This document shows positions 1 through 64,000 of a stretch of 64,000 nt of DNA, one piece after another. A model generated the notes under the pieces. That model saw nothing but the letters and a program-made list of their open reading frames with translations. It had not been told where the DNA came from and made no database searches. The first letter of the stretch is position 1; each line of letters opens with the position of its first letter. This stretch comes from Methanobacteriota archaeon. Lineage in GTDB: Archaea > Undinarchaeota > Undinarchaeia > Undinarchaeales > Undinarchaeaceae. A program made the translations under genes and the position numbers. The stretch is taken from assembly GCA_002687935.1 (NCBI GenBank), contig NZBN01000002.1, forward strand, positions 7,394 to 71,393. Reading direction: 5' to 3'.

Positions 1-1046
1 CTTGAGATAGGGGTACATTTCTGCGTAAGTATATTCGAAGTAGGCTTTTGCAGGAGGATTTGTAAATGCCTCAGCCATTTTTATCTCATTCTTGATCATT
101 TCCTTAATCTTCGCCTGCAATTCTTCTTCATATTTCTCCGTCCAAATTTTCTTAGATTTCAAATATTTTCTAAATCTGAGTATAGGGTCTTTTTTCTTCC
201 ATTCATCGACTTCTTTCTGATCTCTGTATTTTGTTGGGTCATCTGATGTCGTATGATATCCTATTCTGTATGTAAATGCCTCTATCAAGCTTGGACCCTT
301 TCCTGAACGGGCTCTATCAAGGGCGTGTTTTGTTATATTGTACATTGCCAGAATATCATTTCCGTCAACTTTTATTCCGGGCATTCCGTAAGCAATTGAT
401 TTCTGTGCAATAGTTTCTGATGCAGTCTGCTTCTCAATAGGAACTGATATTGCATATTGGTTGTTGTTACACATGAAAACTGTGTTTGTCTTGAATACGG
501 CGGCAAAATTCATTGCCTCGTGGAATTCCCCTTCTGATGTCGCCCCGTCTCCGAAAAATGTCAGTGTCGCCGCCTTCTCCTCATTTAGAGCCTGAGCCCA
601 TCCAATTCCTGCTCCATGAAGTGTCTGCGAACCGACAGGTATAGAGACTGGAAGCATATTTATTCCATCTGGAAGGACGGCTCCTTCTTCACTTCCCTTC
701 CAGTAAAGGTAAATGTTGTGAAGTTCCATTCCTCTGACCAGATAAATTCCGGTTTCCCGGAATGCGGGGACTACCCAGTCTTCCTTGTCAAGAGCAAAGG
801 CGCTTCCTATATGGAGGGCTTCGTGTCCTGCAACTGGGGCGAATGTAAGCATTCTTCCCTGTCTCTGCAGACTCACTGCTTTTTCATCAGAGACTCTAGT
901 GTAAAGCATGTAGAAGTACATCTCCTTTAACTGCTCGTCAGAGAGCTTCGGCTCATCTCCAACTATTTTTCCGTTCTTGTCAAGAACTTGATAGACCTGC
1001 CCATCAAGCGGTTTGAATGCTTCAAATAAGTCCTTCTTCTTTGCCA
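1..1046 (-). CDS. pdhA: Pyruvate/2-oxoacid dehydrogenase E1 component alpha subunit (TPP-dependent); C-terminus runs off the window
   Basis: Reverse-strand translation from the ATG at 1046 reads MAKKKDLFEAFKPLDGQ... and includes a GDGATSEGEFHEAMNFA TPP-binding-like motif. Overall similarity is to E1 alpha. The frame stays open to position 1. Confidence 0.75.
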
Positions 1047-1927
1047 TTTCTCCCATTCACTATGTTTTTGATGTAATATTCTCCAGCTTTATAAGAGCTT
1101 CGAACTAATGGTCCTGAGGCAACATACTCAAAGCCCATCCTAAGTCCTTTCTCTTCATATTTTTTGAAAATATCAGGATGTACAAATTCTTTTACAGGGT
1201 AATGTCTTTCTGTCGGTCTCAGATATTGACCTATTGTCAGAAAATTTACATTCGCTTTTCGCAGGTCTTTCATAGCCGTCAAAACCTCTTCCTGACTTTC
1301 TCCAACTCCTACCATTATCGATGACTTTGTTGGCATTTTACTGTCTATTTTTTTTACAGCCCTTAGTGTTTCAAGGGATTTTTCATAACTGGCTCTTGGG
1401 TCTCTTATTTTGCTCTGAAGCTCTTTAACGACTTCTATATTGTGAGCATAGACATCTGGTTTGGCCTTAACAACATTCTTTATTTGTTTCTCATTAGAAA
1501 AGAAATCTGGAGTCAGAACTTCGATAAGAGTGTCGGGGCACTGTTTCTGTATAGCTCTGATACATTTTGCAAAATGTTCTGAGCCTCCGTCCGGAAGTTC
1601 ATCTCTGTTTACTGATGTTATTACTACGTACTCAACTCCAAAATTTTCTATGGCTTCTGCCAATTTTTCAGGCTCTTCAGAATCCGGAGGCTTTTTTGGT
1701 ATTCCTGTTTTTATATCGCAAAATCGGCAGGCTCTCGTACAGGTGTCTCCCATTATCATAAAAGTTGCAGTTCCCTGTGTCCAACATTCGCTGATATTCG
1801 GACAGCTCGCTTCTTCACATACTGTTGACACGCCGGAATTTTTGACAATAGCCTGTGTTTTAGAAAATCGTCTGCTAGTCGGAAGTTTAATCTTAAACCA
1901 GTCTGGCTTTTTTGCTTGTTCAGCCAT
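1022..1927 (-). CDS. lipA: Lipoyl synthase (radical SAM)
   Basis: Two cysteine clusters are present: CEEASCPNISECW and the radical-SAM CTRACRFC. Length is 301 aa. Confidence 0.85.
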   Translation of the reverse strand: MAEQAKKPDWFKIKLPTSRRFSKTQAIVKNSGVSTVCEEASCPNISECWTQGTATFMIMGDTCTRACRFCDIKTGIPKKPPDSEEPEKLAEAIENFGVEYVVITSVNRDELPDGGSEHFAKCIRAIQKQCPDTLIEVLTPDFFSNEKQIKNVVKAKPDVYAHNIEVVKELQSKIRDPRASYEKSLETLRAVKKIDSKMPTKSSIMVGVGESQEEVLTAMKDLRKANVNFLTIGQYLRPTERHYPVKEFVHPDIFKKYEEKGLRMGFEYVASGPLVRSSYKAGEYYIKNIVNGRNGKEEGLI

Positions 1928-1941
1928 GCTAATAAATGGGA

Positions 1942-2262
1942 TTAGTCAGAAGGCTCCTCAAGTGCCCATTCCTTGAGTTTTTCGTATTTGACTGCACCAC
2001 AGAGGCCTTTCTTTGTCCTCAGGTTGTAGAAGTATGGAACTCCTCCACACTTTCCTTGGTCAAGCTCCTGTAAGTAAGCGGCATTCTGGGCATTGTGCCA
2101 GACCTCGATTTTCTTTATTTTTACTCCTTCTTCTTTCTGAAGGCGTTCTGTCAAAGGGTCCATTTCGTGGCAGTGTGTACACTCGGTCCCATAGAAATCT
2201 AGAAGGTAGTCTTCGTCTCCTACCTGTGCATTTTCTTCTATATTCTCCTCTTTTTCAGCCAT
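1942..2262 (-). CDS. Thioredoxin/glutaredoxin-like small redox protein
   Basis: A CTHC (CxxC) motif sits in a roughly 100-aa thioredoxin-fold-like protein. Confidence 0.5.
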   Translation of the reverse strand: MAEKEENIEENAQVGDEDYLLDFYGTECTHCHEMDPLTERLQKEEGVKIKKIEVWHNAQNAAYLQELDQGKCGGVPYFYNLRTKKGLCGAVKYEKLKEWALEEPSD

Positions 2263-2301
2263 AATATCACCTAAAGTCTATATTTTTCTAATCTATAAAT
2301 A

Positions 2302-3285
2302 CTATAGTATTTTTGCAGATTCTCCGACAGAGCAGACTAAAATCTCCTTGACTCCATGCGTTTCCTTGAACTCTGATATGACTCGTTTTTCGTGTTCTTT
2401 GTAGGTATTAAGGTAGGGTGTCGCTCCTGTGTCTATTGAATAGTAAATTGGAAATTCCTCTCTCAACTCTGTTGTTCTGTGCATTATTTCCGCTGTCGCG
2501 GCATTCCAGGCAAGAAGTCCTTCCCTCCCTGTCATCGTTACTGCGTGTAGGTTTCTTGTATCCTGTTCGGCGAGCTCCCATATTTTTTCGACTTCCTTAT
2601 TTTTGACGGCATTCCTCATCTGACTAAGTGTTTTTTCAATGTAGTCCAGCCTTGCTTTGAATAAAGGGGATGTCTCAACTTCTTCGTGAGCCTTTTCAGT
2701 TAAAGTTATACTCTCCACTAAAGGAACTACAATACTCCAGTCTTTGAAATCTTCAGGACTTCCTATCTGTACAGAATAAGAGCCTGATTTATCTGTTATC
2801 CATTCTGAAATTCCGCCTGTAACTGCTCTGCAGGCTGAGCCTGAGCCAAGTCTTGCCGTTTCTGAGACAAGTTTCATATCATAGTTTGCTCCGGAGGCTT
2901 CGAAGGCAGCCAGAGCAAGTGTAGCAAATCCTGAGGAGCTCGAGCCAAGTCCGACTCCCTGTGGAAAGGAATTTTTGGAATGCACTATTGCCGTTTTATC
3001 GCTTCCGGCTATCTTTCTTACTTCGTCAAGAACAGTCTTTACCCTTTCAAAAGCTCTTCCTGAAATTAAATTTCCGTCTATCTCAATCTGGTCGTGCTCT
3101 CCGTCATGAAATTCAACTGAAGTAGTGCTTTCAAGCGGTGCAGTGCAGACAGATATGCTTCCGTGATATGGTATTCTTTTTACAGAGTCTTTCAAACCGT
3201 GGTACTTTACCAATCCCTGCATTGGGTGCGCAGAAGCTCTTGCCATTATAATATTCCAAGCCTGTGTAGAGATACTCCGACCCAT
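2302..3285 (-). CDS. GHMP-kinase-family mevalonate (di)phosphate decarboxylase-like enzyme; likely true start at the internal Met (MARASAHP...)
   Basis: The N-terminal LVKYHGLKD resembles the MVD KYWGKRD motif. The GHMP motif PQGVGLGSSSSGFATLALAA is present. Confidence 0.6.
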   Translation of the reverse strand: MGRSISTQAWNIIMARASAHPMQGLVKYHGLKDSVKRIPYHGSISVCTAPLESTTSVEFHDGEHDQIEIDGNLISGRAFERVKTVLDEVRKIAGSDKTAIVHSKNSFPQGVGLGSSSSGFATLALAAFEASGANYDMKLVSETARLGSGSACRAVTGGISEWITDKSGSYSVQIGSPEDFKDWSIVVPLVESITLTEKAHEEVETSPLFKARLDYIEKTLSQMRNAVKNKEVEKIWELAEQDTRNLHAVTMTGREGLLAWNAATAEIMHRTTELREEFPIYYSIDTGATPYLNTYKEHEKRVISEFKETHGVKEILVCSVGESAKIL

Positions 3286-3504
3286 ATAACGTGGCCGATG
3301 TATATCAGTGCAAATAATTTGTTCAGAGGCACCTTGTCCAGGAGGTGATGCTTTGATTTCTTGTGAAATTTTCCTGCTGTGTGCGACATGACAAAATATA
3401 CACTGCTGTCTAAAACAAAAATATAGTAGAGTATCGCTTCAAGTGTTAATGCCATGACCGACTTTATGCATAAGTCTTAATAAGTTTGTCCCCCTAGGCT
3501 GGCT

Positions 3505-4260
3505 ATGAAGCTTTTGTCCTGGAATGTAAATGGCATCCGTGCATCCCTCAAAAAAGGCTTTCTCGACTTTGTGGAGAAAGAAAATCCGGATATTCTCTGT
3601 CTTCAGGAAACAAAGGCACATCCGGAGCAGGTGGATGAAATTCTTGATGACTATCATAAGTTCTGGAATTCAGCGGAGAAAAAAGGTTATTCTGGGACTG
3701 CAGTATTCTCAAAAGAAGAGCCCCTCTCTGTGACTAATGGAATTGGAATTGAGAAGCACGATAAAGAAGGGAGAGTAGTGAGCTGTGAATTTGATGATTA
3801 TTTTCTGGTAAATGTCTATACTCCAAATGCCCAGAATGAACTTGCAAGAATTGATTACAGGGTGGACTGGGATAAAGCCTTTCTGAATTATATAAAAACA
3901 CTTGAGAAAAGCAAGCCTGTAATTACTTGTGGTGATTTCAATGTGGCACATAAAGCAATTGACCTTGCAAGACCAAAGCAAAATGAGGGGAATGCCGGCT
4001 ATTCTGAGCAGGAGAGGGCGGGCTTTGACGCCTACATAAATGCCGGCTTTGTAGATAGTTTCAGAATCTTTAATCAGGAGCCTGAGAACTACTCTTGGTG
4101 GAGTTATAGAGCTATTGGAGCCAGAGACAGAAATGTCGGCTGGCGTATAGATTATTTTCTGGTTTCAGAAGGTCTTAAGGACAAAGTCAAAAGTGCATTT
4201 ATTCTTAACAAAGTAATGGGTTCAGATCACTGCCCTGTTGGTATAGAGCTCAAGTCTTAA
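3505..4260 (+). CDS. xth: Exodeoxyribonuclease III (AP endonuclease)
   Basis: [13 protein letters not shown]...LCLQETK is the N-terminal signature of the Xth/APE1 family. Length is 251 aa. Confidence 0.85.
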
Positions 4261-4261
4261 C

Positions 4262-5167
4262 TTATTTCTTACTTTTCAAATATTTGTAAACGCTCTGGGC
4301 TGCTGTAGAACCTTCTGCGGCCGATGTTATGAATTGTTTCAAATTACTGTGCGTAGTCACGTCTCCTGCGGCGTAGAATCCTTCAAGATTTGTGGCCATC
4401 TGTTTGTCGACTTCAATAAATTTACGTTCATTTAGATTAATATTCAGGTCTTTTACAAGTTCAACAACAGGTTCTGCACCAATTTCTATGAAGAGTCCTC
4501 CAAGTTCCATACTTTCTCCATTATCTAACTTGACTCCTGTTAAAGTTTTGTCACCGATAATTTCGGTGACATTAACATTGTGAATTACTTTTACATTTTT
4601 TTCTTCAAGGGCGTAGACCTGTTCAGTGGTTATTGGCTCTGCCTTCAGCCTTTCACCGCGATAAAGAACGAAAACTTTCTCTGCAATTTCTGAAAGCAGT
4701 AATGTACCAAGTCCTGCTGAATCTCCCCCACCTACAATTCCTACAACTTTGTCCTTAAAGAAATGGGCGTCGCAGGTGTAACAATAACTTACTCCCTTTC
4801 CTTGGAATTCCTCTTCACCTGGTATTCCAAGTTTTCTGTGTTTCATCCCTGTGGCATAAATTACTGCTTTTCCTTCATACTCTGCTTTGTTCGTGGTGAG
4901 TTTAAAACCGCCCTCAATCTTTTCTATTTTCTTTACACTTTCATTAATCAATGGAACCTCGTATTCCTTAACGTGCTTGATAAATTTCTGCATAAGTTCT
5001 ATTCCGGAAATTCCAGGGTCGCCTATCCAGTTGTCAACCCGGTGGGCAATATTTCCTGTTCCGCCCATATCAGGGGCTATAAGTATTGTGTCAAGTTTGA
5101 ATCGTGCAGCATAAAGCGAAGCTCCAAGTCCTGCCGCACCTCCTCCAATAACTATACAATCATGCAT
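4262..5167 (-). CDS. trxB: Thioredoxin reductase-like FAD/NAD(P) pyridine nucleotide-disulfide oxidoreductase
   Basis: A GGGAAG FAD-binding N-terminus and a redox CxxC (CYTC) are present. Length is 301 aa. Confidence 0.75.
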   Translation of the reverse strand: MHDCIVIGGGAAGLGASLYAARFKLDTILIAPDMGGTGNIAHRVDNWIGDPGISGIELMQKFIKHVKEYEVPLINESVKKIEKIEGGFKLTTNKAEYEGKAVIYATGMKHRKLGIPGEEEFQGKGVSYCYTCDAHFFKDKVVGIVGGGDSAGLGTLLLSEIAEKVFVLYRGERLKAEPITTEQVYALEEKNVKVIHNVNVTEIIGDKTLTGVKLDNGESMELGGLFIEIGAEPVVELVKDLNINLNERKFIEVDKQMATNLEGFYAAGDVTTHSNLKQFITSAAEGSTAAQSVYKYLKSKK

Positions 5168-5290
5168 AAATGTGGTATATATTACTTCTATTTAAATTTA
5201 AAGACGGTTTGGCTATCGCTTTCTGTGCTTCGGTCTCTTCTTCTTGCCGACATTGCTTCCGTGTTTTGCTGGTCTTGCACCCATTGTAAT

Positions 5291-7174
5291 CTATTTATTC
5301 TGTCCCTTTCCTGTATTAAGCCTTTCTATCTCTTCCTTGAGAATTTTCATAATAATCTTTCCATCAGCCTTTCCGCGGACTTCCTTCATTACCAGTCCCA
5401 TCAGTGGTTGAAGAGCACGTTCTTTTTGTTCTCTTATGAATTTCTCTTTCTTTTCCACTATCTTCCGTATCAGTTTTTCCAAATCCTTCTGGCTTATTGC
5501 CTTTACTCCTGTCTTTTTAATAAGAGAGTCAAGACTTTTGTCTGGTGTCCTGCTCCATGCTTCAAGAATTTTAGGGACTGCTTCTTTGCTGAATTTTCCT
5601 GCTGAAAGTGCATTGAAGAGTTCAGTATAGTGTCCTTCCTGGAGTATGAATTCTTCATCCAGTGATTTCACAGCATTTGTAAATGTGCTTGCTATAACGA
5701 CAGGGTCTGCCTCGGTTTCCTTTGTCATTTGTTCGAACATTCTGAGGAAGTCACTTCTCTGTATTTTTTCTGCAAGATTTTGGGAAAGACAGTATTTTTT
5801 CTTGAGCTCTTTAACTCGTTCCTCTGGCATTGTTGGAAGATTTTTCTGCATTTCCTTAAGTAGACTTTTCTGTATTGCGCGTGGGGATAAATCTGTTTCA
5901 GGATACATTCTTGCTGAGCCAGCTATCGGTCGCATATATGCGCTGTTTCCGTCAGGGAGGGCCTTCCTTGTTTCTCCTGGCAATTCATTGGCGGCAAGAA
6001 GTGCTCTGTCTGATGCGACACTTATACATTTTTTACAGTTTTCCTCCTCATCGGCTATAAGTATGAATGCGTCCGTTTCTCCTACTTCCAGTTTCTGTTT
6101 TATTTTACTTACTTCTTCCTCGTTTATTCCGTAAGCTGGTAGCTCATCAGAGTGGAAGAGACCCCTTGCTCCATAGGCTTTTGCGTATTCTGAAAGCTCA
6201 GTTCCAAAACGCCGTCCTTCCTGGATTTCTCTGCCCAATATTCCGGCAAAGCCTGAAAGTCTTGCTCCAAATACTGCTCCTCCTGAATCGAGGGCTGTTC
6301 TAAGTATTTTTGATTTAGTTTTCGCAAGTGTTTTTGAAAGATTTGTCGGCTTTCCGGCAGAAATCCTTATCTTTGAAAGTTCATCTTCTATTTTAAGAAG
6401 ACTGGTCTGTCTCTGTATTTCACTTTCAGCGTATTTTGGAATTAAGTTCAGTTCCTGAACTCCTTTTATTTCTATCCGGGTACCGTTTTTTATTGATATA
6501 TTGAGATCCTGTCTGATTGTTCCTATTCCTCGCTTAACTTTCTTTGTTGCTCTTAACATTCCTCCAATCGTTTTTGCCACTTCTCTGGCCTCTTCCGGAC
6601 TTCGTATGTCAGGTTCTGTTGCTATTTCTATTAAAGGGACTCCGAGTCTGTCAAGATTATAGCTCACCTTTCCGTCTTCTTTTCCAACTATTCTGGCTGA
6701 ATCTTCCTCAAGACATATTGTCTGTATCCTGATTCCACCTTCTGCGGTTTCCAGAAGTCCTCCTGTGGATACAAGTGAGGTTCTTTGAAATCCTGTTGTG
6801 TTTGAGCCGTCAATTACAGTCTTTCTCATTACATGGAGCTCATCCACTATTCTACTATCCAGAAGAAGGGACATCTGTAGCGCCGTTGATAGAGACTCTC
6901 TATCAATTCTTTTTGGAGGCTCTTCGTCAAGCTCTACAAGGCAGTTTGAATCTTTGTAGAAATTATAACTGTATCTATTTCCGCGAACTTCAGCTTGCAT
7001 TGCCGCTGCGTCAACCATTCCAAATTCTCCTGCCACTGCTCTAAGCGTTCTTTCTATGATATAGTCAGGGTCTTCATCCTGAGTTTCGCTTGGACATCTG
7101 CAAAAGAGCTTACCAGTATCTAATTGCTGGTGTATTTCAAGTCCTATTTTCAGCCCTAGCTTCTTGTAGTCCAT
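5291..7174 (-). CDS. gatE: Glutamyl-tRNA(Gln) amidotransferase subunit E (archaeal GatE)
   Basis: 627 aa. The N-terminus MDYKKLGLKIGLEIHQQL matches the GatB/E family. There is a C-terminal YqeY-like domain. Confidence 0.85.
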   Translation of the reverse strand: MDYKKLGLKIGLEIHQQLDTGKLFCRCPSETQDEDPDYIIERTLRAVAGEFGMVDAAAMQAEVRGNRYSYNFYKDSNCLVELDEEPPKRIDRESLSTALQMSLLLDSRIVDELHVMRKTVIDGSNTTGFQRTSLVSTGGLLETAEGGIRIQTICLEEDSARIVGKEDGKVSYNLDRLGVPLIEIATEPDIRSPEEAREVAKTIGGMLRATKKVKRGIGTIRQDLNISIKNGTRIEIKGVQELNLIPKYAESEIQRQTSLLKIEDELSKIRISAGKPTNLSKTLAKTKSKILRTALDSGGAVFGARLSGFAGILGREIQEGRRFGTELSEYAKAYGARGLFHSDELPAYGINEEEVSKIKQKLEVGETDAFILIADEEENCKKCISVASDRALLAANELPGETRKALPDGNSAYMRPIAGSARMYPETDLSPRAIQKSLLKEMQKNLPTMPEERVKELKKKYCLSQNLAEKIQRSDFLRMFEQMTKETEADPVVIASTFTNAVKSLDEEFILQEGHYTELFNALSAGKFSKEAVPKILEAWSRTPDKSLDSLIKKTGVKAISQKDLEKLIRKIVEKKEKFIREQKERALQPLMGLVMKEVRGKADGKIIMKILKEEIERLNTGKGQNK

Positions 7175-7204
7175 ATTTCGGTTTTCTTTTCTGCGTTTAT
7201 TTAA

Positions 7205-7918
7205 TTATCCTATTATTGCAAGCACCAATGCTATTGAAATAGGCTGGTGTATCAGATATATAAAAAGGGAGTTTCTTCCAAGAAATGAAAGGAATCTTAT
7301 TGTTTTCCCTGTTGATAAATCCTGAATTTTGTACTGCCTTTCTCCTCTTTTATAGAGTGAATTTCCTATAAAGATTCCAAAAAGGACATAGCCAAACCAG
7401 GGGAAGAGGGGAAAGTAGTCAAAGGTATAAAAGTTTGCGGGAGCAATTCCAAGCCATAAGAGAGAGTAGGTCTGAACTCTTTGTTCCATTATTACAATCC
7501 CTGCAAACAAGGCAAGTAATCCTACAACAAAGGCTGATTTTCTTCTTGCCAGGAATGGATAAGCAAGTATTATTGAAAGGCCGATGAAGTGCAGTATTCC
7601 GAAATAAATAGTTCCTGCTGGAAGAAATATCCAGGTCACAGCAGTGATTAGAAGTCCCCAGCTGAATATTTTGAGGCCTCTTTTTGTGTAGTGCGTGAGG
7701 CTCCTCCTATTCCGGTTGTAGCTTAGTGTAAGGGAAATTCCTACAAGTACTATGAATGTTAGCGCTATTGATCGTGCGAAAATCCACCATCCACCCTGCC
7801 CTATTTTCCACCCCAGGCTTCCAAAGTAGTTAAGGTCGAACAAAAAATGAAAGATTATCATTGCACTTATTGCAATTCCCCTCAGAGCGTCAATCTCCCA
7901 TAGGCGCGATGGTTTCAT
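7205..7918 (-). CDS. Polytopic membrane protein, DUF1624/acyltransferase-like
   Basis: Multiple hydrophobic helices. The N-terminal EIDALRGIAI motif is typical of the heparan-alpha-glucosaminide N-acetyltransferase-like family. Confidence 0.5.
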   Translation of the reverse strand: MKPSRLWEIDALRGIAISAMIIFHFLFDLNYFGSLGWKIGQGGWWIFARSIALTFIVLVGISLTLSYNRNRRSLTHYTKRGLKIFSWGLLITAVTWIFLPAGTIYFGILHFIGLSIILAYPFLARRKSAFVVGLLALFAGIVIMEQRVQTYSLLWLGIAPANFYTFDYFPLFPWFGYVLFGIFIGNSLYKRGERQYKIQDLSTGKTIRFLSFLGRNSLFIYLIHQPISIALVLAIIG

Positions 7919-8191
7919 AATCTGTCTTGCATTAAAGGTATTTTAACAGTTTCTCTCTAAGTTCTTTGACATCTGCTTTGAACTTAGTCTTTTTAAGCGC
8001 ACCACCTATTGTGCTATCCGGGCATAGTATGAGCTGACAAAGAAAAAATTGAATAACTATACCCTCGGCTACCCAAGAGATTTAGATGAAAACGAGACGA
8101 GCAGTATAACTAGACAAATGAATTCTTACTGGCTATTATTATCTTGTCTGCTCATTAAGGAATCTGTATAATTAGTGGTTTTTATATGTTT

Positions 8192-9496
8192 CTAATACAA
8201 AAAGCTGTCAGGCTGAATCCTGCCATTAAACTCACCTGTAATGTTCTCAAGCATCTTCTCCTCAACTTCGGAACGCTTGAAATTTCCTAAAGTCCAGGCA
8301 AGTTTTACATAAGCTGTTTCTGGCAGCATATCCTTGAGGTAACTAACTCCTGCATTTTTTAAAAGCCTTCCAGCACTGTAAATCATTGAGTCTGTTGTTC
8401 CATAAAGTGTTTGAGTTGTCATTCCAACAAACATTCCGCTGTCAATTGCCTTTTCTACAGACTTTAACCAACTGTCCTTCTTGTCCAGTGGTTGAGTTGC
8501 AACGTGACCGAATCCGGTTCCGGCTATTATAATTCCTTTGTATTTTTTGTCTATGTAGTGTTCAAGAATATCTGACCTTGCTCCAGGATAGGAATAAATC
8601 AGGGCAACTTTTTCTTCCACCTTATCTAAGAGTTTCGGTTTTCCACTACTTCGTTCACTGTGCTGCGTTCCTGACATTACTATATTTCCATCAGGCCATA
8701 TTTTTGCAATCGCTTCCTCATTTATAGGTCTGAAGGCGTCCCTCCGAGAGGAGTGCATTTTTCTGACCTTCGTTCCTCTGCTTGCTATACAATATTCGTC
8801 AGAACTTTCTCCGTGCATAACTATCGCTACTTCAGAAATGTCTGAAAGGCAGTAATGTGCTGCGCATAACATGTTCATCTGTCCGTCGAAACTTCCTCTG
8901 TCGGCTGACCGTTGAGCACCTACAACTGCTACTGGTTTGTTTAAATCCTGTATCATAAACGAGAGTGCTGCAGAGGTATAATGAAGTGTGTCTGTTCCGT
9001 GCGTTACTATTACACCCTCTTTATCTTTACCAAGTTCTTTGTAAACTTCCTTTGCCATTTTGGACCAGTCTTTATGGCCAATATCCTCACTAAGAAGGCT
9101 GAAAGGCTGTATTATATCATCTATCTGTACAATTTTTGCAAGTTTTGGCATTTCTGCCAGAAGTTCTTCTCCTGTTTTGAAGGGAGAAACACCTCCAGTT
9201 TTATAATCAACTTTGGAGGTTATTGTTCCTCCAGTTGATACAAGAGAAAGTTTGGGAAGGCCCTTTCCTACTTTTACTCTTGTTTTCGGAGATTTAGTCT
9301 CCATGTTTTCTGGCAGTTTTTCAATCTTTGAAATATCTTTTTTTGAAATTCCTATGTTATAGCCTGAATTCAACTTAAGCACTATGTGTTCTTTGTCTGA
9401 CAACTCGCTCCGCGGCATTAAAATGCCTTCGTAGCTGGCTTTCTTTGCTTTTATTTTAACCTTGTCGCCTATACTTGGCTGAGCCATATCCAACAT
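8192..9496 (-). CDS. gatD: Glutamyl-tRNA(Gln) amidotransferase subunit D (GatD, asparaginase-like)
   Basis: Asparaginase-type motif VSTGGTITS. Length is about 430 aa. It is paired with gatE nearby. Confidence 0.8.
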   Translation of the reverse strand: MLDMAQPSIGDKVKIKAKKASYEGILMPRSELSDKEHIVLKLNSGYNIGISKKDISKIEKLPENMETKSPKTRVKVGKGLPKLSLVSTGGTITSKVDYKTGGVSPFKTGEELLAEMPKLAKIVQIDDIIQPFSLLSEDIGHKDWSKMAKEVYKELGKDKEGVIVTHGTDTLHYTSAALSFMIQDLNKPVAVVGAQRSADRGSFDGQMNMLCAAHYCLSDISEVAIVMHGESSDEYCIASRGTKVRKMHSSRRDAFRPINEEAIAKIWPDGNIVMSGTQHSERSSGKPKLLDKVEEKVALIYSYPGARSDILEHYIDKKYKGIIIAGTGFGHVATQPLDKKDSWLKSVEKAIDSGMFVGMTTQTLYGTTDSMIYSAGRLLKNAGVSYLKDMLPETAYVKLAWTLGNFKRSEVEEKMLENITGEFNGRIQPDSFLY

Positions 9497-9520
9497 ATAT
9501 TTAATCTCATTATATACTTA

Positions 9521-10507
9521 TTGAGTATGAATCTTGAACAGGAGATACGTTCTCGTGCTAAAAGAGTTGATACAGCCATTGAAGCGGTTCTTGAAGGAAT
9601 CGGTGTGCAGCTTTCCGAGCCGATGAAGTATCACACACTTTCAGGAGGAAAGCGTGTCAGACCATTCCTTTGTCTCCTGTCTTGTGAGATTTCTGGAGGT
9701 AATTCAGATAAAGCAGTTAACGCGGCAAGCGCTCTTGAACTTGCACATTCCTTTACTTTGGTTCACGATGATATAATGGATGAGGACGACTTGCGCCGTG
9801 GCAGGGAAAGTCTCTGGAAAAAATACGGAACTTCAATTGCAATAAATACCGGGGACGGTCTTTTTTCTCTTTCATATGGTGAAATTCTGAAAACTGATGC
9901 AGATTCTGAAATCTTGCTACGTATAACGAAAGAATTTTCGAAAAGTATTATCAAAATGTGTGAAGGACAGTCTCTTGACTTGGATTTCGAAATCCGTGAA
10001 ACTGTTTCCTTTGAGGAGTATATTGAAATGTCGGCTCTAAAAACTGGAGCCTTTCTTGAGGCTTCAGTCACAATCGGAGCTGTTCTTGGAGGAGCTTCAG
10101 ATGCCCAGTTGGAGGCTCTTTCAAAATATTCAAAAAACTGGGGGCTTGCCTTCCAGCTCTGGGATGATTTTATAGATTTTTCTTCGGATTCTACAGGCAA
10201 AACTAAAAATTCTGATATCAAAAGAGGCAAGAAAACAAGTATCGTATGCCATGCTCTTTCAAATTTAGAGCTTGAAGACAAAAAAAGACTTCTTGAAATA
10301 TTAAATACTTCTTCAAATGAAACTTCAGATGATTCTGTTTCGGAAGCTGTTTCTCTCCTTGAAAAAAGCTCTTCAATAAAGTTCGTGAAGGAAAAGGCGG
10401 AAGCATTTCTAAGTGAGGCTAAATCTGCATTAGACATTTTTCCAGATTCGGAAGCTAAAAATATCCTTCTTGAATTTGCTGACTACTGCATAAAGAGAAA
10501 GCTCTGA
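9521..10507 (+). CDS. Polyprenyl (geranylgeranyl/farnesyl) diphosphate synthase
   Basis: Two aspartate-rich motifs are present: LVHDDIMDEDD and FQLWDDFID. Confidence 0.85.
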   Translation: MSMNLEQEIRSRAKRVDTAIEAVLEGIGVQLSEPMKYHTLSGGKRVRPFLCLLSCEISGGNSDKAVNAASALELAHSFTLVHDDIMDEDDLRRGRESLWKKYGTSIAINTGDGLFSLSYGEILKTDADSEILLRITKEFSKSIIKMCEGQSLDLDFEIRETVSFEEYIEMSALKTGAFLEASVTIGAVLGGASDAQLEALSKYSKNWGLAFQLWDDFIDFSSDSTGKTKNSDIKRGKKTSIVCHALSNLELEDKKRLLEILNTSSNETSDDSVSEAVSLLEKSSSIKFVKEKAEAFLSEAKSALDIFPDSEAKNILLEFADYCIKRKL

Positions 10508-11028
10508 TTTCTTGCTTTCAGAGCAAGTGCTGCTGAAAACATCAGAAATCCACTTCCAATCATCATTTTTCCAAGCTTCTTATTTAATATCCCTCCAATT
10601 TCTGACGGACTCCCTGTTGTCTGATTTATTACAATCTCTTCACTTTCATTTTCAAAGCTCTCCCCCACTTCAGTTTCGAAATCAAAATTCTCAGTTTCTG
10701 AGAGAGAAACAAGTATCAAATTTTCTCCATCAACTAATTCAATCAAATTTACTTCTATGGAAAAAACAAGTGTGGAGTGGCTTCCTTCATCGCTGGCGAG
10801 AATTGCTATGGAATGCAGTCCTCTTCCTGAGGCATTTACAGTAAGCCTCGTTCCATTTAAAGAATATTTCAGAGGGCTTGCAACTACAAATGAAACGTCC
10901 CTGGAAAATCGTCCTGTTGAGTTCAAATCTATTTCAATTGCATCCCCTTGGGCTATCGAAAAATCTGCGGCTAGTGCTGGACTGCTTATTAGTGCAAGAG
11001 CTGCTAAAGTGAAAATCGGCCATCTCAT
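10483..11028 (-). CDS. Secreted/membrane-anchored hypothetical protein (signal peptide plus C-terminal TM)
   Basis: The N-terminus LAALALISSPALA looks like a signal peptide. The C-terminus has a hydrophobic anchor. Confidence 0.45.
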   Translation of the reverse strand: MRWPIFTLAALALISSPALAADFSIAQGDAIEIDLNSTGRFSRDVSFVVASPLKYSLNGTRLTVNASGRGLHSIAILASDEGSHSTLVFSIEVNLIELVDGENLILVSLSETENFDFETEVGESFENESEEIVINQTTGSPSEIGGILNKKLGKMMIGSGFLMFSAALALKARNQSFLFMQ

Positions 11029-11083
11029 AAACCTGCTCTTGGCTGAGCACTTAAAAATATTGTTTAACTTTCAGAGTTTATAA

Positions 11084-12181
11084 TTATTCGAAAACCTTTT
11101 CTACAAACCAGTCCGGGTTGAATTCTTCAATATCCTCGTAGCCCTGCCCGGTTCCGAGATAAATTATCGGTTTTCCTGTCATATGACTTATAGATATACA
11201 GGCTCCTCCCTTGACGTCGCAGTCTGCCTTTGTCAGGACAGATGCGTCTATTCCCACTGCATCGTTGAAGCTCTTCGCCTGTTCTGACGCGTCGTTTCCT
11301 GTAAGCGAATCTCCAACAAAAATTGTTATATCTGGGTTGTTTACTCTTACAATTTTCTTTAATTCGTCCATCAAATTCGAGTCCGCATGAGAGCGTCCTG
11401 CTGTGTCTCCGAGTACAACATCAATCCCCTTTGCCTTTGCATGTTCAACTGCGTCATAAATTACTGCTGCAGCATCGGAACCTCTCTGTTGTTTTATAAT
11501 CGGTACTTTCAGAACCTTTGCATGGATGTCCAGTTGCTCTATTGCCGCCGCTCGGAAGGTGTCTCCTGCCGCCATAACTACGGTGATTCCCTGGCTCTGA
11601 AGCATTTGTGCAAATTTTCCAATTGTCATAGTTTTCCCTGAGCCATTAAAACCAACAAACAATATTAATGTCGGACGTTCTTCATTTTCCTTTATTTTTT
11701 CTATAATATTCAAGTCTCCTACATCTAGAGTATTTTCGATAGCAGCTTTTAGGGAGCTTGTTATTGCATTTTCTGCAGTATCTCCTCGTTTCAAATCCGT
11801 TTCAAGTAATATCTCTCGTGTGTCTGCAGTTATACTTTCAGTTACTTCCTTTGCAACATCGTTTTCAAGAAGAGCAAGCTCAAGTTCCCATAATATGCTG
11901 TCAAGGCTCTTTTCTGAAATGTGCCTCCTTGTTATTTTTTTGAGAATGCTTCGTTTCCGTTTCGGCTTTTCAGCTTTGGTATCTTCTATTTTCTTCTCTT
12001 CTTCAAGTTTCTCTTTCTTTGTTTCTTTCTTGGCTTTTGTTTTTTTCTTAGCAGACAGCTTTGGAGCTTCAAGGTCTTCTTCTGTTTCAACAAGAACTTC
12101 CTCTTCTACTTCCTCTGTTTCTGCCTCTTTTCCAGCTTTGTCGAAAAAGCCCTTTAGCTTCTTTTTAAGATTTCCAAACAT
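11084..12181 (-). CDS. ftsY: Signal recognition particle receptor FtsY with K/E-rich N-terminal extension
   Basis: SRP-GTPase motifs GFNGSGKTMT and DTAGR are present. It sits in the conserved pfdA-ftsY context. Confidence 0.9.
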   Translation of the reverse strand: MFGNLKKKLKGFFDKAGKEAETEEVEEEVLVETEEDLEAPKLSAKKKTKAKKETKKEKLEEEKKIEDTKAEKPKRKRSILKKITRRHISEKSLDSILWELELALLENDVAKEVTESITADTREILLETDLKRGDTAENAITSSLKAAIENTLDVGDLNIIEKIKENEERPTLILFVGFNGSGKTMTIGKFAQMLQSQGITVVMAAGDTFRAAAIEQLDIHAKVLKVPIIKQQRGSDAAAVIYDAVEHAKAKGIDVVLGDTAGRSHADSNLMDELKKIVRVNNPDITIFVGDSLTGNDASEQAKSFNDAVGIDASVLTKADCDVKGGACISISHMTGKPIIYLGTGQGYEDIEEFNPDWFVEKVFE

Positions 12182-12205
12182 AATTAATCATACGACTCCT
12201 GCTTA

Positions 12206-12631
12206 TTAGTCTTTAGCTCTTTTATCAGCCATCATTTTTTCAAGTTCGGGTTCAAGTGTTTCCATTTCTGCGGCTGTTTTCTTGAAATCTGCTTCTATTT
12301 TTGTTTTAATATTCTCAAAATTTTCTATTGCCTCTTCTGTATCTTTCATGGCTTCCTTGATGTCTGCGTCCTTGAAAAGCCCTGCTCCAATACCTTTTAC
12401 TACCTTGGAAGGATCTTCAATAACTGCTTTCAAAAATATGTTTACGCCAAGTGGGACGAGCATCTCCTTTCCCTTTTTGGCTCCATCTAGTGTTTCGAGG
12501 GCTTCCTTTGAGACATCCAGGCTTGCGCGACTGTTTGCTAGTGTTTCCATTTCGCGTGCAAGGCTTTCTATCTGAGCCTTCTTCACATTATATTTCTCAA
12601 TAGTTTTCTGAAGCTTAGTATTGGCTGTCAT
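12206..12631 (-). CDS. pfdA: Prefoldin alpha subunit
   Basis: 141-aa coiled-coil protein in the canonical position upstream of ftsY. Confidence 0.75.
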   Translation of the reverse strand: MTANTKLQKTIEKYNVKKAQIESLAREMETLANSRASLDVSKEALETLDGAKKGKEMLVPLGVNIFLKAVIEDPSKVVKGIGAGLFKDADIKEAMKDTEEAIENFENIKTKIEADFKKTAAEMETLEPELEKMMADKRAKD

Positions 12632-12638
12632 AATATGA

Positions 12639-13070
12639 TTACTCAGTTTTTCTGAGACTTACGCGTGCAAGACCTTCTTCGTTTTTCTCAACACTTACTC
12701 GTACGCTTGCAGGCGCCTTCTTGTATCCGCGCTTCCAAATTTGTTCGTTAAGTTCTGGATCTATGTGTATTGCAGTAGGTTTTACGTGTTGTTCTATGTA
12801 ACTTCTTACTCTGCGTGAAGCGTCTTTTGCCTTTGAAGTTGTATTATATTTTTTTCTAAGTGGGATTGTGTAAACTCTTGTCAAAACGGCCTTGAATTCT
12901 TCTTCAGGGACTTCTTCCTTTACTTTTTTCAGTTTCTTAGGGACTTCTTCCTTAGAATTTTCTGCAGTCTCAGCTTCCTCTACCTTTTCAATTTTTTCAG
13001 GCTTCTCTGACTTCTCAGCCTTTGCTGATTTCTTGGCAGTTTTTGTATCTTTTTTAGTAGTTTCAGCCAT
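12639..13070 (-). CDS. rpl31e: Ribosomal protein L31e with K/E-rich N-terminal extension
   Basis: The core VLTRVYTIPLRKK...IHIDPELNEQIWKRG aligns with eukaryotic RPL31 (EVVTREYTINIHKR...VRIDTRLNKAVWAKG). Confidence 0.8.
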   Translation of the reverse strand: MAETTKKDTKTAKKSAKAEKSEKPEKIEKVEEAETAENSKEEVPKKLKKVKEEVPEEEFKAVLTRVYTIPLRKKYNTTSKAKDASRRVRSYIEQHVKPTAIHIDPELNEQIWKRGYKKAPASVRVSVEKNEEGLARVSLRKTE

Positions 13071-13225
13071 TATGCCTTAGTCTTTCCGACTCTCCAGTGC
13101 CTTCTCTTTGGGTGGCTGTTGACTCTTCTGTGAGTTTTGACAATAACCCAGAGTGGAACTCTCTTCGCGTGCCTCGCGATTTTTCCAAGCCTTTGCTTGT
13201 AGTTAGTGTGCTTTCTGCTTCCCAT
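13070..13225 (-). CDS. rpl39e: Ribosomal protein L39e (51 aa; below the ORF-track length cutoff)
   Basis: Manual reverse-strand translation gives [51 protein letters not shown]. Its stop overlaps the L31e start (TAATG). Confidence 0.8.
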
Positions 13226-13260
13226 CGTATTATGCAAGTAGTGATGCTTTTTATACGAGT

Positions 13261-13686
13261 TTATTGTTTGTTAAATACTTTGTGGTCAGCTTTTGGCTCG
13301 GCTCGTTTATAGTGCTTTTCGTGGACAAGAACGTTTCCTATCCTTCGCACCATCACAAAACCGTAGCCCCACAGTACTGGAAGCCAGAGTGGCATTCCGA
13401 AAAGAGTCTGGTCTACAAATGTCTGTTTCCAGGTGAACTGGTGATAGAGGGCATCTCCTGCCCATTCCATTGTAAAGCCTACAAGGGTTCCGAGAACAAA
13501 AACCTTCCATTCATTTCTTTCATAGCGGACTGCAAAGTTCGCCAAGAGCAGTACTATGATTGTCAGAAGTATGAGTAGCTCAGCCATAACTATTTTTGTT
13601 ATGAAAAGTGCTAGGAACATTAGCCCAACTTCAATGGCGATTTCTGTCTCTGGCCTGTCTCCGTATTTTCGTAGTCTTTCAAACAT
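13261..13686 (-). CDS. Small integral membrane protein, hypothetical
   Basis: 141 aa with three or four hydrophobic helices and no recognisable motif. Confidence 0.4.
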
Positions 13687-13757
13687 TATTTATGCCTCTG
13701 TCAAAGTTTCTCTAAAGTACTTTACTTAAAAAAGATTTCGAAATGAAAATGGCTGAG

Positions 13758-13840
13758 CGCCGCAGGCCGGATTTGAACCGACATGTCCAGAAGGACCCGG
13801 TTTTCGAGACCGGTGCAATACCAGGTTATGCGACTGCGGC
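13758..13840 (-). tRNA. tRNA-Ser (anticodon CGA)
   Basis: Reverse complement GCCGCAG-T-CGCAUAACCUGGUAUUGCA-CCGGU-CUCGAAA-ACCGG-GUCCUUCUGGACAU-GUCGGUUCAAAUCCGGC-CUGCGGC-G forms a cloverleaf. The CUCGAAA loop gives anticodon CGA. A long variable arm is typical of Ser. Folded by eye. Confidence 0.8.
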
Positions 13841-13886
13841 ATAGCTAGGTCTTGTATATAATCTTTAATAAAACTATTACGGTGTC

Positions 13887-14795
13887 TCAATCCTTCTTCT
13901 TCAAAGCCCACTCTTGCTTTATTACATTGGATTCTGCATTTCCGTTTTTGTTCGCGACGCGACCAACTTTTCCAGTCCTTTCTAGCTTGTAGAGTTCGTT
14001 CACAATAACGCTGGACGGAATCTTGAGTACTGATGCAATATCATCGGCATTCATACTTGCCTGTGCTCCAAGTGCGTCACTTATTTGCTGTCCCAAATTC
14101 ACTTCTGCCTTCGAACCTTCTTCCGGCGCCTTTCTGGGGGCTCTGGAAGTTTCCAAACTACCGAGTTTCTTTATTGCCTTTTCAATGTGCTCCCTTAATT
14201 TTCCCTGAACCTTTCTGTCATGGGCGTTTATTATTTTAGAAACCTTTCCGTTCAGATCGAGGTCATTCGTCATCAGAGCAATTCCATACTGGCTTGCAAA
14301 ACTCTTTGCATAGTCTGCAAGCTGTCTGTTAGTTACTAGTATAGCATTCGAAGGAAGGAGATCAACGGTCTTTGCTACCAAGTCTCCAACAGCTCTTGCA
14401 TCTATTCTGTTGGAGGCCTCATCAGGCATTTGCCTGCATTCTATTATTAGTTCAGGATTTTTTCCTGCTGGTGGAACTTTGTGACTTCCACTGTAAATTA
14501 CGAAATCCGGAATGTGCTTGGCCCCTGATGCTCCACGGACTGGTAGCCTGTGCCACACACTTACTGGGTTGTAATCCGTTCTCATTACAAGTATTGGTGG
14601 GTCTCTCGGACTCGTGGATTGCTTCAGGGATTCTTCGCCGTCAACTTCCACAAACTCATCCTTCATTCCTCTGAAAATTTCTTCTTCAAGTGTGAGTTCT
14701 TCTATATTCTTCTCTGCTTTGAGACCCTCTAGGCCGGGCCCTCCTTCATCAATATAGTGTTCCTGAACTTTTTTCTTGAAAATTCCAAGCGCCAT
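13887..14795 (-). CDS. Hypothetical protein with a PD-(D/E)xK-like core and a C-terminal winged helix
   Basis: HIPDFVIYSG...ELIIECRQ resembles a restriction-endonuclease-fold motif. The C-terminal ADDIASVLKIPSSVIVNELYKLERTGKVGRV resembles a wHTH. The N-terminus is acidic. Confidence 0.35.
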   Translation of the reverse strand: MALGIFKKKVQEHYIDEGGPGLEGLKAEKNIEELTLEEEIFRGMKDEFVEVDGEESLKQSTSPRDPPILVMRTDYNPVSVWHRLPVRGASGAKHIPDFVIYSGSHKVPPAGKNPELIIECRQMPDEASNRIDARAVGDLVAKTVDLLPSNAILVTNRQLADYAKSFASQYGIALMTNDLDLNGKVSKIINAHDRKVQGKLREHIEKAIKKLGSLETSRAPRKAPEEGSKAEVNLGQQISDALGAQASMNADDIASVLKIPSSVIVNELYKLERTGKVGRVANKNGNAESNVIKQEWALKKKD

Positions 14796-14868
14796 ATAAG
14801 AAGCTATGGCTCCTAGATATAAATCCTTTTCCGTATAATATATAAGCTAAGTCTGGCACTTCTATGCT

Positions 14869-15255
14869 ATGTCTAAGAAAACTGTAATACTCACTGCTTC
14901 CATTGTAATTATTATTGCAGGTGTTTTAATATTCAAACCTCAGGTAAGCGGTTTTGTCACAGCCGGTCATGATTACTCTCTTGACAGCTTTACAGAATGC
15001 CTTGCTGAGAGTAATGCAGTTATGTATGGTGCCTACTGGTGCCCTCACTGTACTACCCAGAAAGAAATGTTTGGTGACAGCATTTCTGGGGTTCTCTATG
15101 TTGAGTGTGATTCCAAGGGAAAGAATACAAAACCTGAGCTCTGCAGGCAAAATAACATACAATCCTACCCTTCTTGGATAATTGATGGCAGAACCTATTC
15201 AGGTGTTCAGTCACTTCAGACTCTTTCTGATATAACTGGTTGCAGTCTCGAATAA
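14869..15255 (+). CDS. Membrane-anchored thioredoxin-fold thiol-disulfide oxidoreductase
   Basis: An N-terminal TM helix and a WCPHC active-site motif. Confidence 0.6.
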   Translation: MSKKTVILTASIVIIIAGVLIFKPQVSGFVTAGHDYSLDSFTECLAESNAVMYGAYWCPHCTTQKEMFGDSISGVLYVECDSKGKNTKPELCRQNNIQSYPSWIIDGRTYSGVQSLQTLSDITGCSLE

Positions 15256-15310
15256 TTACTACACTATCACAGGGTTTACAATCGTAGAGTTTTTAGGCTG
15301 GAAGCAAACT

Positions 15311-15317
15311 TTATATA
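15311..15317 (+). promoter_or_regulatory. Putative TATA box of the ribosomal-protein operon promoter
   Basis: TTATATA lies about 135 nt upstream of the L3 start. Confidence 0.3.
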
Positions 15318-15449
15318 GGTAATTCAATATAGATAGGCGGTCGCTAAAACTAGCTTTTTAGATTGACATCATAGGGTCTCATCTGAGCCCTCTGGAGTAC
15401 GCAAGGTGATTGAAAATATCCCGACAAATCTTCCAAAACAGGAGAATTC

Positions 15450-16427
15450 ATGCCCAGAATACACAGTCCAAGACGCGGATCCATGGCATACAGTCCCAGG
15501 AAAAGGGCTGCTCGCATTTATCCTAGAGTGAGGACTTGGCCGATTTCTGATGATGTTAGACTTCTTGGTTTTGCCGGTTACAAAGCTGGTATGACTCACA
15601 TGTTTGTTCGTGATCCTCGTAAAGACTCAGCAAGTGCTGGAAAGGACGTTTTTACACCGGTCACTATTCTTGAGTGCCCTGACATACTCCCATTTGCTGT
15701 CAGATTCTACAAGCGATCTGCCTATGGCTTCAAACCTTCTGGTGAGCTGTGGGCTGAAAATCTGAACTCTCTTTCTCCTCACATCTCCAAAAAAATAAAT
15801 ATTCCTAAAAAAACTCCTTCTCCTCCTCCTTCTGACGCTGACCGTGTCACTCTTCTCGTTTCAACGCTTCCTTCTGAAGCTTCTGTTCCTAAGAAGAAGC
15901 CGGAGGTTTTTGAAATAGCAATAGGTGGTTCAAACTTTGAAGAACAGCTTAAATTTGCAAAGTCACTTCTCGGAAAGAGGCAGAAGCCAAATAATGTTTT
16001 CAAGGCAGGCGAATATATTGACGTTGTCGCTGTTACAAAAGGAAAGGGAATGCAGGGTCCTGTCAAAAGATTCGGAGTTAAAGTTGACTATAGAAAGGGT
16101 CACGGAAAGGCAAGACACGTTGGTTCTCTTGGTAACAGAGCATCTCCAACACGCTGGACCGTTCCGATGGCTGGTCAGATGGGTTACGGTTCAAGGACAG
16201 AGTTCAATAAGATGATTGTTCAGATTGGTGAAAATGGGGAGTCAGTAAGCCCTAAGGGCGGATTCATAAATTATGGTGTTATTGGCGGAGCTTACATAGC
16301 TATAAAGGGTTCAGTTCCTGGTCCTGCAAAGAGATTGGTCAGGCTAAGAGCTCCTGTCAGATCGAAGCAGGCTCGCGGAGAACCTGAAATTAGCTACGTA
16401 AGCGTGGAGTCAAAGCAGGGTCGTTAA
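15450..16427 (+). CDS. rpl3: Ribosomal protein L3
   Basis: Archaeal uL3 signature and first gene of the conserved cluster. Length is 325 aa. Confidence 0.9.
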   Translation: MPRIHSPRRGSMAYSPRKRAARIYPRVRTWPISDDVRLLGFAGYKAGMTHMFVRDPRKDSASAGKDVFTPVTILECPDILPFAVRFYKRSAYGFKPSGELWAENLNSLSPHISKKINIPKKTPSPPPSDADRVTLLVSTLPSEASVPKKKPEVFEIAIGGSNFEEQLKFAKSLLGKRQKPNNVFKAGEYIDVVAVTKGKGMQGPVKRFGVKVDYRKGHGKARHVGSLGNRASPTRWTVPMAGQMGYGSRTEFNKMIVQIGENGESVSPKGGFINYGVIGGAYIAIKGSVPGPAKRLVRLRAPVRSKQARGEPEISYVSVESKQGR

Positions 16428-16428
16428 A

Positions 16429-17265
16429 ATGAAGGCAACTATATTGAAACTTGATGGAAAGAAAGGAAAGAGCATAGATATGCCTAGGGTCTTCTCAGAG
16501 GAGCTCAGACCTGACCTTATCAGGAGGGCTTTCCATTCTATTAGAAGTCGGTCTTTCCAGCCAAAAGGGGCTGATGTACGTGCTGGTTTCAGAACAACTG
16601 CAACTGGATGGGGAACTGGTGGGGGAATGTCCCGTATACCTCGGACAAAGGCAGGTCCACGAAGAGCAGGAAGGTCAGCAAAGGGTCGAAGATACAGGAG
16701 CAAAGGACGATGGTTCCCTGCAGCAGGAAGAGGTGCCATAATCCCCGGAACTGTCGGCGGAAGGCAGGCTCACCCTCCTAAGAGCTGTAAAATTCTTATC
16801 AAAAAAATGAACGACAAGGAACTAGGAAAAGCAATGCGCAGTGCAATCGCATCTACTGTGGTTCCTGAACTAGTAAAAGGCCGCGGACATGCAATTGGAG
16901 ATATAACTCTTCCGCTTGTCGTAGATGATACCTTCATGTCTCTTGAAAAGACGAAAGGAGTTAAGGAGACTCTTTCCGCAATTGGTCTCTCTGAAGAACT
17001 TGAAAGAAGTTCTAAGCGAAGTATCAGAGCAGGAATTGGGAAACTAAGAGGAAGGAAATACAGAACAAAAACAGGACCTCTTCTAGTTGTTCCAAGTACA
17101 GAGGAAAGGCAGCCAATTTTGAGGGCAGCAAGAAATATGCCAGGAGTCACAGCCGTTTCAGTAAATGAGCTGGACATGGAAATGCTTGCACCAGGTTCTC
17201 ATGCTGGACGTCTTATAATCTGGACAGAATCTGCTATAAAAGATTTGCAAAGGAGGTTTGCATAA
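16429..17265 (+). CDS. rpl4: Ribosomal protein L4
   Basis: Position and sequence match uL4. Confidence 0.9.
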   Translation: MKATILKLDGKKGKSIDMPRVFSEELRPDLIRRAFHSIRSRSFQPKGADVRAGFRTTATGWGTGGGMSRIPRTKAGPRRAGRSAKGRRYRSKGRWFPAAGRGAIIPGTVGGRQAHPPKSCKILIKKMNDKELGKAMRSAIASTVVPELVKGRGHAIGDITLPLVVDDTFMSLEKTKGVKETLSAIGLSEELERSSKRSIRAGIGKLRGRKYRTKTGPLLVVPSTEERQPILRAARNMPGVTAVSVNELDMEMLAPGSHAGRLIIWTESAIKDLQRRFA

Positions 17266-17526
17266 ATGGAACCATACGAAGTACTTTTGTACTCTCTCAT
17301 GACAGAAAAGGCCGTTGGAATGGCAAGTAGTGAAAATAAACTAACATTCGCAGTTTCTAAAATTGCCAACAAAGAAGAAATTGCCACTGCAGTAGAGAAG
17401 GCATACAAGGTAAAAGTCAAGGGTGTTGTCACTCAGAGAACATTCAAAGGACTCAAAAAAGCTATTGTAAAGTTGGACCCTCAGTTTTCTGCTGAGGAAA
17501 TCGCCAGCCGAATAGGAGCTTTCTAA
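17266..17526 (+). CDS. rpl23: Ribosomal protein L23
   Basis: 86 aa in the uL23 position. Confidence 0.85.
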   Translation: MEPYEVLLYSLMTEKAVGMASSENKLTFAVSKIANKEEIATAVEKAYKVKVKGVVTQRTFKGLKKAIVKLDPQFSAEEIASRIGAF

Positions 17527-17541
17527 GGAGATTGATATACA

Positions 17542-18261
17542 ATGGGAAAAAGAATTAGAGCACAAAGGATAGGTGTAAGTCCAAGGAGAAAATCCCCAGG
17601 ACATCGCTTTAAGGGCGCTGTTAAGCATGCGTCTCTTCAGTCATTTGCTGAAGGAACTAGCAAGGGTAAAGTAATTTCATTCATACATGATCCTGGAAGA
17701 ACTGCTCCTGTTGCAAAGGTTAAATTCGAAGATGGTTCAATTGACAATCTTATTGCTCCTAATAGCTTGAGTGTTGGAGATGAAGTTTCCAAAGGACCTT
17801 CTGCAAATACAAGTCTCGGAAACTCCGTATTCCTCTCTGAAATTCCTGAAGGGACCCTTGTATATAATGTTGAATCAAATCCTGGTGATGGCGGAAAGTT
17901 CGCCAGAGCTTCAGGTTCATTTATTAAAATAGTTTCTCACGATCCAACAGGAACAGTTGTTCAAATGAAGTCAGGTGCATTCAAGACTCTGAACTCCAAA
18001 TGCCGTGCAAATGTAGGCGTTGTTGCCGGAGGCGGTCGTTTGGAGAAACCTTTCATCAAAGGTGGAGTAAAAAGAAAGGCTATGCGAGCCCGTGGAAAGC
18101 TACACCCTCGTGTAAGCGGTATCCACATGAACCCAACAGACCACCCATTTGGTGGGGGAAATCACCCTCATGTTGGTAAGCCAAAAACTGTATCAAGACA
18201 CGCTCCTCCTGGAAGGAAGGTTGGAACTATCAGTCCTAAGAGGACAGGTAAGAAGAGGTAG
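17542..18261 (+). CDS. rpl2: Ribosomal protein L2
   Basis: uL2 motifs GGGRLEKPF and HPFGGG. Confidence 0.9.
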   Translation: MGKRIRAQRIGVSPRRKSPGHRFKGAVKHASLQSFAEGTSKGKVISFIHDPGRTAPVAKVKFEDGSIDNLIAPNSLSVGDEVSKGPSANTSLGNSVFLSEIPEGTLVYNVESNPGDGGKFARASGSFIKIVSHDPTGTVVQMKSGAFKTLNSKCRANVGVVAGGGRLEKPFIKGGVKRKAMRARGKLHPRVSGIHMNPTDHPFGGGNHPHVGKPKTVSRHAPPGRKVGTISPKRTGKKR

Positions 18262-18268
18262 GGAATAA

Positions 18269-18655
18269 ATGGCAAGAAAAGAATTCAAATATCGCGGATT
18301 GAGTCTAGAAGAGCTTCAGAAGCTCAGTGTAGAGGAATTCATGAATCTCGCTCAATCTAGAACAAGGCGTTCTCTAAATCGTGGATTGAAGGACAGAAGG
18401 GCAGCGCTTCTAAAGAGGTCCAGGAAGGATTCCAAGGCTGTGCTCAGAACTCACTGCCGTGATATGATAGTTCTTCCTGAATTTATAGGACGGACATTCG
18501 CAATTTACAATGGAAAGGAGTTTGTCAGCGTAAAGATTCTTCCCGATATGATTGGGATGTATTTCGGTGAACTTTCTCCTACAAGAAGGCGTGTAATGCA
18601 CACAGCACCAGGAAAGGGGGCAACAAGAGCAAGTAAGTTCGTATCGCTCAAGTAG
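18269..18655 (+). CDS. rps19: Ribosomal protein S19
   Basis: uS19 core. Confidence 0.9.
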   Translation: MARKEFKYRGLSLEELQKLSVEEFMNLAQSRTRRSLNRGLKDRRAALLKRSRKDSKAVLRTHCRDMIVLPEFIGRTFAIYNGKEFVSVKILPDMIGMYFGELSPTRRRVMHTAPGKGATRASKFVSLK

Positions 18656-18657
18656 AA

Positions 18658-19425
18658 ATGGCAAAACTAGGATATACCTATCAGGGAACTCAGGAAGGCA
18701 TTGTAAAAGCCTTGGTTAAATCAGAGAGGATTTCCCCGAAAGAGGCATATGAGGTTGCAAATGCTATTCGTTCTATGAGCCTTCCAAGAGCTGAAACATT
18801 TCTCTCAAATGTTATGGAACAGAAAGAAGCAGTTCCTTACCGAAGATTTAACAGAGGCGTTGCTCACAGAAAGAAGATTGGTCCTGGACGATATCCTTTG
18901 AATACCAGTAAGGGTTTTATGAAGGCTCTAAATCTTTTGAGGGCAAATGCAGTTTACAAAGGCATGGAAGCAGACAATTTGAAACTTTTCCATGTTGCAA
19001 CGCACCGTGGAGAAATAAACCCTGGAAGATACAAAGGCGGGGCACACAATCATCCAACTGTTCATATAGAACTTGTTGCCAAGGAGTCAGTTTCTGTTCC
19101 AAAAACAGAAGAGAAAACTGAAAAGAAGGCCCCTAAGGAAAAACCTGAAGCAAAAAAGATAGAAAAAAAAGCAGTAGAGAATACTGAGAAGAAATCCGAA
19201 TCTAAAGCTCCTGAGAAGAAAGAAGCAAAGGTTCCTAAGGAAAAACCTGAAGCAAAGAAGACGGAGAAAAAGAAAGAGTCTAAAGAAAGTGAAGAACTCT
19301 CAAAGGCTGATGCAAAACCAGAAAGCGAGAAAACAACGGACGAGCTCATAAATGAGGCAGAAGAGGTAATGGATGAAGAGCCAAAAGCTTCCGAAAACAG
19401 TAAAGAAAACGAGGTGTCAAAATAA
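18658..19425 (+). CDS. rpl22: Ribosomal protein L22 with a roughly 100-aa K/E/P-rich C-terminal tail
   Basis: The uL22 core is followed by KKAPKEKPEAKK-type repeats. Confidence 0.85.
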   Translation: MAKLGYTYQGTQEGIVKALVKSERISPKEAYEVANAIRSMSLPRAETFLSNVMEQKEAVPYRRFNRGVAHRKKIGPGRYPLNTSKGFMKALNLLRANAVYKGMEADNLKLFHVATHRGEINPGRYKGGAHNHPTVHIELVAKESVSVPKTEEKTEKKAPKEKPEAKKIEKKAVENTEKKSESKAPEKKEAKVPKEKPEAKKTEKKKESKESEELSKADAKPESEKTTDELINEAEEVMDEEPKASENSKENEVSK

Positions 19426-20285
19426 TGGCGATTGAAAGAAAGCTGATAAAGGAATCCATTGACAAAGTAAGAGTAAAGAAATTTGTTCTGAATAGTCTTG
19501 ACAATGTCGGAGTTGGTAATGTAGATGTCAAAAGAACACCACTTGGAACAAGAATTATTGTCACTGCAGTAAAGCCAGGACTCGTTATCGGAAGGAAGGG
19601 AAAGAACATACAGATGCTTACATCTGAATTGTCTAAGAAATTTAATATTGAGAACCCTCAGATAGAGGTTCAGGAAGTCAATGTTCCTGAATTTAATCCA
19701 TCAATTATGGTTGAGCAGTTGGTTTCTACTATTGAGAGAGGAATTCACTTTAGAAGGGCTTCAAATGGTCTTATCAAGAGAGTTATGGGTAAGGGAGCTC
19801 TTGGAATTTTAATTGAGATAAGTGGAAAACTAAGCGGAGAAAGGTCAAGAAAGGAGAAGTTTATGGCGGGATATATAAAATATTCTGGAGAAACTGCTCT
19901 CCAATCTGTTGAAACATCAGTGAAACAGGCTAAGAGAAAAGCTGGAGTTGTAGGTGTTAAAATTAGAATTGCACCACCTGCTGACCCAGTTAAACTGGCA
20001 GCTCTGGTCTTGGATGACAGTCAAATTATTTCAGAATCTGTGGATTTGGATGGAAAAGGGAGCAATGAAGAGTTGCAGAAACTCCAGGAATCTATTGGCG
20101 TTTCTTCTGATGAATCAGAAAAGACGGAGAAGAAATCCGAATCTAAAGCTCCTGAGAAGAAAGAAGCAAAGGCTCCTAAAGCAAAGCCTGAAGCAACGAA
20201 GACGGAGAAAAAAACTCCTACAAAAAAGACAAAGGCAAAAACAAGTTCAAAGAAATCCGAGGAAAAGAAGGAGGCTAAGAAATAA
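19425..20285 (+). CDS. rps3: Ribosomal protein S3 with K/E-rich C-terminal tail
   Basis: KH-domain uS3 core. The tail carries the same EKKSESKAPEKKEAK module as L22. Confidence 0.9.
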   Translation: MAIERKLIKESIDKVRVKKFVLNSLDNVGVGNVDVKRTPLGTRIIVTAVKPGLVIGRKGKNIQMLTSELSKKFNIENPQIEVQEVNVPEFNPSIMVEQLVSTIERGIHFRRASNGLIKRVMGKGALGILIEISGKLSGERSRKEKFMAGYIKYSGETALQSVETSVKQAKRKAGVVGVKIRIAPPADPVKLAALVLDDSQIISESVDLDGKGSNEELQKLQESIGVSSDESEKTEKKSESKAPEKKEAKAPKAKPEATKTEKKTPTKKTKAKTSSKKSEEKKEAKK

Positions 20286-20497
20286 TGGTTCTTCTGAGAA
20301 ACAGTGAGATAATGGAAATGTCTGAGAAGGTTATGCAGGAGAAGTTAATCGAGATGCGGAAAGAGCTTCTTACAGAGTACACAAAACTCTCTGCAGGTGG
20401 GGTTGCAGAAAATGCAGGAAAACTCTCTGAAATGAAAAAAACAATCGCAAGAATAAAAACAATAGGAGGTATTAAAGGCTACAAAATCAATGGCTGA
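20285..20497 (+). CDS. rpl29: Ribosomal protein L29
   Basis: 70 aa in the uL29 position. Confidence 0.8.
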   Translation: MVLLRNSEIMEMSEKVMQEKLIEMRKELLTEYTKLSAGGVAENAGKLSEMKKTIARIKTIGGIKGYKING

Positions 20498-20786
20498 GGA
20501 TTTAACTTGTTCAGTATGCGGGCTTCCAAAGGAACTATGTCTTTGTGAAGACGTAAAGCGCGAACAAACAACTGTCACACTCCGTACGGAAAAAAGAACA
20601 TACGGAAAACTTGTGACAATTGTGGAAGGTGTAAGTGCTGATATGGTAAAACAAGTTGCTTCTGAGCTCAAAAAAGCATGTGCAACCGGCGGTGCCGTCA
20701 AAAACGGCGCAATCGAACTTCAGGGCGACAATGTCAGGAAGCTTCATAAAATACTGCCAAAAAAGGGGTTCACGGTGTCACAATGA
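20490..20786 (+). CDS. Translation initiation factor SUI1/aIF1 with N-terminal zinc knuckle
   Basis: N-terminal CSVCGLPKELCLCE followed by a SUI1 fold. Position is conserved between L29 and Rpp29. Confidence 0.8.
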   Translation: MAEDLTCSVCGLPKELCLCEDVKREQTTVTLRTEKRTYGKLVTIVEGVSADMVKQVASELKKACATGGAVKNGAIELQGDNVRKLHKILPKKGFTVSQ

Positions 20787-21061
20787 TTTCTGAAAAGAAC
20801 ATTGTTCAACACGAGCTTATAGGGCTGGAAGTGGAGGTGCTTGAGTGCACAGATGCCAGTAAAAAAGGCCTACAAGGTACCGTAATCGACGAAACACAAA
20901 GTACATTAATACTGTCCGATACAAAAGGCGAGTCAAAACGTATTCCCAAGGCTGAATGCACCTTTCGCTTTTCGCTGAAGGGGGACAAAATCTATGTCCT
21001 TGGAACTCTTCTTGTGGGGAGATCTGCGGACAGAACTAAAAAAAGACTAAAAAAATGGTAA
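20783..21061 (+). CDS. rnp1: RNase P protein component 1 (Rpp29/Pop4)
   Basis: HELIGLEVEVL motif and conserved position. Confidence 0.75.
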   Translation: MISEKNIVQHELIGLEVEVLECTDASKKGLQGTVIDETQSTLILSDTKGESKRIPKAECTFRFSLKGDKIYVLGTLLVGRSADRTKKRLKKW

Positions 21062-21402
21062 AAAAAGAAGAAAAAAGCAAAACTGCTCCAAAAGCAGCAG
21101 AGAAGAAAAGCACAGCTCCAGCGGAGCCTGAAATAACTTCTCTTAACTTTTCCACTAAAGGACATCCCTTTAGAGCTATTGTTGTTTCAGATAAAATGAA
21201 AAATAGTGCAGTCGTTGTCAGACACTTTGTCCGAAAAATAACTAAATTCGAGCGATATGAAAAACGTACAACTCGGCTTACCGTTCACAATCCTGAAAGT
21301 ATCTCAGCAAAAACAGGGGATGAGGTCATTGTACAGAGTTGCAGACCTATTAGCAAGACAAAGAGTCACACAATAATCAGTGTATTGTCGAGGAGCGAAT
21401 AA
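21055..21402 (+). CDS. rps17: Ribosomal protein S17 (K-rich N-terminal extension)
   Basis: uS17 OB-fold core in the conserved position. Confidence 0.85.
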   Translation: MVKKEEKSKTAPKAAEKKSTAPAEPEITSLNFSTKGHPFRAIVVSDKMKNSAVVVRHFVRKITKFERYEKRTTRLTVHNPESISAKTGDEVIVQSCRPISKTKSHTIISVLSRSE

Positions 21403-21403
21403 A

Positions 21404-21832
21404 ATGGGAAAAGTAAGAAAAAAACTCAAGGTTCATGTTAAGACAAAAGGGGACTTAACTAAGTCTCTTCCAGTCGGAGCAGTTCTTACTTGCGCAGATA
21501 ATTCTGGTGCAAAGAAGCTTAGAATCATAGCGGTCAAAACAATGAAAACAAGAAAGAGGCAGATAATGTCTGCGGGTGTTTCTGATATTGCAATGTGCTC
21601 AGTAATAGCCGGAAATCCAGACATTAAAAAGACTGTAGTTCCTGCAGTTATAGTTAGACAGAGAAAGGAATATCTTAGAGTTGATGGAACAAGAATAAAA
21701 TTCTCAGACAATGCTGCAGTTGTCATGACTCCTGAGGGTACCATGAAGGCAACTGAGATTAGAGGACCTGTTGCAAGAGAGGCAGTACAGAAGTGGTCTT
21801 CTATTGGTTCTGCAGCGAAGGTGGTAGTATGA
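21404..21832 (+). CDS. rpl14: Ribosomal protein L14
   Basis: uL14 core LTCADNSGAK. Start taken at MGKVRKK. Confidence 0.85.
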   Translation: MGKVRKKLKVHVKTKGDLTKSLPVGAVLTCADNSGAKKLRIIAVKTMKTRKRQIMSAGVSDIAMCSVIAGNPDIKKTVVPAVIVRQRKEYLRVDGTRIKFSDNAAVVMTPEGTMKATEIRGPVAREAVQKWSSIGSAAKVVV

Positions 21833-22335
21833 AGGCAAATTGGTCAACAAGCTGGCTAAGTTCAAAACAACCAAGAAAACAGAGGAAGTATCTGTATAAT
21901 GCTCCTATGCATGCCAGACAGCGTCTTATTTCATCTCACCTCGACAAGAAGCTCAGGGAAAAGCTCGGAACACGTTCAATATCTGTAAGAAAGGGAGATG
22001 AAGTTAAAATAATGAGGGGTTCTTTGAAGGGACTTAAAGGTAAAATTCTCGAGGTTAACTTGGAAACTGGTCGTGTTCAGATAGAGGGTCAGACTCGGGA
22101 CAAGGTAGCCGGTGGAAAGGCAGCTATTACATTCCTTCCTTCAAATCTCTTAGTTACTTCACTGAATACTTCAGATAAGCTTCGTTTTAAGAGGGTTGCA
22201 AAATCAAAGAGACCTGAACTCAAGGCAGTTTCTCCGAAGAAAAGTCCTAAAAAAGAAGGTTCCAATACTGAAAAGAAGGATGAAAAACCTGAGGTCAAAT
22301 CAGATTCAAAAAGTTCAAAGGAGGAAAAGAAATAA
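21829..22335 (+). CDS. rpl24: Ribosomal protein L24 with K/E-rich C-terminal tail
   Basis: SKQPRKQRK...KGD KOW motif. The start overlaps the L14 stop (ATGA). Confidence 0.85.
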   Translation: MKANWSTSWLSSKQPRKQRKYLYNAPMHARQRLISSHLDKKLREKLGTRSISVRKGDEVKIMRGSLKGLKGKILEVNLETGRVQIEGQTRDKVAGGKAAITFLPSNLLVTSLNTSDKLRFKRVAKSKRPELKAVSPKKSPKKEGSNTEKKDEKPEVKSDSKSSKEEKK

Positions 22336-22988
22336 TGCCTCACATTAAGCGTCTAAACGCACCAAGAAGCTGGCCTGTAGAAAGGAAGACTCAGCCTTGG
22401 GTAACTAGTGCAGTTCCGGGAGCTCACACTACAACTGAAGGAATTCCCCTGCGTTCACTTATCAGGGATGTTCTGGGTCATGCTAGAACTGCCAAGGAAG
22501 TTCTCAATATACTGAAAACAAGAAAAATACTTGTCAATGGACGGGTTGTAACAGAGCCACGGTTTTCTGTCGGGGCTATGGATGTTCTAGATCTTGGTGA
22601 GGAAGGGAGATTCCTTGTTACTCTAACTCGCAGAGGAAAAATCCAACTGGAGTCTTACAGTAAAGATTACAGGTTTTGCAGAATCGAGGGAAAAACTCTT
22701 TTAAAGGGTGGTAAGGTTCAGTTGAATCTCTGGGGTGGTTCAAATATTTTAGTTCCAAAGGATGAGTTTAGTACAGGGGATTCTCTAAAACTTGGTCTTA
22801 AAGACGGCAAACTTTCAGGTAAAATCGAGCTAAAAACTGGAGGAAGTGCATATGTTCTTTCCGGAAACAATGTTGGAAGGACAGGTAAGATTAAGAACAT
22901 TGATGAAAAAACCAAAGAGGTGGTTCTGGAAGAAGGCAAAGACGAGTTCAAAACCCGTTTAAGCCGACTATTTCCTGTTGAGAAATGA
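22335..22988 (+). CDS. rps4e: Ribosomal protein S4e
   Basis: MPHIKRLNAPRSWP is the eS4 N-terminus. Confidence 0.9.
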   Translation: MPHIKRLNAPRSWPVERKTQPWVTSAVPGAHTTTEGIPLRSLIRDVLGHARTAKEVLNILKTRKILVNGRVVTEPRFSVGAMDVLDLGEEGRFLVTLTRRGKIQLESYSKDYRFCRIEGKTLLKGGKVQLNLWGGSNILVPKDEFSTGDSLKLGLKDGKLSGKIELKTGGSAYVLSGNNVGRTGKIKNIDEKTKEVVLEEGKDEFKTRLSRLFPVEK

Positions 22989-23494
22989 TAAAAATATCAA
23001 AAGTTAGCGTAAACATTGGTGCTGGTGGAGAGAAAGACAAATTGAATAAGGCTGAGATCCTTCTTAGCAGAATGTTCACTGCAAAACCGGTCCGGACTGT
23101 TGCAAAAGCTGCAATTCCAGAATTTAATGTCAAAAAGAACGGCCAAGTCGGCGTCAAACTTACACTGAGAGGCGAAGATGCAAACACCTTCCTCAATCAG
23201 GCCTTCGAGGCAGTTGAAAACGAGCTAAAACCAACGCAGATTGACAGAGAGGGAAATCTGTCCTTCGGAGTTGTGGAGTATATGGACCTTCCGCATATGA
23301 AGTATGACCCTGATGTAGGTATGTTTGGAATGAATGTGTCTGTACATCTTGTAAAACCTGGAGCAAGGATTGCCCAGAGAAAGATAAAAAAGACTAGACT
23401 TCCAAAAAAGAATCGCGTTTCCTATGATGAATCCAGACAGTTCTTTGAGAAGAACTACACAATAAAGTTCGTTGAACCGGAGGAATATGACTAA
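22985..23494 (+). CDS. rpl5: Ribosomal protein L5
   Basis: uL5 core. Confidence 0.9.
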   Translation: MIKISKVSVNIGAGGEKDKLNKAEILLSRMFTAKPVRTVAKAAIPEFNVKKNGQVGVKLTLRGEDANTFLNQAFEAVENELKPTQIDREGNLSFGVVEYMDLPHMKYDPDVGMFGMNVSVHLVKPGARIAQRKIKKTRLPKKNRVSYDESRQFFEKNYTIKFVEPEEYD

Positions 23495-23640
23495 TGGCTT
23501 CACGAAAAATAGGAAAAACATCTCTTAATTGCACTCTGTGCAAGAGCTACAACAGAAAAGTGAGGAAATACGGAATAAATCTATGTGGACGGTGCTTCAG
23601 GGAAGAGGCTCCGAGGATAGGATTCAAAAAATTCAATTGA
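23494..23640 (+). CDS. rps14: Ribosomal protein S14 (zinc-binding type, 48 aa; below ORF-track cutoff)
   Basis: Manual translation MASRKIGKTSLNCTLCKSYNRKVRKYGINLCGRCFREEAPRIGFKKFN with a CxxC...CxxC zinc ribbon. The start overlaps the L5 stop. Confidence 0.8.
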   Translation: MASRKIGKTSLNCTLCKSYNRKVRKYGINLCGRCFREEAPRIGFKKFN

Positions 23641-23650
23641 GGTAAAAAAA

Positions 23651-24040
23651 ATGATGCATGACCCCCTTTCAGATGCTATGGTGAACATACAGAACTATTC
23701 AAATAACGGCAAGTCTGAATGTACAGTTCTTATTGCTTCCAATATGCTAAAAAACGTTCTTGAGGTTTTCAAAAATAAAGGATATATTGCTGATTTCAAA
23801 GAAGAAGAAAATCGAAAGGGTGGAGCTTTCAATGTAGCGCTTATCAGAAAAATAAGCAAGTGTGGAGTTATCAAACCAAGATTCCCAGTTCAACTATCTG
23901 ACATAGAAAAGTATGAACGACGTTATTTGCCTGCAAAAGGAGTCGGTCACATAATATTGAGCACTTCTCAGGGAATTCTTACTCATGAAGAGGCATATGA
24001 GAAAAAAATAGGGGGCGTCCTTCTGGCGTATATATACTAA
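23651..24040 (+). CDS. rps8: Ribosomal protein S8
   Basis: uS8 core in the conserved position. Confidence 0.9.
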   Translation: MMHDPLSDAMVNIQNYSNNGKSECTVLIASNMLKNVLEVFKNKGYIADFKEEENRKGGAFNVALIRKISKCGVIKPRFPVQLSDIEKYERRYLPAKGVGHIILSTSQGILTHEEAYEKKIGGVLLAYIY

Positions 24041-24570
24041 TGGCTGAAAATCATTCAAAAATTGTTGAAGTACCCTCCGAAGTTATTGTCGAAGTTCAGG
24101 GCTCAGTTCTCAAGGCAAATGGTGAAAAGGGCGCAATAGAAAGAGAGCTGGTTTATCCTGGGGTTTCTTTCAGAAAAAAAGACAGTTCAGTTATATTTGA
24201 ATCAAAAAATGACAGGAAGGAATTCAAGGCAATCATCGGTACATATGCTTCACATCTCAGGAATATGATAAAGGGAGTTTCAGAAGGATATGAATATACT
24301 TTGAATATTGTTTATACACATTTTCCAATCACTCTAAAAGAAGAAAATGGAGTTGTTGAGGTTCACAATTTCTATGGGGAAAAAGTTCCCCGCAAGGCAA
24401 AGATTTTGGATGGAGTCGAAGTTGAGCTCCAAAAAGAGAAGGTCATTGTTTCAGGAATTGATAAAGAGAATGTAGGCCAGACTGCAAGTAATATCCAGAA
24501 TGCAACAAAGTTAAGAGGGAGGGACACTCGAATATTCCAGGATGGAATATATGTCGTATCAAAGAAATGA
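24040..24570 (+). CDS. rpl6: Ribosomal protein L6
   Basis: uL6 position and length. Confidence 0.9.
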   Translation: MAENHSKIVEVPSEVIVEVQGSVLKANGEKGAIERELVYPGVSFRKKDSSVIFESKNDRKEFKAIIGTYASHLRNMIKGVSEGYEYTLNIVYTHFPITLKEENGVVEVHNFYGEKVPRKAKILDGVEVELQKEKVIVSGIDKENVGQTASNIQNATKLRGRDTRIFQDGIYVVSKK

Positions 24571-24938
24571 CTACTATAAATGAAAGAAAATCACTTATTA
24601 AAAGGCTCAGGAAGAAAAAACCAGTCTTCAGGAGACAGGAATCAACAAGATACAAACGTGTTCCAACTAAGTGGAAGGCTCCAAAAGGACGCCAGAGTAA
24701 ACAAAGGCTTGGAAAGGGTGGAAGTCCAAAGACTCCTGGAAAAGGTTATGGCACTCCTAAAATAGTAAGAGGTCTACATCCTTCCGGTTATGAAGATATT
24801 TTGATAAAAAATCTAAAAGAATTGGAAGCGATTGAACCTAAGACTCAGGCAGTCCGCTTTTCAACACGCCTCGGTCAGAACAAAATTAATGGTTTCAGAG
24901 AGGCTGCAAAAAAAATCGGGATAAAGGTGCTTAACTAA
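24567..24938 (+). CDS. rpl32e: Ribosomal protein L32e
   Basis: eL32 core in an archaeal-specific position. Confidence 0.85.
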   Translation: MTTINERKSLIKRLRKKKPVFRRQESTRYKRVPTKWKAPKGRQSKQRLGKGGSPKTPGKGYGTPKIVRGLHPSGYEDILIKNLKELEAIEPKTQAVRFSTRLGQNKINGFREAAKKIGIKVLN

Positions 24939-25390
24939 TGAAAAGAAGGGGAGAGGCAAACACACAAAGAAGACTCGCTGCAAGCGTTCTTAAAGTGGGT
25001 CAGACTCGTGTATGGTTCGATCCAGAGGCTCTTGACGAAGTAAACAGTGCAATGACAAGAGGCGACATTAGAAAGTTCATTGGTCTTGGTTACATCAAAA
25101 AGAAGCCTGCAGTTGGAAATTCACGCGGTCGAATACGACTAAGGCAGAAACAGAAAGCAAAAGGCAGGCAAAAGGGACAAGGAAAAAGAAGAGGTACTGC
25201 TAATGCAAGACTTGGAAAGAAAAGTAAGTGGATGGTCAAAATACGGGGGCAGAGATCACTTCTAAAACATCTGAGGGATTCAGAAAAAATAAGCAAAACA
25301 GTATACAGGAAGGCATACAGGCTGGCAAAGGCTGGTTCTTTTAAACATAAGGCTCACCTTAAAACATATCTAAGGGGTAAATCAGAATGA
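24938..25390 (+). CDS. rpl19e: Ribosomal protein L19e
   Basis: eL19 core. Confidence 0.85.
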   Translation: MKRRGEANTQRRLAASVLKVGQTRVWFDPEALDEVNSAMTRGDIRKFIGLGYIKKKPAVGNSRGRIRLRQKQKAKGRQKGQGKRRGTANARLGKKSKWMVKIRGQRSLLKHLRDSEKISKTVYRKAYRLAKAGSFKHKAHLKTYLRGKSE

Positions 25391-25971
25391 AAAGAAGAAA
25401 AATATCAGATTTCAGAAGGAGAAAGAGTAATCAGACGGATTATAGAAAGCGCTTGTCTCTTCTAAAATCAGGAAAGCCAAGATTGGTAGTTAGAAAGAGT
25501 CTCAAGAATATACAAGTTCAGCTTGTTAATTACACTGATAGTGGTGATACAATTCTTGCTTCAGCATCATCTACTGAATTAAATAAACTTGGGTGGAATT
25601 ATAGCTGTTCTAATATTCCTGCTGCATATCTTACTGGACTTCTTTGCGGAACAAGGTCAAAGGTAGCAAAAGTTAAAGCCGCTGTTCTTGATACTGGTTT
25701 GTATCGTCCAATAGCCGGTTCAAAACTGTATGCTGCTGCAAAAGGAGCCTCTGATACAGGTCTAGAAGTTCCACATGGAGATTCAGAGAAACTTTCAGAA
25801 GAGAGACTTTCCGGAGCTCACATAGCCAGCTATGCAGAGACTTTGGAAAAGGACAACAAGGAAAAATATGAGTCTCAGTTCTCTCACTATATTTCTTCAA
25901 AAACGAATCCAAAGGACATTCAAAAGCAATTTGAAGCAACTAAAAAGAAAATAATGGAGGCTAAGAAATGA
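25387..25971 (+). CDS. rpl18: Ribosomal protein L18
   Basis: uL18 position and length. Confidence 0.85.
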   Translation: MKRRKISDFRRRKSNQTDYRKRLSLLKSGKPRLVVRKSLKNIQVQLVNYTDSGDTILASASSTELNKLGWNYSCSNIPAAYLTGLLCGTRSKVAKVKAAVLDTGLYRPIAGSKLYAAAKGASDTGLEVPHGDSEKLSEERLSGAHIASYAETLEKDNKEKYESQFSHYISSKTNPKDIQKQFEATKKKIMEAKK

Positions 25972-26768
25972 GCAACGAAGAAAAGACAAGCCCAGCTGAA
26001 ACAAAAGTTGCTGCTCAAGCAACAGAAGAAAAAACAAGCCCCACTGTAACTAAAGCGACTGTTCCAGCAACAGAAGAAAAGGCAAAAACAGGAGCGCAGG
26101 GTGGCAAAAGAGAACGTTCAAAATTCGGAAGGCGTTCTTCTATTGATTTAGAAAATTGGAAACCTAAGACAGAACTTGGTCGGGAAGTTCTTGCTGGTGA
26201 CTATGAGTCACTTGATGTAGTCTGGGATAATGGAAAGGTCATCAGAGAGCCAGAGATAGTGGATTCACTACTTCCGGGGCTTGAAGAAAGAATATTAAAA
26301 ATTGGAAAGGGTCAGCGACCATTTAAATGGGTTCAGAGAATGACGGACTCAGGTCGAAGAAGTAAGTATTTCGTAGCAGCAGCTGTTGGAGATAAAAACG
26401 GCTATGTTGGTTTTGGAATTGGCAGAGCAAAGGACTTCAGTGGTGCAATTTCCCAGGCTATGCGAAAGGCAAGACTCAATCTAACTAAAGTTGAATTCGG
26501 AAGCGGTTCTTGGGATGAAGCTTCTTCTGAAGGAAAACATTCAATTCCTCATAAGGTTACTGGTAAGTGCAGTAGCGTAAGTCTGGATTTACTCCCTGCT
26601 CCTAAGGGAACTGGGCTTGTTGCTAACAAGATATCAAGTGATTTAATTTCACTTGCAGGTATTTCTGACTTGTGGACCAAATCTCGCGGTCACACTAAAA
26701 CAAGAGTTAATATGGCAGCTGCAACATTCAATGCACTCAAAAAACTAAGCAGGTATAACAATGGCTGA
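25968..26768 (+). CDS. rps5: Ribosomal protein S5 with T/E/K-rich N-terminal extension
   Basis: uS5 dsRBD core preceded by an ATEEKTSPTVTKATVPATEEK repeat. Confidence 0.9.
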   Translation: MSNEEKTSPAETKVAAQATEEKTSPTVTKATVPATEEKAKTGAQGGKRERSKFGRRSSIDLENWKPKTELGREVLAGDYESLDVVWDNGKVIREPEIVDSLLPGLEERILKIGKGQRPFKWVQRMTDSGRRSKYFVAAAVGDKNGYVGFGIGRAKDFSGAISQAMRKARLNLTKVEFGSGSWDEASSEGKHSIPHKVTGKCSSVSLDLLPAPKGTGLVANKISSDLISLAGISDLWTKSRGHTKTRVNMAAATFNALKKLSRYNNG

Positions 26769-27144
26769 AGAAAATAAAACAGAGAATGAGAAAGGTGGAA
26801 AACTATGTGTAGTTCTTCTTAGAGGGAAAGTTGGTGCAGGACCTAAGATAAAGGAAACTCTCAAAACACTCAATCTAAATGCTGTTAATAATTGTATAAT
26901 TCTGGAAAATAATGCATCTACAATTGGTGCTCTGAGAATTTTACAGGGTTACATAACTTGGGGTGAAATTGACGCTTCACTTGAAAAAGACATCAAAGCT
27001 GCAGGCAAGGAGAAGATTCCATACAGACTTCATCCTCCTCGTGGCGGTTTGGAAAGAAAAGGTAAGAGAAATTTGTTCAATAAAGGTGGAGCTCTTGGTT
27101 ACAGAGGCTCCAATATAAATTCACTTGTAAGGAGAATGTTATGA
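26761..27144 (+). CDS. rpl30: Ribosomal protein L30
   Basis: uL30 position. Confidence 0.85.
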   Translation: MAEENKTENEKGGKLCVVLLRGKVGAGPKIKETLKTLNLNAVNNCIILENNASTIGALRILQGYITWGEIDASLEKDIKAAGKEKIPYRLHPPRGGLERKGKRNLFNKGGALGYRGSNINSLVRRML

Positions 27145-27596
27145 GTACTACCAATAAAAAAATAAGAAAGTACCGCGGAAGAAAAACAGGTGGTGGCGCC
27201 AAGAAGAAAAGAAGAGGTGCAGGAAATCGCGGAGGTCGTGGAAACGCCGGACGCTGGGATCACAAGAAGATGACTGCCCGTGCAAGAGATTTGACTAACA
27301 AGAAACTCAAGCCAGTAAATGAAAAACTACCTGCAATTAACCTAAGTCAGGTCGAGTCTATAGCAATAAGAGATAATTTAAAGGACATAGACCTTAGCGG
27401 ATACAAAGTTCTTGGCGAAGGAAGCTTGACAAGGGCACTTTCTATAAAGGCTGCAAGCTTTTCCAAGTCAGCAGCTGCAAAAATAAAGAAAACCGGAGGA
27501 AAAATTGAGGGAGCTGTGTCCGCTGAAGGGGGGGCATCAGAACCCGAAACTGTAACAGAGGATGTCATTTCAGAGGATACTTCAGAATCTTCCTAG
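27141..27596 (+). CDS. rpl15: Ribosomal protein L15
   Basis: Gly/Arg-rich uL15 N-terminus. Confidence 0.9.
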   Translation: MSTTNKKIRKYRGRKTGGGAKKKRRGAGNRGGRGNAGRWDHKKMTARARDLTNKKLKPVNEKLPAINLSQVESIAIRDNLKDIDLSGYKVLGEGSLTRALSIKAASFSKSAAAKIKKTGGKIEGAVSAEGGASEPETVTEDVISEDTSESS

Positions 27597-28974
27597 TGTA
27601 GCAAAACCGTCAAAGACTCTTAGCTTCAAAGAGAAGTTAAAGTGGACGGCTCTACCTCTTATTGCATTTTTTATTCTTGGTGAAGTAGCTCTCTTTGGTC
27701 TTGAGTCTGGGGCTACAGGCGGCGATATTTTCGGAAGCCTTAGGGCAATTCTCGCCACAAGCTTCGGAACCGTTCTTACTTTAGGTATTGGTCCTCTTGT
27801 TATGGGGAGTATTATTCTTCAGCTTCTTAATGGAGCTGGTGTGTTCAAGTTCGATATGAGCACACCTGAAGGAAAAGCAACTTATCAGGGAGCTCAAAAG
27901 ATACTTGCTCTTGCTTTTACACTCTTTGAGGCAGCTGTCTTAGTTATATCAGGACAGATTGCTGCATCTTCTGTTTTGGCGGCGTCAAAAGGACTGATGT
28001 TCGCTAATTCAATTGTAATTGCACAGATTGTTCTCGGTGGTCTCATAATCATATATCTGGATGAAGTTGTTTCAAAATGGGGTTTCAGTTCAGGTATCAG
28101 CCTCTTTATTGCTGCAGGCGTTTCACTTGAAATAATTACAAGGTCTCTTGACCCTTTCAGATTAGGTCCTGGACAGCCTATTAACGGAGCGATTCCAGCA
28201 TTTATATCTTCACTAGTTGGAGGTTCAATTCAATTTATTCGTGTCCATCCAAACGATATGCTTGCCCTTCTTGCGACTATTATTGTTTTCATAGTTACCA
28301 TGTACGCGCAAACTATGAAGGTAGAAGTTCCAATATCTTATGGAAGAATTCGTGGCTTTGCAAGGAGATATCCTCTCCCTCTAGTATATGCTTCGAATAT
28401 GCCTGTCATCTTCATAGCCGCTCTTATTGCAAACCTGAATTTCTGGGTTGCTATGCTGAATAAGGCTGGAATAAATCTTCTTGGTTACTTTGACCCTGCA
28501 GGTGGAGCACATGGATTTATTTTCTTTGTCAGCCCGTACACATCATTTGCAAAGGATTTGATACAGAGAAATGTAGGTGGAGTAGATATTTTGCATGCTT
28601 TTGTGTATTTCCTTGTAGTAGTTCTTGGGTCTATTATGTTCTCAAAACTGTGGGTTGGAATTTCAGGAACAAACTCAAAAGCACTTGCTGAAAAACTCAT
28701 GAATTCTGGGATGCAAATTCCTGGTTTCAGGTCCGATACAAGAATTATAGAAAAGGTTCTTGACCGTTACATTCCTTCATTAACTGTTCTTGGAGGGGCA
28801 TTTGTAGGTGCTCTTGCGGCTATTGCGGAGTTCAGTGGTGCTCTTGGAGGCGGAACAGGAGTTCTCCTTACAGTAGGTATAATATATCAACTCTATCAAG
28901 AAATAGCATCTGAACAGCTCATGGAAATGCACCCCGCAATAAGGGGTTTCCTTGGTGAAGGGGGTCTAATATGA
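27562..28974 (+). CDS. secY: Preprotein translocase subunit SecY
   Basis: 470-aa polytopic protein in the conserved position after L15. Confidence 0.9.
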   Translation: MSFQRILQNLPSVAKPSKTLSFKEKLKWTALPLIAFFILGEVALFGLESGATGGDIFGSLRAILATSFGTVLTLGIGPLVMGSIILQLLNGAGVFKFDMSTPEGKATYQGAQKILALAFTLFEAAVLVISGQIAASSVLAASKGLMFANSIVIAQIVLGGLIIIYLDEVVSKWGFSSGISLFIAAGVSLEIITRSLDPFRLGPGQPINGAIPAFISSLVGGSIQFIRVHPNDMLALLATIIVFIVTMYAQTMKVEVPISYGRIRGFARRYPLPLVYASNMPVIFIAALIANLNFWVAMLNKAGINLLGYFDPAGGAHGFIFFVSPYTSFAKDLIQRNVGGVDILHAFVYFLVVVLGSIMFSKLWVGISGTNSKALAEKLMNSGMQIPGFRSDTRIIEKVLDRYIPSLTVLGGAFVGALAAIAEFSGALGGGTGVLLTVGIIYQLYQEIASEQLMEMHPAIRGFLGEGGLI

Positions 28975-29540
28975 AGAACAGAATAATTGCACTGACTGGT
29001 GTTCCCGGTTCCGGGAAGACAACAGTTCTCAAGAAAGCTCTTAGTATGGCTTCTAATGTTTCTGTTGTAAATTTTGCAGATGTTATGCTCGGTGTTGGAG
29101 AAGAACTTGGTCTTGGTTCTGACCACGACGCAATACGGAAACAACCTCTTGATGTTCAGAAAGAGCTCCAGAAGAAGGCAGCGAAAAAGATAGCAAAGGA
29201 TGCCAGCGGGATAACAATAGTTGATACGCATGCTACAATCAAGACCAAGGACGGTTATTTGCCAGGACTTCCTCAATGGGTCCTTTCTGTACTTAATCCG
29301 TCAACAATAGTTATTGTAGAAGCTTCAAGCAAGGACATAAATCTCAGAAGGCAAATGGACAAGTCTAGAAGCCGGGATGATGATGGAGAAGTTGGAATAG
29401 AACTTCATCAGGAGTTAAATCGGGCAATTTCTCTTGCATATGCAGCAGCATCAGGGGCAACAGTTAAGATAATTATAAATGAGCAGAATAAGCTTGAAGA
29501 GGCTTCCAAAACACTTCTCGATTTACTGGGAGGAAACTAA
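28971..29540 (+). CDS. adk: Adenylate kinase, archaeal type
   Basis: P-loop GVPGSGKTT. 189 aa. Follows secY. Confidence 0.85.
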   Translation: MKNRIIALTGVPGSGKTTVLKKALSMASNVSVVNFADVMLGVGEELGLGSDHDAIRKQPLDVQKELQKKAAKKIAKDASGITIVDTHATIKTKDGYLPGLPQWVLSVLNPSTIVIVEASSKDINLRRQMDKSRSRDDDGEVGIELHQELNRAISLAYAAASGATVKIIINEQNKLEEASKTLLDLLGGN

Positions 29541-29995
29541 TGAGTATTCTCTCAAGTCCTATGTATTTTATTATGGTAGTTTCCGCCGTCCTAACTCTGA
29601 CTCTTTCTCTTGTAAATAAGGTTTTCACAGATCCTGAAAGAATGAAGGAAATACAGGCTATTATGAAATCATATAACAAGGAATTGATGGCGGCCACTAG
29701 AGCTAAGGATAGTGAAAAACTGGAGAAACTCCAGAAGGAAAAATCAAAGATTTCTCAAATGCAACAGGAAATGATGAAGATGCAGAAGCCAATCTTCCTT
29801 TCAATGATTCCTTTTCTGGTTGTGTTCTATTTTCTTGGGAAGCTTGCTACAGGTCAGGGCTGGGGAGAATTTATTCAACTTCCTTTTACAATAAGTCTTT
29901 TTAGTGTAGGTAATGATTTGACTTGGATTGGATGGTATATGTGGTGCTCACTCCCCTTTACTATGCTTTTCAGAAAAGCACTTGGAATAAGTTAA
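29540..29995 (+). CDS. DUF106 membrane protein (archaeal YidC/Oxa1/EMC3-like insertase homologue)
   Basis: Three TM helices flank a coiled-coil segment. It lies in the conserved adk-neighbouring position. Confidence 0.65.
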   Translation: MSILSSPMYFIMVVSAVLTLTLSLVNKVFTDPERMKEIQAIMKSYNKELMAATRAKDSEKLEKLQKEKSKISQMQQEMMKMQKPIFLSMIPFLVVFYFLGKLATGQGWGEFIQLPFTISLFSVGNDLTWIGWYMWCSLPFTMLFRKALGIS

Positions 29996-29996
29996 A

Positions 29997-30551
29997 ATGC
30001 CAGTAATTACTATCGGCGGTCCACCTGGGGCAGGAACTACCACTATTGCTAAAGCATTGGCTGAACATTTTTCTTTAAGATATATCTCAACTGGGGATAT
30101 TTTTAGAAAAATTGCAAAAGACCGTGGTATAAGTCTTAATGAGCTCAATAAGACTGCAGAAAGAGAAGTTGATGAATTGGTTGACAAACGCAGTAGAGAG
30201 GAAGGGCTTGCAGGTGATGTTGTAATTGACGGTGATATTGCCGCGTGGATAAATCCTGATGCTGAGTTTAAATTCTATTTCACAGCATCTCTGGAAACTC
30301 GTGCAAAGAGGATTTTTGGGGATTCAAAAATAAGACTTGCTGAAGAAAGGCAGACATTTGAAAATGTTGAAAGAAATATTGAGAAAAGGTTAGAGGATGA
30401 CAAGCGTCGTTATATGGAATATTACAGTATAAATCTTGATGATATGTCAATATATGGTCTCGTTATTGACACAGAAACACTTTCTGTCGAAGACGTTATA
30501 AAGACGGCAATAGACTATATTGAAGGGAAGGGAGTTGATAATGATGATTGA
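29997..30551 (+). CDS. cmk: Cytidylate kinase, archaeal type
   Basis: P-loop GPPGAGTTT. 184 aa. Confidence 0.8.
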   Translation: MPVITIGGPPGAGTTTIAKALAEHFSLRYISTGDIFRKIAKDRGISLNELNKTAEREVDELVDKRSREEGLAGDVVIDGDIAAWINPDAEFKFYFTASLETRAKRIFGDSKIRLAEERQTFENVERNIEKRLEDDKRRYMEYYSINLDDMSIYGLVIDTETLSVEDVIKTAIDYIEGKGVDNDD

Positions 30552-30909
30552 TGTTGGAAGAGTATGTACAAAGACTGCAGGAAGGGAAAACGGTAATATT
30601 TGTCTTGTAATCGAAAATATTGATGATATATTTGCAATAGTGGCCGGACCTAGTGTAAAGAAAAAAAGGTGTAATGTAAAACATCTTTCTCAACTTCCTA
30701 GGAAGCTCCTTGTTTCTAAAGGGGCTTCACAGGCTGATGCATCTCGGATTCTTGCAGAGGCAGGTCTTGTAGAGGGACTTGAAGTAAAGTCTCCTAAGAA
30801 AGAAGAAAAAAAAGCCCCTAAAAAACCTGTAAAGAAGGCTGAAAAAACCAAAGCTGTCAAAACAAGTAAAAAACCGGCAACGAAGAAAGCTCTTCCCACA
30901 AAAAAGTAG
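30541..30909 (+). CDS. rpl14e: Ribosomal protein L14e with K-rich C-terminal tail
   Basis: The core MIDVGRVCTKTAGRENG matches eL14/KOW. The ORF-track start is probably 21 nt too far upstream. Confidence 0.75.
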   Translation: MMIDVGRVCTKTAGRENGNICLVIENIDDIFAIVAGPSVKKKRCNVKHLSQLPRKLLVSKGASQADASRILAEAGLVEGLEVKSPKKEEKKAPKKPVKKAEKTKAVKTSKKPATKKALPTKK

Positions 30910-30915
30910 GTAGTT

Positions 30916-31896
30916 ATGAATTCTGGAAAGCTTCCCTTTGAGAGAGAGAGAGAAATACTAATTCGCAAGGAGGAAGAGACTAATCCTGACTTGGGTTCTT
31001 CTCCGGATGAAAGAAGCATTGAAGAACTTCTTAAAGCTTGTATAATTAATATTGACAAGTCGGCAGGTCCCACGTCTGCTAGAATTACTGATTTTGTCAA
31101 GGAAATTATAGGCACAAAAAAATGTGGACACTCAGGAACTTTGGACCCAGGTGTTACTGGCGTTTTTCCTGTTGGTGTCGGAAGTGGAACTAAAGCTCTC
31201 CATTCTCTTCTTATAGCAGGGAAGGAATATCTCACTCTTATGCGTTTGCACGAAGAAATTTCTGAAAGAAAACTAAAAAAAGTTCTCAAAAGATTCACCA
31301 CAAAACTATATCAGACTCCTCCCATAAAATCAAATGTCAAAAGAGTTCTCAGAGTCAGAGAAGTATATTATACTAAACTCATTGAGTCCGAAGGAAAGGA
31401 TGCACTGTTCACTGTTGGCTGTGAAGCCGGGACTTATATTCGGAGACTTTGTTATGACATTGGAGAAGTAACTGGTTCTGGCGCTCACATGCAGCAGTTG
31501 AGAAGAACTCGTGTGGCAAACTTTGACGAAACTACTCTTGTTACATTACAGCAATTAAAGGATGCATTTGTTTTCTGGAAAGAAGGGGATGAAAGTGAAC
31601 TTAGAAAGACATTACTTCCTATTGAATCTGCATTATCCCATCTTCCAAAAGTGGTAATAAGTGATTTCGCAATTCCTTCAGTAACAACTGGTGCACAGCT
31701 TGCCGTTCCTGGCATACTTAGTGTAGAGTCAGGTATATCTCCAGGGGAATTAGTGGCTGTTCTAAGTCAAAAAGGTGAGGGAGTTCTCTATGGTTCGGCT
31801 CTTGTTTCTTCTGAAGATATGATATCAATGAAAAAGGGGCTTGCAGTCAAGACAGAAAGAGTTCTTATGAATCCCTCAACATATTCAACAAAATGA
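30916..31896 (+). CDS. cbf5: tRNA/rRNA pseudouridine synthase Cbf5 (H/ACA RNP catalytic subunit, TruB plus PUA)
   Basis: The TruB catalytic segment HSGTLDP contains the catalytic Asp. A C-terminal PUA domain is present. Confidence 0.85.
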   Translation: MNSGKLPFEREREILIRKEEETNPDLGSSPDERSIEELLKACIINIDKSAGPTSARITDFVKEIIGTKKCGHSGTLDPGVTGVFPVGVGSGTKALHSLLIAGKEYLTLMRLHEEISERKLKKVLKRFTTKLYQTPPIKSNVKRVLRVREVYYTKLIESEGKDALFTVGCEAGTYIRRLCYDIGEVTGSGAHMQQLRRTRVANFDETTLVTLQQLKDAFVFWKEGDESELRKTLLPIESALSHLPKVVISDFAIPSVTTGAQLAVPGILSVESGISPGELVAVLSQKGEGVLYGSALVSSEDMISMKKGLAVKTERVLMNPSTYSTK

Positions 31897-32573
31897 GCAC
31901 TGAAGAACAACAAGAGCATTATTACAAGGAAAAGACAAAGATTCCTCTTCATCTCGGAGAAGTTTCTGCTTTAATCAAAGGTACTGAACTAAAGTTATTT
32001 TCTTCTCCCCCTGTATTTTCTTGGAGGCAAATTGACAAAGGCAGTCTTATTATGGCCGAGAATATGCTTATTCCTGAAGGGCAGGGAAAGCTTCTTGATA
32101 TGGGCTGTGGTTATGGGGTTCTCGGTATTTTTGCAGCTCTTCAGAATCCTCTACTCGAGGTGCAGATGGTTGATTCAAGCGAGCGTGCTGTGTATCTGAC
32201 AAAGAAAAACATTCGGAAATATGGTCTTGGTTCGCGTGTCACAGTTGTTCAGGGAAATTTGTTTGAAAAGCTTGAGGATAAAGATTTTGATACTATTGTC
32301 TCAAATCCGCCTTATTCTGCTGGGAAGGATGTGGTTGAACGCTTGATTGCTGATTCTCCTGCTTATTTGGCTGAAGTGGGTACGCTTCAAATTGTAGGCC
32401 GGCATTCCAAAGGCGGTAAAATGTATAGAGACTACATTAAAGAGGCATTTACTTATGAGTTTGAGTTTGGAAAACAGAGTGGATTTCGTATATATCTTGG
32501 GAGTAAAAAAGATATACCTGAACTACGAGAGGATAAAGAGTCTATACTGGAGTCTTACTCCACGGACGAATAA
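31893..32573 (+). CDS. Class I SAM-dependent methyltransferase, RsmC/MTS-domain-like
   Basis: Motif I LDMGCGYGVLG and motif IV VSNPPY. Confidence 0.7.
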   Translation: MSTEEQQEHYYKEKTKIPLHLGEVSALIKGTELKLFSSPPVFSWRQIDKGSLIMAENMLIPEGQGKLLDMGCGYGVLGIFAALQNPLLEVQMVDSSERAVYLTKKNIRKYGLGSRVTVVQGNLFEKLEDKDFDTIVSNPPYSAGKDVVERLIADSPAYLAEVGTLQIVGRHSKGGKMYRDYIKEAFTYEFEFGKQSGFRIYLGSKKDIPELREDKESILESYSTDE

Positions 32574-32596
32574 AGTTCCGATAATGGACTAATACT

Positions 32597-32680
32597 GCCG
32601 AGGTCGCATAATCTGGTATTGCGCTACCCTGGAAAGGTAGTTTCCTTCGGGATGTGTGAGTTCAAATCTCACCCTCGGCG
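32597..32680 (+). tRNA. tRNA-Ser (anticodon GGA)
   Basis: Cloverleaf folded by eye: acceptor GCCGAGG/CCUCGGC. Anticodon loop CUGGAAA gives GGA. Long variable arm. T-loop GUUCAAAUC. Confidence 0.8.
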
Positions 32681-32685
32681 CTTCG

Positions 32686-32696
32686 TTACTTTTTTT
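32686..32696 (+). terminator. Oligo-T tract immediately after the tRNA (archaeal-type terminator)
   Basis: ACTTTTTTTAT follows directly after the tRNA 3' end. Confidence 0.4.
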
Positions 32697-32720
32697 ATAT
32701 GGGGACGTACTAGTTATTTT

Positions 32721-32861
32721 ATGGCAAAAACAGATCCTGTAAAATTAACTTCTTCAATTTTAGAAGCAGTTGATATTGCTTCAGAAAATAATAAAGCTCT
32801 TAATCCTGCTTATAGTGCAATTCCTTTCAATAAACTGTATTTATATACTGTAAGTCTATAG
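32721..32861 (+). CDS. Small hypothetical ORF (46 aa) in an AT-rich islet
   Basis: Starts MAKTDPVKLTSSILEAVDIASENNKAL. The ORF-track entry 32619..32861 runs upstream through the tRNA, which is implausible. Confidence 0.25.
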   Translation: MAKTDPVKLTSSILEAVDIASENNKALNPAYSAIPFNKLYLYTVSL

Positions 32862-32911
32862 CAAATAGGTGGCATTGGCTAAATAGGTCTAAAATATTCC
32901 ACAATTTCGTA

Positions 32912-33436
32912 ATGAGGCACCAGTGGGTACCCATTTACTTTATTCCACATTCGCGCAGTTTCTCGTCCAAGCGTGGCTTTGCCGAATCACGACTTAGAAG
33001 GCGTCTTGAAAAACAGGGCTGGTCTGTCTGGAAAGGTCTCCTGGTTGGTGCTGTACGAATGCAAGATGATTATTCAACTGCAACGGAAAAGTATGAATTA
33101 CTTTCTAAATTTTTAGAAAAACATAGTGCGGAGCTTCTGGAAAAACTCCAATATTATTGTTCTGTTCATTTTGGCTTTCCTGATTTTATCTGTAACAAAG
33201 GTAGGGAATGGAAATTTGTTGAATGTAAGTTGGGCTATGAGCCTCTCAGTGAAAAACAGAAAAAATGTATAATGGAGCTTCAGCTTCTAGGTCTTAATGT
33301 TGAGGTTCATAAACTAGTCAGTAGCCATACAGGAACTCAGTCTGCAATGGTAAATTTAAAAGGAACTGGTAAAATAATAACTCGAAAACAACTAACTCTT
33401 AATGACAGGCTCTTTAGCAGGTGCCAAAACATATAA
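32912..33436 (+). CDS. VRR-NUC domain nuclease (PD-(D/E)xK superfamily); probable real start at the ATG at 33059
   Basis: GFPDFICNKGREWKFVECKLGYEPLSEKQKKCIMELQLLGLNVEV matches the VRR-NUC consensus (G.PD... fVEvK ... LS..Q..w...l...G..vev). Confidence 0.65.
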   Translation: MRHQWVPIYFIPHSRSFSSKRGFAESRLRRRLEKQGWSVWKGLLVGAVRMQDDYSTATEKYELLSKFLEKHSAELLEKLQYYCSVHFGFPDFICNKGREWKFVECKLGYEPLSEKQKKCIMELQLLGLNVEVHKLVSSHTGTQSAMVNLKGTGKIITRKQLTLNDRLFSRCQNI

Positions 33437-33463
33437 AACATCCATCTCTAAATTTAGCTACTC

Positions 33464-33625
33464 ATGTTAAAAGAACTAAGGAAAAAATTACAAAATCTTA
33501 GCAAGATAAAGAATTGTCCAGCATGCAGTTCTAAGGATATTACTTATGATTCTAAGGGTAAAGCACATCTCTGCAATGATTGTGGTGTAGATATTCAGGC
33601 TACTATTTCTTCTAAAACTGAGTGA
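33464..33625 (+). CDS. Small zinc-ribbon protein (53 aa; below ORF-track cutoff)
   Basis: Manual translation MLKELRKKLQNLSKIKNCPACSSKDITYDSKGKAHLCNDCGVDIQATISSKTE, with the pattern CPAC-x15-CNDC. Confidence 0.4.
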   Translation: MLKELRKKLQNLSKIKNCPACSSKDITYDSKGKAHLCNDCGVDIQATISSKTE

Positions 33626-33680
33626 TTTTAGGTCCTTTCTATATAGATAAAGTATATAAAGTCCTATGTACTAGGAGATG

Positions 33681-33902
33681 TGCTAGGAGGTGAAGGCAGC
33701 GCAAACCTTCGGGGGTGCGCTTTGAAGTGTTTCGAAAGAAACATGGATGTTGCTGTAAAAAGCAGGTCTTCGCTTTATAGCTCCCATAAAATGCTGGGAG
33801 GTGAAGGCAGTACAATTCTTCGGACTTGTACTCTGAAATATCTTGAAAGGGATATGGATGCTGCTGTAAAAAGCAAGTCTTCACAAAACAGCACTAAATT
33901 TT
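33681..33902 (+). ncRNA. Candidate structured ncRNA made of two tandem 111-nt units, each starting with a GGAGGTGA motif and carrying two hairpins
   Basis: Unit 1 spans 33681-33791 and unit 2 spans 33792-33902. Hairpin A is AGCGCA-AACCUUCGGGGG-UGCGCU versus AGUACAA-UUCUUCGGAC-UUGUACU (UUCG loop). Hairpin B is GUGUUUC-GAAA-GAAACAU versus AUAUCUU-GAAA-GGGAUAU. Compensatory changes preserve the pairing in both hairpins. TATA-like boxes lie at 33640-33656 and a T-tract at 33899-33907. Confidence 0.5.
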
Positions 33903-34637
33903 TGTTTGCTTAGCAACCTTTTCTGATTCTATTCTAGCCTTTTCACTATCTCCTAGATAGTAATGCTTTACAGGATTCAAATTATCATCTAGCTCATAAA
34001 CAAGAGGAATTCCGGTTGGTATATTCAATTTCGTTATTTCCTCGTCTGATATCTTATCTAAATATTTTACAAGTGCCCTAAGGCTGTTTCCATGGGCGCA
34101 TATTATCAATTTCTTACCTTCCTTTAATGATGGAGCAATTTTATCATTCCAATAAGGCAGTACTCTGTTAACAACATCTTCCAAACTTTCTGTGGCTGGC
34201 AGTTCACCCTTTTCAAGTTTTGCGTAAAGTTCGTCATTTTTTGGATGCCTCTCGTCATCACCACTTAAAGTCGGTGGTCTAATGTCGTAACTTCTTCTCC
34301 ACAGGAAGACTTTTTTCTCCCCCTCTTTCTCTGCAGTTTCTTTTTTGTTAAGTCCTTGGAGGGCCCCATAATGTCTTTCATTGAGTCGCCAGTTTTTGTA
34401 TATAGGAATTTCTGAGAGTCTCATTTCTTTTAAAACTATATCAAGAGTTTCTGTTGAACGTTTTAGAACTGAAGTATATGCTTCGTCAAAAGTATAGTTT
34501 CCTTCTGTCAAAAGTTTGGCAGACTCCTCTGCTTCCATTTTTCCTTTCTCCGTCAGTCCAACATCTGTCCAGCCGGTAAACTTGTTTTCAAGGTTCCATA
34601 CACTTTCTCCGTGCCTGAGAAGTACCAGCTTTATCAT
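33894..34637 (-). CDS. gpmA: 2,3-bisphosphoglycerate-dependent phosphoglycerate mutase
   Basis: [23 protein letters not shown] and the RHYG motif mark the histidine-phosphatase dPGM family. Confidence 0.85.
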
Positions 34638-34638
34638 A

Positions 34639-35325
34639 TTATATTTGGAAAAGGAGCCCTAGGTTGTAAGTCAAAGCAGTCGCGAATATGCCAATTGCTA
34701 CCATTTCAAAACCTCCAACATACCATTTCTTCACTGTGAATTTGCTCTTCGTTGCCCCTCCTATGAAGAGTGCAATTGCTGTGAAAGTGATTGCGTATGG
34801 AAGTGCCTGGGCTGAAAGTGCAAATATCATGAAAGGTATTACAGGTATAATTGCTCCCAAAACAAAGGCAAGGCCTGTGTATCCTGCTGCCTTCCCGGGA
34901 TTTTTATCACTAACCTTTCCAAAACCGAGCTCTTCTTCCATCATTACTCTGAGCCATATTTCTTCATCAGATGTTATTACCTCAACAACTCTTTCTAAAT
35001 CCTTCCCTTTGAATCCCTTCTTCGCATAAATGTCACGTATTTCCTGTCTCTCAACTTCAGGCATATCTAGTATTTCTTGTTTTTCTCGCTCAAGCTCCTT
35101 GTCATAAAGTTCAGAATTGGATTTAGTTGACAAGTAGTTGCTGGACATCATAGATATGGCTCCTGCTAGAACTTCAGCTATCCCTGCTATCAGAACAATT
35201 TTACTCTGAGCGACTGCCCCTGCTACACCTGCAATAAGAGCTAGGTTTGAGACAAGTCCGTCGTTGAGCCCCAGTATAGCGTCTCCTATGTATTTCTTTT
35301 CGTCAATTAGATGGGCCTTTTCCAT
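34639..35325 (-). CDS. VIT1/CCC1-family membrane protein (putative iron/manganese transporter)
   Basis: An N-terminal cytosolic segment is followed by the [10 protein letters not shown] motif and TM helices. Confidence 0.6.
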
Positions 35326-35378
35326 GCGAGAGCTTATTTAGGAATGGCATAAATATGTTTTGAACTATATAATCTAAA

Positions 35379-36077
35379 ATGATGCCAAAAATATATAGTG
35401 CAAGTCTTAAGGAAGTGGAGAAGCTTTCTGATGACGTCAGTTATTTCACTTTTAATTTGGACTCATCTATGTCGTTTGAGCCCGGGCAGTTTGTAATGCT
35501 TGCGATGGAGATAGATGGTGAGAAGGTAAAACGTGCATATTCTATAGTAAGCAGTCCGGAATCTACAAAGGAGCTTGGCTTCTGTATCAAAGTTTTGAAA
35601 GACGGAAAACTTTCTCCTGCCCTAAACTCCATTAAAAAAGGTGATTTGGTGGAGATCCAGGGACCTTATGGTAAATTTTCTCTATCTGAACCTAAACTTG
35701 ATCAGCTTTTTATAGCTGCAGGAACTGGTGTGGCCCCCTTACTTCCTATGCTGAAATCTTATCTTGAAAATGAGTCTGGAAATGTAAGTCTGCTTTTTGG
35801 TTTCAGGCACGAAAACGACTTCCTTTTCAGAGAGGAGCTTGAGGCTCTTCTTTCAAAATATTCTAATTTTACACTGATCCCTGTGATGAGCCGTCCATCT
35901 GAGTCCTGGACTGGTCTGAAAGGACACGTTACAGTTTATGTTGCAGATAATGTGCATGATTCCAGCCGTACAATTGCGTACATCTGCGGTCGAAATGAAA
36001 TGGTGCTCGATGTCAGAAAAGCCCTGATTGAGGCGGGTCTAAGTCCTGAGAGAATAAAAATTGATAATTGGGGATAA
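35379..36077 (+). CDS. FAD/NAD(P)-binding oxidoreductase of the ferredoxin-NADP reductase-like family (PyrK/electron-transfer subunit-like)
   Basis: RAYSIV (RxYS FAD motif) and GTGVAPL NAD(P)-binding motif. Confidence 0.65.
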   Translation: MMPKIYSASLKEVEKLSDDVSYFTFNLDSSMSFEPGQFVMLAMEIDGEKVKRAYSIVSSPESTKELGFCIKVLKDGKLSPALNSIKKGDLVEIQGPYGKFSLSEPKLDQLFIAAGTGVAPLLPMLKSYLENESGNVSLLFGFRHENDFLFREELEALLSKYSNFTLIPVMSRPSESWTGLKGHVTVYVADNVHDSSRTIAYICGRNEMVLDVRKALIEAGLSPERIKIDNWG

Positions 36078-37523
36078 TTATCCCTTTAAAACACCAAGTG
36101 GAACTAAACGCGCAACAATTTTTCCTATTCCAACTTCGTGCGATACTTTGACGACTTCGTCAATATCTTTATAGGCTCCAGGAGCTTCCTCTGAAACGCC
36201 TCTCCAGCTTGCAGACCTGACTAATATCCCTTTACTTTTCAAATCTTTCTGAACCTTTTCTCCTTTATACAATTTATTTGCCTGATGTCTGCTCATCAGA
36301 CGTCCTGCTCCGTGTGCTGTGCTTCCGAATGTTTCCTTCATTCCGTCATCGGTTCCTACAAGAACATAGGAGGCAGTTCCCATGCTACCTGGTATCAGAA
36401 TTGGTTGTCCGACATCTCTGTATATTTCAGGTATCTCTACATGTCCTGGACCAAAGGCTCTTGTTGCTCCCTTTCTGTGTACATAGACTTTTTTCATTTT
36501 GCCATCTATTTCATGCTCTTCAAGTTTTGCCATATTATGACATACATCGTACATAAGTTTCAAATCAGAATTCGGAAATACTTTTTTGAATGAATTTCTT
36601 GCTTCATATGTCATAACTTGTCGGTTGCACCATCCAAAATTTGCAGCTGCACTCATGGCTTTGTAATAATCATTAGCTATATCAGTTCCAAGAGGTGCAT
36701 ATATCAATTCTTTATCCTCAAGATTTTTGAATATCTTTGCTTGTTCTGTTTCCATTCTTCTCAAATAATCTGTACAGACTTGGTGACCAAGACCTCTTGA
36801 GCCTGAGTGTATCATTACAACAACTTGTCCTGCCTCTCTTATTCCAAACTTTTCTGCCGTTTTTTTATCAAAAATTTCTTCAACAGCCTGAATTTCTATG
36901 AAATGGTTTCCTGCACCTAATGAGCCAACTTGCTTACATCCTCGTTTTTTCGCACGGTCTGAAACTTTAGAAGAATCAGCCTGTGGCATCTTTCCGTTTT
37001 CTTCACAACGTTCCTTGTCTTCTTCTGTTGCATAGCCCTTCTTAATTGCCCAGTCTATTCCAGTGTTCAAGACTTCCTCAAGTTCACTAGTTTCCAATTT
37101 TATTTTGGATTCAGAACCTACTCCGGTGTGTATGTTTTCATAAAGAACATTAAGTATCTCTCCCAATCTTTCGTTTACTTCATCTACAGTGAGATTGCTA
37201 GTTAATACCCGTACTCCACAGTTTATGTCATACCCAATTCCACCTGGGCTGATAATTCCATTTTCTGCGTCAAATGCGGCCACACCTCCTATTGGAAAAC
37301 CATAACCTTGGTGGGCATCGGGCATCATTATTGCGTGTTTGCAAATTCCAGGGAGTTTTGCCATATTAATTCCCTGTTCAAGTGCTCTGTCCTTTTCTAT
37401 ATCTGCCATCAACTTTTCTGAAGCAAATACTTTAAGGGGAACTTTCATGTCCCCTTTTTTTTCAAATACATAGATATTTTCTGATTCTTTTTTCATATGT
37501 CTACAACTACCTGCACCATACAC
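36078..37523 (-). CDS. rtcB: RNA-splicing ligase RtcB
   Basis: 481 aa with conserved His/Cys metal ligands and similarity to archaeal RtcB. Confidence 0.85.
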   Translation of the reverse strand: MYGAGSCRHMKKESENIYVFEKKGDMKVPLKVFASEKLMADIEKDRALEQGINMAKLPGICKHAIMMPDAHQGYGFPIGGVAAFDAENGIISPGGIGYDINCGVRVLTSNLTVDEVNERLGEILNVLYENIHTGVGSESKIKLETSELEEVLNTGIDWAIKKGYATEEDKERCEENGKMPQADSSKVSDRAKKRGCKQVGSLGAGNHFIEIQAVEEIFDKKTAEKFGIREAGQVVVMIHSGSRGLGHQVCTDYLRRMETEQAKIFKNLEDKELIYAPLGTDIANDYYKAMSAAANFGWCNRQVMTYEARNSFKKVFPNSDLKLMYDVCHNMAKLEEHEIDGKMKKVYVHRKGATRAFGPGHVEIPEIYRDVGQPILIPGSMGTASYVLVGTDDGMKETFGSTAHGAGRLMSRHQANKLYKGEKVQKDLKSKGILVRSASWRGVSEEAPGAYKDIDEVVKVSHEVGIGKIVARLVPLGVLKG

Positions 37524-37930
37524 TTTTCTGGCATGTCTTCCACTAACATATCGCTATATGTCATCGATTTTATATTTCCCGAGACTTGGTACTTTTTATT
37601 CCCTCTTTTGTAAATGTCTCCGCGTGCAAGAGCCTCCAGTGTATATCCTGCGTCTGCCTTTTCTATTTTAAGCTCCTTTATTTCATTAAGAAGGAAATTA
37701 GTGGTGTCTAATTGAAAAAGTAGTTCATCTAAATACTCATAAAGAACTTGGGACAGATCTTCTCCTTCTACTTCCACTCTTTTTTCAACATTTGGCTCAA
37801 TTTTTTCTGTGTCAGTTATAATTCCAAACATAGCAAGAGCTGCGTTTGAAAAAGCTTCTTCCATAGTCTTTCCAAATGCTCTGAATTTCGCGTCTGCTGT
37901 ATGTTCAAGATATTCGTATTTTTTCATCAT
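37493..37930 (-). CDS. Archease (RtcB activator)
   Basis: 145 aa with N-terminus MMKKYEYLEHTADAKF, immediately upstream of rtcB. Confidence 0.8.
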   Translation of the reverse strand: MMKKYEYLEHTADAKFRAFGKTMEEAFSNAALAMFGIITDTEKIEPNVEKRVEVEGEDLSQVLYEYLDELLFQLDTTNFLLNEIKELKIEKADAGYTLEALARGDIYKRGNKKYQVSGNIKSMTYSDMLVEDMPEKCMVQVVVDI

Positions 37931-37948
37931 AAGACTTAGATTAAATAT

Positions 37949-38689
37949 CTAAATAAGTCCTCCGTAGCCTTTTTTCTCAATCTCATCTGCAAGTTCAGGA
38001 CCGCCGGTTTTTACAAGTTTTCCATCCTTCATTATAATTATTCTGTCTGGTTTTACATATTCAAGAATTCTCTTGTAATGTGTTATCAAAAGTATAGCTC
38101 TTTCTGAATTTCTTATCTTGTTTATCCCTTCGGCTACTGCCTTTAGTGCGTCAATGTCAAGTCCTGAATCAGTTTCATCAAGTATTGCCAGATCTGGTTC
38201 AAGTACGGCCATCTGGAGAATTTCTGTGCGTTTTTTCTCCCCTCCTGAGAATCCCTCATTAATATATCGGGAAAGAAATTCTTCATCTATTCCTAGTTCT
38301 TCAGCACTTTTCTTGAAACTCTCATAAGTTTTCAACAAATCAATTTTCTCATCTTTTCCCTGTCTTGCCTGAACTGCCGCTCTTAGAAAGTTTGCAACTG
38401 TGACTCCTGCAACTGCTGATGGATATTGGAAGGACATGAATATTCCTCTCCTTGCTCGTTTATCAGGTTCAAGCTCTTTCATACTCTCTCCTTTGAAAAG
38501 TATATCTCCTGATTCGATACGGTATTTTGGATTTCCCATTATAGTATTAGCCAGTGTACTCTTCCCCGAGCCATTTGGTCCCATGAGCGCAAGCACTTCC
38601 CCTTTCTTAATCTCTAAATTAAAGGAGTTAATTATTTCCTTTCCTTCTACACTTACACTTAGATTTTTAACATCAAGCAGATTTGTCAT
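37949..38689 (-). CDS. sufC: Fe-S cluster assembly ATPase SufC
   Basis: ABC ATPase with Walker A GPNGSGKST and the LSGGEKKR signature. Confidence 0.9.
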   Translation of the reverse strand: MTNLLDVKNLSVSVEGKEIINSFNLEIKKGEVLALMGPNGSGKSTLANTIMGNPKYRIESGDILFKGESMKELEPDKRARRGIFMSFQYPSAVAGVTVANFLRAAVQARQGKDEKIDLLKTYESFKKSAEELGIDEEFLSRYINEGFSGGEKKRTEILQMAVLEPDLAILDETDSGLDIDALKAVAEGINKIRNSERAILLITHYKRILEYVKPDRIIIMKDGKLVKTGGPELADEIEKKGYGGLI

Positions 38690-39056
38690 TTTTTCCTCTT
38701 ATTGCCGTTTGTATTGATTCTAGTGGCAGAAGAGCGCATTTCATTCTGACTGGACCTATTTCTATATTCAACATTTTTAAAATATCGTCCTTTCTAATTT
38801 TCATAATATCTTCAATGAATATTCCAAGTATTTTCTCTGAAAGCATTGATGCAGCAGCCTTACTTATTGCACAAGCTTCTCCAGTGAATCTGATTTCATC
38901 TAGTTTCTCTTTCTTCATCTTAAGTGTGAATCTTAAGGAGTCCCCGCAGGATAAATTTTCACCAAGATACTCTAGGTCGGGATTTTCAAGCTTACCATAG
39001 TTTCTGGGATTTCTATAATGCTCCATTATATTTTCCCTGTAAAGTGTATTTGTCAT
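38673..39056 (-). CDS. SufU/IscU-like Fe-S scaffold protein
   Basis: N-terminus MEHYRNPRNYG with conserved Cys residues. Confidence 0.75.
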   Translation of the reverse strand: MTNTLYRENIMEHYRNPRNYGKLENPDLEYLGENLSCGDSLRFTLKMKKEKLDEIRFTGEACAISKAAASMLSEKILGIFIEDIMKIRKDDILKMLNIEIGPVRMKCALLPLESIQTAIRGKNDKSA

Positions 39057-40276
39057 GAAAAACTATTCTTCGCTCGTTTGAGGGCTTCTATAAATGAGTC
39101 AACTTCCTCCATTGTATTGTAAATATAGAAGCTTGCCCGTGCGGTCGCTTCAATTCCCAGCATTTTCATCAGAGGCTGTGTGCAGTGGTGTCCTGCTCTT
39201 AATGCGATTCCCTCTTCATTCATCAAGGATGCTATATCATGGGCGTGGATTCCATCAAGAGTAAAAGAAACTATTCCAGTTCTTGATTCCTTAGGTGGAC
39301 AATATATTTTTAATCCATCTAGTTTTTCCAGTTCATCTACAGCGTAATTCGCCAAGCGCATTTCATATGAATGTATTTCCGTCATCCCTATCTTCTCAAG
39401 ATAATCTATTGCTGCGGAAAATCCAATTGCCTGCGCAATTATAGGAGTTCCTGCCTCAAATTTCCATGGAAGTTCGTCCCAGACCGCCTTTTCATATGAA
39501 ACTTCCTGTATCATACCCCCTCCTGTAATAAAGGGCTCCATTTCCTTCAAGTGCTCATGTTTCCCATATAACGCTCCTATTCCTGTCGGTCCGAGCATTT
39601 TGTGCCCAGAAAATGCAAAGAAGTCGCAGTCCAGCTCTTTAACATCAACTGGCATGTGAGGTGCGCTCTGTGCCCCATCTACATTTATCAAGGCAGAGTT
39701 TTCATGTGCAAGTTTTCCGAGTTTTTTTATATCGTTAAGTGTTCCGAGTGAGTTTGAAACATGTACAATTGAAACAATTTTTGTTTTATTTCCAATGAGC
39801 TCTTCAGCCTGCTCCATATCCAGAGTTAAGTCTTCATTCATCTCAATAAATTTCAAAGAAGCTCCTGTTTTTCTACATACTTCCTGCCAAGGAATTAAAT
39901 TGCTATGGTGTTCCATCCGGCTCATCACAACTTCATCACCTTTCTCCAAATTATGCATTCCCCAGGACTTCGCGACTATATTTAGAGATTCGGTGGTATT
40001 TTTTGTGAATATGAGTTCCTCGATTGAGTTTCCTCCAATGAATTTGATAGCTTTGAGGTGGGCATTCTCATAGAGTTCTGAAGCTTCCTCACTCAGAGTA
40101 TGGACTCCTCTGTGAACGTTTGAATTACTTGTTTTGTAAAAATCGCTTATTGCATTTATAACACTGTTTGGTTTTTGTGTACTTGCTGCATTGTCAAGGT
40201 ACACTAGAGGCTTCCCATTAATTTTCCTTTGCAGTATCGGAAAATCTTCACGTATCTTACCGATATCAGGAGTCAT
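39053..40276 (-). CDS. sufS: Cysteine desulfurase SufS (PLP-dependent)
   Basis: 407-aa class V aminotransferase with a SGHK PLP-lysine motif. Confidence 0.85.
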   Translation of the reverse strand: MTPDIGKIREDFPILQRKINGKPLVYLDNAASTQKPNSVINAISDFYKTSNSNVHRGVHTLSEEASELYENAHLKAIKFIGGNSIEELIFTKNTTESLNIVAKSWGMHNLEKGDEVVMSRMEHHSNLIPWQEVCRKTGASLKFIEMNEDLTLDMEQAEELIGNKTKIVSIVHVSNSLGTLNDIKKLGKLAHENSALINVDGAQSAPHMPVDVKELDCDFFAFSGHKMLGPTGIGALYGKHEHLKEMEPFITGGGMIQEVSYEKAVWDELPWKFEAGTPIIAQAIGFSAAIDYLEKIGMTEIHSYEMRLANYAVDELEKLDGLKIYCPPKESRTGIVSFTLDGIHAHDIASLMNEEGIALRAGHHCTQPLMKMLGIEATARASFYIYNTMEEVDSFIEALKRAKNSFS

Positions 40277-41438
40277 TTATTTCTTCCACCTTCCCACCAA
40301 TAAGCTTCCTAATATCTTTTGCGAACTCAGGCTCCATTTTTTGAACAAATGCGTCGAAAAAGCCTCCGACTTGCAGCTTTTTTGCTTCATTTTTACTCAG
40401 ACCTCTGGTCATAGAATAAAAAATGGCGTCTTCATCAAGTTGTCCTATTGATGTAGCGTGGCTACATCGGACATCATTGTTATCTATCTCCAAATAGGGT
40501 ACTGCTGAAGCTTCAGCTTTTTCGCTCAAGAGTAGTGTTTCTTCTTCTTGAAATCCCTCTGAATTGCTGGCCCCTTCTCTTATTTTAATAAATCCTCTAC
40601 TTACTGCCTTTGACTTCCCGTCTAGTGCTCCTATTACATGAAGCTTTGAATTTGTGTTTTTTCCAATGTGTTCAGAGTGCATATGGATGTCATATTTCTG
40701 GTCATTTCGTCCAAAGAACAACCCATATTGTGTTGTGCTCGCTCCACTTTCCTTTAGTTTTGAATTCAGAGTAGTTTTAGCAAATAAAGCTCCTAAATCA
40801 CAAGTCATCCAATTGATATTTGAGTCTCTTTCTACATTTCCTTCAAAAGCAGATATAGACTTGCTCAGCTTTCCCAGATTTTGCATATTACCATAATTTA
40901 CTTCAGCGCCTTTCTTGGAGTATATTTGTACTTTCTCTGTTTTCAGTCCTGGGCCTCCAGTATTTCTTTTTATTATTGAGATTTTACTCAGTTCTTCGGC
41001 GAGGATAATTATGTGTTCTGCTCTAAATTCACTATTATTTGTACTTTCTATTCTCAGTACTTCATCATAATTCACTGAGCCCTCAGTTTTTATAAAAATT
41101 CCTTCACCCCAAAAAGCCTGGTGCAGAGCATCAGCTTTTGTTTCTGGTTTTTCTGTAAAAAGTTTGTCTTTGAGCCATTTCTCTTTTCTCGCAGCTTCAG
41201 CCAGTGTCATTGCAATCGAAGGACCTATTAGCACTGAGTTTATTTTTTTAGGATTTTTTTCACTTTCTGGAATTTTGAATCTGATATTGGAGTTCATTAC
41301 TATATCTGGGCCATATTTGAATGATGGTTCAGGAACAGTTTCAAACATTTCAAGAGCCTCAAGTCTCCTTTTGAGAAGCCATTTTGGCTCTCCTGCGTTC
41401 TGGGAGTTTACTGAAATCTGCTCTATAATTGAATCCAT
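40266..41438 (-). CDS. sufD: Fe-S cluster assembly protein SufD
   Basis: SufB/D-family beta-helix protein in the position between sufB and sufS. Confidence 0.75.
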   Translation of the reverse strand: MDSIIEQISVNSQNAGEPKWLLKRRLEALEMFETVPEPSFKYGPDIVMNSNIRFKIPESEKNPKKINSVLIGPSIAMTLAEAARKEKWLKDKLFTEKPETKADALHQAFWGEGIFIKTEGSVNYDEVLRIESTNNSEFRAEHIIILAEELSKISIIKRNTGGPGLKTEKVQIYSKKGAEVNYGNMQNLGKLSKSISAFEGNVERDSNINWMTCDLGALFAKTTLNSKLKESGASTTQYGLFFGRNDQKYDIHMHSEHIGKNTNSKLHVIGALDGKSKAVSRGFIKIREGASNSEGFQEEETLLLSEKAEASAVPYLEIDNNDVRCSHATSIGQLDEDAIFYSMTRGLSKNEAKKLQVGGFFDAFVQKMEPEFAKDIRKLIGGKVEEINDS

Positions 41439-41439
41439 A

Positions 41440-42834
41440 CTATCCTATAGAATCCTCCATCTCCATCTCTATTAATCGGTTGAGTTCTACAGCGTATTCA
41501 AGTGGAAGTTCCCTGACTATGGGTTCTATAAATCCTGAAACAATCATTTTCTTGGCTTCCTCTTCTGTCAGACCTCTTGACATAAGATAGAATATTTGCT
41601 CTGCGCTTATTTTTCCGACAGTCGCTTCGTGAGCTACATCTACCTTTTCTGTATCAACTTTCATGTAAGGATATGTGTTAGAAACTGAGCTGCCATCCAT
41701 AAGGAGTGCATCACACTGGACGCTTGTTTTGCTTCCTTCAGCATTCTTCCCAATTTTTATGTGACCTCTGTAGGAAGATACTCCTCCGTCCTTACTGATA
41801 CTTTTTGCTGTAATTGTTGATTTCGTGTTTGGTGCAAGATGATACATCTTACTTCCGGTATCTTGATTCTGATCTTCTCCTGAAAAGGCAATTCCCAGGT
41901 AATCTGACTTGGCATTTTCTCCAATAAGCAGACTTGATGGATAAAGCATTGTAACACAACTACCCATATTCCCATTTACCCATTCTAAAAGTCCGTTCTT
42001 TTCTACAATTCCGCGTTTTGTGTTAAGATTGAAGGTGCTCTTGCTCCAATTTTCAACACTGCTGTATCTGCCTCTCGCCCCTTCTAATATATGTATCTCT
42101 ACTCCGCCTGCGTGAAGTGAGAAATCATCATATCTTGGAGCTGAACATCCTTCAATATAATGAAAGCTTGAGTTCTTCTCAGCTATTATTAAAGTATGTT
42201 CAAATTGTCCCAGTTTTGCAGCATTCATTCTGAAATAAGCCTGTAATGGCATAGTTACTTTGACATTCTCAGGAACATAAAGAAAAGTCCCCCCACTCCA
42301 TACCGCTCCATGGAGTGCCGCAAATTTATGAAGATTTGGCGGAATGCACTTTGTCATAAAATATTTTTTAACCAAGTCAGGGTGTGTTTGAACAGCCTCA
42401 TCCATATCAAGAAAAATAACTCCTTGTTTCTCCCATTCCTCCTTGAGACTGTGATACACTACATCACTTTCATATTGGGCACCGACTCCAGCAAGAACTT
42501 TCTGTTCAGCTTCAGGAATTCCTAGCCTTTCAAATGTTTTTTTGATATCTTCAGGGACATCTTTCCAGTCCTTTGCGTTTTTTTCTGCATCTGGGGAAGC
42601 GTAAAAACTGATTTTATCTAAGTCCAGTTTTTCAAGACTGGGTCCCCATTTAGGGTATTCTAGTTTATTGAATAATCCAAGAGATTTCAGGCGGTGTTCA
42701 AGCATCCATTCTGGTTCATTTTTCTCAGAAGAAATTTTTTTAACTACAGTTTCACTGATTCCAGGCTCAGCTTTAAAACGATGCCTCTCCGCATTCTTGT
42801 GTCCAAAAGTATCCCGATTTATATTTTTAGTCAT
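41440..42834 (-). CDS. sufB: Fe-S cluster assembly protein SufB
   Basis: 464 aa with the conserved SufB C-terminal region. Confidence 0.85.
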   Translation of the reverse strand: MTKNINRDTFGHKNAERHRFKAEPGISETVVKKISSEKNEPEWMLEHRLKSLGLFNKLEYPKWGPSLEKLDLDKISFYASPDAEKNAKDWKDVPEDIKKTFERLGIPEAEQKVLAGVGAQYESDVVYHSLKEEWEKQGVIFLDMDEAVQTHPDLVKKYFMTKCIPPNLHKFAALHGAVWSGGTFLYVPENVKVTMPLQAYFRMNAAKLGQFEHTLIIAEKNSSFHYIEGCSAPRYDDFSLHAGGVEIHILEGARGRYSSVENWSKSTFNLNTKRGIVEKNGLLEWVNGNMGSCVTMLYPSSLLIGENAKSDYLGIAFSGEDQNQDTGSKMYHLAPNTKSTITAKSISKDGGVSSYRGHIKIGKNAEGSKTSVQCDALLMDGSSVSNTYPYMKVDTEKVDVAHEATVGKISAEQIFYLMSRGLTEEEAKKMIVSGFIEPIVRELPLEYAVELNRLIEMEMEDSIG

Positions 42835-43223
42835 TTCACAATCTCTCTCTTTTCAGGGTCTAGGTGGCAGTCAGAACATATATTTTCAGCTTCAGGATCC
42901 CGTATTTTATGCAACTTGCATACAATATCCATCGTTTGCGGTAAATTTATGAGTCTCAGAAGTTCCTGCATAACACTGCTATCTACGTTTGAAATATTTC
43001 TTCCTGCCTTTTCTATTTCCTTCTGTGTTGCCTCAGCAAAACTTACTCGGTTTCCCCGCTTTAAATTTCTGTACTGAGAAATTGCACTAGGAGTAAGTCC
43101 CATTAAATTCGCTACATCCTTTTGTTTCATTTCCTGCGTTTCGATAAGCTGTATAGCGATTTCTCTCCTCAAAGCAGGCAATATATAATTTGCCTGTATG
43201 TCTTGTGGCAGTAATACTTTCAT
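42831..43223 (-). CDS. HTH transcriptional regulator with a C-terminal Cys motif (putative suf operon regulator)
   Basis: HTH segment DVANLMGLTPSAISQYRN plus a C-terminal CKLH...CSDCH. It lies immediately upstream of sufB. Confidence 0.5.
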   Translation of the reverse strand: MKVLLPQDIQANYILPALRREIAIQLIETQEMKQKDVANLMGLTPSAISQYRNLKRGNRVSFAEATQKEIEKAGRNISNVDSSVMQELLRLINLPQTMDIVCKLHKIRDPEAENICSDCHLDPEKREIVK

Positions 43224-43265
43224 ATAATAATTAAGTTAACAGCCGTTAATAAAACTTATTATTCC

Positions 43266-43538
43266 CTAATCTTCCTGAGAAATAGCGTCAACAGGGCAAT
43301 ACTCTATTGCATCCTCTATCTGGCCTTTTTTGTATTTTTTCTTTTTAATTACTTCTGCCTTTTCACCCTGTTCAGTCTGAACCATTTTAAAATCAGGATA
43401 TTCAAAATTCACAGTCGGGCAAAGGCAACAACCTATACATTTTTCTTTATCTACGACTGGTTTTTTCTCAGTATATTCTTCACTCATACAGAATAAGTTC
43501 TGTAATTCCTTATAAGTTCTTGCACTAAATCGGTGCAA
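43266..43538 (-). CDS. Small 4Fe-4S ferredoxin-like protein
   Basis: CIGCCLCP...CPVD motif. Confidence 0.55.
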   Translation of the reverse strand: MHRFSARTYKELQNLFCMSEEYTEKKPVVDKEKCIGCCLCPTVNFEYPDFKMVQTEQGEKAEVIKKKKYKKGQIEDAIEYCPVDAISQED

Positions 43539-44217
43539 TCGACAATAGATAATTCAAGAAGTCAGAGAGTATGTAATTGTACAATATCCAATTGAACATA
43601 TATATCATGGCAATTTTTATCATAACTTCAGGTACCGGTCTTGCGGTTAAAACAAGTGTTAAAATTACGAAGAATACCATGTAAACTGTAAGGCTCAGGA
43701 AGTAGTAGAATCCAAGGTTTGAAAGAATTCCACGTGTTCCGACTAATTCAAAAATTACCATTACAACGAGTGACCAAATACTCAGATATATCAACTGGGC
43801 TATAGCTACCTGACTGTCTTTAATCAAAGCGAAATCAATAAGCCTTGGCTTTGAATTTATCCTTATGATTATCGCAGTTGTTACAACAATTATCGCGAGA
43901 ACCAGCCAAAGATTGAAGTAAAGCATTAGTCCGAAGAGTATAATGTGCATAAAGGCTATGCCTATCCGGTTTAAAATGGACATTCGTGATAAAAGGAAAA
44001 TTACTGAAAGTAACAAAATAGCGTTTATTGCCTCGTTTTCCCCACCAACATTTGCAGTCCAGGCCAGCGTTATTAGTAAAGCAAGAAGAAAAACCATTAT
44101 AATTGTTGCAATAAATTTTCCGGGGTTAGGACTTTTTGAAGAGTAGTTTCTCCCCCTTGTTACGGCATCCTTCATACCAAGTCCTCCTTCTAGTGTTGAG
44201 GCAAAATCTTTCCGCAT
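43525..44217 (-). CDS. Polytopic membrane protein, hypothetical
   Basis: 230 aa, highly hydrophobic. Confidence 0.4.
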   Translation of the reverse strand: MRKDFASTLEGGLGMKDAVTRGRNYSSKSPNPGKFIATIIMVFLLALLITLAWTANVGGENEAINAILLLSVIFLLSRMSILNRIGIAFMHIILFGLMLYFNLWLVLAIIVVTTAIIIRINSKPRLIDFALIKDSQVAIAQLIYLSIWSLVVMVIFELVGTRGILSNLGFYYFLSLTVYMVFFVILTLVLTARPVPEVMIKIAMIYMFNWILYNYILSDFLNYLLSIAPI

Positions 44218-44237
44218 AGTCCACCACTGTTCTAGTA

Positions 44238-44756
44238 TTATTGCTTTGTCGTTTTATCTATCTTTGTATAGCCAAAATATAGTAAAGAAGCAAGGGCAAG
44301 TCCTATGAGAATCAGCCTGAGGTACTTATTCAGGAATCCCCAATATCTTAGTGTGGTGTAAATAAAGAGGAAAATTCCCCCGCTAAGAATCCCTGAACCA
44401 ACTGCGTCAAGACTCGTCAGTAGTATTCCTGCACTAATTGCAAGTATAGCAAATATTCCAAGAACTATGAAGGCCACTCTCGCATGTTTTTCATTTTCTA
44501 TATTATAATCCTCTTCACAAGTTCTATAATCAGGATTGCTGTCAGGGTCAAAATTAAAGTCTCGAGTCTCATTCCTGTCCAAGAGGTCCCAGCAGGTATG
44601 TTCTGGACTTTCATAGAAAACTTCCATCCCATAGGCAAAGAATATAGTGAATACAAGACCGATACCGATAACGACGAAGAATTTTTTGAATCCCATGTTA
44701 TACTCTAGTGGGAAATTTGTATATAAAGCTTTATTTACTTCAAGGTCAATTATCAA
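44238..44756 (-). CDS. Membrane protein, hypothetical
   Basis: 172 aa with three TM segments. Confidence 0.4.
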   Translation of the reverse strand: MIIDLEVNKALYTNFPLEYNMGFKKFFVVIGIGLVFTIFFAYGMEVFYESPEHTCWDLLDRNETRDFNFDPDSNPDYRTCEEDYNIENEKHARVAFIVLGIFAILAISAGILLTSLDAVGSGILSGGIFLFIYTTLRYWGFLNKYLRLILIGLALASLLYFGYTKIDKTTKQ

Positions 44757-44759
44757 ACT

Positions 44760-45659
44760 ATGTTCAGCATAACTTTTCTCGGAACAAGCTCAGGCACGCC
44801 TACCGTAGCGAGGGCGCATTCAGCAATCGCTCTCCAGCTGAATGGTGAGATAATCCTGTTTGACTGTGGAGAAGGGACACAAAGGCAGATGATGAAGGCG
44901 AAAACATCTATGATGAAAGTCCGCAGAATTTTTATTACACACTGGCATGCTGACCATTCTCTTGGTCTTGGAGGTCTTATTCAGACAATGTCCTTGCTCG
45001 GAAGGACGGAAGCTCTTGAGATATATGGTCCCTGTGGAACGAAAAAATATATGAAAAGCCTTCTGGACGTTGGTCATTTTAATCCAAAATATCAGCTTCG
45101 CGTAAACGAGCTTAAGGATGGAGGAAAAGTTGAAGGAAAAGGATACAATGTCTTGGCAATAGACGCTAAACATTCTGTTCCTGCGCTAAGTTATCGCATG
45201 GATGAGCCCCAGAAGCCTGGAAAATTTGACAGGAAAAAGGCAGAGTCTTTTGGACTAAAACCACCTCAATTCGGTGAGCTTCAGCGCGGAAATACTCAAA
45301 AGGTTGGAAGAAAAACTATTAAGCCCTCATATGTCATGGGTCCGCTCAGAGAGGGCGCTTCTTTTGTTTATTCAGGGGACACAGCGTATAATGAATCTCT
45401 TGTAAAATTGTCGAATAAGGCCACAGTCTTGGTCCACGAATCGAGTTTTGCCAATGATAAAAAAGACTTTGCCAAAGAAGTTATGCATTCAACAGCAGAG
45501 GATGCTGCGACTGTTGCAAAGAAGGCAGGAGTTAAAAATCTGGTTCTGACTCACATAAGTCCGCGTTATTTGGAAACAAAGACCCTTCTTAAGGAAGCCA
45601 GTAAAATTTTCAAAAATACTAGACTTGCAAAGGATTTCGACAAATTAGAATTTAAGTAG
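44760..45659 (+). CDS. rnz: Ribonuclease Z (tRNA 3' endonuclease, metallo-beta-lactamase fold)
   Basis: ITHWHADH motif. Length about 300 aa. Confidence 0.8.
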   Translation: MFSITFLGTSSGTPTVARAHSAIALQLNGEIILFDCGEGTQRQMMKAKTSMMKVRRIFITHWHADHSLGLGGLIQTMSLLGRTEALEIYGPCGTKKYMKSLLDVGHFNPKYQLRVNELKDGGKVEGKGYNVLAIDAKHSVPALSYRMDEPQKPGKFDRKKAESFGLKPPQFGELQRGNTQKVGRKTIKPSYVMGPLREGASFVYSGDTAYNESLVKLSNKATVLVHESSFANDKKDFAKEVMHSTAEDAATVAKKAGVKNLVLTHISPRYLETKTLLKEASKIFKNTRLAKDFDKLEFK

Positions 45660-46493
45660 TTAACAGGCCGCCACTATTGTTGCAAATATTGACACGATGT
45701 AGGGTGCAGAATAAGCAAAAATAACTATGACTGGTATTGTCCAGGCTAAAATTGCTTTTACTGTGTCAAAACCCTGTGAAATTTTGCTTGCAAATGTCAG
45801 AGGGTAGAACCACAATATTCCTGCTAGTAAATATGCTATAAATATTACACATGCATTTGGTATTGCAGATACCATTGACATTAGAAATACAATCGGTGCC
45901 ATTGAAACTGCAATTAAATGAGATTGTTTTCGAAAGCTCTTCTTTCCTCCAATTGCCAGAGAGAAGAAATGCAGAATTGCGCTGAATGAAATCCAGATAA
46001 GTATAGCTACAAGTGGGTTGACAAGAATATGTGTAAGTGAGTTCACAGCCCCTGCCTTTCCGAAAATCATGGAAATCCCAATTCCTGAGTTCAGTGGCTC
46101 ACTTGACGCTCCTGTAAAAATTGTGATAATTACACTTATCAAACCTCCAATAATTCCTCCAAAAACACCGGCTATAGCGAGATGTGCGATTGAATTTGGA
46201 AATTTTGCCAGCTTTTTCTGCTTTTCAAATATTGCAGAAGGAGATACGAAAACCCTTACCCATACTGTTAGATAATCAGAAATTCCAAAATCCTTTTCTT
46301 TCAGGGGTTTTTTTATTGTCGCAACTGTCCCCCCTGGTGCCTGTACTGGCTTAGGTTTTTTAATTTCATCTATGGCTGTATCAATTTCTCTTACTTTGTG
46401 ACCGAAGCTTACTAGGTGCTGCCTAATATTCTCCTCATCGTGACCTGAACTAATTTGCTTCTTTATATAATCTATCAATTCCTTTTTAGCCAT
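45660..46493 (-). CDS. Membrane protein with N-terminal cytosolic domain (Yip1/DUF-like)
   Basis: Soluble N-terminus followed by five TM helices. Confidence 0.4.
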   Translation of the reverse strand: MAKKELIDYIKKQISSGHDEENIRQHLVSFGHKVREIDTAIDEIKKPKPVQAPGGTVATIKKPLKEKDFGISDYLTVWVRVFVSPSAIFEKQKKLAKFPNSIAHLAIAGVFGGIIGGLISVIITIFTGASSEPLNSGIGISMIFGKAGAVNSLTHILVNPLVAILIWISFSAILHFFSLAIGGKKSFRKQSHLIAVSMAPIVFLMSMVSAIPNACVIFIAYLLAGILWFYPLTFASKISQGFDTVKAILAWTIPVIVIFAYSAPYIVSIFATIVAAC

Positions 46494-46602
46494 ACTCTGC
46501 CTAAACTTTTCCCTTATATATCTCTTACTTCTGCTGTGTTCTGTAATGTTTTTATTTTATAATTGGTCAAATATTTAAACTCACTGCCACAGAGCTTAGT
46601 TT

Positions 46603-47766
46603 ATGCAGGAAAATCCTTTTAGTGATTCCGTTCCGTCTCATCTTGCCATAGCGGCGACAGTTTATACAAGAGCTCTTTCAGACCTTGAAAAACTATCTGA
46701 TACCAATAGGTCAAAGCTCTTCCTTGTGATTGGAGACTATGGAAATGGAAAGTCTCATGCGCTTGAAAAACTGAAGAATGATATAAATATCCAAAAAAAG
46801 GACAAGCTTGCAGTTTATACTTCTGCGTTTGCTACGAAAAGCTTGAGACGAATTTATGAGCAGGTTTGTGCTGAACTAATTACAGGTAAAATTGAAAAAT
46901 TTGAAAAGGGGGTTGAAGCTCGTCTGGCAATGGTTTCCAAAGGAATTCCATCCAAGATAATTGAAATTTTCTATGAAGGAAACCACTTAAAAAATCTCGA
47001 TGAAATTTCAGAAAGTCTCCCCTTTGGAAAAGTTGTAAATTCTTCTGCGGATGCAGTTGATTTCATCTGCGCAATAAGCCTTTTAGTTGGTCAGATGATT
47101 CTTCTTATAGATGATATTGAAGAAGCAAGTGTTCTTGAGAGAGCTGAACGCAAGGCATTTTTCGGACATATAAGGGCTCTTTATGACCAGTCAGTAAGAA
47201 AAGATTTGAATCTTAGTGTTATTTTGGCAATGACTTACAAAAAAGTTGAACTCCTCGAGGCAGATCGTCCTGATTTACTGGAGAGAACTGACCATTTTAT
47301 TGACTTCGTAAAGCCAAGTAAAAAAGAGTTTTTTGAGATGGTCAAACGGCGTCTTGAAGTAAGTGGTCTCGGTAATTATTCTTTTACAGATGATGCACTT
47401 GAAACTACTTGGGAAAGTCTTCCTTCAATAAGGTCTATGTTTAATCTTCTTCGTGATAGTCTAGACAAGGCAGAAAAGGACGGTGTTGAAGAGATTAAAT
47501 CTATAGTTATTCCTCAAAAGAAAAAATCTGAAATGGCAAGCGCCTTACAAAGGTCAGCCTACAAACCGGCAGACGATGAGATTGTTACAGTCCTACAAAA
47601 AAAGGATGGACTATACGTTGAGGAAATAGTGAGCAGAACTGAAATGAGTGCTTCTTGGATAAGACACAGACTTGCAGATTTGGTACGGGGAAATGTGCTT
47701 AGAAAGGAGCAGGAGGCGAGGAATAAGCCTGCCAAATACTATTTGGTTAAAGGTAAGAGCCGTTAA
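46603..47766 (+). CDS. P-loop NTPase with C-terminal winged-helix domain (Orc1/Cdc6-like or archaeal-ATPase-like architecture)
   Basis: Walker A VIGDYGNGKSH, Walker B MILLIDDIEE and a C-terminal wHTH (VEEIVSRTEMSASWIRHRLADLV). Confidence 0.55.
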   Translation: MQENPFSDSVPSHLAIAATVYTRALSDLEKLSDTNRSKLFLVIGDYGNGKSHALEKLKNDINIQKKDKLAVYTSAFATKSLRRIYEQVCAELITGKIEKFEKGVEARLAMVSKGIPSKIIEIFYEGNHLKNLDEISESLPFGKVVNSSADAVDFICAISLLVGQMILLIDDIEEASVLERAERKAFFGHIRALYDQSVRKDLNLSVILAMTYKKVELLEADRPDLLERTDHFIDFVKPSKKEFFEMVKRRLEVSGLGNYSFTDDALETTWESLPSIRSMFNLLRDSLDKAEKDGVEEIKSIVIPQKKKSEMASALQRSAYKPADDEIVTVLQKKDGLYVEEIVSRTEMSASWIRHRLADLVRGNVLRKEQEARNKPAKYYLVKGKSR

Positions 47767-47771
47767 ATTAA

Positions 47772-48491
47772 ATGAGAATTGGAGTCAGAGTTTTTTCACT
47801 TTCAGTAGATGAAGAAGCCTATCTTTCTATAATCTATGGTCTGGAAAAAAACTATTCACTGATTGTAGACCCCAGGAAATTTGATACGCCACTTAAGATA
47901 AATGCCCGTTTTAAAAACAAGGATGCTAAAATCAGATATATTGAACTCAACTCAAGTGGAATGGCTTATTTGGAATATAATGGTCTGAAAAAAAAGGCCG
48001 AAAAACATCTTGAAGACTTCAAAGTTCTTGTTTCTTCTATGCTTGGTGAAATCCAGGCAAAAGAAGAAGACTTTGAAATTGTTACTATGGAGCTTCTCTC
48101 TAGAAAAAAACCTCTTCTTCTTCCTCGAGACAAGGAAGAACTTCAAACATTCCGGCGTCTTGAAACAAAAAACGTTCTTTCACGGGCACAGCCAGTGAAA
48201 TGTCCACGCTGTAGTCAGTCATTTCTGCTGTTGTATGAAAATCTAATCAAACCAGAAAAGCGAGTTCTCTGCTCCGACTGTATGTTTTGGTTTTCACCCA
48301 AAAAAGAGAAGGAAGTGTATGTCGTAAATGAGGAATATATGAAGGTTATGAGTGGCGTGTGGAATAAAGTTCAAAAAATAATAAATGCCAGTTGGAGGGA
48401 AGTTACAAGACACGGGCTTCCAATGATTGGTCGCGGGAGTGATGCCAATGAAAAAAAGTCTGAGAAAAAAACATCTATTAAAAAGAAGTGA
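47772..48491 (+). CDS. Hypothetical protein with central zinc ribbon and K-rich C-terminus, co-operonic with the preceding ATPase
   Basis: CPRC...CSDC motif. A 5-nt gap separates it from the upstream gene. Confidence 0.45.
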   Translation: MRIGVRVFSLSVDEEAYLSIIYGLEKNYSLIVDPRKFDTPLKINARFKNKDAKIRYIELNSSGMAYLEYNGLKKKAEKHLEDFKVLVSSMLGEIQAKEEDFEIVTMELLSRKKPLLLPRDKEELQTFRRLETKNVLSRAQPVKCPRCSQSFLLLYENLIKPEKRVLCSDCMFWFSPKKEKEVYVVNEEYMKVMSGVWNKVQKIINASWREVTRHGLPMIGRGSDANEKKSEKKTSIKKK

Positions 48492-49020
48492 AGTTCCACT
48501 TCCGTCAGTTCTTAAAAAAAGTGAAGTCATTGGAAAACGCTTGCTAGAACTTCCGGAATTTTCTAAAGCTTCAAAAATAATGCTTTATTCTTCAAAAGAC
48601 TCCGAAGTTGATACTGCGTCTATCATTCGTTCTTGTATCCAATCTGAGAAGGAAGTATATCTCCCGAGGACTGATATAAAATCACGAAAAATGGAGGCAG
48701 TTTTGATAAGTGAGTTCCCAGAGGATGTTGAAATTGCCTCATTCGGTCTTCTTGAACCAAAAAAAGACTTGAATGCTACTGAAAATCTCCGTGAAATAGA
48801 TTTAGTCATAGTTCCGGGTGTAGCCTTCGACGAACGAGGAAACAGACTCGGGTATGGCTTCGGTTTTTATGATCGCTTTCTTACAGAGGTCAGAGCTCCA
48901 AAAATAGGTCTATCCTTTGAATCGCATGTTCTTGACTTAGTTCCTCAGGAATCACATGATGTCAGAGTAGATAAAATTGTTACTGAGCTTCGGATTATCG
49001 AATGTTCTAATTTTTCTTGA
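48448..49020 (+). CDS. 5-formyltetrahydrofolate cyclo-ligase
   Basis: VIVPGVAFDERGNRLGYGFGFYDRFL motif. Start taken at MKKSLRKK. Confidence 0.8.
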   Translation: MKKSLRKKHLLKRSEVPLPSVLKKSEVIGKRLLELPEFSKASKIMLYSSKDSEVDTASIIRSCIQSEKEVYLPRTDIKSRKMEAVLISEFPEDVEIASFGLLEPKKDLNATENLREIDLVIVPGVAFDERGNRLGYGFGFYDRFLTEVRAPKIGLSFESHVLDLVPQESHDVRVDKIVTELRIIECSNFS

Positions 49021-49053
49021 AATTATATAAATGACGAGATACTACTCCGTTTT

Positions 49054-50298
49054 ATGGTCAATTTAGAGCCCTTAAAGAATAATGATCCTGATTTGTATGA
49101 GCTTATTGTAAAGGAAACTGGAAGGCAGAATTGTGGTCTCGAGTTAATACCTTCTGAGAATTTCGTCAGCAAGGCGGTTCTTGAGGCGATGGGCTCAGTT
49201 TTAACTAACAAATATGCAGAAGGATATCCTGGAAAGCGTTATTACGGTGGAAATCAGTACATTGACCAAATAGAACAGATTGCTATAGATCGCGCGAAGA
49301 GTCTTTTTGGAGCAGAACACGCTAATGTTCAGCCTAATTCAGGCTCTCCTGCCAATATGGCTGTCTATTTCGCTCTTATGGAGGCAGGAGACAAGCTTAT
49401 GGGTCTTGAACTGTCTCAGGGAGGGCATTTGACGCACGGGAGTCCAGTTAATTTCTCTGGAAAATTGTATAATGCTACTTCATATAGCGTTGACAAGGAA
49501 ACAGAGATAATTGATATGGATCTTGTAAGAAAGCAGGCAGAGAAGGAAAAGCCAAAAATTCTTTTGTCGAGCACAACTGCATATCCAAGGGAGCTGGATT
49601 TTACCGAATTTGCTGAAATTGCAAAAGACGTGGGGGCCCTATCGATGGCCGATATAGCACATATTGCTGGCTTGATAATTGGAAAGGTGCATCAGGACCC
49701 ATTTCCTTTCACGGATGTTGTAACGACTACAACTCACAAGACACTCCGTGGTCCAAGAAGTGGTCTTATACTTTGCAAGGAAGAATATGGGAAAGCCATC
49801 GATAAGGCTGTTTTTCCTGGTATGCAGGGAGGTCCGCACGAACATATAATTGCGGCAAAGGCTGTATGTTTCAAGGAAGCAGCAAGCCCAGAATTTTCTG
49901 AATATGCCGGACAGATAGTTAAAAACGCAAAAAGGCTGTCTGAGTCACTTATTGAATATGGCTTCAGACTTGTTACAGGTGGTACTGATAACCACCTCCT
50001 GTTAATCGATATGACAAATAAAGGACTAAGTGGTAAAGAAGCTCAGAATTCCCTTGATGAAGCAGGAATAACAACTAACAGGAATACAATTCCTTTTGAG
50101 CCACGCTCTCCCTTTGACCCATCAGGTTTGAGGCTTGGAACTCCTGCAATAACCAGTCGAGGTATGAAGGAATCTGAAATGGAGCAAGTTGCAAGATGGA
50201 TAAACAAAGTTATAGAAAATCACAGTGATTCTTCTGTTAAAGAGAAAGTTAAAGAAGAAATAAAAGAATTCTGCCAAGACTTTCCATTGTACCCTTAA
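49054..50298 (+). CDS. glyA: Serine hydroxymethyltransferase
   Basis: PLP motif [12 protein letters not shown]. Length 414 aa. Confidence 0.9.
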
Positions 50299-50300
50299 CA

Positions 50301-51131
50301 ATGCCTGCACAAATTATAGACGGTCAAAAAATAGCCAAGGACAAGTATATAGCCTTACAACTTGCTGTAGCTAAACTTGACTTTCAACCAGGAATAGCAA
50401 GTCTAGTCACAGACGATAATTCTGCGTCAAAACTTTATGCTTCTAAAAGAGGAGAGATAGCCCAGAGTATTGGGATGTATTCTGAGCTTCATAGCCTTGG
50501 GAAAAATGCCAAGGATGAGGAGATTGTAGAGATTATTTCAAGTCTTAACAAAAATACAAAAATACACGGAATAATAGTTCAGATGCCCCTTCCAAAAGGT
50601 GCAGATATTAGTCTTATTTTATCTTCTATAAATCCAAAAAAAGATGCGGATGCTATACATCCTTTAAATCTTGGGAACTTGTTTTTAGGAAGTCCATACG
50701 TGATTCCAGCCACGGCGAAGGCAATATTCGAATTGATAAATTCAACTGGCGCACAGATAGAATCTACAAATGTCACTGTAATAGGTAATGGTATTTCAGC
50801 AGGAAGGCCTTCTGCTGCCCTTCTTCAAAATGCAGGAGCTACAGTTACAGTATGTAATTCTAAAACAAAAAATCTAAAGAGCCATACTATTGATGCAGAC
50901 ATAATTATTGCTTCAACAGGAAAGGAAAAAATACTCACTGCAGATATGGTAAAAGAAGGGGCGATTGTCATTGATGCAGGAGTAAGCATAATTAAGGGAA
51001 AAATTATAGGGGATGTTGACTTCGGAACGGTGTCTAAAAAAGCAGCTTACATCACACAAGTTCCAGGAGGAGTCGGTCCTGTAACTTCTGCAAGCCTTCT
51101 GGAAAATGTATTCTCTCTTGCTACAATATAA
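50301..51131 (+). CDS. folD: Bifunctional methylene-THF dehydrogenase/methenyl-THF cyclohydrolase
   Basis: 276 aa with an NAD(P) Rossmann segment VIGNGISAGRP. Confidence 0.8.
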   Translation: MPAQIIDGQKIAKDKYIALQLAVAKLDFQPGIASLVTDDNSASKLYASKRGEIAQSIGMYSELHSLGKNAKDEEIVEIISSLNKNTKIHGIIVQMPLPKGADISLILSSINPKKDADAIHPLNLGNLFLGSPYVIPATAKAIFELINSTGAQIESTNVTVIGNGISAGRPSAALLQNAGATVTVCNSKTKNLKSHTIDADIIIASTGKEKILTADMVKEGAIVIDAGVSIIKGKIIGDVDFGTVSKKAAYITQVPGGVGPVTSASLLENVFSLATI

Positions 51132-51980
51132 TTAGCGTGGAACAATGTGAACAAAGGCTTCTTCTATTCCTTCTAGAGCTTCAATATCGTCCCTTACTTC
51201 TTCCTGTATTTTATGAACAAGGGTTACTGTGTCCTTCTCATCTACATAAATTTCAATTTCAACATGAACTTGGTTTCCAACATAGTGAGGTCTTACTGCC
51301 CCAATTCCAATAACTCCTCTTACTTCTTTTGCAGTTTTTCTTATAGCATTCACCATCTCAGGATCAGGCGTTCCCCCCATTAAATAATTCATATTTTCAC
51401 TGGCTATTCTGTAGCCTGCCCACAAAATAAAGAGTGCAACCATGCCTGCCGCAATGCTGTCAGCCAGAGGGAAATATTTTACTCCAATTACTCCTATTAG
51501 TGCAACGGCAGAAGAAATTGAATCATACCTTCCATCAATTGCAATCGCCTTAATAGATGGACTTCTTAGTTGTTTGGAAACTTTTGTGTGGTATATTGAC
51601 ATAAGGGCTTTAACAATAACGCTCATTGCCAGAACTCCTATTGCCAACCAGCTAAAGAGTACTTCAGTTGGATTTATGACTCTTGAAATAGCTGCCGTTA
51701 TAATTTCATATGCTGCAACTCCTGCAAAAAGTGCTACTATCAGTCCAGCAACAGGCTCTGCCCTAGTATAACCATACATATGTTTTGGGTCTGCTTTCTT
51801 TCTGGATATTCTGAAAGAGATTGCTACCGCAAAAGAAGTTAATATGTCTGTTAGTGAGTTAATTGCATCAGATATTACAGCAAGACTACCCGTATAAATC
51901 CCAACTGTAAGTTTTATGATAAATAACGCAGTGTTTACTACAACTCCAATTGTGGTTGCAATACTTCCAGACCTTTCCAT
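51132..51980 (-). CDS. Cation diffusion facilitator (CDF) family metal efflux transporter
   Basis: Six TM helices plus a C-terminal cytoplasmic domain. Confidence 0.75.
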   Translation of the reverse strand: MERSGSIATTIGVVVNTALFIIKLTVGIYTGSLAVISDAINSLTDILTSFAVAISFRISRKKADPKHMYGYTRAEPVAGLIVALFAGVAAYEIITAAISRVINPTEVLFSWLAIGVLAMSVIVKALMSIYHTKVSKQLRSPSIKAIAIDGRYDSISSAVALIGVIGVKYFPLADSIAAGMVALFILWAGYRIASENMNYLMGGTPDPEMVNAIRKTAKEVRGVIGIGAVRPHYVGNQVHVEIEIYVDEKDTVTLVHKIQEEVRDDIEALEGIEEAFVHIVPR

Positions 51981-52064
51981 GAACTGACTTAGATATTGTG
52001 AAGGGCTTAATTAACTTTCCCTTCCTCCCCAAACCTTATAAAAACAAAATCTTTAGAGGGGACT

Positions 52065-53228
52065 ATGATTGATCTCTTAGTGAGTGTTATAATTTTGCTC
52101 TTTCTGGCGAGACTTGGTGGTGCTCTTGCAGAAATCCTGGGCCTGAGTGCAATAGTCGGTGAGATTTTTGCAGGTATTGCGGTAGGTCCAACACTCTTTC
52201 CACAATTTACTACATATTTTACAGAGTCAGTTCTTCTTGAAGGTCTGGCAGATATTGGTATTATTTTGCTCATTTTTCTTGTGGGCTTGAAAATAAATCT
52301 CAAGGCATTTGAAAAATTCCTTAGAGCTGGTGCAGTCATAGCTATGTTTGGGGCATTCATACCCTTCTTTGCAGGAACCTATCTTGGCTTTGCATATTTT
52401 GCATGGAATCCTGTGCAATCATTATTCTTAGGGGGTATAATGATGGCATCAAGTATGGCAATTGCAGGACGAATGTTATATGATTCCAAGCTTCTACATA
52501 AAAGAGTCGGAAATCTGGCTATCGATGCTGTCCTTGTTGGAGAACTTCTGTCCCTTTTGATGCTTATCTTCCTTGTCCAACTTGCAGGAAACTCAGCTTT
52601 CAGCATTCAGAGTCTTCTAAAGTCAACAATTTACGTCGCAATATTTTTCACTACAGTAATTCTTCTTGCAAGTTATATTAGTAAATATATAGAAATTCTT
52701 GGACGCTTCCTTAATCTGCGTGTCAAGGAAGGACTTCTCTCAATGGTAATTATACTTGTGTTTACTTTATCATTAATTGCAGAAGCGATTGGCATTTCTA
52801 TGGTGATAGGGGCATTTCTGGCAGGACTTATTCTGCATGAAAGGCACTTGAAAAAAATAGAACATGAAGTATACAGTATGGCATATGGTCTCTTTATACC
52901 TCTCTTCTTCGCTCTACTGGGCATATATGTGAATATATTTGAAATGATTTCCCTGTGGCCATTTTTGCTTAGTATTTTTGCCGTAGCACTTACTTCCCGT
53001 TTGTTTGGGGCATATTTTGGGGCAAGGATTTCAGGAATGAGTAGCAGAAACTCCTTTATTGTCTCTCTTGTAATGACGCCTCGTGCAGAGGTCGCATTTA
53101 TAATAGCAAGTGTTGCACTTCTTAATGGAGTTTACAGTGTTTCTGATTATTCTGCTGTGATTGGGGCTCTGATTCTTGGAATAGTTGTTGTACCTCCCGT
53201 GTTTAGGAGAGTTGTCAACGCAAAATGA
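52065..53228 (+). CDS. Cation:proton antiporter (Na+/H+ exchanger family)
   Basis: 387-aa polytopic protein with the CPA fold. Confidence 0.7.
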   Translation: MIDLLVSVIILLFLARLGGALAEILGLSAIVGEIFAGIAVGPTLFPQFTTYFTESVLLEGLADIGIILLIFLVGLKINLKAFEKFLRAGAVIAMFGAFIPFFAGTYLGFAYFAWNPVQSLFLGGIMMASSMAIAGRMLYDSKLLHKRVGNLAIDAVLVGELLSLLMLIFLVQLAGNSAFSIQSLLKSTIYVAIFFTTVILLASYISKYIEILGRFLNLRVKEGLLSMVIILVFTLSLIAEAIGISMVIGAFLAGLILHERHLKKIEHEVYSMAYGLFIPLFFALLGIYVNIFEMISLWPFLLSIFAVALTSRLFGAYFGARISGMSSRNSFIVSLVMTPRAEVAFIIASVALLNGVYSVSDYSAVIGALILGIVVVPPVFRRVVNAK

Positions 53229-54160
53229 CCCTGCCTTTTCCATATCAGAGTGCAGGAATTTTTATTATATCTCTCGCAATTTTGCTGAAGGGCGCTGACA
53301 TATTTACAAATAGGTCAGTACATGTTGCAAGACAGGTCGGAATTTCTGAGTTCGCAATAGGTCTTACACTTGTTGCCTTTTCAACTTCTTTACCTGAGCT
53401 TGCCATCTCTATGACTGCTGCTCTGACAGGTTCAGATGGTATAGCTATAGGCAATATAATCGGTTCTAATATAGCAAATATTGGCCTCATAGTGGGCCTT
53501 GCATCCCTTTTCATGCCCTTTGTTCTTAAGAAAGAGGATTTTAAACAGGCATTATTTATGATAGCTGTACTTTTCATCGGTTCAATTTTCATGTATAATG
53601 GATTAACAAGAATAGAGGGTTTTGCATTGGTTTCAATCCTCGTAGCTTACATAATAAATACACTCAGACAGGGGAAAGTAGGCACAGCAAAATCTTCTAA
53701 AGCTCAGTCTCTAGCTTCAAATTTACTCTTTGCTTTCGCAGGAGCTGGCGCAGTCCTTGTTGGAGGAAAGTTTGTTGTTGATTCTGCAGTAGTACTTGCC
53801 AAATGGGCAGGAATATCTGAAGTTCTTATCGGAATCACTGTAATTGCAATAGGAACTTCTCTTCCTGAACTTGTCACATCCATTATTGCAGCAAAGAATA
53901 ACATGCCAAGTATGGCTCTTGGTAACATAATAGGGAGCAATATCTTCAATATTGCCGCAGTTCTTGGACTAACTTCTTTAATATCTCCTATAGCAGTATC
54001 TTTTGATGTTTTCCTCTTCGATATCCCTGCAATGATACTTTTTTCAATACTTTTGGCTTCCTTTATGTATTTCGGAGAAAATCGCATAAGTAAGCGGAGC
54101 GGAGTATATCTCTTACTACTTTATGTGGCATACCTTTGTGCGCACGTATTTTTCTTTTGA
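53225..54160 (+). CDS. Ca2+/Na+ antiporter (CaCA family)
   Basis: Two internal alpha-repeats: GNIIGSNIANIG and GNIIGSNIFNIA. Confidence 0.75.
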   Translation: MTLPFPYQSAGIFIISLAILLKGADIFTNRSVHVARQVGISEFAIGLTLVAFSTSLPELAISMTAALTGSDGIAIGNIIGSNIANIGLIVGLASLFMPFVLKKEDFKQALFMIAVLFIGSIFMYNGLTRIEGFALVSILVAYIINTLRQGKVGTAKSSKAQSLASNLLFAFAGAGAVLVGGKFVVDSAVVLAKWAGISEVLIGITVIAIGTSLPELVTSIIAAKNNMPSMALGNIIGSNIFNIAAVLGLTSLISPIAVSFDVFLFDIPAMILFSILLASFMYFGENRISKRSGVYLLLLYVAYLCAHVFFF

Positions 54161-54208
54161 CAGAAAAGCCTTAAATATAAGAACCATTAACTCAGTGTAT
54201 TCTTTCAT

Positions 54209-54649
54209 ATGACAACAAGTGCAGTAATCGCAACACGGCTAAAACCAGGAGATTTATTTCTCCTTGACGGACAGGGAGATGATATTTTTAAAGTAAAAAA
54301 ATTAAGCACCTCATCACCAGGAAAGCACGGTCACGCCAAAGTACGTATAATGTATGTAAATTTCTTCACAGGTTCTGGTGGAGAAGTAACTTACAGCGGT
54401 CACAAAGAGATGGACAAGCCAGTTATTGAAAAGGAAAGGTCTCAGGTAATATCAATTACTCCTGGAAAGACTTCTAATGACCCGAATGTTCCTGACGTCC
54501 CTGCTGAACTTCAGCTTATGAATCTTGAGAGCTTTGAGACATATGAACTCCCTTGCCCAGATGGAATTTCAGAAGCCGACCTTGCAGTTGGCAGTGAAGT
54601 AGAAGTCCGCAAATTTGAGAGCAAGAAGTGGATTGAAAAGCTCATCTAA
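54209..54649 (+). CDS. Translation initiation factor 5A (hypusine-containing)
   Basis: Hypusination loop STSSPGKHGHAK. Confidence 0.85.
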   Translation: MTTSAVIATRLKPGDLFLLDGQGDDIFKVKKLSTSSPGKHGHAKVRIMYVNFFTGSGGEVTYSGHKEMDKPVIEKERSQVISITPGKTSNDPNVPDVPAELQLMNLESFETYELPCPDGISEADLAVGSEVEVRKFESKKWIEKLI

Positions 54650-54654
54650 TTGCG

Positions 54655-55536
54655 ATGGATTTTTATCTAAATAATTTTTGCAGGTTATCAGAGGCAAGAA
54701 ACTCTGTTAAAGAAAGTAGGGCAATTTTTCTTGGAGTACCTTATGATTGGTCTACTATAGACAGACCTGGTTCAAGATATGGGCCTTTACATATAAGAAA
54801 ATCATTTGAACAATTTCTGGGCTATGATTCTACAAGTGGAAAAGATTTGTATGAAAGCCTTCTACCGTGTGATCTTGGTGATATTGCAGTAGTTCCGGGT
54901 GATTATACAGAAACTCAGAAGAGGACGGAGGAAACACTTGAAAAAATTCTTTCAGAAAATAGTACTGCATTTATTATTGGCCTGGGGGGTGAACATTCAG
55001 TTACACACTCTTTTTTAAAAACTCTAAAAAAAGTCCACAAAGATATGCTAGTTGTGAGTTTTGATGCACATCCTGACCTTAAAGAGGATTATATGGGTAA
55101 CAAGGAAACGAATGTAACCTATCTTCGACGAGCTTGTGATTTCATAGACCCCTCCGCAATTTCTCTTGTCGGAATTCGTGATGCAGACCGTGATGAGATA
55201 GATTATGCGAAAAAGAACAAGATCTCTATCCTTCATACAAAGAATATAAAAGAAGACCTAGAAGCCTCCCTTTCCTCCTTCAAAAAGGCAATAAATGGGA
55301 AGAAAGTTTATGTTACAATAGATATCGATGTTTTAGATACAGCCATTGCACCAGGAACTTCAAGCCCCTCTCCAGGTGGTTTGAACATGGCTGAAATGAA
55401 GGCATTTCTGGATATATGTATTCCACAAGCTGTCGGTATGGACGTAGTGGAAGTTTCTCCTCCCTTTGATACAGGGGAAATCACCAGTTTTACAGCTGCG
55501 AAACTTATTTATTACGCTCTGAGTTTAAAGGCTTAG
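54655..55536 (+). CDS. speB: Agmatinase (arginase family)
   Basis: Mn-binding motifs SFDAHPD and DIDVLD. The aIF5A-agmatinase pairing is typical of archaea. Confidence 0.8.
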   Translation: MDFYLNNFCRLSEARNSVKESRAIFLGVPYDWSTIDRPGSRYGPLHIRKSFEQFLGYDSTSGKDLYESLLPCDLGDIAVVPGDYTETQKRTEETLEKILSENSTAFIIGLGGEHSVTHSFLKTLKKVHKDMLVVSFDAHPDLKEDYMGNKETNVTYLRRACDFIDPSAISLVGIRDADRDEIDYAKKNKISILHTKNIKEDLEASLSSFKKAINGKKVYVTIDIDVLDTAIAPGTSSPSPGGLNMAEMKAFLDICIPQAVGMDVVEVSPPFDTGEITSFTAAKLIYYALSLKA

Positions 55537-55537
55537 C

Positions 55538-55684
55538 ATGGCAGTAGAAACATCCCTTCTCTTGCTGGTAGTTCTTGTAGTCATCGGCTTTATAATATAT
55601 AGGATGGTCAGGGGAATTTGGACTATTCTTTTATGGGTTTTCATAGGCGGGGGTATACTGTTCGTCGTATATTACTTGCTGTAA
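55538..55684 (+). CDS. Tiny hydrophobic ORF (48 aa, two predicted TM helices)
   Basis: Manual translation MAVETSLLLLVVLVVIGFIIYRMVRGIWTILLWVFIGGGILFVVYYLL. Its stop overlaps the downstream start (TAATG). Confidence 0.3.
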   Translation: MAVETSLLLLVVLVVIGFIIYRMVRGIWTILLWVFIGGGILFVVYYLL

Positions 55685-56439
55685 TGGTACTTGAATCATT
55701 ATTTACTGTGGAAGAGGCTGAAAAAGAACCTTCAAACCTTTTTCTTCTTGGAATAGTCATCTCTACAGTGGCACTTTGGCTCTCTTTTTACATATTCCCC
55801 CAAGGAGCAAGTACATGGATGCTTTTCATAATAACATTGGCAGTTGTACCCCTTATGCACAAGGCCTTCATGATAGAGGAAGCAAAGGGCATAATACCTA
55901 GCAGGAAACTCCTAAGAGGACATTTCCCAATTATAAAAATGTATATTTACTTGTTTTTAGGAATTTTTGTATCACTTGTGTTTTGGTATCTCTTCCTGCC
56001 AACTCATTTGTTGGAAATAATTTTTTCTGTTCAAATGAATGTAGCCAGTACCATTCTAAGCGACGGCTCAATTCTGATGATGAGCTTGAAGGTTCTTGGA
56101 CTCTTTATGTTGTTAACTTTCCTCTATGGAGCTGGAGGAATTCTTATACTTGCATGGGATGCAGCTCTCAGCTCTGTAATTGTAGGTAATCTCTTAAAAC
56201 ACATATTTCTGGGAACTTATTCTTCTGGAATGCTTGCAATTTTGCTCCCCTCTTTGTTTGAAATTATTGGCTACTCTTTAGCTGCAATAGCGGCAGGAAT
56301 ACTCTCCGTTGCATTTTACAAAGGTCATTTAAGAGGAAAATTCGCAAAATATATACTGATTGATTTTGCAGTTCTGACTTTACTCGCATTAATTATGGTG
56401 TCTATTGGTGCTCTCGTCGCACAAGGAGTTGTTGTTTAA
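55684..56439 (+). CDS. SpoIIM/DUF95-like membrane protein, paralogue 1 (start revised to MVLESLF...)
   Basis: Clearly paralogous to the next gene. Both start MVLE and share a ...EEAK/EEGK segment. Confidence 0.6.
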   Translation: MVLESLFTVEEAEKEPSNLFLLGIVISTVALWLSFYIFPQGASTWMLFIITLAVVPLMHKAFMIEEAKGIIPSRKLLRGHFPIIKMYIYLFLGIFVSLVFWYLFLPTHLLEIIFSVQMNVASTILSDGSILMMSLKVLGLFMLLTFLYGAGGILILAWDAALSSVIVGNLLKHIFLGTYSSGMLAILLPSLFEIIGYSLAAIAAGILSVAFYKGHLRGKFAKYILIDFAVLTLLALIMVSIGALVAQGVVV

Positions 56440-57372
56440 ATGGTTCTTGAAATGATAATGAAGGCTGAATATGCAGAAAGAAGTCCTGTGAGGACCCTCT
56501 TACTGGGTTTTGGCGTATCCTCAATTGCTTTGTGGATTGCCTATTTTGCCACCCTCTGGCTCCCATCATACATCTTCCCTGAACATGCGAATTCCTGGTT
56601 CTTATTCCTTACAGCTGTTGCACTAATACCCTTCCTTAATAAAGTATACCTAATTGAAGAAGGCAAGGCTGAAAGAATTTCTGAAAAAAGCATATTCAAA
56701 CGCCACGAGGATTTACTTTTCATCTATATCTTCCTCTTCCTTGGGATGATACTGTCATTTTCATTCTGGTTTACTATACTCCCTTTGAAAATTTCACAGA
56801 TAGTATTCTCAGGGCAAGTTGCAGAAATTTATAGAATACAGGGTTTGAAAACGAACCTCTCAGGAGCTCTTTTGGCAACAAGTGCAGGTGCAATCACAGG
56901 CAATATGTTGGCAAAGATAACAGGCTACGCAAGTTCACGGACCGCTTTTTTGAAACTTGTAGTATTCAATAATATGAGGCTTCTGCTCCTTTTCATGGTA
57001 TTTTCCTTCGTATTTGGAGCCGGGGCAATTCTTCTACTTACCTGGAACGCTGCAGTTGTCGGAGTTGCGATGGGATTCATAATCAGAGACAGTATAATTG
57101 TATCAAGTAGCGTTCTTCTAAAAAGTGCCTTTTACCTGAAAGAGCTTCCCTTTAGTTTTATGTCCTTCTTCCTTCACGGAATTTTTGAAATAGTGGGATA
57201 TTTCGCAGGTGCAGTATCTGGAGGAATTTTTTCAGTTGCAATACTCAGAGGTATGCACAAAACTAAACATTTCAAAACAATATTGAAGGATGTCTTATTT
57301 TTCCTCCTTTTGGCAATTGCATTTATTGTTATTGGTGCCGTCTTGGAGGTTTATGTGACGCCACTGCTCTGA
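56440..57372 (+). CDS. SpoIIM/DUF95-like membrane protein, paralogue 2
   Basis: Tandem paralogue with six TM helices. Confidence 0.6.
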   Translation: MVLEMIMKAEYAERSPVRTLLLGFGVSSIALWIAYFATLWLPSYIFPEHANSWFLFLTAVALIPFLNKVYLIEEGKAERISEKSIFKRHEDLLFIYIFLFLGMILSFSFWFTILPLKISQIVFSGQVAEIYRIQGLKTNLSGALLATSAGAITGNMLAKITGYASSRTAFLKLVVFNNMRLLLLFMVFSFVFGAGAILLLTWNAAVVGVAMGFIIRDSIIVSSSVLLKSAFYLKELPFSFMSFFLHGIFEIVGYFAGAVSGGIFSVAILRGMHKTKHFKTILKDVLFFLLLAIAFIVIGAVLEVYVTPLL

Positions 57373-57857
57373 TGACAAGCTATATTTTAGATGCCTCTGC
57401 AATACAAAGTGGCTTTGAAGCTCTTGGCTTTTCTGAAGAATTGTTTTCAACACCAGATGTTATTGAAGAAGTCCGCAACAAACTTATTGCATATAATTTG
57501 AACCTGGCAATTTCTCTAGATAAAATAAAATTAGAAAACCCCTCAGAAGAGTATGTAAATCACGTCTCTGAAAGGGCAAGAGCCAGTGGAGACCGCCTGT
57601 CAGATAATGATGTGGGGTTAATTGCACTTGCTCTCAAGAAGAAAGCAAAGGGACGCGTCCGTATAGTTACAGATGATTACGGAATTCAAAATCTTTCCTC
57701 TCTCTTAGGTATAGAATTCACTCCAATTGGTGCAGAGGGTATAAAAGAAGTGATAGAATGGGTCTACTATTGCCCTGCCTGCTTCAAAAAACACAGTCCT
57801 CAGGTAGATATTTGTGAGGTTTGTGGGACAAAAATAAAGAGAAAAAAGCGTATCTAA
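57372..57857 (+). CDS. nob1: Nob1-like endonuclease (PIN domain plus C-terminal zinc ribbon)
   Basis: N-terminal PIN (ILDASAI) and a C-terminal CPACF...CEVCG zinc ribbon. Confidence 0.7.
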   Translation: MTSYILDASAIQSGFEALGFSEELFSTPDVIEEVRNKLIAYNLNLAISLDKIKLENPSEEYVNHVSERARASGDRLSDNDVGLIALALKKKAKGRVRIVTDDYGIQNLSSLLGIEFTPIGAEGIKEVIEWVYYCPACFKKHSPQVDICEVCGTKIKRKKRI

Positions 57858-58930
57858 ACTCTCTTAAACAAGTCCTCAAGAATGTGTCTTTTCTCTACAT
57901 AGAGCATTACTATTGCCTGCGCGAGTCCCAAAACGAGAGGGCCGAGAATTATTCCCTTGAAGCCCATTACAAAGGGTCCGCCAAAGAAACCAAGCAATAT
58001 CAGCAGAGGGTGGATATCTGCATCTCTCCTCACAAGTTTTGGCCTTATGTAGAAATCAGGAACTATGGTTAGTATTAAAGAGCCGTATATTAAAATTAGA
58101 ATTCCTGCCATAGTTCCTCCGGGTAGAAGCGCCATATACCATAGCCCCATTGGAACATACATCAGCCACGGACCTATCAGAGGCAGGAAGGACACAACAA
58201 ACATCATTCCTACAAGGAAACCAAGAGTTATCAGAGGTGGTCTTAAAATAACCCAGAAACCAACAGCGGCCAGACCTGCAATAATTACAGATGTAAGAAG
58301 ATGCCCTATGAACAGTCCATAGAAGATTTTGTCAACAGTTGACATAAGTTCATGGAGAAATTTCTCTCTTGTTGGGACGTGCTTCTTTATGAGTTCCATC
58401 AGTCTTGGACCCTCATATAGGAAGTAGAAAGTTGCCACAAAGAATAGTGCAAGGCTTATAGAAGTCTCAAGGAACCAAGTAGGTTGTGTTACCTGTGTCC
58501 ACAGAGCATCAGTTGCTGAGGTGATAAGCCTCCCCAACTCTGAACCTAGGCGTTCACTTACAACGCCGAAGCCTGCCGAATCCAGACCGCTTTTCAGACC
58601 TTCAGTAAAACTTCCAGATTGAATCATACCGAAGTTTTCAATCAGCCACTGAAGAATAACATTCAGACTATATACCATAATATAAATTACAGGAAGTGCT
58701 ACCAGGAGAACTGAAGTGAGACAGGCGCTAAGATATTTTTTACCTGCTTTCCGATTGCCTCCACTAAGATAACCCGCCAGTGGATAGATTATATAGGCCA
58801 TTGCAAAGCTAACGAGAAGAAGGCCTATAAAATTCCACATAACTAAAGCTGCGCCACCAATTATTGATAGGAGTATAAAAATACCAACAAATCTCCATTT
58901 ATGAGCTGCCATAAACATCAATAAGTACAT
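57854..58930 (-). CDS. AI-2E/UPF0118-family membrane transporter-like protein
   Basis: 358 aa with about eight TM helices. Confidence 0.5.
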   Translation of the reverse strand: MYLLMFMAAHKWRFVGIFILLSIIGGAALVMWNFIGLLLVSFAMAYIIYPLAGYLSGGNRKAGKKYLSACLTSVLLVALPVIYIMVYSLNVILQWLIENFGMIQSGSFTEGLKSGLDSAGFGVVSERLGSELGRLITSATDALWTQVTQPTWFLETSISLALFFVATFYFLYEGPRLMELIKKHVPTREKFLHELMSTVDKIFYGLFIGHLLTSVIIAGLAAVGFWVILRPPLITLGFLVGMMFVVSFLPLIGPWLMYVPMGLWYMALLPGGTMAGILILIYGSLILTIVPDFYIRPKLVRRDADIHPLLILLGFFGGPFVMGFKGIILGPLVLGLAQAIVMLYVEKRHILEDLFKRV

Positions 58931-58943
58931 ATATTTAAAAGCC

Positions 58944-59966
58944 TTGTTATTTCCTATGCGAAAAGAAAAAACACTTTTTAGTGCTAAAGTTATAATTCCC
59001 TTAGTATTAATTATAGTACTTGCAGTCTTTATTTTCTGGAATTTCTACACACCGGAAATGCAAAGGAACGAGCTTGTACTTAAAATGACAGCAAATATTT
59101 CATATTCAAATACAATCCCAATATTAAGTGAAGGAGATTCTGCACTTCCTTCAAATCTTTCAGTTGTGACTTATAACATTCCCTCTGATTTTCCGACACA
59201 AGAAGTCCTTGCAATAGGAATAAGTGAAACCTATTCTTTGCAGACAGATAAATTTGGAAACGTTTATAAAAAACTGATATTTCAGGAGCCGATGATTGGT
59301 GACAATTCCTATAGTTTGTGGGCAGTGGTGGAAGTTTTACCAATAGAGTTTGAAATAAATCCTTCCTCTATTGGGGATATTGAAGGAGTTCTTCCGGAAT
59401 ATCGAGAAGCGAGTGCAATGATACAAAGTGATTCTCCCTCTATACTCCTGCTTGCAGAAGAAATAACAAAAGGCTCCGAAACAGAGTTTGATGAAGCAAT
59501 TGATATCACTCACTGGGTTTACAATAATATAAGCTATGATAGTGCATACATAAACATAACAAAGGATGCTTTGTGGACATATGAAAATCGAGTAGGTGTC
59601 TGTACTGAATATTCTCACTTAACTATAGCTCTTATGAGAGCAAGAGGAATTCCTGCCAGAATAGCTTACGGAGCGGCTCCATATGATTATCCAGCTGGAT
59701 GGCTTGCGCATACCTGGGTAGAAGCCTACTTCAATGGAACATGGTATCCGTTCGACCCAACTTGGGACTTAGCAGGACAACTAGATGCAACGCATATAAA
59801 AATGGCCTCCTTACCAGATCAGTCCTATGTTTTCATAAATGTAAGTTTAAGTGGAATAGATATTGACCTTGGAAGTCTTGAGCAGTCAAAACTTCAGGTT
59901 GAAATTATTAATTCAGAAGAAGAAAGCCCAAAACTTGACTGGGAAATATTAAGAAAATTAGCCTGA
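58944..59966 (+). CDS. Transglutaminase-like cysteine protease-domain protein with N-terminal TM anchor
   Basis: Transglutaminase core GVCTEYSHLTIALMRARGIPAR, with a His/Asp downstream. Confidence 0.7.
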   Translation: MLFPMRKEKTLFSAKVIIPLVLIIVLAVFIFWNFYTPEMQRNELVLKMTANISYSNTIPILSEGDSALPSNLSVVTYNIPSDFPTQEVLAIGISETYSLQTDKFGNVYKKLIFQEPMIGDNSYSLWAVVEVLPIEFEINPSSIGDIEGVLPEYREASAMIQSDSPSILLLAEEITKGSETEFDEAIDITHWVYNNISYDSAYINITKDALWTYENRVGVCTEYSHLTIALMRARGIPARIAYGAAPYDYPAGWLAHTWVEAYFNGTWYPFDPTWDLAGQLDATHIKMASLPDQSYVFINVSLSGIDIDLGSLEQSKLQVEIINSEEESPKLDWEILRKLA

Positions 59967-61172
59967 TTATTTAGGTCTATATCTCAAAAAGGCTCCAATA
60001 CCTGTACCCATACTGTAGAATTGAATGCCGAGCTGAGTTGAAGTTCCGATTATTTCCACTGAACTACCCATTGTATTTGCAAGCTCTGTCAGCTCATCAG
60101 CAATATCTATATTCTCCGCTTCAGGTTCCAGAGCCATTTCACATCGACTGCAACTTTTTATATCAACATATTCCTTTCCACATTGCTCGCATACATATAT
60201 TGATACTGGTTTGTCCAGTTTTTCAGAGATTAAGAGAGTTTCAACAGCACCTTGCTGCAGAAGGTCTTTTACATGGAGGTAGCCAATTGTTGCCAGACCT
60301 TTCTTTTTGGAAAGTTCTTCAAAATACTTTTCAAGTAATTTGTTCTCCTGAATTATTTCAGATTCTGCAATTATATCATCTGACTTGTGTAGCATTTCAT
60401 CAATTCCGGACTTTCCTGTATAACCTGTGTCTACAATCCCGAGAATTTTTTTGACAAGTTCCGGACGAAGATGCCCTGCATCAAGGAAATCATTCTTTGT
60501 AGGACCGGGACCGCCGAGTACAATTCCCTTAAGATTTTCTATATTTCCGAATTCTTTATTTGCCGCTTCAGATACTTTTTTGTAGAAATCCTGTGCCATC
60601 CCTTCAATTACGCGCTCAAACCTCTGTGCAGACTGACCCCCTGCTCTGAATTTTCCGGGAACAAGAGAATCGAGAGAAGCTAGTATTTCAATCCTCTTAC
60701 CTTTGAGGGTCCCTATATCTGCATCCCGTCTGTCTACGAGAATTATTCCATAAGTATCATGGTGCTCCAGTAGGTCAAGCAGAGGCTCTAAAACAAATGT
60801 TTTTGAGCACCTGTAGAGGTTGATACTAAGTTTTTCAGGCGGGATTATTGTTTCAATAAGATAGTCTGTCTGACCTTCACCTTCTGCCACATTCCCACAG
60901 AAAATTGCAAGACCATTTTCTGGGGTTTTTTTGAACAACCTTAATTCACCAATTATTTTCTCAAGAGAATTTGTGACGTGTTTTTTTGTTGCCTTGGATT
61001 TAATATTAGAGGCAGTTCCTATTTCGTCTGAAAGAAGACCGACAGTCTTGTTTAGGTCATAACCTGCAGAAATATAAACTGTAATGAACTCAGTATGCCG
61101 TCCCCTGAGTGCACCGAGATGCTTCAGCTTCTTTTTCATTTCAAATTCTTCATGTGCCATTATTCTATCCAC
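59967..61172 (-). CDS. prf1: Peptide chain release factor aRF1
   Basis: NIKS motif (ASNIKSK) and GGQ motif (RAGGQSAQRF). Confidence 0.9.
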   Translation of the reverse strand: MDRIMAHEEFEMKKKLKHLGALRGRHTEFITVYISAGYDLNKTVGLLSDEIGTASNIKSKATKKHVTNSLEKIIGELRLFKKTPENGLAIFCGNVAEGEGQTDYLIETIIPPEKLSINLYRCSKTFVLEPLLDLLEHHDTYGIILVDRRDADIGTLKGKRIEILASLDSLVPGKFRAGGQSAQRFERVIEGMAQDFYKKVSEAANKEFGNIENLKGIVLGGPGPTKNDFLDAGHLRPELVKKILGIVDTGYTGKSGIDEMLHKSDDIIAESEIIQENKLLEKYFEELSKKKGLATIGYLHVKDLLQQGAVETLLISEKLDKPVSIYVCEQCGKEYVDIKSCSRCEMALEPEAENIDIADELTELANTMGSSVEIIGTSTQLGIQFYSMGTGIGAFLRYRPK

Positions 61173-63568
61173 ACCTCTATTTCTTCGCCGACAATTATAG
61201 GTTCTCCCTTGCCTTTACCTGCTTCAACAGAATCTGCACGGGCTGCTCCCTTCAAATCCAAAAGAATGGGCTCCAAAAGCTTCTTGTCGCAATCAACTAT
61301 AACCTTACCTATCTCTTTCCCTAAAGATAATCCTTTCCCTTGTTTATACTGTCTGACCGCAGAAACTATGGAAACTAATAAATCCCCGGATGCTTCAGCT
61401 TCTTCATCTATCAAAGACTTGTCAAATTCAGGCCAGCTTTCAAGATGAATACTGTTCACATCACTTGTTTTGAAAAAAAGCTGATACAATTCTTCTGTTA
61501 TATAGGGCATGAAGGGCGCCATTATCTTTATGCACTGTATAGAAGCTTCATATAGAGCATGTTGAGCCCCACTACGTTCGTCCTTACCATATTTATCAGG
61601 ATTATACAGTCGGTCCTTAGCAATTTCAAGGTAGTTATCACAAAATGTACCAAGATAGAATGCCTCAGCAGCGCTCTTTACCTTTGAATACGAATATTTA
61701 TCAAAGGATTCTGTAGATTCTTTTACAAGCCTTGCGAGCTTGGAAAGTAGCCATTTATCAAGAACTCTGGATGCTTTTCTCCTTCCCTTATAATCTTCGA
61801 GATGCATATTGGCAAACTTCGTGGCATTCCACAGCTTATTTACAAATTTTACTCCGGTAACTAAATCCTTTTCTTGGAAAGGCATATCATCCCCGAGTTT
61901 TGAACCAGCAGCCCAGAAACGAAGAGCATCTGAACTATATTTTTCTATCATATCCTGTGGTCGAACAACATTGCCGCGTGATTTACTCATTTTTCTTCCA
62001 CGTGGATCGAGAGCCCAACCAGATATTGTAACATCCTTCCAAGGGATACTGTTTTCATGGAAATGGCTTTTTACGACTGTATTGAAGAGCCAAAATGCAA
62101 TGATGTCATGAGCCTGTGGCCTCAAATCCATAGGAAATAGCTTGTCTTTCAAATCCGGATGGAGCTCTATTGCAAGCTGAGGAGTCAGGGAAGAAGTTGC
62201 CCAGGTATCCAAAGTATCCTTTTCTGCTATGAAATCCTTACTTCCACATTTGCAGGATTTCTTTGGACTATCATTTAGTGGGTCTACAGGGAGGTCTTTT
62301 TCATCAGGGAGTAAAACTTCTTCACATTCAGAGCAGTACCAGACAGGAATGGGAACACCAAAATAGCGCTGTCGTGATATGCACCAGTCCCACTGAAGAC
62401 CACCAACCCAATTATCATAGCGATTTTTCATAAATTCAGGGTTCCAATTAAGCTGAGTTCCTATCTCAAGAAACTTATCCTTCAAGTGCAGATATTTTAT
62501 GAACCACTGTACAGAATTTATTATTTCAATAGAAGTGCCGCAGCGTTCGTGTGTATTTACAGCATGTTCTATCTCTTTTTGATTCTTGAGTAGATATTCT
62601 TTCTTCAAATCTGAAAGTATTTCTTTTCTTGCCTCATCTATACCCATTCCGGCATATTTCCCGGCGACTTCGGTCATTTTTCCATCCTTTCCAATCGATT
62701 CCACGAGCTCAAGATTGTGAGCAAGATACCACTCTATGTCAGTAAGGTCTCCGAAAGTGCAACACATTACAATTCCTGTTCCCTTTTCAGGGTCAACACG
62801 GCTATCTTCACGGATTTCAACTTCCTGACCAAAGAGAGGGACTTTTACCTTCCTTCCAATAAGCTTCTTTGATTTCTTGTCATCAGGATGAATAAAAATA
62901 GAAACGCAGGAAGGAAGAAGTTCAGGTCTTGTTGTAGATATTATTAAATCTGAACCATCATCTAATTTGAAAACAATATCATTGAAGGTGCTTTTAAGAT
63001 TTTTATCCTCCATTTCAACCTGGGAAACCGCCATTGTACATTTTGGACACCAAGTTACTGGAGCTTCCTTTCTATATTCATGACCTGCTTTATACAAATC
63101 AATAAAAGATTTTTGAGAGATTCTTCTGGAATGTTCATCAATTGTTGAGTAAAATAGAGACCAGTCACAACTGACTCCGATATTTTTCCAGTCCCGGATA
63201 TATTTTGGTCTTAAATCTTCCAGAACCTCCAAACATAGTTTGATAAATTTCTCCCTCCCGAGTTTTTCTGCTTTAACTCCTTTTATTTTCTCAACAAGCA
63301 GATTCGTTGCAATTCCATTATCATCAGTTCCAAAGGGATAAAATAAATTGTAGCCCCTCATCCTCTTATATCTGGCAATGAAATCCATCTGAGAGTAGGA
63401 AAATGCGTGACCGATATGCATTTCTCCTGAAACGGTAGGAGGGGGAGTATCTATCGAAAAAATTGGCTTTTTACTTTTAGGATCAAATTTGTAAATTCCC
63501 TCTGAGTCCCAGAACTCCTGCAGCCTTACCTCGGCTTCTTTTGGGTCGTATATTTTTTTCTCTGTCAT
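61160..63568 (-). CDS. valS: Valyl-tRNA synthetase
   Basis: HIGH-type MHIGHA, KMSKS and DTPPPTVSGEMHIGH...IARYKRMRGYN resembling archaeal ValRS. Length 802 aa. Confidence 0.8.
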   Translation of the reverse strand: MTEKKIYDPKEAEVRLQEFWDSEGIYKFDPKSKKPIFSIDTPPPTVSGEMHIGHAFSYSQMDFIARYKRMRGYNLFYPFGTDDNGIATNLLVEKIKGVKAEKLGREKFIKLCLEVLEDLRPKYIRDWKNIGVSCDWSLFYSTIDEHSRRISQKSFIDLYKAGHEYRKEAPVTWCPKCTMAVSQVEMEDKNLKSTFNDIVFKLDDGSDLIISTTRPELLPSCVSIFIHPDDKKSKKLIGRKVKVPLFGQEVEIREDSRVDPEKGTGIVMCCTFGDLTDIEWYLAHNLELVESIGKDGKMTEVAGKYAGMGIDEARKEILSDLKKEYLLKNQKEIEHAVNTHERCGTSIEIINSVQWFIKYLHLKDKFLEIGTQLNWNPEFMKNRYDNWVGGLQWDWCISRQRYFGVPIPVWYCSECEEVLLPDEKDLPVDPLNDSPKKSCKCGSKDFIAEKDTLDTWATSSLTPQLAIELHPDLKDKLFPMDLRPQAHDIIAFWLFNTVVKSHFHENSIPWKDVTISGWALDPRGRKMSKSRGNVVRPQDMIEKYSSDALRFWAAGSKLGDDMPFQEKDLVTGVKFVNKLWNATKFANMHLEDYKGRRKASRVLDKWLLSKLARLVKESTESFDKYSYSKVKSAAEAFYLGTFCDNYLEIAKDRLYNPDKYGKDERSGAQHALYEASIQCIKIMAPFMPYITEELYQLFFKTSDVNSIHLESWPEFDKSLIDEEAEASGDLLVSIVSAVRQYKQGKGLSLGKEIGKVIVDCDKKLLEPILLDLKGAARADSVEAGKGKGEPIIVGEEIEVWIE

Positions 63569-63608
63569 CCTGAAACAAATAGAGAATATGATATAAAAAC
63601 TTAGCCGG

Positions 63609-64000
63609 TCAGAGTCCAGTTATTTTTATTGGTTTTGGACTGTCGAAAGTTTTTAGAGTGGACTGGTCATGGTCTTTCATCGATATAACCATCCCATCTT
63701 CAGCCGCTATTGTCCTCACACCAGTAGTGTCATTTACTCTTTTAGCTTCACCAATAGGACCTACTTTTAGAATTCTGAGTCCGAAATAGCTCATTATAGC
63801 CAGTTTTGGCTTCACAGCCTCAACTAGTTTGATTATATCATCAGAACAAAGGTGATAAGGTATCCTCTCATGTCCGGGACGAGTTGCATTCATGATTAAA
63901 ACATCTGTACCCTTGAACTGCTCAGAAAGTCCGTCGAAAAATGAAGTATCAGAAGTGTAAGAGATTGTTCCACATTTTGCCTTCATTTTAAATCCTATTG
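63609..64000 (-). CDS. Metallo-beta-lactamase-fold hydrolase-like protein; N-terminus lies beyond the window end
   Basis: Only the C-terminal part is visible. Weak resemblance to the MBL C-terminal region. Confidence 0.3.
   Translation of the reverse strand, partial: IGFKMKAKCGTISYTSDTSFFDGLSEQFKGTDVLIMNATRPGHERIPYHLCSDDIIKLVEAVKPKLAIMSYFGLRILKVGPIGEAKRVNDTTGVRTIAAEDGMVISMKDHDQSTLKTFDSPKPIKITGL

Follow-up and report, generated by a model that had tools for sequence, protein, structure and literature searches.

Why do two neighbouring ribosomal protein genes, encoding non-homologous proteins, carry nearly the same DNA in the regions that specify their C-terminal tails? The question is raised by a stretch of 64,000 nucleotides (the window) from an uncultured member of the Undinarchaeales (DPANN), in which the following features frame the problem.

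18658..19425, + strand: uL22 (rpl22) gene; 255-aa ORF with a globular domain at residues 21-141 and a C-terminal tail of ~114 aa
19425..20285, + strand: uS3 (rps3) gene; 286-aa ORF with KH at residues 17-87 and S3_C at residues 101-182
19297..19422, + strand: acidic segment that ends the uL22 tail, spanning residues 214-255 at net charge -8

The uS3 start overlaps the uL22 stop (TAATG), and the operon reads L3-L4-L23-L2-S19-L22-S3-L29, which includes the conserved S19-L22-S3 order. The first protein is a uL22 by both domain and gene order: it matches Pfam PF00237 with 41.9 bits over residues 21-141 (cut-off 28 bits), and its best PDB match is the archaeal uL22 4v6u_BS (1.4e-23). Similarly, the second is a uS3, with a type-2 KH domain (PF07650, 56.7 bits, residues 17-87) followed by the S3 C-terminal domain (PF00189, 75 bits, residues 101-182) and with archaeal uS3 matches in the PDB down to ~1e-47.

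Archaeal uL22 chains with a solved structure are 150-156 aa long, and the alignment stops at about residue 143. AlphaFold2 gave residues 147-255 of uL22 a pLDDT of 40-53 and no secondary structure, and the tails are predicted to be disordered. The uL22 tail comprises a K/E block (residues 142-213; 25 basic and 19 acidic residues) and the acidic segment, in which the alignment revealed the motif SEKTTD[DE]LI.EAE.VMD.EP, conserved across all Undinarchaeales lineages, with S223-D228, I231, E233-E235, M238, D239, E241 and P242 invariant. No helix or other structure was seen for this motif in the AlphaFold2 model. Since it is conserved 3′ of the variable K/E block, the reading frame has been kept through the tail. 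In uS3, the tail that follows the S3_C domain is first acidic and then basic. Both tails are K/E/A/P-rich, with a purine content of 72-75%, and low-complexity segments are found in S3, FtsY and several other ribosomal proteins of the window.

The module shared by the two tails

Three segments of the tails were mapped to related DNA.

19176..19271, + strand: module in the uL22 tail (copy B, the putative donor); core 19186-19272
20117..20212, + strand: module in the uS3 tail (the putative recipient); core 20127-20213
19126..19169, + strand: partial copy of the 3′ part of the module within uL22 (copy A, APKEKPEAKKIEKK), 102 nt upstream of 19228-19271

At a fixed offset of 941 nt the two cores are identical at 81/87 nt, and the extended match (19176-19271 with 20117-20212) reaches 88/96 nt (92%), with both copies in the same codon phase and with sharp tract borders at about 19176 and 19272. 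The module's 46-nt exact run is by far the longest direct repeat of the whole window, the next-longest being 23 nt (the internal repeat of uL22) and 16 nt. The near-identical 87-nt segment of the preliminary description was thus borne out, as were its uL22 coordinates; its uS3 coordinates (20126-20212) were one base low. That description also had the module repeated inside uL22. This is true of the 3′ part, K[A/V]PKEKPEAKK[I/T]EKK, where copy A matches 19228-19271 at 38/44 nt (86%, with a 23-nt exact run at 19132/19234), but not of the full 96 nt, over which identity is just 62-63%.

The resemblance lies in the DNA. Between the two sets of 29 codons, 3 differences are synonymous and 3 non-synonymous, synonymous positions being as conserved as non-synonymous ones, and where the residue is the same the codon is identical in 23/26 cases; in orthologous cores of the window and its sister clade, this share is only 56-58%. 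Chance or convergence between compositionally similar tails would be favoured by the K/E/A/P-rich, purine-rich make-up of both, and is effectively refuted by codon shuffling. Indeed, the best 87-nt identity between codon-shuffled tails (n = 300) was 48.5 ± 2.2, with a maximum of 57 against the observed 81, and the local alignment of the two tails scored 76 against a null of 13.6 ± 1.9 that never exceeded 23.5, although this null erases local dipeptide structure and may be somewhat liberal. The conserved synonymous positions also speak against coincidence. Among 36 pairs of low-complexity segments compared in the window, only uL22-uS3 stands out (z = 30). The other 35 remain at background, and the S17 N-terminus, the L24 C-terminus, the L31e N-terminus, the tail of ORF 30541-30909, FtsY and the S5 N-terminus gave background similarity only. 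The probability left for chance is negligible.

An assembly artefact, such as a collapsed or chimeric repeat, deserves a hearing, as the window is a metagenomic assembly and assemblers can be misled by repeats, but it is scarcely credible here. At least 22 contigs in JGI, ENA and NCBI assemblies carry the exact uL22, and the two-copy structure recurs, with no sign of a chimera, in contigs of JGI and ENA that stem from separate samples and centres and show 0-5 SNPs over 1628 nt. At 96 nt, with 8 differences, the repeat falls short of both a read and the k of 141 that the ENA contig names imply, and both ORFs are intact and in frame. Of these contigs, L009 is identical to the window over the 1628 nt; L010, L011 and L013 retain both module copies, with 5 SNPs relative to the window. 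Part of this variation falls inside the uS3 copy.

20172..20180, + strand: polymorphic patch in the uS3 copy; GCTCCTAAA in the window and L009, GCCCCTAAG in L010, L011 and L013

The variant consists of two linked SNPs 6 nt apart, forming a second haplotype, and GCCCCTAAG is the state of copy A in uL22. From the sequences, a possible reading is that micro-conversion is ongoing.

Sister clade and direction of transfer

The sister clade comprises Ca. Undinarchaeum marinum and UBA55. In the 5 sister sequences compared both tails are present, with a different S3 tail that lacks the module, so the copy is specific to the lineage of the window. The sister S3 tails carry instead a KAKAPKKAxVKEx tandem repeat of 13 aa (39 nt), found in 1, 2, 3 and at least 5 copies in genomes that are 94-98% identical in their core. 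All tail indels are in frame, and many S3 homologues span 260-320 aa. Whereas tails in themselves are old, the module that they share is lineage-specific. What was first suspected from the sequence, a recent duplication or conversion of part of a tail, is therefore supported by the codon-level identity, the module-free sister S3, the independent assemblies and the statistics. Metagenome and genome scans turned up no lineage placed between the window and the sister clade; their matches were sister-clade types already known (L023, of the L019 type, and L024, of the L015 type) and distant DPANN.

The sister uL22 has counterparts of both module ends. The 5′ end (TEKKSE) matches at 17/18 nt inside a 27/30 colinear block, and the 3′ part (PKEK.E.K) matches at 28/34, also colinear, which points to transfer from uL22 to uS3. 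PKEKPEAKK is present twice in uL22, whose tail is colinear with that of the sister uL22 and conserved in length, while the content of the S3 tail was replaced; sister S3 matches only the central 17-22 nt of the module. We favour this direction, which is not secure.

The opposite course, from uS3 to uL22, or a mosaic of short two-way tracts, is unlikely but a serious contender. Under it, the uS3 tail would be the source of the module, or of its central K-A-P units at the least. In its centre (AAGCAAAGGCTCCTAAA) the S3 copy agrees with the sister S3 repeat at 17/17, and with permissive gaps it fits two KAKAPKK units of sister S3 at 68/86 nt, so that the central part of the module may be a mosaic or come from S3. 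In addition, a shared tract of ~40 nt in the sister clade (KKA[VI]VKE[KT]KAKTE) looks S3-derived in uL22, and the short uL22 tail of L037 almost entirely copies the start of the S3 tail. Against this stand TEKKSE and PKEKPEAKK, colinear only in sister uL22 tails and the latter doubled in uL22, and the contrast between a uL22 tail of conserved length and an S3 tail of replaced content.

Independent insertion of a small mobile or dispersed repeat into each gene could also leave a discrete, rather sharply bordered block in both. We consider this highly improbable: the window holds no third full copy, only two full copies and one partial intragenic copy; inspection of the module sequence found no terminal inverted repeats and no target duplications; and sister uL22 tails have sequence orthologous to the module ends. 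A 31-mer taken from the module had no match in the JGI metagenome collection, which evidently does not contain the window's population, so that this carries no weight on extra copies. In copy number and terminal repeats, then, the module does not resemble a miniature mobile element.

The explanation that we consider likely as a whole is non-allelic (ectopic) gene conversion, or template switching during replication or repair, between the two tails. Its substrate would be the low-complexity, purine-rich tail DNA of adjacent, co-oriented and translationally coupled genes. A tract of ~96 nt native to the uL22 tail would have been carried 941 nt downstream and set in frame within the uS3 tail in place of part of an ancestral KAKAPKK-type repeat, the transfer probably being anchored by a pre-existing microhomology of 16-17 nt (AAGCAAAGG[C/T]TCCTAA). 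This would have occurred after the split from the Ca. Undinarchaeum marinum/UBA55 clade and before the present population.

Recurrence in deep lineages

Sharing between the uL22 and uS3 tails of one genome is found in five further lineages beyond that of the window, each time with a different stretch, at different tail positions, over tracts that range across lineages from 23 to 96 nt. Within-genome scores were 32 in L001, 24 in L034, 31.5 in L035, 42 in L037, 23.5 in L038 and 20.5 in L002, L015 and L019, all with p <= 0.003 against codon shuffles, although the L038 and L002-type cases are weaker, lying near the null maxima (19.5-25) and the top cross-lineage score (21). Where the shared pieces encode the same residue, the codon is identical in 9/10 cases in L034, 13/17 in L037 and 11/13 in L001. 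The piece shared in L034, GAA..R.DVDAKK, is not of low complexity.

In a 6x6 matrix of tails every diagonal entry (23.5-76) exceeded every off-diagonal one (mean 14.4, maximum 21; rank p = 5e-7). Cross-lineage scores of uL22 tails against uS3 tails, obtained in a separate comparison, were at background (11-17), as were those of orthologous tails between deep lineages (10-19). Within-genome likeness thus exceeds between-lineage likeness, the hallmark of concerted evolution, and homogenisation covers synonymous sites: DNA was copied, rather than proteins having converged. As different segments were exchanged recurrently in several deep lineages, the tails evolve in concert. No sharing was detected in L041 (p = 0.59) and L004 (p = 0.12), more distant archaea with both tails, and other DPANN loci (Woesearchaeota, Micrarchaeota) mostly have just one of the two. 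The L002 pair of uL22 and the S17 N-terminus was marginal (p = 0.006).

On the conversion or template-switching explanation, the tails would exchange repeatedly while the globular domains evolve normally. The tails would be solvent-exposed polyampholyte or polycationic extensions whose function is set by composition and not by exact sequence, and exchange may be tolerated because they are disordered, exposed and dependent on composition. Neutrality of the exchange is assumed, the differences between the module copies, three of each kind, being too few to bear on it.

Selection might instead keep both tails alike for a common function, gene conversion being merely the vehicle of their co-evolution. 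The pair-specific pattern does recur in six lineages, other K/E-rich tails of the same operon share no sequence, and the L034 piece is not of low complexity. Still, the shared segments are wholly different by lineage and position, with no conserved motif, and the two distant lineages with both tails share nothing. Moreover, no genes but uL22 and uS3 have long tails throughout these lineages, and the two lie 0.7-1.1 kb apart, so a neutral model of proximity also explains the pattern. We therefore regard selection as improbable, more so than reverse or two-way copying, and give the same low weight to its corollary that the paired tails present one lineage-specific peptide to a single putative partner. 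As common functions one may think of contact between the tails across the two subunits, or of both tails docking one factor or modifying enzyme; candidate partners would be factors for assembly, hibernation, tethering or DPANN host interaction, a chaperone or a modifying enzyme. The large-subunit tail would lie near the exit tunnel, its small-subunit counterpart at the mRNA entry site. Were selection and not proximity behind the pattern, this would point to a shared function of the tails on both DPANN subunits, with the corollary that the uL22 tail would derive from an older uS3 tail.

Our literature searches brought up no account of ribosomal proteins sharing tails, and the recurrent exchange is apparently undescribed, if a modest curiosity. 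Under the preferred explanation of copying between neighbours, disordered extensions of ribosomal proteins would change by in-place slippage and also by acquiring short tracts from neighbouring unrelated genes, repeatedly over deep evolutionary time, which bears on how protein extensions accreted on archaeal and eukaryotic ribosomes. Phylogenomic work and annotation should note that the uL22 and uS3 tails treated here are neither independent characters nor orthologous in the usual sense.

Comparison with known systems

Histone H1-like C-terminal tails are rich in Lys, Ala and Pro, with very few acidic residues and with S/TPKK-type motifs. The module, called histone-H1-like in the preliminary description, is too acidic for that name, having 6-7 Glu beside 11-12 Lys in 29 residues (net +5), and so is the K/E block of uL22; a composition near that of H1 is seen only in the distal part of the S3 tail and in the repeat of sister S3 (KAKAPKKAAVKEK). 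Lys/Glu-rich alternation and high charge are features that the module shares with the KEKE motifs, proposed mediators of protein association that Realini, Rogers and Rechsteiner reportedly defined in 1994 as at least 12 residues with at least 60% K+E/D and no W/Y/F/P. The three Pro residues of the module place it outside this class.

Histone H1-like lysine-rich extensions are known from mosquito RpS6 and RpL23a (Hernandez and Fallon 2007, as cited in PMC11764897). There too, Lys/Ala/Pro-rich low-complexity extensions occur on two ribosomal proteins of one organism, but, going by the title of that work, the mosquito extensions evolved independently, whereas copied DNA is common to the tails of uL22 and uS3. 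The uS19 of Parcubacteria (CPR bacteria), with its Ala/Lys-rich C-terminal region (PMC9297842), is likewise a lineage-specific basic low-complexity tail in an ultra-small organism with a reduced genome; it is, however, a single bacterial protein, with no reported sharing between genes.

The tails themselves are ordinary. Lys/Ala/Pro tails had been thought unusual for archaeal ribosomal proteins, an opinion that does not hold for S3, as low-complexity tails on archaeal S3 are already documented: in the accessible text of Ntountoumi et al. 2019 (PMC6821194), archaeal S3 and FtsY are among the proteins most often carrying low-complexity regions (LCRs), A/E/K dominate ribosomal LCRs, and lysine-rich ones are read as nucleic-acid binding. 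The same portion of that survey does not name uL22 among archaeal ribosomal proteins and, unlike the case of uL22 and uS3, does not describe LCRs shared at the DNA level between different ribosomal proteins.

Tandem-repeat variation in copy number, by slippage or unequal recombination, offers a parallel to the 39-nt unit of sister S3 and to the partial repeat spaced by 102 nt in uL22. The sharing between uL22 and uS3 differs in that it crosses a gene boundary, over 0.7-1.1 kb, and is not head-to-tail. Finally, concerted evolution of duplicated genes by gene conversion is known in prokaryotes from tufA/tufB and the rRNA operons. As in those systems, copies within a genome are closer than orthologues, synonymous sites are homogenised and the tracts are short, with transfer between uL22 and uS3 putatively non-reciprocal; here, unlike there, the genes are non-homologous and only their low-complexity tails are involved, over 23-96 nt, in segments that vary with the lineage.

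The uL22 and uS3 tails and their shared module

The ribosomal protein operon of the window has the standard archaeal order on the + strand (L3-L4-L23-L2-S19-L22-S3-L29-SUI1-RNase P p29-S17-L14-L24-S4e, continuing onward). The uL22 and uS3 genes are co-oriented, and the uL22 stop overlaps the uS3 start (TAATG).

18658-19425, + strand: uL22, 255 aa (Pfam uL22 domain, residues 21-141)
19425-20285, + strand: uS3, 286 aa (Pfam KH domain, residues 17-87; S3_C domain, residues 101-182)
19297-19422, uL22 residues 214-255: acidic C-terminal motif SEKTTD[DE]LI.EAE.VMD.EP…SK, after a fast-evolving K/E linker

These domain limits leave a C-terminal extension of ~100 residues on each protein. In the AlphaFold2 model, the uL22 core has pLDDT > 90, residues 147-255 (pLDDT 40-53) are without secondary structure, and the acidic end motif receives no confident structure; none of the solved archaeal uL22 chains (150-156 aa) reaches past ~residue 143 of the window protein. 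The uL22 tail comprises a mildly basic K/E block (net +6 over 72 aa) and then the conserved acidic end (net -8), and the uS3 tail an acidic linker (net -9) and then a basic end (net +13). The tail-coding DNA is 72-75% purine, A-rich and internally repetitive. The final codons of both the S3 tail (20262-20287) and the L24 tail (22312-22337) include a GGAGG Shine-Dalgarno-like motif for the following gene, and TAATG stop/start overlaps are found at L22/S3 (also 19405-19427), S3/L29 and L24/S4e (repeat family D6); the tail ends are therefore dual-purpose sequence.

The near-identity of the tail DNA noted in the preliminary description is real: positions 19186-19272 and 20127-20213 (the S3 interval had been placed one base too low) are identical at 81 of 87 nt with a constant 941-nt offset and in the same codon phase, their 29 codons carrying three synonymous and three non-synonymous differences. 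The extended match, 19176-19271 against 20117-20212, covers 88/96 nt and contains a 46-nt exact run, the longest direct repeat in the 64 kb of this genome covered by the analysis (next, 23 nt inside uL22, and 16 nt). Codon-shuffled tails reached a best 87-nt identity of 48.5 +/- 2.2 (maximum 57, 300 trials) and a local alignment score of 13.6 +/- 1.9 against 76 observed, under a null that disregards local peptide periodicity, a weakness of which the cross-genome matrix described below is free. Of the 36 K/E-rich segment pairs compared within the window, uL22-uS3 alone was significant; in L002, a genome of the sister clade, it was again the clearest pair. An internal repeat of the module within uL22 had also been reported; it exists but is partial, spanning only the 3' 44 nt (…PKEKPEAKK[I/T]EKK) 102 nt upstream, at 86% identity.

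The preliminary description had allowed for a mis-joined assembly, which is rejected as the source of the two copies. At least 22 contigs (JGI, ENA and NCBI assemblies) encode a uL22 protein identical to that of the window. One independently assembled contig (L009) is identical to the window across the 1628 nt spanning both genes, and three from other samples (L010, L011 and L013) keep both copies and differ by five SNPs. Moreover, a single sequencing read is longer than the repeat, whose two copies can be told apart at eight positions. Of the five SNPs, three lie within the S3 tail; a linked pair among them, 6 nt apart, turns GCTCCTAAA into GCCCCTAAG, the exact state of the internal uL22 copy, a hint that exchange between the genes is still ongoing at the population level.

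Age of the tails and probable direction of transfer

The closest genomes are the Undinarchaeales MAGs SRR5007147.bin71 (L001) and UBA55 (L002), in a sister clade that also includes Ca. Undinarchaeum marinum. Core identity of uL22 and uS3 between the window and this clade is 91-92% for protein and 81-82% for DNA, with only ~50% identity at four-fold degenerate sites, which are thus nearly saturated. Since both proteins are long-tailed in all five sister-clade sequences, the tails are old. They also appear to be translated, because the conserved acidic uL22 end lies 3' of the variable K/E block, every indel is in frame and the gene junctions overlap. Every Undinarchaeales lineage keeps this acidic end, including L015, which has lost 21 aa of the linker; it could represent a short linear motif tethered close to the exit tunnel.

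The length comparison thus bears out old tails, but the shared module itself is lineage-specific. Sister S3 tails (L001, L002, L015, L019; proteins P0055-P0061) lack it and carry a 39-nt/13-aa tandem repeat, KAKAPKKAxVKEx, with a copy number of 1, 2, 3 or at least 5 in genomes whose cores are 94-98% identical. When uL22 tails are scored against uS3 tails across the window and the sister clade, the values are at background (11-17). Between the module copies, 23 of 26 identical residues use identical codons (0.88), compared with 0.56-0.58 between window and sisters and 0.88-0.89 between L001 and L002. The copy thus belongs to the window lineage alone and, judged from these divergences, is much younger than the sister-clade split but older than the present population (diversity ~0.3%).

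Transfer probably ran from uL22 to uS3, replacing part of the ancestral S3 repeat, because both module ends match sister uL22 tails colinearly: the 5' end (ACTGAGAAGAAATCCGAA, TEKKSE) at 17/18 nt inside a 27/30 block, and the 3' part (…K[V/L]PKEK.E.K) at 28/34 nt. PKEKPEAKK is present a second time in uL22. Sister S3 tails, in contrast, match only the central 17-22 nt (AAGCAAAGGCTCCTAAA, KAKAPK), a piece similar in uL22 too that could be a microhomology anchor. A mosaic or reverse origin of the module's middle is possible, since the S3 copy aligns to two sister S3 repeat units at 68/86 nt with permissive gaps.

Recurrence in other lineages and proposed mechanism

Further genomes found via uS3 or uL22 homologues (L034, L035, L037, L038) represent deep lineages, since S3 core identity is 54-68% both with the window and among the four.

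Table. Segments shared by uL22 and uS3 tails (uL22 / uS3); the weakest lineages are marginal.
L001, sister clade: KKAVVKEKKAK / KKAAVKEKKAK; 32/34 nt; score 32; codon-shuffle null 13.0 +/- 1.7, maximum 22.5
L001 uL22 against L002 S3: the L001 tract extended / last S3 repeat unit and its junction with the unique C-terminal sequence; 36/40 nt; score 30; cross-genome, null not applicable
L002, L015, L019, sister clade: EKKAKTE / ETKAKTE; 22/23 nt; score 20.5; p ~0.001-0.003
L034: EGAAGPRSDVDAKK / KGAAQVRGDVDAKK; 44 nt, not low-complexity, 9/10 identical codons; score 24; p = 0.001
L035: KEKKESKQKEEKKAE / KEKKESKPKKEKKAE; 42/49 nt; score 31.5; codon-shuffle maximum 21
L037: EEKPKTEEKKEAEAKPEEKP / EEKPKTGEKKEEGAKPEEKP; 54/62 nt; score 42; codon-shuffle null 14.1 +/- 2.2
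L038, marginal: AKPQEKDKEKPAPSEEK / SKLQKKEKIKPEPNEKK; 42/55 nt; score 23.5; p = 0.001

In every case the shared segment has one and the same codon phase in the two genes, with 0.68-1.1 kb between the copies. In a 6x6 matrix of uL22 against uS3 tails, none of the cross-genome scores (mean 14.4, maximum 21) is as high as any of the within-genome scores (76, 32, 24, 31.5, 42 and 23.5; rank probability 1/C(36,6) = 5e-7), and orthologous tails compared across different deep lineages score at background (10-19). Non-orthologous similarity within genomes exceeding orthologous similarity between them is the classical signature of concerted evolution, and these alignments indicate recurrent exchange of this kind. 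Two more distant archaea with both tails showed no sharing (L041, p = 0.59; L004, p = 0.12), and L039 and L040 have no uL22 tail. Copying between the tails at the DNA level, as the preliminary description had proposed, is thus real, lineage-specific and recurrent.

In L037 (976-1497 / 1501-2457), the short uL22 tail (~35 aa) is over its whole length essentially a copy of the opening stretch of the uS3 tail, suggesting that the older uS3 tail can give rise to uL22 tails by donating sequence.

As with the direction and neutrality of the exchange, we infer its mechanism: segments would pass from tail to tail by short-tract gene conversion, or by template switching that starts at microhomologies of 15-25 nt, the substrate being purine-rich, A-rich, repetitive DNA in co-oriented genes < 1.1 kb apart. 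Were such direct repeats to undergo reciprocal crossover, the S3 core would be lost, with lethal effect, and only conversions would survive; the products of conversion would be tolerated because the tails are predicted to be disordered. Established ribosome structures place the body of uL22 close to the exit tunnel on the solvent surface and uS3 on the 30S head where mRNA enters, so that both extensions can be expected to extend from the solvent side. The tails may plausibly have a role that depends on their composition, with rRNA/mRNA electrostatic contact, solubility or flexible tethering of the acidic uL22 end as candidates.

Other features of the window and comparison with known systems

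K/E/A/P-rich low-complexity extensions are a general trait of this genome's translation-related proteins:

21055-21150: S17, N-terminal
22195-22332: L24, C-terminal
12921-13070, minus strand: L31e, N-terminal
30751-30906: C-terminal, in ORF 30541-30909, without Pfam hit
11927-12136, minus strand: FtsY, N-terminal region

No DNA sharing beyond chance was found among these five. In uS5 (25968-26768) there is an N-terminal extension of ~110 aa, rich in T/E/K/A/P and partly encoded by a 48-nt tandem repeat (25971-26080, 2.3 copies, 82% matches). The window also carries:

32597-32681: tRNA-Ser(GGA)
32912-33436: ORF of 174 aa with a PD…E.K nuclease-like motif (…FPDFICNKGREWKFVECK…)
33464-33625: small ORF, CxxC…CxxC
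33675-33896, + strand: intergenic tandem ~111-nt pair (91-nt cores 33681-33771 and 33792-33882, 78% identical)

The tRNA and the two ORFs that come after it may be an integrated-element remnant. The two copies of the tandem pair are predicted to fold alike, each as three hairpins in a closed structure, with MFE values of -43.8 and -35.1 kcal/mol and z-scores of -4.5 and -4.9 (0/200 shuffles equally stable). They differ by compensatory changes (GCGCA..UGCGC vs GUACA..UGUAC), have no Rfam match and are a candidate undescribed structured RNA pair.

Tails of this kind, thought unusual for archaeal ribosomal proteins in the preliminary description, are ordinary. Many archaeal S3 homologues have 260-320 aa, and one solved archaeal uS3 chain has 318. 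Prokaryotic ribosomal proteins often contain A/E/K-rich regions of low complexity, with archaeal S3 and FtsY among the top carriers (PMC6821194), and CPR bacteria have an Ala/Lys-rich uS19 tail (PMC9297842). Mosquito RpS6 and RpL23a have H1-like tails, independently evolved according to the title of the work cited in PMC11764897. Given these archaeal, CPR and mosquito examples, the tails as such are not unusual; the module (net +5 over 29 aa) is too acidic for the histone-H1-like character also attributed to it. Gene conversion between paralogues is a textbook process. We found no description in the literature of repeated tail-segment exchange between two non-homologous ribosomal protein genes. 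Gene conversion and low-complexity tails are thus the known part, and recurrent exchange of tails between two such genes is the part that appears to be new.

Follow-up and report, generated by a model that had tools for sequence, protein, structure and literature searches.

A stand-alone VRR-NUC nuclease of Undinarchaeota with a predicted FAN1-type topology and relatives fused to PolB

The locus and the extent of the gene

The window, by which we mean the whole 64,000-nt stretch of DNA analysed, comes from a marine Undinarchaeota (DPANN) archaeon. On its + strand, a gene for a small VRR-NUC protein lies between a tRNA gene and a zinc-ribbon ORF, with the following features:

32597-32681, + strand: tRNA-Ser(GGA), the upstream neighbour (Rfam and ARAGORN)
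32837-32911, + strand: conserved upstream block with an archaeal TATA-like box, TTTATATA, at 32840-32847 and two AAATAGGT boxes (three-genome comparison)
32912-33436, + strand: VRR-NUC nuclease gene, 174 aa plus stop (Pfam PF08774, homologues)
33059-33061, + strand: internal ATG (Met50), the start in the original prediction, rejected here (the domain starts at residue 28 and the N-terminus is conserved)
33464-33625, + strand: 53-aa CxxC...CxxC zinc-ribbon ORF, 27 nt downstream of the nuclease gene (weak TFIIB zinc-ribbon match)

The nuclease gene stands beside a ribosomal/SecY/Cbf5 cluster, in synteny across three Undinarchaeota genomes. Among named genomes, the nearest are those of Ca. Undinarchaeales bin71 (91% identity) and Ca. 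Undinarchaeum marinum (89%). The common gene order is L30, L15, SecY, Adk, EMC3-like, Cmk, Cbf5, methyltransferase, [tRNA-Ser], VRR-NUC and zinc ribbon, followed 3' of the zinc ribbon, again in all three genomes, by gpmA, VIT1, oxidoreductase, RtcB and archease. In both named relatives the methyltransferase and the nuclease are set further apart by two additional genes, one for an uncharacterised 132-aa protein and one for a flavin reductase. An identical protein is encoded on at least 22 marine metagenome contigs, including some from Tara Oceans, and its NCBI record (MAF88963.1) reads 'hypothetical protein [Euryarchaeota archaeon]'.

The 75 nt upstream of the gene (32837-32911) are nearly invariant in the three genomes, and about 45 nt of them are without any substitution. 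Similarity starts exactly at the TTTATATA box although the flanking gene content further upstream differs. This block is probably the promoter and 5' leader, with the transcript predicted to begin near 32870. Downstream, the zinc-ribbon ORF scores weakly against the TFIIB zinc-ribbon profile (24.7 bits against a cutoff of 29). It is also found downstream of the gene in Undinarchaeota relatives, where the two genes are probably co-transcribed. We rejected it as an obligatory partner of the nuclease, because it is absent beside the distant, Woesearchaeal homologues. A restriction-modification pair formed with the upstream methyltransferase was likewise discarded: the methyltransferase is conserved as the partner of Cbf5, and the tRNA, plus two further genes in the relatives, separates it from the nuclease.

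A separate observation concerns a tandem array on the + strand, in the stretch that separates the zinc-ribbon ORF from the end of gpmA. Its two units, each about 103 nt long (33682-33784 and 33793-33895), are 78% identical, and a TATA-like element (33650-33661) precedes them. As folded, each unit is a four-way junction closed by a long helix, and its three hairpins end in a UUCG tetraloop, a GAAA tetraloop and a UAAAAA loop. The z-scores of the two folds come to -5.1 and -3.9 for the + strand and to -2.2 and -2.5 for the - strand. When six copies from three genomes are compared, 99.5% of cells are paired and compensatory changes occur in 7 of the 32 pairs; in related metagenome contigs the array has 2, 3 or 4 tandem copies. 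No Rfam family matched 33682-33895 at either threshold. We regard the array as a conserved tandem structured RNA.

The start of the nuclease gene needed correction. The original prediction placed it at the ATG at 33059, which gives a domain-sized protein of 125 aa, and took the 49 residues added by the ORF start at 32912 as probably not real. Those residues proved to be conserved in about 65 homologues and to show coding-type substitution. In a search of 5.8 billion proteins, 65 homologues spanned 82-100% of the 174-aa query, most of them 150-215 aa long. The Pfam match to PF08774 covers residues 28-132 of the 174-aa ORF (profile positions 10-111 of 116) and thus begins 22 residues upstream of Met50. 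In A1, an alignment of 31 homologues of the 174-aa protein, Pro12, Gly22, Glu25 and R-L-E-K-Q-G-W (31-37) are at least 90% conserved, and all of them lie upstream of Met50. Compared with the 91%-identical relative, codons 1-49 carry 10 synonymous and 4 non-synonymous changes and codons 50-174 carry 29 and 12; the N-terminal part shows the same synonymous excess as the rest and is therefore under the same purifying selection. The ATG at 32912 is the first start after the upstream stop and the only in-frame start 5' of the conserved N-terminal residues. Ca. Undinarchaeum marinum has CTG at this codon and uses GTG at codon 6 instead, so that the start falls within codons 1-6 in all three genomes.

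A true product of 125 aa is scarcely credible: a GGTG lies 9-12 nt upstream of the ATG at 33059, and two public gene calls are of this length (P0003, P0067), but such a protein would be without strand β0, helix α1 with Glu25 and strand β1, of which Glu25, α1 and β1 are conserved family-wide, and codons 1-49 evolve as coding sequence. On the sequence evidence, then, the real feature is 32912-33436, a protein of 174 aa. The correction also applies to the public 125-aa gene calls, which contain the same error at Met50.

The original prediction described a stand-alone VRR-NUC nuclease in an archaeal chromosome, and this description stands: VRR_NUC is the only Pfam domain in the 174 aa, and the locus is an Undinarchaeota housekeeping locus. 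The phage or mobile origin that it implied found no support. One might argue that a phage or mobile element once integrated beside tRNA-Ser and left the gene as a relic, pointing to the tRNA gene 230 nt upstream, to the variable tRNA-to-nuclease interval with its two extra genes in the relatives, and to how common stand-alone VRR-NUCs are in phages. We consider this very improbable, because neither an integrase nor any other phage gene is present and the nuclease gene is syntenic in three genomes together with its promoter block. A tblastn search of the protein against 50,697 phage records gave no match, nor did PADLOC match the nuclease to a defence system. The gene does not stand out from its neighbours in GC content (0.35-0.39), and viral VRR-NUC structures match at the fold level only (Foldseek, TMq at most 0.40). 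The distant homologues (37-50% identity), from Woesearchaeota/Nanoarchaeia and a few MAGs labelled otherwise, also sit amid unrelated housekeeping genes. Judged by its sequence and surroundings, the gene is vertically inherited and chromosomal.

Active site and predicted fold

The quoted motifs on which the VRR-NUC consensus had been called unmistakable (GFPDF, KFVECK, LSEKQKKCIMEL and GLNVEV) are all present in the + strand ORF, as HFGFPDFICNKGREWKFVECKLGYEPLSEKQKKCIMELQLLGLNVEVHKL. A search of Pfam-A, which the original prediction had named as a check, returned a significant match to VRR_NUC (PF08774; E=2.3e-7, 31.3 bits against a gathering cutoff of 23.8). Pfam Hjc (PF01870) did not match the protein even at E<=1, and searches of NCBIfam and PHROGs were uninformative (best match phrog_93 'endonuclease', E=2.8e-4). 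The domain assignment itself is routine, and close relatives carry the NCBI label 'VRR-NUC domain-containing protein'.

The VRR-Nuc active site consists of an E-PD-ExK motif that coordinates Mg2+ and is stabilised by a conserved, VRR-NUC-specific Gln that hydrogen-bonds the catalytic Lys (Pennell et al. 2014, PMC4103454). In the window protein this signature reads Glu25, Pro90-Asp91, Glu104-x-Lys106 and Gln116, with every position invariant or at least 90% conserved:

32984-32986, + strand: codon of Glu25, first residue of the E-PD-ExK metal-binding signature (at least 90% conserved in A1)
33179-33184, + strand: Pro90-Asp91, the PD motif (invariant in A1; aligns to human FAN1 GLPD)
33221-33229, + strand: Glu104-Cys105-Lys106, the ExK motif (Glu104 and Lys106 invariant in A1; aligns to human FAN1 EVK)
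33257-33259, + strand: Gln116, the VRR-NUC-specific glutamine (invariant in A1; role from PMC4103454)

The catalytic D/E/K residues, whose loss in an alignment would have counted against the domain call, are present: Asp91, Glu104 and Lys106 are invariant and Glu25 is at least 90% conserved. The invariant positions of A1 further include Tyr61, Leu64, Tyr81, Val85, Gly88, Pro90, Gln116 and His133. The ORF at 32912-33436 therefore encodes a PD-(D/E)xK nuclease of the VRR-NUC family that is predicted to be catalytically competent.

An AlphaFold2 model built with A1 (mean pLDDT 82.4, pTM 0.78) predicts the following elements, all within the + strand gene:

Residues 5-12: strand β0, an extra N-terminal strand
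Residues 23-34: helix α1, carrying Glu25
Residues 38-41: strand β1
Residues 55-85 (33074-33166, + strand): two-helix insertion, helices 55-71 and 73-85
Residues 92-96: strand β2, after the PD motif
Residues 99-107: strand β3, carrying ExK
Residues 114-125: helix α2, carrying Gln116
Residues 130-136: strand β4
Residues 142-148 and 154-159: extra C-terminal hairpin
Residues 165-172: terminal helix, low confidence

The predicted topology is α-β-[α-α]-β-β-α-β, with extra N- and C-terminal elements. The insertion between β1 and β2 is about 50 residues long and forms two helices; Tyr61, Leu64, Tyr81 and Val85 within it are invariant, and its amphipathic positions are conserved. Bacterial and phage stand-alone VRR-Nuc proteins have an α-β-β-β-α-β-α topology, form dimers and cleave four-way junctions (PMC4103454). 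FAN1 domains have two helices between β1 and β2, a topology called likely unique to FAN1, and the insertion was proposed to occlude the dimer interface in FAN1 (same source).

We compared the protein with solved structures by sequence profile and by fold. The A1 profile, run against 177,635 PDB sequences, matched FAN1 alone (E=9e-7 to 2e-5), in an alignment from β2 to β4; the three solved, dimeric stand-alone VRR-NUCs went undetected even at E<=10. Foldseek recognised the restriction-endonuclease-like α-β-β-β-α-β core, with matches to FAN1, Hjc and VRR-NUC structures at a probability of about 1.0. The top PDB match was A. fulgidus Hjc (2wcw; E=3.5e-4, TMq 0.40), and FAN1 (E about 5e-4) was also among the top matches. 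By query TMq, FAN1 (0.41-0.49, full-length alignments) ranked slightly above Hjc (0.36-0.41), the viral VRR-NUCs (<=0.40) and the bacterial stand-alone enzyme 4qbl (0.28), which came at rank 43 with 60 columns aligned. As modelled, the protein has FAN1-type topology; the likeness of the insertion is positional, and the sequence alignment to FAN1 covers β2 to β4 only.

Fusion to PolB and PIP-like motifs in the family

The family is found only in Undinarchaeota and Woesearchaeota/Nanoarchaeia, with a few MAGs labelled otherwise. An exhaustive profile search of 1.84 billion representatives gave 331 proteins at E<=1e-3, of which 90 reached E<=1e-10 and 46 reached E<=1e-30. Among the best matches were proteins of 505-916 aa, in which profile positions 2-173 align at the extreme C-terminus and the N-terminal part is DNA_pol_B (PF00136). 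At the DNA level, the module and PolB form a single uninterrupted ORF in 18 of 71 species-representative loci. Among the 120 matches listed for one fusion protein, 115 were newly retrieved PolB relatives, all from Woesearchaeota/Nanoarchaeota; 54 of these are fused (about 810-906 aa) and most of the others are PolBs without the fusion, about 660-760 aa long. In one split-form species, PolB is found 3.5 kb upstream of the nuclease. In the examined parts of the window, we found no PolB gene.

The fused PolB is closest by sequence to archaeal PolB structures (5mdn, Thermococcales enzymes). The neighbours of the fused genes are Nop, proteasome, Rpp14 and SBDS genes, and the polymerase is therefore the cellular PolB. 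Across 109 PolBs of this clade, fused and unfused, the polymerase motif A (DFSSMYP) does not vary, while the positions assigned to ExoI and ExoII have no conserved acidic residue; ExoI was placed by eye, and the ExoII region was aligned by HMMER, weakly. Going by these sequences, the fusion in sister lineages amounts to a Rosetta-stone link between the nuclease module and PolB.

A motif of the form Qxx[LIMV]xx[FYW], typically (E)RQTK[LI]x[DE][FY], recurs around the module. It is present at 53 of the 54 fusion junctions, and the whole VRR-NUC module follows directly behind it. It is also seen close to the C-terminus in 40 of the 61 PolB-relative sequences not classed as fused and at the very N-terminus (MRQTTLLEF) in 32 of 65 stand-alone nucleases. 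Its position and form match those of the PCNA-interacting (PIP) box that archaeal PolBs carry at their C-terminus, and the proteins that bear it probably bind PCNA. In the window protein no such motif was found at the N-terminus, nor in frame upstream of the ATG before a stop. Its C-terminal QLTLNDRLF is degenerate, with one extra residue before the aromatic, and [QE]xx[LIMV]xx[FYW] stands at that position in 30 of 65 homologues. The window copy thus appears to have lost the N-terminal PIP-like motif and to keep only a degenerate C-terminal one.

In the literature searched, we found nothing that links VRR-NUC with DPANN archaea or with a cellular PolB; the single co-mention of VRR-NUC and PolB concerned separate genes of a dinoflagellate virus. 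What appears new is a stand-alone archaeal nuclease in a DPANN-restricted family with a predicted FAN1-type topology, and, from sequence comparison, the same module fused behind a PIP-box-like motif of the cellular PolB in many Woesearchaeota. Together these give a concrete, testable link between a predicted structure-specific nuclease and the replicative polymerase in genome-reduced archaea.

Proposed function and comparison with known systems

What might this nuclease do? We lean, on the predicted fold, towards a structure-specific (flap/branch) nuclease that would act with PolB and probably PCNA, and that is more likely a monomer than a symmetric Holliday-junction resolvase. Such a protein would be an Mg2+-dependent endonuclease working at the replication or repair machinery, where as a monomer it is predicted to act on asymmetric branched DNA, namely 5' flaps, nicks or gaps, and stalled-fork intermediates. 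The fusion to PolB in related archaea points to a role of the nuclease in replication or repair. The two-helix insertion is reported to block dimerisation of FAN1, and action as a monomer on asymmetric branches is therefore likelier than that of a symmetric resolvase.

In the main rival to this reading, the protein would be a homodimeric resolvase of Holliday junctions, the functional counterpart of archaeal Hjc and of the stand-alone VRR-NUCs of bacteria and phages, and would use paired nicks to resolve recombination intermediates. This rival draws on Hjc as the best Foldseek match, with other Hjc/Hje structures next, on the small, single-domain build of the window protein, and on the stand-alone VRR-Nuc proteins that have been shown to be dimeric junction-resolving enzymes (PMC4103454). 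The insertion between β1 and β2 argues against it, as do the sequence profile, which matches FAN1 and none of the three solved dimeric stand-alone VRR-NUCs, the failure of Pfam Hjc to match, and the attachment of the module to PolB as a single copy in many genomes. On balance, we regard a resolvase as rather unlikely.

A bolder version of the flap/branch reading, which we offer tentatively and think unlikely as a whole, treats the DPANN module as a 'mini-FAN1': an archaeal flap/branch nuclease, tethered to PCNA and coupled to PolB, that carries the two-helix insertion specific to FAN1. In Woesearchaeota it is joined to a PolB that looks deficient in proofreading, and in Undinarchaeota it stands alone. 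If this were true, these archaea would have combined unrelated folds into a polymerase-nuclease arrangement of the Pol I kind. The FAN1-type domain would then also seem to have an archaeal, replication-associated relative and not to be only a derivative of bacterial selfish elements. The small and tractable window protein could serve for asking if the β1-β2 insertion alone switches VRR-NUC from a junction resolvase to a flap nuclease.

Improbable, in our estimate, is a PCNA-tethered mismatch or lesion endonuclease that would compensate for a PolB clade with degenerate-looking 3'-5' exonuclease motifs. Its model would be EndoMS/NucS, a PD-(D/E)xK nuclease with a C-terminal PIP box; PIP-like motifs likewise flank the VRR-NUC module, and the assigned ExoI/ExoII positions of the 109 PolBs are without a conserved acidic residue while motif A is invariant. 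Those assignments, however, depend on an ExoI placed by eye and an ExoII region that HMMER aligned weakly, no similarity to NucS was seen, and the VRR-NUC enzymes characterised to date recognise branched DNA rather than mismatches.

Among the known systems closest to the family is the nuclease domain of FAN1 (FANCD2/FANCI-associated nuclease 1; 4RI8, 4RY3, 9EOA). It shares the E-PD-ExK plus Gln active-site signature and the two-helix β1-β2 insertion, in the order α-β-α-α-β-β-α-β predicted for the window protein, and no other solved protein was matched when the sequence profile of the family was searched (E about 1e-6). A FAN1-type domain acts as a monomer, as 5' flap endonuclease and 5'-3' exonuclease, and does not resolve Holliday junctions. 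A structure of FAN1 in complex with PCNA exists (9eoa), and the DPANN family bears PIP-like motifs. The window protein has none of the UBZ, SAP and TPR domains of FAN1 and is therefore not a FAN1 orthologue; it adds an N-terminal strand, a C-terminal β-hairpin and a terminal helix, and the partner of the DPANN module, where it is fused, is PolB.

The bacterial and phage stand-alone VRR-Nuc proteins (stNUC, saNUC, psNUC; 4QBL) belong to the same Pfam family and share the catalytic signature and the single domain. They differ in fold, as the stNUC/psNUC type is a minimal α-β-β-β-α-β-α where β1 and β2 have either no helix or only a short one (8-11 residues) between them, and in setting, which is phage or mobile as against the syntenic housekeeping loci of the window family. 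Hjc and Hje (PF01870; 2WCW, 1GEF, 1OB8) have the PD-(D/E)xK core fold in common with the window protein and are likewise archaeal chromosomal genes, whereas the VRR-NUC-specific Gln, the large β1-β2 insertion and the extra terminal elements set the window protein apart. The 5' nuclease of bacterial DNA polymerase I offers a functional analogy only: the Woesearchaeal fusions also join a polymerase to a predicted structure-specific nuclease, but the nuclease folds are unrelated (FEN/PIN-like in Pol I versus PD-(D/E)xK), the nuclease is C-terminal in the fusions and N-terminal in Pol I, and in the window it is a separate gene.

Conserved and variable DNA upstream of the nuclease gene

Comparison of the window with Ca. 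Undinarchaeales bin71 and Ca. Undinarchaeum marinum delimited a block directly upstream of the nuclease gene, and further features lie downstream.

Features flanking the nuclease gene
32837–32911: conserved upstream block, 75 nt, from the three-genome comparison
33464–33625, + strand: 53-aa CxxC...CxxC zinc-ribbon ORF, 27 nt past the nuclease stop codon
33650–33661: promoter-like TATA element at the tandem RNA array
33682–33784, + strand: tandem structured RNA, unit 1, ~103 nt
33793–33895, + strand: tandem structured RNA, unit 2, ~103 nt

The upstream block is near-invariant in the three genomes; their coding sequences differ by ~10%. Its start coincides exactly with a TTTATATA box, and two AAATAGGT boxes lie inside it with a spacing of 18 nt. 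The block may combine a promoter with an operator or leader element. Gene content 3′ of the neighbouring tRNA-Ser is variable: bin71 and U. marinum carry two extra genes that are absent from the window, one encoding an uncharacterised 132-aa protein and the other a flavin reductase on the − strand. When the window interval 32682–32836 was compared with the related loci L005/L011 and L082/L083, neither an integrase nor an att repeat was seen.

A zinc-ribbon ORF and a tandem structured RNA downstream

The zinc-ribbon ORF is kept across Undinarchaeota. Its matches to the TFIIB, Lar and Elf1 zinc ribbons were all sub-threshold, and PADLOC returned a partial match to PDC-S64 (E = 2.4e-6). One source labels this ORF "Elf1".

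The two RNA units that follow are 78% identical. Each folds as a four-way junction in which a long closing helix is combined with three hairpins; UUCG and GAAA tetraloops cap two of these. The fold z-scores on the + strand were −5.1 and −3.9. Six copies, drawn from three Undinarchaeota genomes, keep pairing in 99.5% of cells and have compensatory changes at 7 of the 32 pairs. Related metagenome contigs carry 2–4 tandem copies; no Rfam family matched the units. One public record calls a 145-aa ORF across this region, which is spurious.

Public annotation of the nuclease gene and its relatives is inconsistent between sources. A protein identical to the window nuclease is titled "hypothetical protein [Euryarchaeota archaeon]", and two JGI gene calls give 125-aa versions beginning at Met50, the rejected internal start. 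In U. marinum, codon 1 is CTG, so the gene call begins at the GTG of codon 6. The titles of many DPANN MAGs encoding members of this nuclease family read "uncultured Methanosarcinales archaeon", and sometimes even name Binatia or Acidobacteriota.

Fusions of the VRR-NUC module

In Woesearchaeota/Nanoarchaeia, the entire VRR-NUC module is joined in frame to the C-terminus of the cellular family B DNA polymerase (PolB), giving ORFs of 820–913 aa, with a PIP-box-like Qxx[LI]x[DE][FY] motif immediately preceding the module. The fused state was found in 18 of 71 species-level loci, and we found no description of this fusion in the searchable literature.

Loci given for the PolB–VRR-NUC fusion
L014, L015, L017, L024, L026, L027, L031, L034, L036, L037
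L050, L054, L067, L070, L075, L076, L078, L084, L085

We also examined the exonuclease motifs in 109 PolBs of a clade from outside the window (P0077 and P0219–P0333). Polymerase motif A (DFSSMYP) is invariant in all 109, and no conserved acidic residue occupies the positions assigned, partly by eye, to ExoI and ExoII of the 3′–5′ exonuclease. Judged from these motifs, polymerases of this clade may be proofreading-deficient. A distant member of the nuclease family from outside the window, the 246-aa protein P0154, carries an HRDC domain C-terminal to its VRR-NUC module; this additional fusion also points towards replication or repair of DNA.

Follow-up and report, generated by a model that had tools for sequence, protein, structure and literature searches.

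The window analyzed here, a 64-kb stretch of DNA (64,000 nucleotides) from the Undinarchaeales, carries on its plus strand two head-to-tail units of 111 nt (u1, 33680-33790, and u2, 33791-33901) that very probably specify a functional structured noncoding RNA (ncRNA). Compensatory base pairs, purifying selection at the nucleotide level, and putative transcription signals, which are the generic marks of a structured ncRNA, are all found at this locus. On sequence grounds we regard the array as a new RNA family, unusual in its architecture and variable in its tandem layout, and as far as our searches reach, the structured ncRNA appears to be restricted to one marine Undinarchaeales (DPANN) genus.

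The two units share 78% identity over a 91-nt core (81% mean column identity in the alignment). An initial annotation of this DNA had described a tandem 111-nt duplication, and the duplication is indeed present with a start-to-start spacing of 111 nt. Tandem Repeats Finder, run with default scoring, missed the array, which was unambiguous in a direct-repeat search and in the alignment, and no additional copy of the unit occurs elsewhere in the 64-kb window. Exact protein matches place the window among TARA Oceans and other marine contigs, and among GTDB genomes a Candidatus Undinarchaeales MAG is the nearest. Orthologues, which we retrieved with the translation of a spurious ORF, the genes on either side, and a DNA pattern, come from three lineages at the species level, all within a single Undinarchaeales genus, and occupy the same locus throughout: lineage W (the window, L001, L002, L119, and L126), lineage B (L008 and L010), and lineage C (L009, L090-L092, L121, and L130). 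In every orthologue the array lies between a gene for a 53-aa zinc-ribbon protein (33464-33625, plus strand, directly upstream of the RNA) and the stop codon (33894-33896) of gpmA, encoding phosphoglycerate mutase, which is the next gene downstream and is convergent on the minus strand.

Predicted fold and covariation

Both units are predicted to fold much better on the plus strand than shuffled sequence does, with minimum free energies of -43.8 kcal/mol for u1 (z = -5.05) and -35.1 kcal/mol for u2 (z = -4.54), and folding of the minus strand is weaker (z = -2.26 and -3.53, respectively, against shuffled sequence). Each unit is predicted to be closed by a helix, P0, of 4-5 bp (33682-33685 with 33778-33781 in u1; 33792-33796 with 33889-33893 in u2) and by an 8-bp helix, P1, in which GUGAAGGC pairs with GUCUUCRC (33690-33697 with 33766-33773 in u1; 33801-33808 with 33877-33884 in u2) and which has an extension specific to u1 (33687-33689 with 33774-33776). 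Three hairpins follow on the plus strand, namely, hairpin A with a UUCG loop (33698-33721 in u1; 33809-33832 in u2), arm B with a GAAA loop (33722-33749 in u1; 33833-33860 in u2), and hairpin C with a GUAAAA loop (33750-33765 in u1; 33861-33876 in u2), whose stems comprise 10 bp, 7 bp plus a 4x4 internal loop, and 5 bp, respectively, beneath terminal loops of 4-6 nt. The helices of each unit are predicted to meet in a four-way junction with zero unpaired linker nucleotides, and an AU-rich linker (33782-33791) follows the folded part of u1.

The 4x4 loop of arm B depends on the pair between alignment columns 45 and 72 (33722/33749 in u1), which occurs in three standard forms (U.G, U-A, and C-G). 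With this pair closed, arm B contains a symmetric loop, UGAA/GGAU, with potential U.U, G.A, A.G, and A.G pairs. P0 alone distinguishes the two units (GCUA/UAGC in u1 and GCUG/CAGC in u2), a difference that would favor the in-register folding of each module. RNAalifold independently recovered the P0, P1, A, B, and C helices, in agreement with the single-sequence fold of u1. P0, P1, hairpin C, the 45-72 closing pair, the four-way junction, and the variation in copy number described below had been overlooked in the initial annotation.

In a seven-sequence alignment of the three lineages, standard pairs account for 94.7% of 245 pair cells on the plus strand and only 79.2% on the minus strand, because 39 of the 245 cells are G.U. 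Seven pairs, spread across P0, A, B, and C, have changed on both sides with pairing kept. Sliding the 3' partners by 1-3 columns lowers the standard pairs to 34-51%, and simulations with the same number of substitutions and the same transition/transversion ratio preserve pairing equally well with P = 1.5e-4, 4e-5, and 1e-5 in three u1/u2 comparisons, although these pairing controls are inflated, the sequences tested being those that gave the structure. Since only three closely related lineages contribute, the covariation comes mostly from the old u1/u2 duplication and from one-sided transitions. Between lineages W and B, all seven substitutions in u1 fall in stems, where they exchange Watson-Crick and wobble pairs and leave pairing intact. 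When the members of each orthologue group are compared, stems account for 18 variable sites and the P0/P1 internal loop for another 4, and the terminal loops and the 4x4 loop contain none.

The RNA is 92-94% identical between lineages (divergence of 6.5-8.3%), and the flanking gpmA and zinc-ribbon genes have pS values of 0.55-0.61 over the same comparisons; set against this synonymous divergence of 55-61%, the RNA has evolved roughly eightfold more slowly. The z-scores, the excess of plus-strand over minus-strand pairing, the RNAalifold helices, and the invariant loops together bear out the initial proposal of a conserved plus-strand structure, and the RNAalifold analysis of related loci, which had been suggested as a check, yielded the same helices. 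The pair changes listed for hairpin A (C-G to U-A, G-C to A-U, and C-G to U-A) and for hairpin B (G-C to A-U and U-A to C-G, plus shifts to G.U wobbles) are likewise correct. The accompanying statement that every stem substitution is compensated was too strong, as there is an internal mismatch at columns 27/38 and 28/37 (A.G and A.G in u1; A-U and U.C in u2). The single internal loop of arm A differs between u1 and u2.

Coding potential, transcription signals, and the Shine-Dalgarno-like motif

The open reading frames that cross the array had been judged incidental, and we reach the same view from the lack of a consistent coding signature among lineages, the small number of matching protein clusters, and the loss of frame in three-unit arrays. 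Homologous loci keep the RNA pairing and show no consistent coding signature, the opposite of the pattern (codon-level conservation without covariation) that had been named as arguing against an RNA. A leaderless mRNA for a small protein of 37-aa repeats (MLGGEGS...) would account for a 77-aa plus-strand frame that is open in all three lineages with a GUG or AUG start near the inferred transcription start, and for a u1-u2 period of 111 nt, which equals 37 codons. The pN/pS ratios of this frame are inconsistent, however, at about 1.0 (W-B), 0.33 (W-C), and 0.54 (B-C) from 13-17 substitutions each, and lie above the reference values of 0.18 for gpmA and 0.25-0.30 for the zinc-ribbon gene. Judged from the translations, six of the seven u1 substitutions between lineages W and B change an amino acid, while all seven keep the RNA pairing.

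The period between successive u2 copies is 110 nt, so that translation slips out of frame in a third unit and terminates after unrelated residues, and the minus strand bears an ORF of equal length; we therefore regard the gene calls in public assemblies (88 aa in L001; 145 aa on the opposite strand in L090) as artifacts. The array ORF translation gave zero Pfam matches and no distant relatives in a protein search, and it has three near-identical clusters among 5.8 billion proteins, all from this genus. Consistent selection on amino acids, a frame maintained across all repeats, and homologues outside the genus were each looked for and not found, and we reject membership among protein-coding genes and consider the small-protein explanation very unlikely.

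The TATA-like boxes reported upstream of the array are present at 33639-33647 and 33652-33660 within a conserved block (TTTCTATATAGA.AA.GTATATAAA, 33636-33660, plus strand) that forms a putative archaeal promoter. This block is nearly identical in the three lineages, the following ~20 nt (33661-33679) are variable, and conservation restarts exactly at the start of u1. The spacing from TATA box to start site in archaea is usually about 25 nt, which would place the transcription start near 33680-33682. The succession of a conserved TATA block, a variable spacer, and a conserved RNA agrees with the idea that the array is transcribed from its own, putative, promoter. A scan with sigma-70 promoter and intrinsic-terminator models, which are not applicable to archaea, returned nothing relevant.

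The 3' end of the transcript is less clearly marked. The T-tract that had been proposed as a terminator does exist in the window as a T5-G-T3 run (33899-33907, plus strand) within the last gpmA codons and may be an archaeal terminator, but lineage C has TTTT at this position and lineage B lacks any T-run, which makes termination at 33899-33907 uncertain. The last P0 strand abuts the gpmA stop codon in all three lineages. This proximity, the location of the putative terminator inside the last gpmA codons, and the plausibility of read-through in lineage B would suit a cis-antisense or 3'-overlap regulator of gpmA, in which the array transcript modulates the formation or stability of the gpmA mRNA 3' end. 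We think such a role unlikely, given that the folded part overlaps gpmA by at most a few nucleotides and that antisense action neither needs nor explains the four-way junction, the invariant loops, the compensatory changes, and the amplification of u2.

Each unit was also said to begin with a perfect Shine-Dalgarno (SD) sequence. The motif GGAGGTGA does occur at 33686 and 33797, but the SD-like GGAGGUGA is not kept in u1 of lineage C, which reads GGGAGUGA in its place. Both changed bases of GGGAGUGA still pair with U98 and U97 of the u1-specific P1 extension, and this retention of pairing argues that selection in u1 acts on the helix rather than on SD identity or complementarity to 16S rRNA. 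An RNA carrying the 8-nt GGAGGUGA in each module could act as an anti-SD decoy that titrates the 16S rRNA 3' end or 30S subunits; two of the three occurrences of GGAGGTGA in the 64 kb lie within the units, and GGGAG of u2 sits in an internal loop and is invariant across lineages. Against this, the GUGA portion of the motif is buried in P1, the lineage C substitutions point to a structural role, and no start codon follows the motif at SD spacing, so that we regard the decoy as quite improbable. P1 (GGGAGUGAAGG...CUUCAC) may also resemble the Methanococcus L1 mRNA operator and the 16S 3' region, a likeness that we dropped as evidence.

Distribution, array length, and neighboring genes

Arrays begin with u1 and continue with u2, which is present once to at least four times. 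The window, L002, L010, L091, and L126 have u1 and one u2; L001, L008, and L119 have u1 and two u2; and L121 has u1 and at least four u2 in an array that reaches the contig end. The additional copies (L001, L008, L119, and L121) are identical to the resident u2, so it is u2 that has been amplified, and all three lineages include arrays longer than two units, the lengths across the genus being 2, 3, and at least 4-5 units. Assembler loops could explain part of the copy number beyond two; the u2-u2 junction sequence must exist in reads, which implies that some of the expansion is real. The array interior is the breakpoint of many contigs.

Beyond this genus, zero covariance-model matches were obtained in the syntenic regions of more distant Undinarchaeota (L164-L166), even with filters off. 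The flanking genes mark the same boundary in a synteny search, with Cbf5 homologues at 88-91% identity within the genus and then at ≤61%, and VRR-NUC homologues at about 90% and then at ≤52%; the distant VRR-NUC loci L093, L098, and L099 lack the array arrangement, and gpmA synteny in GTDB genomes provided one useful locus, L010. Degenerate DNA patterns searched against JGI metagenomes and IMG/VR matched only same-genus arrays and random coding sequence, blastn against phages and plasmids found nothing similar, and a structural descriptor (TGAA, stem, loop, GGAT) run over 1.5 Mb of fetched loci detected no new member.

The array is situated in a variable region downstream of a tRNA-Ser, beside a gene for a VRR-NUC nuclease and 1.8 kb downstream of a Cbf5 gene. 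tRNA-Ser genes lie at 13757 and 32597, and ARAGORN and Rfam detect no other tRNA in the window. The gpmA gene is of bacterial origin and was horizontally acquired. A repeat that works at the DNA level and has no role as RNA (iterons, a site of recombination, or a mobile-element remnant, for instance) would fit the variable region near tRNA-Ser, VRR-NUC, and the acquired gpmA, as well as the changing copy number. It would not account for pairing that is strand specific, with 39 G.U cells that become A.C on the other strand, and compensatory changes and invariant tetraloops are unexpected in protein-bound DNA repeats; a conserved promoter-like block stands in front of the array, and searches of phage, plasmid, and viral contigs turned up nothing similar. 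We therefore attach very little probability to a purely DNA-level repeat.

The zinc-ribbon gene upstream is real, with a pN/pS of 0.25-0.30 at a pS of 0.55-0.61, and its distribution is as narrow as that of the RNA, the protein having one other 50%-identity cluster among 1.84 billion representatives. Its best PDB match is the TFIIB N-terminal zinc ribbon (1pft_A, E = 8e-4), and its score against Pfam Zn_Ribbon_TF was under the cutoff. A single-sequence AlphaFold model was mediocre (pLDDT of 70.5), and Foldseek was uninformative. Its likeness is to ribbons of the TFIIB type, which mediate protein-protein contacts, and not to any known RNA-binding protein. A functional link between the zinc-ribbon protein and the RNA is speculative, and we raise it as a hypothesis only.

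Relation to known RNAs and possible function

The initial annotation could name no characterized family, and the Rfam covariance search agrees. Rfam 15 (4227 models), applied to the whole window at gathering thresholds, returned two tRNAs only, and at E values up to 10 (1.5 kb and 230 nt searched) it gave chance matches of 11-20 bits against cutoffs of 40-70. A tRNA-like identity was rejected, as the arm sizes differ from those of a cloverleaf and both ARAGORN and the Rfam tRNA model are negative at the array. Diversity-generating retroelement (DGR) TR/VR pairs were likewise rejected, with differences that are not adenine specific and no reverse transcriptase gene nearby.

The internal loop of arm B invites comparison with the kink-turn, the site bound by L7Ae. 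Tandem G.A/A.G pairs are possible in the 4x4 loop (G47.A70 and A48.G69), and as in the box C/D kink-turn, U.U, G.A, and A.G stand beside a Watson-Crick pair (UGA opposite GAU). The loop is symmetric, however, and the 45-72 and 50-67 pairs each occur in three standard forms, leaving no room for the 3-nt bulge of a kink-turn. We therefore rejected a canonical kink-turn, and the loop implicates no specific protein family. A box C/D sRNA (RUGAUGA/CUGA) was also rejected, since the termini are the Watson-Crick helices P0 and P1; unlike box C/D-type GA motifs, the array has no terminal C and D boxes, and CUGA is confined to u2 of the window lineage, with UUGA in the others.

The tandem structured units are reminiscent of archaeal multi-hairpin H/ACA sRNAs, which have one to three such units, and u2 has an ACA directly 3' of P1. 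An H/ACA unit is a single hairpin that contains a kink-turn or K-loop and leaves its pseudouridylation pocket open, whereas here the interior holds three hairpins with covariation, and ACA follows P1 in u2 and GCU in u1; we rejected this class as well. More general architectural parallels can be drawn with the U1 snRNA core, the natural hairpin ribozyme, and the SAM-I aptamer, all of which are perfectly paired four-way-junction RNAs. These share with the array the lack of a junction linker and a purine-rich internal loop near the junction, a likeness of architecture without sequence or covariance similarity and without the catalytic and SAM-binding loops.

Riboswitches, including tandem aptamers, were rejected on the absence of any aptamer model match and on gene arrangement: gpmA, which comes next downstream, is convergent on the opposite strand, so the array is not a cis-leader. 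Known self-cleaving ribozymes (hammerhead, hairpin, twister, twister-sister, pistol, and hatchet) gave no match at E values up to 10, and hammerhead and hairpin-ribozyme cores and the BHB splicing motif were excluded on architecture. A new aptamer or a self-processing ribozyme that cuts the array into monomers would be in keeping with invariant junction-proximal and loop nucleotides set among covarying stems, as in riboswitches and small ribozymes, and self-processing would be well served by units arranged head to tail with short AU-rich linkers between them. Against such a catalytic or ligand-binding RNA stand the lack of any Rfam riboswitch or ribozyme match at E values up to 10, the absence of a same-strand downstream gene for a riboswitch to control, and the difference between u1 and u2 in the sole internal loop of arm A, and we find it an unlikely explanation.

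In its layout, the array is most similar to ToxI arrays, the antitoxins of type III toxin-antitoxin systems, which also consist of head-to-tail structured RNA repeats under one promoter, in variable number and presumably cut to monomers. ToxI-type repeats are 34-45 nt long and are followed on the same strand by an endoribonuclease toxin gene. The units here are 110-111 nt, their neighbor is a convergent phosphoglycerate mutase, and no plus-strand gene follows in an arrangement that is common to the three lineages; an antitoxin array was therefore rejected. CsrB and RsmZ, multi-module sRNAs that sponge proteins in bacteria, offer the nearest functional parallel, one of mode of action rather than membership: they carry repeated structured elements in one transcript, with a repeat number that varies among relatives, and act as folded decoys rather than as antisense RNAs, a mode that the array may share. 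In the Csr/Rsm RNAs the repeat is a short hairpin with a GGA loop and binds CsrA, which is not known from archaea, in contrast to modules of ~100 nt with a four-way junction. The only Csr-type Rfam signal was a chance-level match to CsrC (11.5 bits against a cutoff of 61).

We tentatively favor a reading, plausible but short of probable, in which the RNA modules bind protein and the array is a genus-restricted ncRNA with its own putative promoter. Each module would fold autonomously, with P0 and P1 closing its ends and three hairpins radiating from the four-way junction, and the RNA would act as a folded particle in which every module presents the same protein-binding surface. With several copies made from a single promoter, the array could then serve as a multivalent scaffold or sponge; alternatively, cutting within the 8-10-nt AU-rich linkers could release monomers. 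Protein binding is favored over antisense action because conserved single-stranded sequence is nearly absent beyond the 4-6-nt loops, and the invariance of these loops and of the purine-rich 4x4 loop points the same way.

To our knowledge, almost nothing is known of ncRNAs in DPANN archaea, and the literature that we searched contains no account of such RNAs from Undinarchaeota. The restriction to a single genus limits the importance of the locus, which is a defined and easily synthesized target with a predicted fold that matches none of 4227 curated RNA families, and its recognition corrects spurious "hypothetical protein" annotations in public assemblies. DPANN genomes are small and streamlined, which makes it unlikely that a strongly conserved noncoding locus of 220-450 nt is idle, and the variation of copy number within natural populations suggests that dosage matters. 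The array might even represent a new class of ribonucleoprotein or catalytic RNA of a DPANN symbiont, with a dose tuned by expansion and contraction of u2 and perhaps with the zinc-ribbon protein as a partner, a proposal for which we claim only a rather low probability. If it is true, the RNA and the zinc-ribbon protein could together serve, for instance, as a decoy directed at the machinery for transcription or translation in the symbiont or in its host.

A possible linker hairpin and repeat artefacts

At the junction between the two units of the RNA array, the CUCCCA at the tail of u1 and the UGGGAG at the head of u2 can pair in a predicted 6-bp hairpin across the linker (window positions 33781-33800), and the centroid structure predicted for the full transcript contains it as well. 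If formed, the hairpin would sequester the Shine-Dalgarno-like GGGAG of u2. Its sequence is invariant in all lineages carrying the array and hence offers no covariation, and it is missing at u2-u2 junctions.

In public assemblies, "hypothetical proteins" of 72 to 145 aa have been annotated over the array, on either strand (10802-11068 of contig L001 and 6532-6969 of contig L090, together with the protein entries P0001-P0003); these calls are artefacts of open frames in the repeat. Short-read assemblies are broken by the repeat, with many independent metagenome contigs (L003, L004, L005, L006, L007, L092, L121, and L130) ending inside the array, so that MAGs will often lack the locus or hold a truncated copy.

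Genomic setting of the array

The RtcB-archease RNA-ligase pair (36078-37523 and upstream, minus strand) lies 2.2 kb away from the array and on the opposite strand. Structured Y-like RNAs are part of RtcB operons in some bacteria. There is no Ro/TROVE gene at this locus, and an Rfam search of the window returned no match to the Y-RNA models.

The stretch 3' of tRNA-Ser(GGA) is variable (window 32597-33436; L008 8175-9138; L090 4928-5931), with lineages B and C of the genus encoding an additional 132-aa ORF and a flavin reductase ahead of the VRR-NUC nuclease gene. VRR-NUC, the zinc-ribbon gene, the RNA, and gpmA are all missing after the Cbf5 and methyltransferase genes in more distant Undinarchaeota. 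A direct-repeat search found no att-like repeat within 32400-38000 of the window. The region downstream of tRNA-Ser(GGA) may be an old integration hotspot.

Flanking genes

Upstream of the array, a gene for a 53-aa CxxC...CxxC zinc-ribbon protein (33464-33625, plus strand) is under purifying selection (pN/pS of 0.25 to 0.30) and has been found in this genus alone; a search of 1.84 billion proteins yielded a single further cluster at the 50%-identity level. Among PDB entries, the protein matches the N-terminal ribbon of TFIIB best (1pft_A; E = 8e-4), and by sequence it could represent a stand-alone TFB-ribbon-like factor.

Downstream, gpmA (33894-34637, minus strand) encodes a 2,3-bisphosphoglycerate-dependent phosphoglycerate mutase. 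A homologue search of GTDB genomes recovered a single archaeal relative, from the same genus (83% identity), and the other close relatives are all bacterial (∼64%), from Cloacimonadota, Caldisericales, Omnitrophota, and others. This distribution suggests that gpmA was horizontally acquired by this Undinarchaeales genus.
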